Shown here in pieces: positions 1 through 20,000 of a stretch of 20,000 bases of DNA; position 1 is the stretch's first letter, and each line of letters opens with the position of its first letter. The notes below the pieces were generated by a model, which ran no database searches, was not told the origin of the DNA, and worked only from the letters and a program-made list of their open reading frames with translations. Source of the DNA: an uncultured Candidatus Sumerlaeota bacterium (GTDB lineage Bacteria; CAYMEV01); NCBI GenBank assembly GCA_964389675.1, contig CAYMEV010000018.1, positions 59,564 through 79,563 of the forward strand, written 5' to 3'. Both the position numbers and the translations under genes were made by a program.

Positions 1-438
1 TTCTCGCAGAAAGGCAGGGGTGCATACCTCACTGAAAACGGGAAAAGGCAGAGGCTTTCCCTTGAGAATAAGGACATCAGCTGTCCGGGCCTTACAGCAA
101 TACACTCCCGCAACCATCAGAACAGCCTGTTGTTTAAAATGCTGGACAGGCTTAAAATAGAAAAACGAATAGCAAGAGGCAGTGTCGGGAACAAAATAGC
201 CTCCATACTGTTCAGGGAGGCTGATATATATATACACCCTTCAAAATTTACCAAATGGTGGGATTCAGCTGCAGGCGAAATAATACTCAGGGAAGCAGGC
301 GGGACTTTTACTGACATGTTTAACAGAAGGATCGATTACACCGGCCGGAATGTTTATAATGAAAGTGGAATTGCAGCCAGCAATTTTTCAGATCATTTAT
401 TCCTTGACGACCTGTCAGAATTACTGCAGTCATTTTGA
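1..438 (+). CDS. cysQ: 3'(2'),5'-bisphosphate nucleotidase CysQ / inositol monophosphatase family protein, 5'-truncated by the window edge
   Basis: Frame is open from base 1 (FSQKGRGAYL...HSRNHQ...) into the listed ORF 130..438. It carries IMPase/CysQ motifs KGxGA, SRxH, GSxGxK and WDSAAGEIILREAGG. Confidence 0.75.
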   Translation, partial: FSQKGRGAYLTENGKRQRLSLENKDISCPGLTAIHSRNHQNSLLFKMLDRLKIEKRIARGSVGNKIASILFREADIYIHPSKFTKWWDSAAGEIILREAGGTFTDMFNRRIDYTGRNVYNESGIAASNFSDHLFLDDLSELLQSF

Positions 439-469
439 TATGGCATTCCGGAAATGAAAGGTTTTTTGT

Positions 470-2050
470 TTGGATTATAAAGAAACAATACTACTGGTTG
501 ATGATGAAAAAGATATCAGGGATACCCTTTCTGAAATACTGCTGATGAAAGGCTATAAATCCATAGCCTGTTCGAACGGACACGAAGCGGTTGAAAAATT
601 CAAGGATAAAAGCAATAATATAGGCATAGTAATAACTGATATTAATATGCCCAAAATAAGCGGACTGGAGCTGTTAAAGATCCTTAACGGGATTGATGAC
701 ACGATAATAGCCATAATAATCACTGCATATGCAACCAGGGATGCAGCTATCGAAGCACTTAAATACGGTGCATATGATTTTATAAAAAAGCCTTTCAATA
801 TTGTTGAGCTGACTTTGATCCTCAAGAGAGCTGTTGAGAAGAGACAGCTCATACTCCAGAATACAGAGTATCAGAAGCACCTTGAGGACATGGTAAAGAT
901 AAGGACCCAGCAGATAGAAGAGCTTAACCTCTACCTGGGCGACCTTAATAAGCTGGGTATTGAAAACAGGAAGGACATACTCCTTTCTTCAAAGCTGATG
1001 AACGTCAACAGTTTTATAAGGGCAAATTTCAATGCAGACAGCTATGCATTGTTAGTATATGACAGGAGCAATGATAAATTCACCACTTATCTGCATAATA
1101 TTGAAGATGAAAACCTGAAGCTTGATTTTGATAATGAGGCACAGGAAAAATTCCTTGAAATGCTTAACATAAACATCTCATCATCACTCCTGGTCTATAA
1201 TGAATCTGATCCTGAAATAGAGAACAGCAGGATATTCGCCTTTGATAAAAAAATCTATATTTTCCCTTTCAGCAAGGACATATATACCGGGTGCGTCTAT
1301 CTTGGCTTTTATAAGACAAAGCCAAAACTGGAGATTGACACTATGCTGAAACCCATGCTCAGGGAGCTTGAATCAGCACTTGAGAACAATTACCTGGTTC
1401 AGAAGCACAATGAGGAGCTTAAAAGAATGTTCCTCTCCTCTGTCCAGACTCATGCACACACCATAGAGGCCAAGGACCCCTATACAAAAGGGCACTGCAA
1501 CAGGGTCGAGATATACTCACAGCTTATAGCGATAGAGCTGAACATGTCAGAAGAAGAAAGGTTTGAACTGCAGATCGCATGCCTGCTTCACGATATAGGC
1601 AAGATAGGGGTAAGTGAGAGGATACTGTCCAAACCCTCAAAGCTGACCGAGGAAGAGATGGATCAGATGAAGCTTCATCCAGTTATCGGGGGAGAAATAG
1701 TCAAGGACCTTTATGGCTTCAATATTGCACCTATAATTAAGCATCACCATGAAAGGTATGACGGCAGGGGTTATCCTGAAGGCCTTGCCGGTGAGAATAT
1801 CCCTCTTGGTGCAAGGATAATAGCCGTAGCTGATACATTTGATGCAATGACATCAGACAGGCCTTACAGAAAGAGCCTTTCAAAGGATATCGCAGTAAAT
1901 GAACTGATCATATTCAAAGGAAAGCAGTTCGACCCCTTTATCGTCGATGCTTTTCTCAAAAACCCGGAAAAGATCGAAAAACTTCACAATAACCTTAAGA
2001 AAATGAGATTCAATCAGCTGACTTCACTGATAACATGCTCGGAAATCTGA
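470..2050 (+). CDS. Response regulator: N-terminal receiver, degenerate GAF-like middle region, C-terminal HD-GYP domain (putative cyclic di-nucleotide phosphodiesterase)
   Basis: REC motifs are intact (LVDDE, ITDINMP, IITAY, KKPF). HD-GYP motifs present: KDPYTKGHCNRV, LLHDIGKIG, HHHERYDGRGYP, IAVADTFDAMTSDRPYR. TTG start. Confidence 0.92.
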   Translation: MDYKETILLVDDEKDIRDTLSEILLMKGYKSIACSNGHEAVEKFKDKSNNIGIVITDINMPKISGLELLKILNGIDDTIIAIIITAYATRDAAIEALKYGAYDFIKKPFNIVELTLILKRAVEKRQLILQNTEYQKHLEDMVKIRTQQIEELNLYLGDLNKLGIENRKDILLSSKLMNVNSFIRANFNADSYALLVYDRSNDKFTTYLHNIEDENLKLDFDNEAQEKFLEMLNINISSSLLVYNESDPEIENSRIFAFDKKIYIFPFSKDIYTGCVYLGFYKTKPKLEIDTMLKPMLRELESALENNYLVQKHNEELKRMFLSSVQTHAHTIEAKDPYTKGHCNRVEIYSQLIAIELNMSEEERFELQIACLLHDIGKIGVSERILSKPSKLTEEEMDQMKLHPVIGGEIVKDLYGFNIAPIIKHHHERYDGRGYPEGLAGENIPLGARIIAVADTFDAMTSDRPYRKSLSKDIAVNELIIFKGKQFDPFIVDAFLKNPEKIEKLHNNLKKMRFNQLTSLITCSEI

Positions 2051-2152
2051 TCTGCCCGGATGATCAATGACCGGATAAAACAGCCTGCAGATTCTGCTAA
2101 ATTATCGCAAAAGCATTCTATATATAAAGGATAAAGAGAAAGGAGGATAAAA

Positions 2153-2617
2153 ATGCTCAAAGAAGGGACTAAAGCACCTGATTTCAAATTGATGGGTCAT
2201 GATGGGGAAGACATCTCCCTTAAAGATTTTTCAGGCAGGAAGGTCGTTCTCTATTTTTACCCCAAGGATAATACACCGGGCTGCACAAAAGAGGCATGCA
2301 GCATAAGGGATGTTTATGATGATATACTTGATGCCGGGGCCGTGGTCCTTGGGATAAGCAAGGACAAGCCTGATTCGCATGTTAAATTCAGAAGGAAGTT
2401 CAGCCTTCCCTTTTACCTGCTGAGCGATCCTGAAGCCAAGGTCATTGAAGCATACCAGGCATGGAAGAAAAAGACCATGTTCGGAAAAAGCTTCATGGGT
2501 ATCCTGCGGTGCACATATATAATTGATGAAGAAGGGATAATCATAAAAAGCTTTCCCAAAGTCAGGCCGGATGAACATGGCAGAGAGATACTTGAATTTT
2601 TGAAAAGCAGTCTGTGA
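2153..2617 (+). CDS. bcp: Thioredoxin-dependent thiol peroxidase (BCP/PrxQ peroxiredoxin)
   Basis: APDF and FYPKDNTPGCTKEAC (PxxxTxxC with CxxxxC resolving Cys). Strong AAGGAGG RBS just upstream. Confidence 0.95.
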   Translation: MLKEGTKAPDFKLMGHDGEDISLKDFSGRKVVLYFYPKDNTPGCTKEACSIRDVYDDILDAGAVVLGISKDKPDSHVKFRRKFSLPFYLLSDPEAKVIEAYQAWKKKTMFGKSFMGILRCTYIIDEEGIIIKSFPKVRPDEHGREILEFLKSSL

Positions 2618-2685
2618 CAGCAGGGCATAAACTGGATAAAGGGTATATCTTCAGCCGTCAAACCCAGGCAGTATCAATCATAAAA

Positions 2686-3537
2686 TCAGGACTGATACCA
2701 GATAAGCCAGCCCTTCCTGAGCCAGGACCTGCTGAGATTGATCCTGTAGCCATCTCCTGCCAGTTTTCTGGCTGAAGCCTCAAACCACTGGCGCCTGCCC
2801 CAGATGTCATGAACCCTTGTGCTTAAAGCGGACTTTTCCCATGCACTCAGGAAATCACCTGCTGATTCACCCCTGACTGCCCTGTGTATATGATTCTTCG
2901 GCAATACAGACCTGAAATCGGAAGGATTAAAGCCCTGCACAAAGTTTGTGCTGAAGATAACAGCTTCATATTTCCATCCCCCTTCCTTTCTTCTCCTCAT
3001 AAGATTAGCTGACCATATGCGCCCGAGCGGATCTGAAGTACCCTCAATCAGCAGGCCTCCCGGAAGGACCGGTTCAGCCATAAGTGCATATGCATCCCGG
3101 ACAAGGCACTCATCATACTGCCTTAGAACATTAAAGGCCCTTATCATCCGTACCCTTTCATAAGTGCCGTCTTCCCCAGGCCTAAGCGGGACATTGAAAC
3201 CTCCCAGGCGGAACTCTACATACTGATCTGCATAGGCAAGGGCTGATCTTACCCTCTCATGACTGATCTCCACCCCTATTATGCGAAGCCTGCTGTTCAG
3301 CCTCCTGAGCCTGCATGATGTCTCCACAGTGGTTTTGGGAGAATCCCCATACCCCAGGTCAATAAAGCAGGACCCTCCAAAAACCCCGTCTTCCCTCATT
3401 ATAAGCCCTGGATCATATCTGCAGAGAAAGTGATCCACCCTTCTTAATCTGTTTACGGCAGTCTTACCCCTCGTAATACCCCCGGCAGGCCTTCCGGGCC
3501 TGCCTGTCCCCACCTTTTTTATCCTTTTCTTATCCAC
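2686..3537 (-). CDS. Putative class I SAM-dependent methyltransferase-like protein of unknown substrate
   Basis: Motif-I-like IDLGYGDSP, acidic residue after strand 2 (IIGVEIS), and RAFNVLRQY and PGGLLIEG segments. GTG start is uncertain. Confidence 0.65.
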   Translation of the reverse strand: MDKKRIKKVGTGRPGRPAGGITRGKTAVNRLRRVDHFLCRYDPGLIMREDGVFGGSCFIDLGYGDSPKTTVETSCRLRRLNSRLRIIGVEISHERVRSALAYADQYVEFRLGGFNVPLRPGEDGTYERVRMIRAFNVLRQYDECLVRDAYALMAEPVLPGGLLIEGTSDPLGRIWSANLMRRRKEGGWKYEAVIFSTNFVQGFNPSDFRSVLPKNHIHRAVRGESAGDFLSAWEKSALSTRVHDIWGRRQWFEASARKLAGDGYRINLSRSWLRKGWLIWYQS

Positions 3538-3674
3538 AGCAATTCTCTTTATCAGCCGGTATTTTGGTCTGAGGATGCTAAACGCTTATCCAGGAGAAAT
3601 AGATATTAAGGATTTCTGTCTTTTATTCAAGATTTAAATCAGGTATGGCATACAGCTTTAATGGAGGCGGGAAT

Positions 3675-5978
3675 TCAGTCTTCAGTGCCGAGATTGATCA
3701 TCTTGTGGTCCCTGAGATAATCCTTGAAGGATACCTTCTTAAGGTTTGAAAGCCTCTCTACAATATCCTTCATCTTTCCGAGGCTTGAGAGGATTCTTTC
3801 TACATATTCCATGTTCTGCGGAGCTGTCATCTTTATCAGTTCGGCATTTATGCTGGCCGTTGTAAGAGGGTTGTTCAGTTCATGGGATATGCTCGCTATC
3901 ATGGCTTTTACAGTCTCAATCTTTTCTATTTCCAGTATATGCTGTTTAAGCAGGCTGTTCTCAAGGCTGTGTATCATTCTTAGCTCCAGCTCTTCAAGCT
4001 TGAATGGAACAAACATGATATCGTCGATACCTGACCCGAATATCTCTCTTGAAATATTCTTTGAGCTGCACATGAGTATGATCGGGCAGTCCTTCTTCTC
4101 CTTGATGGCTTTAATAAGCTCTATGTTTTTCGGATTGTCCTCCACAATACCATAATCAAGAAGTATTATATTCGGGTCATAGGCCTGTGTCTTCTCAATA
4201 ATATCAGATATCAGATAAACCTCTGATACATCAAATCCGATCAGCTTCACATAGTCCTTTATAAGCTTGAAATACTCAGTATCCTTCTTGAAGAAGACAA
4301 GCACCCTGTTCTGGTCCTTTTCGATATAGGTCCTGAACTTGGGTTCAAATTTATAAACAAGGTTGACCGTTTCCTCAGAGCTTACAGATGCCAGGCTCTG
4401 TGAGAACAATATGGACATTTTGCCCTTCCTGTCCCTTTGCCTTGAAAAAGAGATCTTATTCCTCAGCATATCTGAATAGGACTTGACATCGAGCATGACC
4501 TTCTCATCAAGAAAATCGTTTAAGGACCTTTCCTCCAGAAAAATAGGGCCATTGACATACTCTATATCAAGGGCGAATTTCCTTTCATCAAGCTTCAGGG
4601 TTATCTCAGCGCCATCTTCAAGAATATCAACAATATTATATAAAATCTCTGATATAACCTCTTTTATATAGCTGAAATCTCCCTTTATATACAGCTTCTT
4701 ATTTGCAGGCCTTTTGAAGAACACCTTTATATCCTTAAGGTATGCATACGGGAAAATATTTTTGTATATCTCTGATACCAGGCTGGTAATATTTATATCA
4801 TAAGATTCAAATACCGGTGCATCCAGAGCAGGAAGTTCAGCCTTTATAAGCTCAGAGATTATGTTTTTCAGCTCATTGTGCATTGTGCCCAGCAATGTAT
4901 GAAGATCGCTGTTATTTTGGACCGTTTCGGTCTCCAGGAGATCTGCTATGCCCTGAAGGGGATCATCAAGGCCCTCTTTCAGGTGGCTGAGGAGGCGGTT
5001 CTTATAAAGCTCGAAATTCTTGCTCACCTTATCCCTGTAGTACCTGTCTTTCTGCTTGATTGTCTTTGTATAATAATTTGAATTGTTTATGGCAATGGCC
5101 GCAATACTGGCTATTGATTCAAAGAACCCGATGTCTTCCTTATTGAACACACCTGCTTTTTCACGATGGTCCAGATATATAATGCCCAGTATATTGTCCT
5201 TTGACTTGACCGGTGATGCAAGAACTGACCTTATCCTTGAGGCAATGACGGACTCACTGTCTATGGTCTTGTCGATCATTGCATCTTCAATAAGTATGGT
5301 TTTCTTTTCAGCCTGTACTTTTTCAATAATGACACGGCTCATTGAAAAGCTGGTCTTTGTCTGAATCTCTCTTTCTATCTTATGGGCAGTAAGGGGCATA
5401 AGTATGTCCTCCGGCAGTTTGTTAATAAGGATTGCACCCCTTTCAGAACCCATGATCTCCATGACCTTGTTCAGCAGCTTATCAAGAATATCCTCAAGAT
5501 CCCAGCTTGAATTTATTATACCTATAAACTGGTATATGCTGTTGAGTTTCTTTATGATATCAAGCACTTCCTCCCTGAGTATATTGAAATCCCTGCATGA
5601 CTGGTCTTTTGTAATTGCATCAAGATGCTCTCTTAAATTCAGGGTTATAAGGTCTGTATGCGTTTCAACCCCTGAATTCTCAATAATGGGAGGATTATCC
5701 AGCACATCAAAAACATATCTTCCAACCTCGACAATGTCTCCGTTTTTAAGCTTCGCTTTTTTGTTGATCCGTATATCATTCACATATACGCCGTTTTTGC
5801 TTTCCAGGTCACTGATGATCAGGTTTCCATTCTCGTTCTGCAGGATTGTATGCTTTCTGGATATCTCAAGGTCATTCAGAATAATATCGCATTCTTTTGA
5901 CCTGCCTATGGAGACAGGCTTGTTCTTTATTTCGTAAATCTTGTTTGAGGATTTTTCATAAATATACATATTATCCAA
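3675..5978 (-). CDS. Multidomain signalling protein: FHA - GAF - degenerate HisKA/HATPase - atypical receiver - C-terminal HisKA (DHp) with no ATPase domain after it
   Basis: FHA motifs IGR, SRKH, SKNG. GAF motifs ERGAIL, IRSVLASPV, GIIYLD, F..EDI. N-box-like GDFSYIKEVISEILYN. REC-like PNIILLD...CPIILM...GIDDIMFVPF. H-box SISHELNNPL at His699 of 767. Confidence 0.85.
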   Translation of the reverse strand: MDNMYIYEKSSNKIYEIKNKPVSIGRSKECDIILNDLEISRKHTILQNENGNLIISDLESKNGVYVNDIRINKKAKLKNGDIVEVGRYVFDVLDNPPIIENSGVETHTDLITLNLREHLDAITKDQSCRDFNILREEVLDIIKKLNSIYQFIGIINSSWDLEDILDKLLNKVMEIMGSERGAILINKLPEDILMPLTAHKIEREIQTKTSFSMSRVIIEKVQAEKKTILIEDAMIDKTIDSESVIASRIRSVLASPVKSKDNILGIIYLDHREKAGVFNKEDIGFFESIASIAAIAINNSNYYTKTIKQKDRYYRDKVSKNFELYKNRLLSHLKEGLDDPLQGIADLLETETVQNNSDLHTLLGTMHNELKNIISELIKAELPALDAPVFESYDINITSLVSEIYKNIFPYAYLKDIKVFFKRPANKKLYIKGDFSYIKEVISEILYNIVDILEDGAEITLKLDERKFALDIEYVNGPIFLEERSLNDFLDEKVMLDVKSYSDMLRNKISFSRQRDRKGKMSILFSQSLASVSSEETVNLVYKFEPKFRTYIEKDQNRVLVFFKKDTEYFKLIKDYVKLIGFDVSEVYLISDIIEKTQAYDPNIILLDYGIVEDNPKNIELIKAIKEKKDCPIILMCSSKNISREIFGSGIDDIMFVPFKLEELELRMIHSLENSLLKQHILEIEKIETVKAMIASISHELNNPLTTASINAELIKMTAPQNMEYVERILSSLGKMKDIVERLSNLKKVSFKDYLRDHKMINLGTED

Positions 5979-6693
5979 TCACTTCTCTTATTTTTTTTAC
6001 CAGGGCCTGTTCACTTACCGGTTTTATAAGATAGCTGTCCACACCAAGGCGGACAGCCTTCAGTATATTTTCATAATCATTTTCTGCATCAAGTATGATA
6101 AATGGTATCCTTTTATATTCCTCATTGTTTTTTATTATCCTTAAAAGACTTAGACTGTCGTGCTTTCGGCTGTTATTGCTGTATAATATCATATCTGCCG
6201 CTTCCTTTCTGAGCCTGGTGAGGGCATCTAAACCGTCAAGCCCTGTATTGGCGTTGAATCCCACTTTATTAAGCATATCTGCAAGCTGGTTTCTCAAAGC
6301 TGTATTATGCTCTATAAGAAGTATGTTTTTCCTTTTTAACCTGCTTTTATCAGCCGGACAGCTATATTGCCTGAGTTTGATACCTATTCCCTTATTCTCC
6401 AGCTGGAGCTTTATATCCAGGGCATATCTCCTGTCTATACGTGAACACAGCTTAAAAGGCAATTCATCAGGCATCTCTGGACCCTGCAAGGATACAGCTG
6501 AATAAGGCCATTTGGCATAGTTTTTCACAGATTCACTCAGTATAAATGGGTCCTTACAGCTGACAACCAGAATATCAACTGGCTCAGCAATAAAAATTAC
6601 AGGGCTTCCGCATTCAGGGCATTTTGTGATATTATTCGCTATATCGCTTTCCCCGGTACTGAAACTGCATTCAATACAAACATAAATTCCCAT
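5971..6693 (-). CDS. Zn-ribbon protein with C-terminal aspartate-less (pseudo) receiver domain
   Basis: CIEC...CPEC at the N-terminus. REC fold at aa ~122-240 (NILLIEHN, DGLDAL, ADMILYS, IPFIIL, GVDSYLIKP). Overlaps the downstream gene by 8 nt. Confidence 0.8.
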   Translation of the reverse strand: MGIYVCIECSFSTGESDIANNITKCPECGSPVIFIAEPVDILVVSCKDPFILSESVKNYAKWPYSAVSLQGPEMPDELPFKLCSRIDRRYALDIKLQLENKGIGIKLRQYSCPADKSRLKRKNILLIEHNTALRNQLADMLNKVGFNANTGLDGLDALTRLRKEAADMILYSNNSRKHDSLSLLRIIKNNEEYKRIPFIILDAENDYENILKAVRLGVDSYLIKPVSEQALVKKIREVIG

Positions 6694-6722
6694 TTTAACT
6701 TCTTCCCTAAAGCCTGTTTATA

Positions 6723-6751
6723 AGAATAAATCCTTTCCTTATCTTTGTCAA
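6723..6751 (-). promoter_or_regulatory. sigma70-type promoter for the Zn-ribbon/pseudo-REC and FHA-GAF gene pair
   Basis: Minus strand reads TTGACA (6751-6746), 17 nt, TATTCT (6728-6723), about 30 nt upstream of the ATG at 6693. Confidence 0.7.
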
Positions 6752-6790
6752 TCTATAATTATTCAAAAAAATCAGGGTATCATGTGATAT

Positions 6791-9016
6791 TCAGTCAATA
6801 TCCCGAAGCTTGAAGCTCTGTATGAATTCAGTCTTTTTGAAAAGCTTGGCCAGTATATTATACTGGTAGATGGATGACAGTCTGAATAACAGCGTAATAG
6901 TGCTTGTCTCACCCTCATCCGCATGACTGACGCTCAGCAGGAGAATGTCTTCAAGCCTTTCAAGTGATTTGAGCAGTTTTTCAAGATTGCCTATCCTGTT
7001 TTCTGCAATAATAACTGCGGGAACATCAACATTTTTTTTATAACTGCCCCATTTTAGAGGGATGCATTCATTCGGTTCGGCAATATGCTTGATCCCTTCT
7101 TTATCCAGTCTATGCACATTTAGAAGATTGGACTCCCATACCCCTGTGATATATTCGCCTGGAAGAGGCTTGCATTTTATGCAGAAGGTAAGCTGGCCCT
7201 CTTCTATATCTTCAAGGTTTATTGACTGCTTGTCGAACAGCTTAAAAATGTTCTTGATCTTCCTGGGGATAAGAGACAGGGATTCATTCTCCGCAGCAAC
7301 ATTAAATTCATGAGCGGTATCTATCAGCCTATCAAGCATATAAGGGTCGTCAAGAAGCTTTTTGTATGTCTGGTCAGAATCATTCAGCCCTAATTTCTCC
7401 TCAGCCAGCTCCCAGAATCCTTCATTAAAAAGCACATCATCATTTATCCTGTTCAACTTCAGTTTTGTGGCAAGCTTCTCCCTTCCTTTGCTGACCAGCT
7501 GCATATAATCCTGCCTGTTAAACTGATGGACCAGTATATCCCTGGTAATACTCAGCTCAACCTCATCGATCCAGTCTTTCCTGATCACCAGCTCAGATTC
7601 CAGGGCTTTTATATCCGCCTTGTCATTATTTGACAGCCTGCTTGAGAGCTCTACCTCCCTTCCATTGACATAAGCTGTCATTTCAGGTATCTGATCATTA
7701 ATGCCAAGGTCATTCATTAAAACAAAAAGGTCAAGCACGGTAGAGTTCATCGGGATGATCAGGCTCTGGTTTTCACCTATGAATACGAGTATCTGGGGAG
7801 AGGATACAATATCTTCAAAAATCTTGTAGAATTCCTTTGTAGGCCTGATTGTCTGGACTTCCTTCAAAATCTTTGAAAAGCTGAGGAAAGAACCAAGTAT
7901 ATCCTTCTTTTTCTTTTTTATATTTATTGAAAAATCAGCCTTTTCCTGGATGCTTCTAAGCCTCAGGGCATTCTCCTCTTCACACCTGAATCCAATATTC
8001 ACCGTTCCGTAAGTATCTCCGATCTGAATGAAATGATCGAACATCTCATTTTCCCAGAAAGGGAACATTGGATTGGGCATATTCTGAAAGTGGTTTGTCA
8101 ATATGCCAAGTACCTTACCTATTTCTATCTTGCTTTCCACAGTTATGACAACATTAAGCTCCCTTACGATCTCTGACAGGATCAGCTCATCGAGGACTAT
8201 CGAATCATACTCTATATCCTCAGCCTTATCCTTCCTGAGATATTTCTTTAAAACAGAGAAAAGGTTCTTATTCCTCTTTTCAAGCCTGAGGATCTTTGTA
8301 CCGCTCTTTTTCAGCGCTTTGCTGAGGGTAATCTTAAAGTCCCTGTACTGGCTTTCTATATTTCCCACATGCCTGTCGACCAGGGCATCAAGCTGTCTGT
8401 ATATATCACGGTTCAGATAATAGAGGCAAAGATCCTCCATTTCCCTTGCTGCAAAATAAAGGCCCAGGACCTTGGTAAGAGGAATATACACAGAAAGGGT
8501 TTCAAGCGATATTTCAATTTGTTTTCTCTTAGGCATATTGCCAAGTGTCCTGAGATTATGCATTCTGTCAGCTATCTTTACCAGAATAACCCTTATATCC
8601 CTGGAAGAGTGCAGAAACATCTTCTTCAGGCTTACTTCCTTTCTTTCATCCTTGGTGATCTCAGGAAGCTTCTCCTTTTTTGTGACGCCCTCTACAAGGT
8701 TATAGATCTCATCTCCAAAATCATCCCTGATAGTCTCCCTGAGCTCCTCCCTGCTGGAATCATCAACATCCTCAACCGTATCGTGCAGCAGGGCAGCTGC
8801 TATTGTTGTATTGTCAAGTCCCCACTCTGAAAGTATTATCGCAACACTGAGCGGGTGAAAGAAGTAGGGATTCCGGTCCTTTCTAAACTGGCCTTTGTGG
8901 CAGATATGGGCAAGGTTGTATGCCCTGTAAAGCACCTGCAGGTCGCTGTCAGGAAAGAATCTGGTATAATTGGCTATAATCTTTTCAAATAAATTTATAA
9001 AGGATTCTTTTATCAT
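6791..9016 (-). CDS. Long RelA/SpoT homologue (HD - degenerate SYNTH - TGS - helical - ZFD - ACT/RRM), probably hydrolase-only
   Basis: HD domain: HKGQFRK, PYFFHP, AALLHDTVED, VKIADRMHNLRTL. TGS: PMNSTVLD, AYVNGREVEL. ZFD-like: CIKCKPLPGE..VHR. ACT-like: IIAENRIGNL. Most synthetase motifs are missing. Confidence 0.88.
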   Translation of the reverse strand: MIKESFINLFEKIIANYTRFFPDSDLQVLYRAYNLAHICHKGQFRKDRNPYFFHPLSVAIILSEWGLDNTTIAAALLHDTVEDVDDSSREELRETIRDDFGDEIYNLVEGVTKKEKLPEITKDERKEVSLKKMFLHSSRDIRVILVKIADRMHNLRTLGNMPKRKQIEISLETLSVYIPLTKVLGLYFAAREMEDLCLYYLNRDIYRQLDALVDRHVGNIESQYRDFKITLSKALKKSGTKILRLEKRNKNLFSVLKKYLRKDKAEDIEYDSIVLDELILSEIVRELNVVITVESKIEIGKVLGILTNHFQNMPNPMFPFWENEMFDHFIQIGDTYGTVNIGFRCEEENALRLRSIQEKADFSINIKKKKKDILGSFLSFSKILKEVQTIRPTKEFYKIFEDIVSSPQILVFIGENQSLIIPMNSTVLDLFVLMNDLGINDQIPEMTAYVNGREVELSSRLSNNDKADIKALESELVIRKDWIDEVELSITRDILVHQFNRQDYMQLVSKGREKLATKLKLNRINDDVLFNEGFWELAEEKLGLNDSDQTYKKLLDDPYMLDRLIDTAHEFNVAAENESLSLIPRKIKNIFKLFDKQSINLEDIEEGQLTFCIKCKPLPGEYITGVWESNLLNVHRLDKEGIKHIAEPNECIPLKWGSYKKNVDVPAVIIAENRIGNLEKLLKSLERLEDILLLSVSHADEGETSTITLLFRLSSIYQYNILAKLFKKTEFIQSFKLRDID

Positions 9017-9052
9017 ATTATTTTTTCAGGGCAATCGTTCAGGATGAACCGG

Positions 9053-10960
9053 CTAAATTGCTTTTATTCCGTTATAGTCCTTTTTATGGAGAAGTATCTT
9101 GAGATTATCGGCTATTGACTGATAATCAATCCCGCTTTGCCTCAGCAGGTCTTCCCTTTTCCCGTGCTCGATGAATCTGTCAGGTATTGCAAGGATCCTT
9201 ATCATCCTGCCTGGTTTGTTTTTGCCTGCTATATAAGCATTGACAGCACTTCCGAAACCCCCGGTCAGCGAACCTTCTTCTACTGTCAGGACAGGTATGT
9301 TCTTCATAATTATCCAGTCCAGCAATTCAGAATCAAGCGGCTTTATAAACCTTGCATTGATCAGCATCGGGTTTGCTTTGCTGTCCTTGATCAGGTCAAA
9401 AGCCTTAAGGGATTCATTCACCATGCTTCCAACAGCAATAACAGCGATATTCGCATCTTCGGAGCCTCTTAGTATTTCCCATTTGCCTATAGGCAGCCTC
9501 TTTGGAAATTCGTCGTTCATGACACCGTTTGCACAGCCCCTCGGGTACCTTATGGAGCAGGGCCCTTTCTCAAAATAGGCTGTATAAAGGAGATCCTTCA
9601 GTTCATCTTCATCCTTGGGTGCCATGACAGTCATATTAGGAACCATATTCATAAAGCTGATGTCAAATACCCCGTGGTGCGTGGGGCCATCATCACCAAC
9701 CAGGCCGGCCCTGTCCATGCAGAAAACTACGGGAAGATTCTGAAGGGCAACATCATGAATGACCTGATCGACAGCTCTTTGCATAAATGTTGAATATATA
9801 GCAACATATGGTTTTTTTGCATCGGCAGCCAGCCCTGCGGCAAATGTAACAGCATGCCCTTCTGCTATACCTACATCAAAAAACCTGTCCGGGAATTTCT
9901 CGGCAAATTCTGTCAGGCCTGTTCCATCAAGCATTGCAGCTGATATTCCTATGATATCATTATATTTCTCACCAAGGAGCTTCATTGTAGTACCAAAAGC
10001 ACCTGAGTAGGAGATCGCGGAGCTTTTTCGTGTCTGACCGCTTTCTATGAGGAAAGGCTTGGAACTGTGAAATTCGGTGGGGCTTTCCTCAGCATACTGA
10101 TATCCCTTGCCCTTTTTCGTCAATATATGGAGTATATTTGGGCCTTTCAGGTTTTTAACATTATTGAATGTCTTTATCAGAGCGGGTATGTTATGCCCGT
10201 CAATTGGGCCTATATAACGGAATCCAAGCTCTTCGAATATGCTTCCAGGAAGTATTATGTTCTTCAGGCTTTCTTCAACCTTTTTTACGAATTTATAGAG
10301 TGTTTCTCCCTTTTCCGTAAATCCCTTCACCTTGTTCAGGAGCTCTGTCCTGACCCTGTTGTAGTACTTTCCTGTAATAAGATTATTGAGATACCTGGAC
10401 ATGGCCCCGACATTTTTTGATATGGACATCTCATTGTCATTAAGGACAACCGTAAAATCAATATTTGTGTGCCCGGAATTGTTCAGTGCTTCGTAAGCCA
10501 GGCCATTTGATATTGATCCGTCGCCTATTACAGCTATCACATTGTTCTTCTTCTCAATAAGGCTGCGGGATACGGCAAATCCGCAGGCAGCCGAAATGGA
10601 TGTACTTGAGTGCCCTGTACCGAAAACATCATATACGCTCTCAGACCTCTTGGGAAAACCTGAAAGCCCCTCGTACTGCCTGATAGTATGAAATTTGCGG
10701 TACCTGTTTGTAAGGATCTTATATGCATAGGACTGATGGCCTACATCCCATATTATCTTGTCAAAAGGAGGATTATAGCAGTACAGGAGAGCCAGGGTAA
10801 GTTCAACTACTCCAAGGCTTGACGCAAGATGCCCTCCATTTTTGCTTACAGTATTTATAATCAGGTCCCTTACTTCCTGAGCAAGCCCTGTCAGTTCCGG
10901 ACTGCTGAGAGATTTAATCCCGTCAGGAAAACTGGTCTCTTCAAGAATTTTATAATCCAT
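9053..10960 (-). CDS. dxs: 1-deoxy-D-xylulose-5-phosphate synthase
   Basis: GGHLASSLGVVEL, WDVGHQ, GTGHSSTSIS, ThDP motif GDGS...EALNN, DVGIAEGHAV, DRAGLVGDDGPTHHG, IRYPRG. Confidence 0.98.
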   Translation of the reverse strand: MDYKILEETSFPDGIKSLSSPELTGLAQEVRDLIINTVSKNGGHLASSLGVVELTLALLYCYNPPFDKIIWDVGHQSYAYKILTNRYRKFHTIRQYEGLSGFPKRSESVYDVFGTGHSSTSISAACGFAVSRSLIEKKNNVIAVIGDGSISNGLAYEALNNSGHTNIDFTVVLNDNEMSISKNVGAMSRYLNNLITGKYYNRVRTELLNKVKGFTEKGETLYKFVKKVEESLKNIILPGSIFEELGFRYIGPIDGHNIPALIKTFNNVKNLKGPNILHILTKKGKGYQYAEESPTEFHSSKPFLIESGQTRKSSAISYSGAFGTTMKLLGEKYNDIIGISAAMLDGTGLTEFAEKFPDRFFDVGIAEGHAVTFAAGLAADAKKPYVAIYSTFMQRAVDQVIHDVALQNLPVVFCMDRAGLVGDDGPTHHGVFDISFMNMVPNMTVMAPKDEDELKDLLYTAYFEKGPCSIRYPRGCANGVMNDEFPKRLPIGKWEILRGSEDANIAVIAVGSMVNESLKAFDLIKDSKANPMLINARFIKPLDSELLDWIIMKNIPVLTVEEGSLTGGFGSAVNAYIAGKNKPGRMIRILAIPDRFIEHGKREDLLRQSGIDYQSIADNLKILLHKKDYNGIKAI

Positions 10961-10972
10961 ATTTCAATACCC

Positions 10973-11902
10973 TCATCTTTCTCTGAATCTCAGAAATTTT
11001 GCAAATTCAGCAAGATATCTTCCCTTCTCATTGAAGCTTTCAACGGATTTCTTTGCATTATAATAAAGGGAATCCGCAAACATCTCAACATTGCTCCTGC
11101 CAAAAAGCTTTACTGCTGTAACTTTATCGTTTTTTACATCGCTCTCTACTGATTTTCCAATTGTATTCTGATCGCTTATTACTTCAAGAAGATCATCTAT
11201 GATCTGAAACAGTATTCCTATATTCTTTGCATAACTCGAGAGCTGGGACCGGGATTCGCTGTCTGCACCGGAAAGGATGCAGGCAGTGTTTACAGAAAGC
11301 TCAATAAGCCTGGATGTCTTAAGCTCGATCATATGTATATATTTCTGTTCCAGAAGCTGATCCCTGCTGTTAAGCTTCATATCCATTATCTGCCCTCCGA
11401 CCATGCCGTCAAAACCAATATGTTCATCAAAAAGGCTTATTACATTCCCTTTCTTCTCCTTTGAAAGCCCCGTACTCTCCAGAAGCTCAATAAGAGCATA
11501 CATGACACCCTCAAGGATAATGCTTCCTGTATATGATGCAAATTCCGGATTGTACCTGCAGTGAAGCGTAGGTTTGCCCCTCCGCAGATCATCATTATCC
11601 ATGCATGGAAGATCGTCATGCACCAGGCTGTAAGAATGTATAAACTCTATAAGGGACAGGATATCAATGAAAACATCCCTCTTTGAATCAAACATCTCCA
11701 GGACCAGGATTCCCAGGATGGGCCTGATACGCTTGCCTCCAGAAAAAAGCACATATTCTATTGCATCCCGGATATTTTCATCATAGCTTAAAAGGCTCAT
11801 TACCCTTTTCAGGCTGTTTTCAACATCCTTTTTTTTGCTAAAAATAATATTGATGTCAAATCCTTCAGAAGGCTGTTTAACATCTTTAAGGCCTGCTGAC
11901 AT
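10973..11902 (-). CDS. ispA: Polyprenyl (farnesyl/geranylgeranyl) diphosphate synthase
   Basis: GGKRIRP, first aspartate-rich motif HDDLPCMDNDDLRRGKPT, GQ.MD, KT, FQIIDDLL. GGAGG RBS upstream. Directly precedes dxs. Confidence 0.92.
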   Translation of the reverse strand: MSAGLKDVKQPSEGFDINIIFSKKKDVENSLKRVMSLLSYDENIRDAIEYVLFSGGKRIRPILGILVLEMFDSKRDVFIDILSLIEFIHSYSLVHDDLPCMDNDDLRRGKPTLHCRYNPEFASYTGSIILEGVMYALIELLESTGLSKEKKGNVISLFDEHIGFDGMVGGQIMDMKLNSRDQLLEQKYIHMIELKTSRLIELSVNTACILSGADSESRSQLSSYAKNIGILFQIIDDLLEVISDQNTIGKSVESDVKNDKVTAVKLFGRSNVEMFADSLYYNAKKSVESFNEKGRYLAEFAKFLRFRER

Positions 11903-11911
11903 ATTACCTCC

Positions 11912-14077
11912 CTACATACCGAGGTTTGATTCGTCACCTGCAGCTAATATATCAATCAGGGCCTCATGGTAAAAATCACGGCTCTTCTTCACTGTTTCGC
12001 TCACTCTGCCGTCATAAAGGGCTCTTCCCCTGTCAATATGAACTTTTAAGAGCTGGTAGAGATTCTTGTTAAGACGGCCCTTCTTCACATCCTCTTCATA
12101 ATATAGCTTGATCTCGGATACTACAAGCCTGGCAAACCTCCTGGCCTCATCAAACAGGGTCTGCTCCTCCTCTGATAATTCTTCTTCCTCTGCTGCAGCC
12201 TCCTCTTTGACAGGCTGTTCTTTGATCTCTTCAGGTATGGGGCCGAGTTCACCCTCTATTTCACCCTCAATATCGTTTTCATCAAAACCCATATCATCCT
12301 CATCAAATTCGCTGTCCCTTATCTGCTGAGTCCTGTCCCCTGCATATCTGCCAGTCTCAGGTTCAGGCATTTCCTGCTCAATGTCCTCATCTGGCATGGA
12401 TTCTGCCTCTTCAAGCAATTCAGACGATTGCTCCTCCTCATAATCAAAATTATCCTCCTCCAGTACTTCCTCGTCAAATTCAGAATCCTCCCTGGGGATC
12501 GTCAGCTCATCTGTAATATCCCTCTTCTCTTTATTATCAGACCTGTCAATAAAACCTTCTTCCTCTGCTTCGGCTTCTGCTACATCTTCTTTTTCCTCAG
12601 CTTCACCCGCTATATCATCAGATTCTTCAAAATCCTCCTCCATCATCCCTGCTGCATCATCAATGTATATCTGCTCTGTCTCTCTGTCCAGCTCCTCTTC
12701 CTCTTCAACAAATGATCCGCTTTCTATTTCCTCTTCTGAAACCCCGTCTTCTTCTTCAATATCTTCTTCAGCCTGCAGTACTTCTGCCTCTGCTTCTGGT
12801 TCTGGTTCTTCCTCTTCAGCAAAAGGCCCGCTTTCCATTTCCTCTTCTGGAACCACGGCTTCTTCTTCAACATCTTCTTCAGCCTGCAGTATTTCCGCCT
12901 CTGCTTCTGGTTCTGGTTCTTCCTCTTCAGCAAAAGACCCGCTTTCTATTTCCTCTTCTGGAACCACGGCTCCTTCTTCAATATCTTCTTCAGCCTGCAG
13001 TATTTCCGCCTCTGCTTCTGGTTCTGGTTCTTCCTCTTCAGCAAAAGACCCGCTTTCTATTTCCTCTTCTGGAACCACGGCTCCTTCTTCAATATCTTCT
13101 TCAGCATGCAGTACTTCTGCCTCTTCTTCTGGTTCTGGTTCTTCCTGCAGGCCTTCCTGTATGCTTTCCCTGACCTCTTCCGGTTCATCCTTTTCAAACC
13201 TGTCCTGTTTAAGTATTGTCCTCTTCTGCAGCCTTTCTTCTGAATCCATATACTGTGTTATATCAAGAACAGGATAGTGAGGCTCGGTCTTTCTTTTTGC
13301 AAAAGTCAGCTCCATCTTCAGTTCTGCAGTGATAAGCAGGATGTCGAGAAGATGCGCATATTCCCATACATTTCTGTTGAATACGAAAACGGCAACGACC
13401 GTGCCCTTCAGAAGGATGGGGAATATTGAAACAGTATCATTTTTTTCAAAGCCCAGTGCTTCGAATATTGAAGCATCCTTATCCGGAACCGGCCCGATAT
13501 AAGGTGCTTTATTGTGATATACCCCGGTAATTATATTTTCCTCATCAAGGGCTATCTTCAAATTCTGGACCATGGGTTTTACCTCTGATGGCTCCTTATC
13601 CCTGACATAGCCCTCATAGCCGGCAAAACACCCTTGATTCCTGCGTTCAAGGAATAAAAAGACCTTATCTGAGATCGCTGTGCAGAAATTAAAGGCTTCC
13701 TTTACTATCTGGGGCTGACTGTCATACTGCTTTATTTCAGCAATAGCCTCCCTTAACAGTTTAATGTGGTCATAGGAGGAAAGAGGCCTCTGAACCTCAT
13801 ATGTGATATCATTCGTGATTTTCTTTCTTTTTATTATATCCCTGTTTATAACTGTTGTATATGACTGCCTGATCTCATCCTCCAAAGCCTTCATCCGTCC
13901 CTTTTCAACCAGGTCATCAATATTTGGACTGGAAATATTGCCTGTAATTTTTGTCCTGAGCAATGAGATTTTATCATCTATCTCTTCTATGGACTCAAGC
14001 AGATCGCTGAAGCCATTATTTGATTTATTCTGGATTTTATCGATAACTTGCTTTAATAAGCTGTAAACCTCCTGCAT
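11912..14077 (-). CDS. Hypothetical acidic protein: N-terminal helical region, GAF-like domain, Glu-rich repeat linker, C-terminal helical domain (EARRFARLVVSEIKLY)
   Basis: 721-aa ORF with GGAGG RBS. GAF-like strands (KVFLFL...SIFPILLKGTVVAVFVF). Long E/D-rich central region. Compact ~80-aa amphipathic C-terminal domain. Confidence 0.8.
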   Translation of the reverse strand: MQEVYSLLKQVIDKIQNKSNNGFSDLLESIEEIDDKISLLRTKITGNISSPNIDDLVEKGRMKALEDEIRQSYTTVINRDIIKRKKITNDITYEVQRPLSSYDHIKLLREAIAEIKQYDSQPQIVKEAFNFCTAISDKVFLFLERRNQGCFAGYEGYVRDKEPSEVKPMVQNLKIALDEENIITGVYHNKAPYIGPVPDKDASIFEALGFEKNDTVSIFPILLKGTVVAVFVFNRNVWEYAHLLDILLITAELKMELTFAKRKTEPHYPVLDITQYMDSEERLQKRTILKQDRFEKDEPEEVRESIQEGLQEEPEPEEEAEVLHAEEDIEEGAVVPEEEIESGSFAEEEEPEPEAEAEILQAEEDIEEGAVVPEEEIESGSFAEEEEPEPEAEAEILQAEEDVEEEAVVPEEEMESGPFAEEEEPEPEAEAEVLQAEEDIEEEDGVSEEEIESGSFVEEEEELDRETEQIYIDDAAGMMEEDFEESDDIAGEAEEKEDVAEAEAEEEGFIDRSDNKEKRDITDELTIPREDSEFDEEVLEEDNFDYEEEQSSELLEEAESMPDEDIEQEMPEPETGRYAGDRTQQIRDSEFDEDDMGFDENDIEGEIEGELGPIPEEIKEQPVKEEAAAEEEELSEEEQTLFDEARRFARLVVSEIKLYYEEDVKKGRLNKNLYQLLKVHIDRGRALYDGRVSETVKKSRDFYHEALIDILAAGDESNLGM
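12701..13144. repeat. Coding tandem repeat, 4 x 111 bp (37 aa; consensus EEPEPEAEAEILQAEEDIEEGAVVPEEEIESGSFAEE)
   Basis: The anchor GC(C/A)TGCAGTA recurs at 12771, 12882, 12993 and 13104, an exact 111-nt period. Copies differ by only a few substitutions. Confidence 0.95.
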
Positions 14078-14111
14078 ATTATAAGCCTCCTAATATTATA
14101 CTAAGACATAT

Positions 14112-14160
14112 ATTCTATTATATACATTGAAAAGATACAATAAGTTTTTGAAATATGCAA
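14112..14160 (-). promoter_or_regulatory. Candidate sigma70 promoter(s) for the leftward transcription unit
   Basis: Minus strand TTGCAT-17-TATCTT (14160-14132) and TTGTAT-17-TAGAAT (14140-14112). The region is very AT-rich, so chance matches are possible. Confidence 0.4.
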
Positions 14161-14293
14161 ATATTTTTGTTGATTATTTTAATTAATATATTAAAAGCAT
14201 TATCTGTTTTGATTATGCATATGAAAAGAATTGAACAGCTTAGAAAGCAATAGGTATATTAAATGAATATGTCATCAGTGTGTCATAAATTGT

Positions 14294-14322
14294 TTGACAC
14301 CGGGCAAAAACCATAATATATT
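14294..14322 (+). promoter_or_regulatory. sigma70-type promoter for tRNA-Val and the infC operon
   Basis: TTGACA (14294-14299), 17 nt, TATATT (14317-14322), about 40 nt upstream of the tRNA. Confidence 0.7.
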
Positions 14323-14360
14323 TGACAGATTATCCGCCTTTTCAGGGGCTGATGGTATGA

Positions 14361-14432
14361 AGGCGCGTAACTCAGTGGGAGAGTGCTACCTTGACATGGT
14401 AGAAGTCGGCGGTTCAATCCCGCCCGTGCCTA
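14361..14432 (+). tRNA. tRNA-Val (anticodon GAC), CCA not encoded
   Basis: Cloverleaf: acceptor AGGCGCG/CGTGCCT, D stem ACTC/GAGT, anticodon stem CTACC/GGTAG with loop TTGACAT, T stem GGCGG/CCGCC with loop TTCAATC, discriminator A. Confidence 0.97.
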
Positions 14433-14483
14433 TGTGAAAATTTAAATATTTTTAGGAGGTACTTTGAATACAAAATTTCAAGC

Positions 14484-14999
14484 ATGGATAAGAAACAAAG
14501 AATAAATGATCAAATACCCGAAGGAAGTGTCAGATTAATTGATGAAGAAGGGACTCAATACGGAATTGTTTCTTTGGAAGAGGCGTTAAGGATATCTGAA
14601 AGCAAGGGACTGGACCTTGTTGAGGTATCACCTGATTCAGATCCAAGAGTCGTAAAAATAATGGATTTTGGCAAGCATAGATATGCCAAAAAGAAAAAGC
14701 TTCAGGAAGCCAAAAAAAAGCAGAAGAATATTCAGCTGAAAACAGTAAGAATGACACCCAGGACAGATATCCACGATTATGAATTCAAGCTGAAGGATAT
14801 AAGGAAATTTCTAAATATGGGCAATAAGGTCAAGATCATGATTAAATTCAAGGGAAGAGAGCTTGCCCACAAGGACAGGGGAATGCTTGTGATCGAAAAG
14901 CTGAACGAAGACCTCAAGGATATTGCAAAAGCTATTGCTCCATCAGAATTTGAAGGAAGAAATCTGGTTGCTATATATTGCCCGATTAAAACAAAATAG
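14484..14999 (+). CDS. infC: Translation initiation factor IF-3 (true start may be the in-frame ATT at 14475)
   Basis: RINDQI, VRLID, GLDLVEVSP, KIMDFGK, GNKVK, FKGRE, EGRN. Precedes rpmI-rplT. Confidence 0.97.
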   Translation: MDKKQRINDQIPEGSVRLIDEEGTQYGIVSLEEALRISESKGLDLVEVSPDSDPRVVKIMDFGKHRYAKKKKLQEAKKKQKNIQLKTVRMTPRTDIHDYEFKLKDIRKFLNMGNKVKIMIKFKGRELAHKDRGMLVIEKLNEDLKDIAKAIAPSEFEGRNLVAIYCPIKTK

Positions 15000-15037
15000 C
15001 AGACTAATAAAACTAACAATAAAAGAGGTAGATTATT

Positions 15038-15229
15038 ATGCCAAAGATGAAAACGAATAAAAGCGCAGCAAAGAGATTCAAACTGACTGCAACAGGCAAG
15101 ATAAAAAGACATAAAGCATATCATTCTCATATCTTGACAAAAAAATCAAGCAAGAGAAAGAGACAGCTTAGAAAGGCAACATATGTCAGCAAATCTGATT
15201 TTAGAAAAATCAGGATATTAATAAACTAA
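15038..15229 (+). CDS. rpmI: 50S ribosomal protein L35
   Basis: [24 protein letters not shown]...[15 protein letters not shown]. Confidence 0.98.
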
Positions 15230-15253
15230 TTTTGATTATTTAGGAGAATTGTC

Positions 15254-15610
15254 ATGTCAAGAGTTAAAAGAGGAGTTGGAAATACTAAAAAGAAACACAA
15301 CCTCAGGGTAGCTACCAAGGGTTTTTACGGCAGGAGAAAAAATCTCTTAAGAACTCAGATGGAAGCATACCGCAGATCATTAATGAACTCATATATAGAC
15401 CGCAAAAGGAAAAAAAGAGAGTTTAGACAGCTCTGGATAATACGTATAAATGCTATCTGCAGAAAATACGGAATTAAGTATTCAGAGTTCATCCACAGGC
15501 TCAGGTCCAATAATATAAGCCTGGACAGGAAGATCCTTGCTTCTATGGCGGTTAATGACGAAAAGGGTTTTGAATCTCTGATAAAATCGTGCAGCCCAGA
15601 AGGTAAATGA
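15254..15610 (+). CDS. rplT: 50S ribosomal protein L20
   Basis: MSRVKRG, KGFYGRR, DRKRKKREFRQLWIIRINA, LDRKILA. Follows rpmI. Confidence 0.97.
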   Translation: MSRVKRGVGNTKKKHNLRVATKGFYGRRKNLLRTQMEAYRRSLMNSYIDRKRKKREFRQLWIIRINAICRKYGIKYSEFIHRLRSNNISLDRKILASMAVNDEKGFESLIKSCSPEGK

Positions 15611-15915
15611 TCGTGGAGCAGGAAGACCTATTCTCTGTCCTGGAAAATAAAATAGAGTCTTTATTAAGTATTTCCGAGCAGAACGATGAAAAGATCTGCC
15701 TGCTTGAAGAGGACATAAGAAAGAAAGCTGTTTCCCTCTCTGAAATGGAAGCAGAATTAACAGATCATACTGATAGATTGAAGGACTATGGCACTCTAAA
15801 AAAGTTCCTTGCTTTTTCGATCAAAGATAACTATATTTTAAGTATGAAGAACATGCAGACAAGGGAACGGATAAAACAGCTTCTTAATAAACTGGATTCT
15901 GCACTAAAAAAATAA
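15607..15915 (+). CDS. Coiled-coil protein, ZapB-like
   Basis: Heptad pattern (FSVLENKIESLL...RERIKQLLNKLD). Sits directly upstream of zapA, where ZapB-like genes usually lie. ATGA overlap with rplT. Confidence 0.6.
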   Translation: MIVEQEDLFSVLENKIESLLSISEQNDEKICLLEEDIRKKAVSLSEMEAELTDHTDRLKDYGTLKKFLAFSIKDNYILSMKNMQTRERIKQLLNKLDSALKK

Positions 15916-15948
15916 AAAAAGAAAGATAGGATCAAGTGAATAAACTGT

Positions 15949-16239
15949 ATGAGTAATGAACAGAAACTGGAAATAAAGATAAAGGGAGAACGCTATTATC
16001 TTAATACAGATCTTCCAGAAGAATACATAAAGCACTTGATTGAATATATGAACAAATATATTGAGCGATACCCTCAATATAGGAAACTGGACGAGAGACA
16101 AAGAGCAGTACTGTCATCGATCAATATTCTGAACGATTACTGGCAGTATAAGATAAAAAATCTTATCAGAACTGAAAAGCTGATTAATAGGATTGACAGC
16201 TATTTAATTCATGAAGATAACAAAAACATTGAAAAATAG
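15949..16239 (+). CDS. zapA: Cell division protein ZapA
   Basis: LEIKIKGERYYL..., EEYIKHLIEYMNKYI and RAVLSSINILNDY match the ZapA pattern. Context zapA-6S-rny supports it. Confidence 0.8.
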   Translation: MSNEQKLEIKIKGERYYLNTDLPEEYIKHLIEYMNKYIERYPQYRKLDERQRAVLSSINILNDYWQYKIKNLIRTEKLINRIDSYLIHEDNKNIEK

Positions 16240-16243
16240 AATG

Positions 16244-16430
16244 ATACACCCCTGTAATGCTTGTGATGATATAAGATATTTGAGCCAACACTCAAGCCAT
16301 GAGGATTGTCATCTGGTATGGTGTGCATACCCTGATTTATCAGGGGAGCCTAAAATACTACACAGTCCTCCCTGTAGATATTTACAGGTTCAAAATTCTC
16401 TTATACACACGGCACCATATGGGGGTGTAT
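16244..16430 (+). ncRNA. ssrS: 6S RNA
   Basis: ~187-nt rod: closing stem ATACACCCC(T)/(G)GGGGTGTAT, internal TTGAGCC/GGTTCAA and GAGGATTGT/ACAGTCCTC pairings, apical CCCTGAT/ATCAGGG hairpin. Classic position between zapA and rny. Confidence 0.88.
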
Positions 16431-16519
16431 ATCTCTCCTGATATCTTCTGATAACCCGGTATAGCCAGTTCTTTTTTGTCTCTTGAGTCTAAATTTATTA
16501 AACAGGAGGTTATTGGTTC

Positions 16520-18094
16520 ATGAACGGATTTATGACTCATTGGGAAATATACCTTGCAGCCTTGGCCGGCATAATAATTGGTGCTGTAATAACCTATATA
16601 TTTGTCGCAAAACTTTCAAAAAAACTGCTTTACCTGGCAAAGGAAAACTCAAAGGAAATTCTGAAAAAGGCCAGCCTGGAAAGGGAGACTATAGTTAAGA
16701 ATGCAGAGATTGACGGCAAGGAGCTGGTCTACAAGCTTAAAATAAAAGCTGAGGATGAGATCAAGAACAGGAAGCGTGATCTCGACAAGTATGAGAGGAA
16801 ACTTCTGCAGAGAAGTCAGGGGATAGACAGAAAATCCACGCTCCTTGAGGCCAAGGAGATGGATATAAGAAAGAAGGAAAAGGAACTGACCATTGGCCTT
16901 AAGAATATAACAAAGGAACAGGATGAGGCCCAGGAACTCAAAAAGAGGCAGATAACAGAGCTGGAAAAAATTTCAAAGCTAAGTTCTGACGAAGCTAAGG
17001 AGATACTCTTCAATAAGCTTGTAAATGACGCAAAAAGGGATTCTGAAGGGATTATAAAGAATATAATTGATGAAGCAAGGGCAAAAGCGGATGTCCAGGC
17101 AAAGAAGGTCATAGCCGTGGCTGTCCAGAAAAATGCATCGGAATATGCCGAAAAGCTCAGCGTCAGCATAGTGAACCTCCCTAATGATGAAATGAAGGGA
17201 AGGATAATAGGCAGGGAAGGAAGGAATATCAGAACACTCGAAAATCTTACAGGTGTTGACCTGATCATTGACGATACTCCTGAAGCTGTAATTATTTCCT
17301 GTTATGATTCCTATAAAAGAGAGATAGCTGTACAGACACTTGAAAGGCTTCTTGCTGATGGCAGGATACACCCGGCAAGAATAGAAGAGACAGTCGAAAA
17401 GGTCCAGGCATACATGCAGAAGCATATACTGGAGCTTGGGGAATCTGCTGCTTTTAAGGTTGGGATAACCAATATACCCAAGGACCTGATAAAACTTCTG
17501 GGAAGACTTCATTACAGGACAAGCTATTCTCAGAATGTCCTGGAACACAGTATTGAAGTTGCCATGTTCGCCGGCAGTATGGCTGCTGAACTGGGCATAA
17601 ACGCAAAGCTTGCGAAAAGGGCAGGCCTTCTTCATGATATAGGAAAGGCAATAGACCAGGATACAGAAGGTACGCATGCAAAACTGGGTGCTGATATTCT
17701 GCGTAAATACAAGGAAGACCCCCTTCTTATCAGCGCTGTAGAAGCTCATCATGATGAAGCAGAGCATCAGTCCATCGAATCTGTGCTCATCCAGGCAGCT
17801 GATGCACTATCAGCGGCAAGGCCCGGTGCAAGGAAGGAAATCCTTGAGATTTACCTGAAACGTATCTCAAAACTGGAAGAAATACCCAAATCCTTTGAGG
17901 GCGTGACAAATGCATATGCAATATCAGCAGGCAGGGAGCTCAGGATTATTGTTGAAAAGGATGCTGTCGATGATCAGAACGCAGTTGTCCTGGCCAGGGA
18001 TATTGCCAAAAGGATAGAAAAGGACGTTGAATACCCCGGACAGATAAAGGTTACTGTCATAAGAGAATCAAGAGCTGTGGATTATGCAAACTGA
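16520..18094 (+). CDS. rny: Ribonuclease Y
   Basis: N-terminal TM helix, coiled coil, KH domain (EMKGRIIGREGRNIR), HD domain (GLLHDIGKA), ADALSAARPGAR, YPGQIKVTVIRE. AGGAGG RBS. Confidence 0.98.
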   Translation: MNGFMTHWEIYLAALAGIIIGAVITYIFVAKLSKKLLYLAKENSKEILKKASLERETIVKNAEIDGKELVYKLKIKAEDEIKNRKRDLDKYERKLLQRSQGIDRKSTLLEAKEMDIRKKEKELTIGLKNITKEQDEAQELKKRQITELEKISKLSSDEAKEILFNKLVNDAKRDSEGIIKNIIDEARAKADVQAKKVIAVAVQKNASEYAEKLSVSIVNLPNDEMKGRIIGREGRNIRTLENLTGVDLIIDDTPEAVIISCYDSYKREIAVQTLERLLADGRIHPARIEETVEKVQAYMQKHILELGESAAFKVGITNIPKDLIKLLGRLHYRTSYSQNVLEHSIEVAMFAGSMAAELGINAKLAKRAGLLHDIGKAIDQDTEGTHAKLGADILRKYKEDPLLISAVEAHHDEAEHQSIESVLIQAADALSAARPGARKEILEIYLKRISKLEEIPKSFEGVTNAYAISAGRELRIIVEKDAVDDQNAVVLARDIAKRIEKDVEYPGQIKVTVIRESRAVDYAN

Positions 18095-19598
18095 TGAGAA
18101 GGTATTCTCAGTAAGCGAAATAAGCCTTTATATCAAGAATGCTGTCCAGAGCGTTTTCCCCTACAGCATAAAGATAAGGGGGGAACTGACAAATATTACC
18201 CTCTCCAGGTCCGGCCATCTGTACTTTGATATCAAGGACGAAAACTCCAGCATCTCAGCAACCCTGTTTAAGAATAATATGCGAAAGGTTAGCAAAAACT
18301 GGGATAAAATAGATGTAATCCTTCCGCTGAATCCCGATAAAATCACCCTCGAACAGGGGAAAGAGATAATAATAGAAGGAAGCCTGGGCACCTATGCCAG
18401 GGCAAGCCGCTACCAGATCAATGTAATAAATATCCTGACACTGGATAAAACAGGAGCCCTGCATAAAAAATACCTTATCCTGAGGGATAAGCTTGAAAAA
18501 GAGGGCTATTTCGAAAAGTCACATAAGAAACCAATTCCCTTATACCCCTCAAGGATTGCAATAGTCACATCAGCGCACGGAGCTGCCGTTAAGGATATCC
18601 TGGATGTTTTAAGCCGTTTTCCCTTTATAAAAACTAGGCTTTTCCCCGTAATGGTACAGGGTGACAGAGCAGGAACCGATATAGCAGATAAGCTCCGGAT
18701 GATAAATGAAAAATATCCTGGCCGGTATGACCTTATAATAACAGGAAGGGGCGGGGGCAGTTATGAGGACCTTTTCTGCTTCAATGATGAGGATCTGGTA
18801 AAAGCGGTTTATGAATCCTGCATACCGGTAATATCAGCAGTAGGCCATGAAAGGGATATGTCCCTGACTGATTTTGCCGCTGATTTCAGTGCCATAACTC
18901 CGACAGCAGCAGGACAAAAAGCAATAAGCGGATACCTGGATGCTGTAAAAATAGTTGAATCCTCATTCAAAAGAATAAAAAGCCACGCATCATCCCTTAT
19001 CTCAAATTTCAAAAGCCGGATAGTATATCTTTCAGGCAAGAGAATAAGGCTCCTTTTAATAAACAGGATAAATACCCGGTACCAGCATCTTGATGCAATG
19101 TTTTCCGCCATGATTGAAAAAAGCCTTAAAAGCAGGATATCGGACACAAGGCACAATATCAGGTTTTACCTCAAGCAGGGTATTCAAAACAGCCTTAAGA
19201 ACAGAATAATCAGCAATAAACAATCTATAGATATTCTATCCAGCAGTATAAGAAATACCTTTATCAGTAAACAGTCAGCTTTCAGGCTATCCTTGAACAA
19301 AATGGCACCGGATTCTTTTCGCTCAATGATCAAAAACCTGATAGCCTTTCGCAGACAGAATATAAAGCACCGCATGGACTTTATAAGCGGACTATCGCCT
19401 AAAAACCTTCTTATAAAAGGATATTCCATAACAATGGATGAAAAAGGCAGGATAATAAGAAAAACAGGCCAGGTATCGGAAGGCCAGATAATAAAGACCA
19501 TGGTCTCCGACGGCACTATTGAATCAAATACCCTTAAAATAAAAGAAGAGGATAATTTCTATGACAAAAAGGACCAGAAAATCCAGCCCCGGATTTGA
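18084..19598 (+). CDS. xseA: Exodeoxyribonuclease VII large subunit
   Basis: SGHLYFDIKD OB fold, IVTSAHGAAVKDI, GRGGGSYEDL, ISAVGHERD, TPTAA, SPKNLLIKGYSI. Confidence 0.96.
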   Translation: MQTDEKVFSVSEISLYIKNAVQSVFPYSIKIRGELTNITLSRSGHLYFDIKDENSSISATLFKNNMRKVSKNWDKIDVILPLNPDKITLEQGKEIIIEGSLGTYARASRYQINVINILTLDKTGALHKKYLILRDKLEKEGYFEKSHKKPIPLYPSRIAIVTSAHGAAVKDILDVLSRFPFIKTRLFPVMVQGDRAGTDIADKLRMINEKYPGRYDLIITGRGGGSYEDLFCFNDEDLVKAVYESCIPVISAVGHERDMSLTDFAADFSAITPTAAGQKAISGYLDAVKIVESSFKRIKSHASSLISNFKSRIVYLSGKRIRLLLINRINTRYQHLDAMFSAMIEKSLKSRISDTRHNIRFYLKQGIQNSLKNRIISNKQSIDILSSSIRNTFISKQSAFRLSLNKMAPDSFRSMIKNLIAFRRQNIKHRMDFISGLSPKNLLIKGYSITMDEKGRIIRKTGQVSEGQIIKTMVSDGTIESNTLKIKEEDNFYDKKDQKIQPRI

Positions 19599-19812
19599 AG
19601 AGAAGCTTAAAAGGCTGGAAGAGATCTCGGATCTGTTTGAAAACGGCGAACCCCGGCTCGAGGAATCCATAAAGCTTTACAAGGAGGCCATAGGCCTTTA
19701 CAAAGAGCTCAACAGCATACTGAACCAGGCAGAAAAGGCCATAAGGCAGAGCGAGGAAAACCTGGATGAAAAGGAACCCTCCCCCCCTGAAGAACCGGAA
19801 CAGGGCTTCTGA
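19561..19812 (+). CDS. xseB: Exodeoxyribonuclease VII small subunit
   Basis: FEEKLKRLEEI...LEESIKLYKEA...LNQAEKAI. Directly follows xseA with a 38-nt overlap. Confidence 0.93.
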   Translation: MTKRTRKSSPGFEEKLKRLEEISDLFENGEPRLEESIKLYKEAIGLYKELNSILNQAEKAIRQSEENLDEKEPSPPEEPEQGF

Positions 19813-19821
19813 TAAAAGCTG

Positions 19822-19908
19822 TCACATACCCGCCAGTATCATCAGAAAATAGCTTATCACAAAGGCAATGCATGGGGAGATTACCCATACAAGGAATATC
19901 CTCTTTAC
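19822..19908 (-). pseudogene. C-terminal segment resembling a PiT-family (phosphate / CysP sulfate) transporter; either a remnant or the end of a gene entering from beyond the window
   Basis: Minus strand translates VKRIFLVWVISPCIAFVISYFLMILAGM-stop, matching the final PiT helix pattern (K.I..xWvxsP...sy). The frame stays open to base 20000, but the upstream 30 codons do not look like PiT. Confidence 0.45.
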
Positions 19909-19919
19909 CTTACAGGAAA

Positions 19920-19954
19920 GCAGAGGCAACAGCACCGTGCTGCTGTTGCCCTGC
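19920..19954 (-). terminator. GC-rich hairpin, probable intrinsic terminator
   Basis: Perfect 10-bp stem GGCAACAGCA/TGCTGTTGCC extended by GCAG/CTGC. On the minus strand it is followed by a weak TTTCCTGT tail and lies just after a TAA at 19961-19959. Confidence 0.55.
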
Positions 19955-19958
19955 GATA

Positions 19959-20000
19959 TTACTCTTCTACCAGGTTTACGACTACATAAAGGACATCCCC
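19959..20000 (-). CDS. Possible 3' end of a gene entering from the right edge (…GDVLYVVVNLVEE-stop)
   Basis: Protein-like 13 codons ending in TAA immediately before the hairpin. Too short to identify. Confidence 0.3.
   Translation of the reverse strand, partial: GDVLYVVVNLVEE

Follow-up and report, generated by a model that had tools for sequence, protein, structure and literature searches.

The locus carries two open reading frames on the reverse strand, within a 20,000-nucleotide stretch of DNA that was analysed as a whole (the window). The larger frame encodes a signalling protein in which an FHA domain, a GAF domain, a degenerate DHp-CA core and a pseudo-receiver are followed, at the C-terminus, by a HisKA DHp that lacks a downstream CA domain. 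The smaller frame, of 240 codons, lies directly upstream. An ORF check recovered both frames, which had been named in a preliminary description of this DNA. That description had also reported an 8-nt overlap between the two genes, which requires a TTG start at 5978 and gives a large protein of 767 aa. The start is placed at MYI (ATG 5969) in 5/5 orthologues and in the database copy of the same protein (764 aa), and the TTG start appears unlikely. With the ATG the overlap disappears, leaving a TAA stop, a single base and then the ATG, and on this reading the two genes are tightly coupled with no overlap. Residue numbers throughout follow the 767-aa numbering (TTG form). The features of the locus are collected in Table 1.

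Table 1. Genes, predicted domains and candidate sites at the locus, by position in the window
Feature	Position	Strand	Basis or remark
Gene for 764-aa signalling protein	3675..5969	(-)	ATG start 5969, stop codon 3675-3677; ORF list and orthologue starts
19-residue C-terminal tail after the terminal DHp	3678..3734	(-)	Six-orthologue alignment, 32% invariant columns
Terminal HisKA DHp, ~residues 676-748	3735..3953	(-)	Pfam PF00512, residues 692-748, 51.1 bits against a cut-off of 26.9
Predicted pseudo-receiver, ~residues 557-668	3975..4310	(-)	Pfam REC, phmmer alignments to solved receivers
Predicted pseudo-CA domain, ~residues 390-527	4398..4811	(-)	Remote profile matches, MAFFT, AF2, Foldseek
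Predicted pseudo-DHp helical hairpin, ~residues 301-380	4839..5078	(-)	hhalign, MAFFT, structure model
GAF domain, residues 160-297	5088..5501	(-)	Pfam PF01590, 50.5 bits
FHA domain, residues 22-86	5721..5915	(-)	Pfam PF00498, 68.2 bits against a cut-off of 20.7
240-aa gene	5971..6693	(-)	Zinc ribbon and Asp-less receiver; absent from sister genome
Asp-less receiver of 240-aa protein, residues 124-236	5986-6324	(-)	Pfam REC, 51.2 bits
CxxC...CxxC zinc-ribbon-like N-terminal segment of 240-aa protein	6595-6693	(-)	Weak Pfam zinc-ribbon matches
Sigma-70-like site, TTGACA-17-TATTCT	6723..6751	(-)	10/12 matches, upstream of 240-aa gene

Six orthologues of the large gene are known, with identities of 38-72% and all from uncultured organisms, and in our searches the gene was found only in what appears to be a small uncultured lineage. 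A scan of JGI metagenomes returned two loci, both arranged as in the sister genome G001, and a scan of genome contigs returned G001 alone. The gene neighbourhood gives no pointer to a cognate response regulator, since the gene occurs in a single further genome, where synteny extends over the entire region. We used the orthologues to check for purifying selection, giving pN and pS in place of dN/dS since dS was saturated. In every domain pN (0.08-0.30) was far below pS (0.63-0.86). A decaying kinase, one of the outcomes that the preliminary description had named as refuting it, is rejected on the strength of the open frames in six orthologues, by the low pN relative to pS and by core defects that are common to 6/6 of them. 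These comparisons support a large protein that has been repurposed and is not decaying.

At the amino-terminus the FHA domain also matches EmbR and GarA in a PDB profile search. As first described, it keeps the residues for phosphothreonine (pThr) binding, with G25, R26, S40, R41, H43, N62 and G63 invariant in 6/6 orthologues. The profile match together with the G-R, S-x-x-H and N residues points to an intact pThr reader. The GAF domain that had been placed after the FHA is borne out by its Pfam match, and 38% of its columns are invariant in the orthologue alignment. An FHA-GAF cassette stands before enzymatic outputs (cyclase, PP2C, HD-GYP) in five of six scanned proteins from other genomes and the present one, the sixth being a GAF-cyclase-PilZ protein. 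Since FHA-GAF appears to be a portable input cassette ahead of enzymatic outputs, the C-terminal part of the large protein would be its output. The genome contains 37 matches to the Hanks-type kinase family (Pkinase).

The middle region was recognised through remote homology and modelling. Pfam gave no HisKA or HATPase_c match to it even at E <= 10, the pseudo-CA is not among the 37 HATPase_c (PF02518) matches of the genome, NCBIfam run on the region alone returned nothing useful, and a PDB sequence-profile search gave no match in residues 300-550. With hhalign the region aligned to nine canonical kinase cores of the same genome at a probability of 84.5% (E 7e-6), which indicates homology. Against 1.84 billion protein representatives, a profile search gave 11 matches, namely the protein itself, its orthologue P0017 and nine kinases; all nine have HATPase_c above the cut-off and a HisKA match, which is itself above the cut-off in eight. 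The best Foldseek matches were all kinase cores, including DivL, RetS and a plant phytochrome kinase-related domain. In the AF2 model of this region pLDDT reaches 80-94 across the pseudo-CA, and the pseudo-DHp forms helices at 301-348 and 357-379, but 11 of the 17 rows in the underlying alignment are canonical kinases, which biases the model towards the kinase fold. A full-length AlphaFold2 model from a five-row alignment had a mean pLDDT of 45.8 and was usable in the FHA and receiver regions only, so we claim no inter-domain geometry.

Within this core the catalytic motifs are degenerate in the way that the preliminary description had proposed. Opposite the phospho-His we find E335 of KEGLDDPL, both with hhalign and in a MAFFT alignment to 11 canonical kinase cores, and this column reads E, D, E, E, E, Q across the six orthologues. 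A remnant of the N-box is present, with N448 opposite the N-box Asn (hhalign, MAFFT); the Asn is kept in five of the six orthologues and is Ser in P0017. No DxGxG motif is seen, as VNGPI stands opposite the G1 box (MAFFT), with V, V, D, D, E, T in the G1 Asp column and Ile in five orthologues and Ala in one at the second Gly. The GxGLG motif is also missing, and 6/6 family members have a gap of 23 columns where the 11 canonical cores carry the ATP lid and G2; in the model only ~16 residues connect the strand and the next helix at the ATP-lid site. Alignment and model together indicate that the middle region is a histidine-kinase core that lacks the phospho-accepting His, the Asp of G1, and both the ATP lid and G2. 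As the N-box Asn is present in five of six orthologues and the G1 Asp in two of six, weak or non-canonical nucleotide binding could still occur. The pseudo-DHp is the least conserved domain of the protein, with 8% invariant columns, and the pseudo-CA carries a conserved surface patch (SEIYKNIFPYAYLKDIKVF).

The receiver that follows matches Pfam REC at residues 570-665 with 24.5 bits, below the cut-off of 30.2. In the phmmer alignments D608 is kept, K564-K565 replace the acidic pair and V657 replaces the Lys, in agreement with what had been read from the letters. D608 is invariant in the six orthologues, the acidic-pair columns read KK, RR, KK, KK, KK, HR, and the Lys column reads V, V, V, I, V, V. 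The Thr/Ser position holds Cys or Ser, where the alignment is uncertain. Under the five-residue definition of a receiver quoted from PMC12632262 (the DD pair, phospho-Asp, Thr/Ser and Lys), the aligned residues class this domain as a pseudo-receiver.

The terminal DHp has its H-E-x-x-N motif intact. His699 is kept, and in 6/6 orthologues the chain ends 19 residues past the DHp with no CA domain, which upholds the orphan C-terminal DHp of the preliminary description. Within the H-box (H-E-L-N-N-P), H699, E700, N702, N703 and P704 are invariant in 6/6 orthologues. The terminal DHp is also the most conserved domain; 48% of its columns are invariant, and it is 57% identical to that of P0017, an orthologue with 38% identity overall. 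A search with residues 640-767 found the known orthologues only, and the C-terminal 213 residues matched one receiver in the protein's own genome (E 1.2e-4) and no paralogue with a similar DHp. No segment is more conserved than this single intact H-box, so the His is probably still in use, and the large protein probably does more than scaffold protein interactions. The sequence of the terminal DHp, with its His intact and no working CA, is compatible with a Spo0B/ChpT-like phosphotransferase. We know of no natural DHp-only phosphatase. HK853 without its CA is reported to retain phosphatase activity in vitro (PMC7005713), and the D/E-x-x-T/N motif is linked to HisKA phosphatase activity in the PsmA account (PMC12963549).

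We tentatively propose, at a little short of an even chance, that the large protein is a kinase-dead sensor gated by its FHA and GAF domains, with the orphan DHp as its output, acting either as a phosphatase or as a phosphotransfer site. The protein would be cytoplasmic and incapable of autophosphorylation from ATP. Its dead core, together with the pseudo-receiver, may form a dimer that serves as scaffold and passes signals on, and the terminal DHp would dock a response regulator. The docked regulator could then be dephosphorylated through E-x-x-N, or phosphoryl groups could be shuttled with the DHp as a His-phosphotransfer station. The switch would be provided by pThr bound to the FHA, in a genome with 37 Hanks-type kinase matches, together with a GAF ligand. 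The preliminary description had suggested a repurposed His-Asp scaffold. The degenerate anatomy, the shared defects and the selection on the gene bear this out; the two-gene system that it included is not supported, and the terminal H-box, intact and invariant, speaks against a full loss of His-Asp chemistry.

The large protein is a rare variant of known pseudo-kinases. It is possible, although we rate this as rather unlikely, that it defines a class of its own among His-Asp nodes, one without a kinase, in which the dead core and the pseudo-receiver remain as an internal scaffold that presents a live DHp, whose phosphatase or phosphotransfer activity towards the regulators of other systems is switched by pThr and a small ligand. 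The Hanks-type kinases, an unusually large set in this lineage, would in this way be wired into two-component signalling, and a kinase that lacks the His but has a competent CA, for example the conserved Tyr-for-His protein of the same genome, might charge the DHp in trans. Both pseudo-kinases and pseudo-receivers have precedents, with mechanisms described as mostly unclear (PMC12632262). A dead and a live copy of one module within a single chain, behind a pThr reader, make a compact natural test case for the role of a DHp without CA, for why a degenerate core is retained and for how Ser/Thr phosphorylation feeds into His-Asp signalling. With six known orthologues, all from uncultured organisms, what can be learnt would be mechanistic instead of broadly biological, and limited in reach.

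The strongest alternative to the gated sensor is a scaffold or adaptor that works independently of phosphorylation, and we regard it as somewhat unlikely. Here all His-Asp chemistry would be gone, the DHp would be a dimerisation and docking bundle as in DivL or PsmA, and the FHA would recruit the protein to pThr-marked partners. Three of the four two-component modules are catalytically degenerate, the pseudo-CA surface patch is conserved, and pseudo-kinases such as PsmA are described as functioning without phosphorelay (PMC12963549); conservation of His699 could also reflect structure or partner binding instead of chemistry. It is the lone intact H-box, invariant in 6/6 orthologues and inside the most conserved domain, that fits poorly with a pure scaffold. 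PsmA itself differs on this point, as its His position is variable and the phosphatase motif is reported missing (PMC12963549).

A split kinase seems quite unlikely. In this case the CA domain of another protein would phosphorylate His699 by heterodimerisation or docking, and the DHp would then act as a phosphodonor. An intact DHp without a CA is what such a system would contain, and the 37 HATPase_c matches of the genome offer possible donors. One of these matches is a conserved REC-HisKA-HATPase_c protein with Tyr for His and a strong CA, and so has what the large protein lacks. Against this, the genome holds no paralogue with a similar DHp, no co-localised CA-only gene was seen, and the idea is entirely speculative.

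We give little credence to a further alternative, in which the 240-aa protein would be the dedicated partner of the large one in a pseudo-two-component system. The two genes lie on the same strand with stop and start one base apart, and the smaller protein has a genuine receiver fold. When it is aligned to E. coli CheY, S172 falls at the phospho-Asp position, as had been noted; the acidic pair is replaced by E128-H129 and the Thr by Asp, whereas the Lys is still present as K224, and by these residues the domain reads as an aspartate-less receiver. However, the 240-aa gene is absent from G001 despite full synteny, where the large-gene orthologue is 72% identical and has a RelA/SpoT-like gene directly upstream, and the metagenome locus L030 has the same arrangement and likewise lacks the 240-aa gene. 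Absence of the pair in relatives had been named beforehand as an outcome that would sink the two-gene system, and the pair does not co-occur in either. No full-length homologue of the 240-aa protein was found in 5.8 billion protein clusters. Three further orthologues of the large gene, ~60% identical, lie on contigs of 15-19 kb; no 240-aa-like protein turned up for these among the protein matches. A predicted complex of the 240-aa receiver (residues 116-240) with two terminal DHp copies scored 0.00 in a run without controls, and speaks in neither direction on binding. The smaller gene looks like a recent species-specific addition, not a conserved partner, and would be a local modulator at most. 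Its proposed consensus promoter did not hold up either, as 26 such sites occur in 2400-9300 against 15.0 +/- 3.9 in shuffles, which is not distinguishable from chance, and the upstream intergenic regions of the present genome and G001 do not align.

The least probable alternative is a cryptic autokinase in which the degenerate CA binds ATP non-canonically and phosphorylates His699; in its favour, five of six orthologues keep the N-box Asn and three of six are acidic where G1 has its Asp, but the ATP lid and G2 are deleted in 6/6, HATPase_c is not matched even at E <= 10 and a receiver domain lies between CA and DHp, making it highly improbable.

Among known systems PsmA, a hybrid histidine pseudokinase from Streptomyces, resembles the large protein at the level of domain families, which is as far as the sequence relationship goes. 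In the sections of its account used here, PsmA has Glu at the His position, variable among orthologues, a CA with non-conserved ATP motifs and a lid incompatible with ATP binding, and a receiver after the core, and its function is independent of canonical relay (PMC12963549). The same sections describe neither an FHA-GAF part nor a second intact DHp, and an H-box without the D/E-x-x-T/N motif that the terminal DHp here keeps (PMC12963549). Internal pseudo-receivers are described in ShkA and CikA, where they contact and gate their own HisKA domain; in these proteins the CA is functional, whereas here the pseudo-receiver precedes a CA-less DHp (PMC12632262, as excerpted). Hik36/Hik43 were considered for comparison and set aside, as that study concerns split CheA (PMC7656254).

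The DHp-CA of DivL (Caulobacter, Tyr-for-His) is likewise reused as a signal-receiving scaffold, and its structure (4q20) matches the middle region (Foldseek E 5e-10). DivL differs in having PAS inputs and no FHA, receiver or extra DHp, and it retains a recognisable CA with glycine boxes. Spo0B and ChpT share a DHp with phosphorylatable His and no autokinase activity, beside an ATP-blind CA-like domain. In these proteins the pseudo-CA follows the live DHp and there are no sensory inputs, whereas here the pseudo-CA sits on a separate dead DHp with the pseudo-receiver in between. RcsD/YojN also combines a dead kinase core with one live His-phosphotransfer site per chain, serving the receivers of other proteins. 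There, however, a four-helix HPt domain provides the live site in place of a HisKA DHp, and RcsD is a membrane protein with no FHA, GAF or receiver. Finally, EspA, an FHA hybrid kinase from Myxococcus, also has an FHA ahead of a His-kinase-type transmitter. EspA connects Ser/Thr kinase and two-component signalling, and is an active kinase with PAS, not GAF. The NCBIfam model for EspA (NF052573) matches the large protein at residues 12-87, the FHA only, with 44.4 bits against a cut-off of 1400, which places it outside the EspA type.

Two open reading frames lie on the minus strand within 3675-6693. For the large protein, an FHA-GAF protein, the ATG at 5969 is the most probable start: the database lists its own copy at 764 aa, and at this position each of the five orthologues opens with MYI or MYV; residues are numbered in the 767-aa frame. 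With this start the junction to its partner, the 240-aa gene upstream, reads TAA, one base, ATG, and the 8-nt overlap in the preliminary description becomes tight coupling without overlap. The promoter claimed upstream was present as a match (TTGACA-17-TATTCT at 6751-6723, 10 of 12 positions). Since such 10/12 sites number 26 in 2400-9300, against 15.0 ± 3.9 in shuffles, and the upstream intergenic regions of this genome (G000) and its sister in the same genus (G001) did not align, the site is a possible promoter.

Direct searches recovered the domains listed in the table. Residues 300-560 gave no Pfam match even at E <= 10, and the gene was absent from the genome's 37 HATPase_c matches. A PDB profile search returned FHA proteins (EmbR, GarA), GAF proteins, receivers and one DHp, with no match in residues 300-550.

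Four lines of evidence concur in identifying this middle region as a degenerate kinase core. Using hhalign, we matched a profile of the region, built from five orthologues, to nine canonical DHp-CA modules encoded in G000 with a probability of 84.5% (E 7e-6) over 148 columns, from H-box through N-box. Among 1.84 billion representatives the profile found 11 proteins at E <= 0.001: the large protein itself, P0017, a remote orthologue (E 8e-28), and nine further proteins, these nine all with HATPase_c above the Pfam cut-off and HisKA (above cut-off in eight), the matched stretch running from HisKA into the first half of the CA. In a MAFFT alignment with 11 canonical cores, the phospho-His lines up with E335 of the H-box KEGLDDPL, the N-box Asn with N448 and DxGxG with VNGPI, while a 23-column gap covers the expected ATP lid and GxGLG box; the H-box without His, the retained N-box and the missing glycine boxes had all been described correctly. 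An AlphaFold2 model from this alignment (mean pLDDT 75; 80-94 over the CA-like part) shows a helical hairpin, then an alpha/beta sandwich whose lid segment is very short. Foldseek gave 342 PDB matches at E <= 0.001, with only kinase cores at the top (plant phytochrome A kinase-related domain 2.6e-12, ZraS, DivL 5e-10, CpxA, RetS, HK853); canonical kinases form 11 of the model's 17 alignment rows and bias it toward this fold, and the homology itself is based on hhalign and the profile search with its Pfam check.

When the large protein's receiver is aligned to solved receivers, K564-K565 take the place of its acidic pair and V657 that of its Lys, and D608 holds the phospho-Asp position, as first noted. 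By the five-residue definition in PMC12632262, it classes as a pseudo-receiver with Asp retained. The 240-aa protein, aligned to CheY, has E128-H129, Ser172 at the phospho-Asp position, as also noted, Asp at the Thr position and K224 kept, and so carries an aspartate-less receiver; a CxxC...CxxC segment with weak zinc-ribbon matches precedes it.

Features of the window and genome, domains of the large protein, and residue states in six orthologues
Feature	Position	Strand	Detail
REC-HD-GYP response regulator	470-2050	plus	opposite strand, 1.6 kb from large gene
283-aa gene	2686-3537	minus	downstream of large gene
767-aa frame (large protein)	3675-5978	minus	TTG start
240-aa frame (partner)	5971-6693	minus	ORF
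741-aa RelA/SpoT homologue	6791-9016	minus	HD_4, 121 bits; directly upstream of large/partner genes
721-aa ORF	11912-14077	minus	no Pfam match
Second RelA/SpoT homologue	G000:C18:40449-40775		synthetase domain, 124 bits
L022	G000:C9:78294-81617		393-aa ORF, REC-HisKA-HATPase_c; CA 89.9 bits
FHA	residues 22-86		Pfam, 68 bits
GAF	residues 160-297		Pfam, 50 bits
Receiver	residues 570-665		Pfam, 24.5 bits, under 30.2 cut-off
HisKA (terminal DHp)	residues 692-748		Pfam, 51 bits
His position, middle core			E, D, E, E, E, Q
N-box Asn, middle core			N in five, S in one
G1 Asp, middle core			V, V, D, D, E, T
Acidic pair, receiver			KK, RR, KK, KK, KK, HR
Phospho-Asp, receiver	D608		invariant
Lys position, receiver			V, V, V, I, V, V
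Terminal DHp	H699, E700, N702, N703, P704		invariant

Six orthologues are known: the large protein, that of G001 (72% identity), three from public-run assemblies (60-62%) and P0017 (38%). The anatomy first described is real and conserved across them. Because its defects are conserved, the large gene is not decaying; between G000 and G001 every domain has pN (0.08-0.30) below pS (0.63-0.86), with dS saturated, so that no ratio is claimed. Invariant columns make up 48% of the terminal DHp, 38% of the GAF, 32% of the tail, 24% of the pseudo-receiver, 22% of the FHA, 15% of the pseudo-CA and 8% of the pseudo-DHp, and identity to P0017, 38% over the whole protein, rises to 60% in the last 128 residues. 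The live H-box of the terminal DHp is therefore the protein's most constrained part.

Some match to the large protein occurred in 36 of 41 genomes searched, full-length only in G000 and G001, the remainder matching through an FHA, GAF or receiver segment; the lineage is very isolated, since 39 of the 40 relatives searched are related at domain level only. We scanned six partial-match proteins for domain order and found FHA-GAF-adenylate/guanylate cyclase (two), FHA-GAF-HD-GYP (two), FHA-GAF-PP2C (SpoIIE) (one) and GAF-cyclase-PilZ without FHA (one). FHA-GAF is thus a portable input cassette, with the output in whatever follows it. One FHA-GAF-adenylate/guanylate cyclase paralogue (L029, 591 aa, contig 41 of G000) adjoins a Hanks-type kinase. 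The genome has 37 Pkinase matches in 3.57 Mb, most in open frames of ~1100-1360 aa, so pThr sources would be ample; it is also rich in FHA proteins.

A live phosphotransfer His beside a dead kinase-like part is found in RcsD, Spo0B and ChpT, which share the large protein's logic but have other domains or another order. The likeness to EspA is confined to the FHA-plus-transmitter idea, the NCBIfam EspA-family match being FHA-only at 44 bits against a cut-off of 1400. The closest analogue of the middle core is PsmA (PMC12963549), a hybrid pseudokinase with a degenerate CA and a Glu in place of the His, a position that varies between its orthologues; it differs in having neither FHA-GAF nor a second live DHp. 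Searches of an open-access literature collection for pseudo-histidine-kinases and FHA/GAF/pseudo-receiver proteins did not turn up the full architecture. The protein belongs to the known class of two-component pseudo-enzymes in a new variant form, of moderate interest for pairing a dead and a live copy of one module behind a phosphothreonine reader.

From the domain order, motif states and conservation observed, we infer a mechanism. Deletion of the lid and G2 would leave the large protein unable to use ATP through its own CA; the dead core and pseudo-receiver would serve as dimeric scaffold and transmission elements, and the terminal DHp as output. This DHp retains its His and an E-x-x-N motif, a type linked to HisKA phosphatase activity (PMC12963549), and HK853 without its CA is reported to keep phosphatase activity in vitro (PMC7005713). 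On these grounds we tentatively favour a DHp gated by the sensor domains and acting on a response regulator, either by dephosphorylating it or by phosphate exchange. A pure scaffold, with the role suggested for the dead core extended to the whole protein, is unlikely though conceivable, and trans-phosphorylation of the terminal DHp by the CA of another kinase is quite improbable.

That the large protein and its partner form a dedicated pseudo-two-component system, as the preliminary description proposed, is very unlikely, as the partner gene lacks conservation. In G001 just 152 nt, with no ORF, separate the end of the RelA/SpoT-like gene from the ATG of the orthologue, within shared synteny: DXS and polyprenyl synthase lie upstream along with the RelA/SpoT-like gene, and downstream come the 283/286-aa gene, Bcp and a 527-aa ORF where the window has the REC-HD-GYP gene, matched to it by size and position. 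Queried with the 240-aa protein, the whole G001 genome gave generic receivers only (best 26% identity, residues 122-235). The metagenome contig L030 repeats this arrangement without the partner, but its spacer is identical to that of G001 and so is not independent evidence; locus L031 ends inside the large gene and is uninformative on the partner. Among 5.8 billion protein clusters, six proteins matched at E <= 0.001, and besides the 240-aa protein itself these were receiver-only (29-39% identity, 38-55% of the query). These results refute the pair by the standard that the preliminary description itself set, joint occurrence elsewhere, and the two-gene system is not real as a conserved unit. 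A cryptic autokinase, in a protein whose own CA lacks lid and G2, is the least credible reading.

The 741-aa RelA/SpoT homologue, with its strong HD_4 hydrolase domain, showed no RelA_SpoT synthetase, TGS or ACT domain (Pfam, E <= 1) and was not matched in a PF04607 genome search; beside the pseudo-kinase there may thus be a long RSH of hydrolase-only or pseudo-synthetase type. A second homologue on the same contig has an intact synthetase domain. The 283-aa protein had no Pfam, NCBIfam or PDB sequence match, and its gene was present in two of 41 genomes, G000 and G001; it may be co-transcribed with the large gene, as in G001 it starts 30 nt after it. A protein-atlas feature search placed it near unannotated, methyltransferase-like clusters, a lead only. 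Elsewhere in the genome, the kinase-like L022 has Tyr for the phospho-His (SYNLKTPL) and a strong CA, resembling DivL; its 90% identical G001 orthologue keeps the Tyr, in a match with one in-frame TGA. Having a CA and no His, L022 is complementary to the orphan DHp. The 721-aa ORF lies where the window is most skewed (GC skew -0.40, AT skew -0.30 at 12001-13000), which may reflect a low-complexity or repetitive protein.
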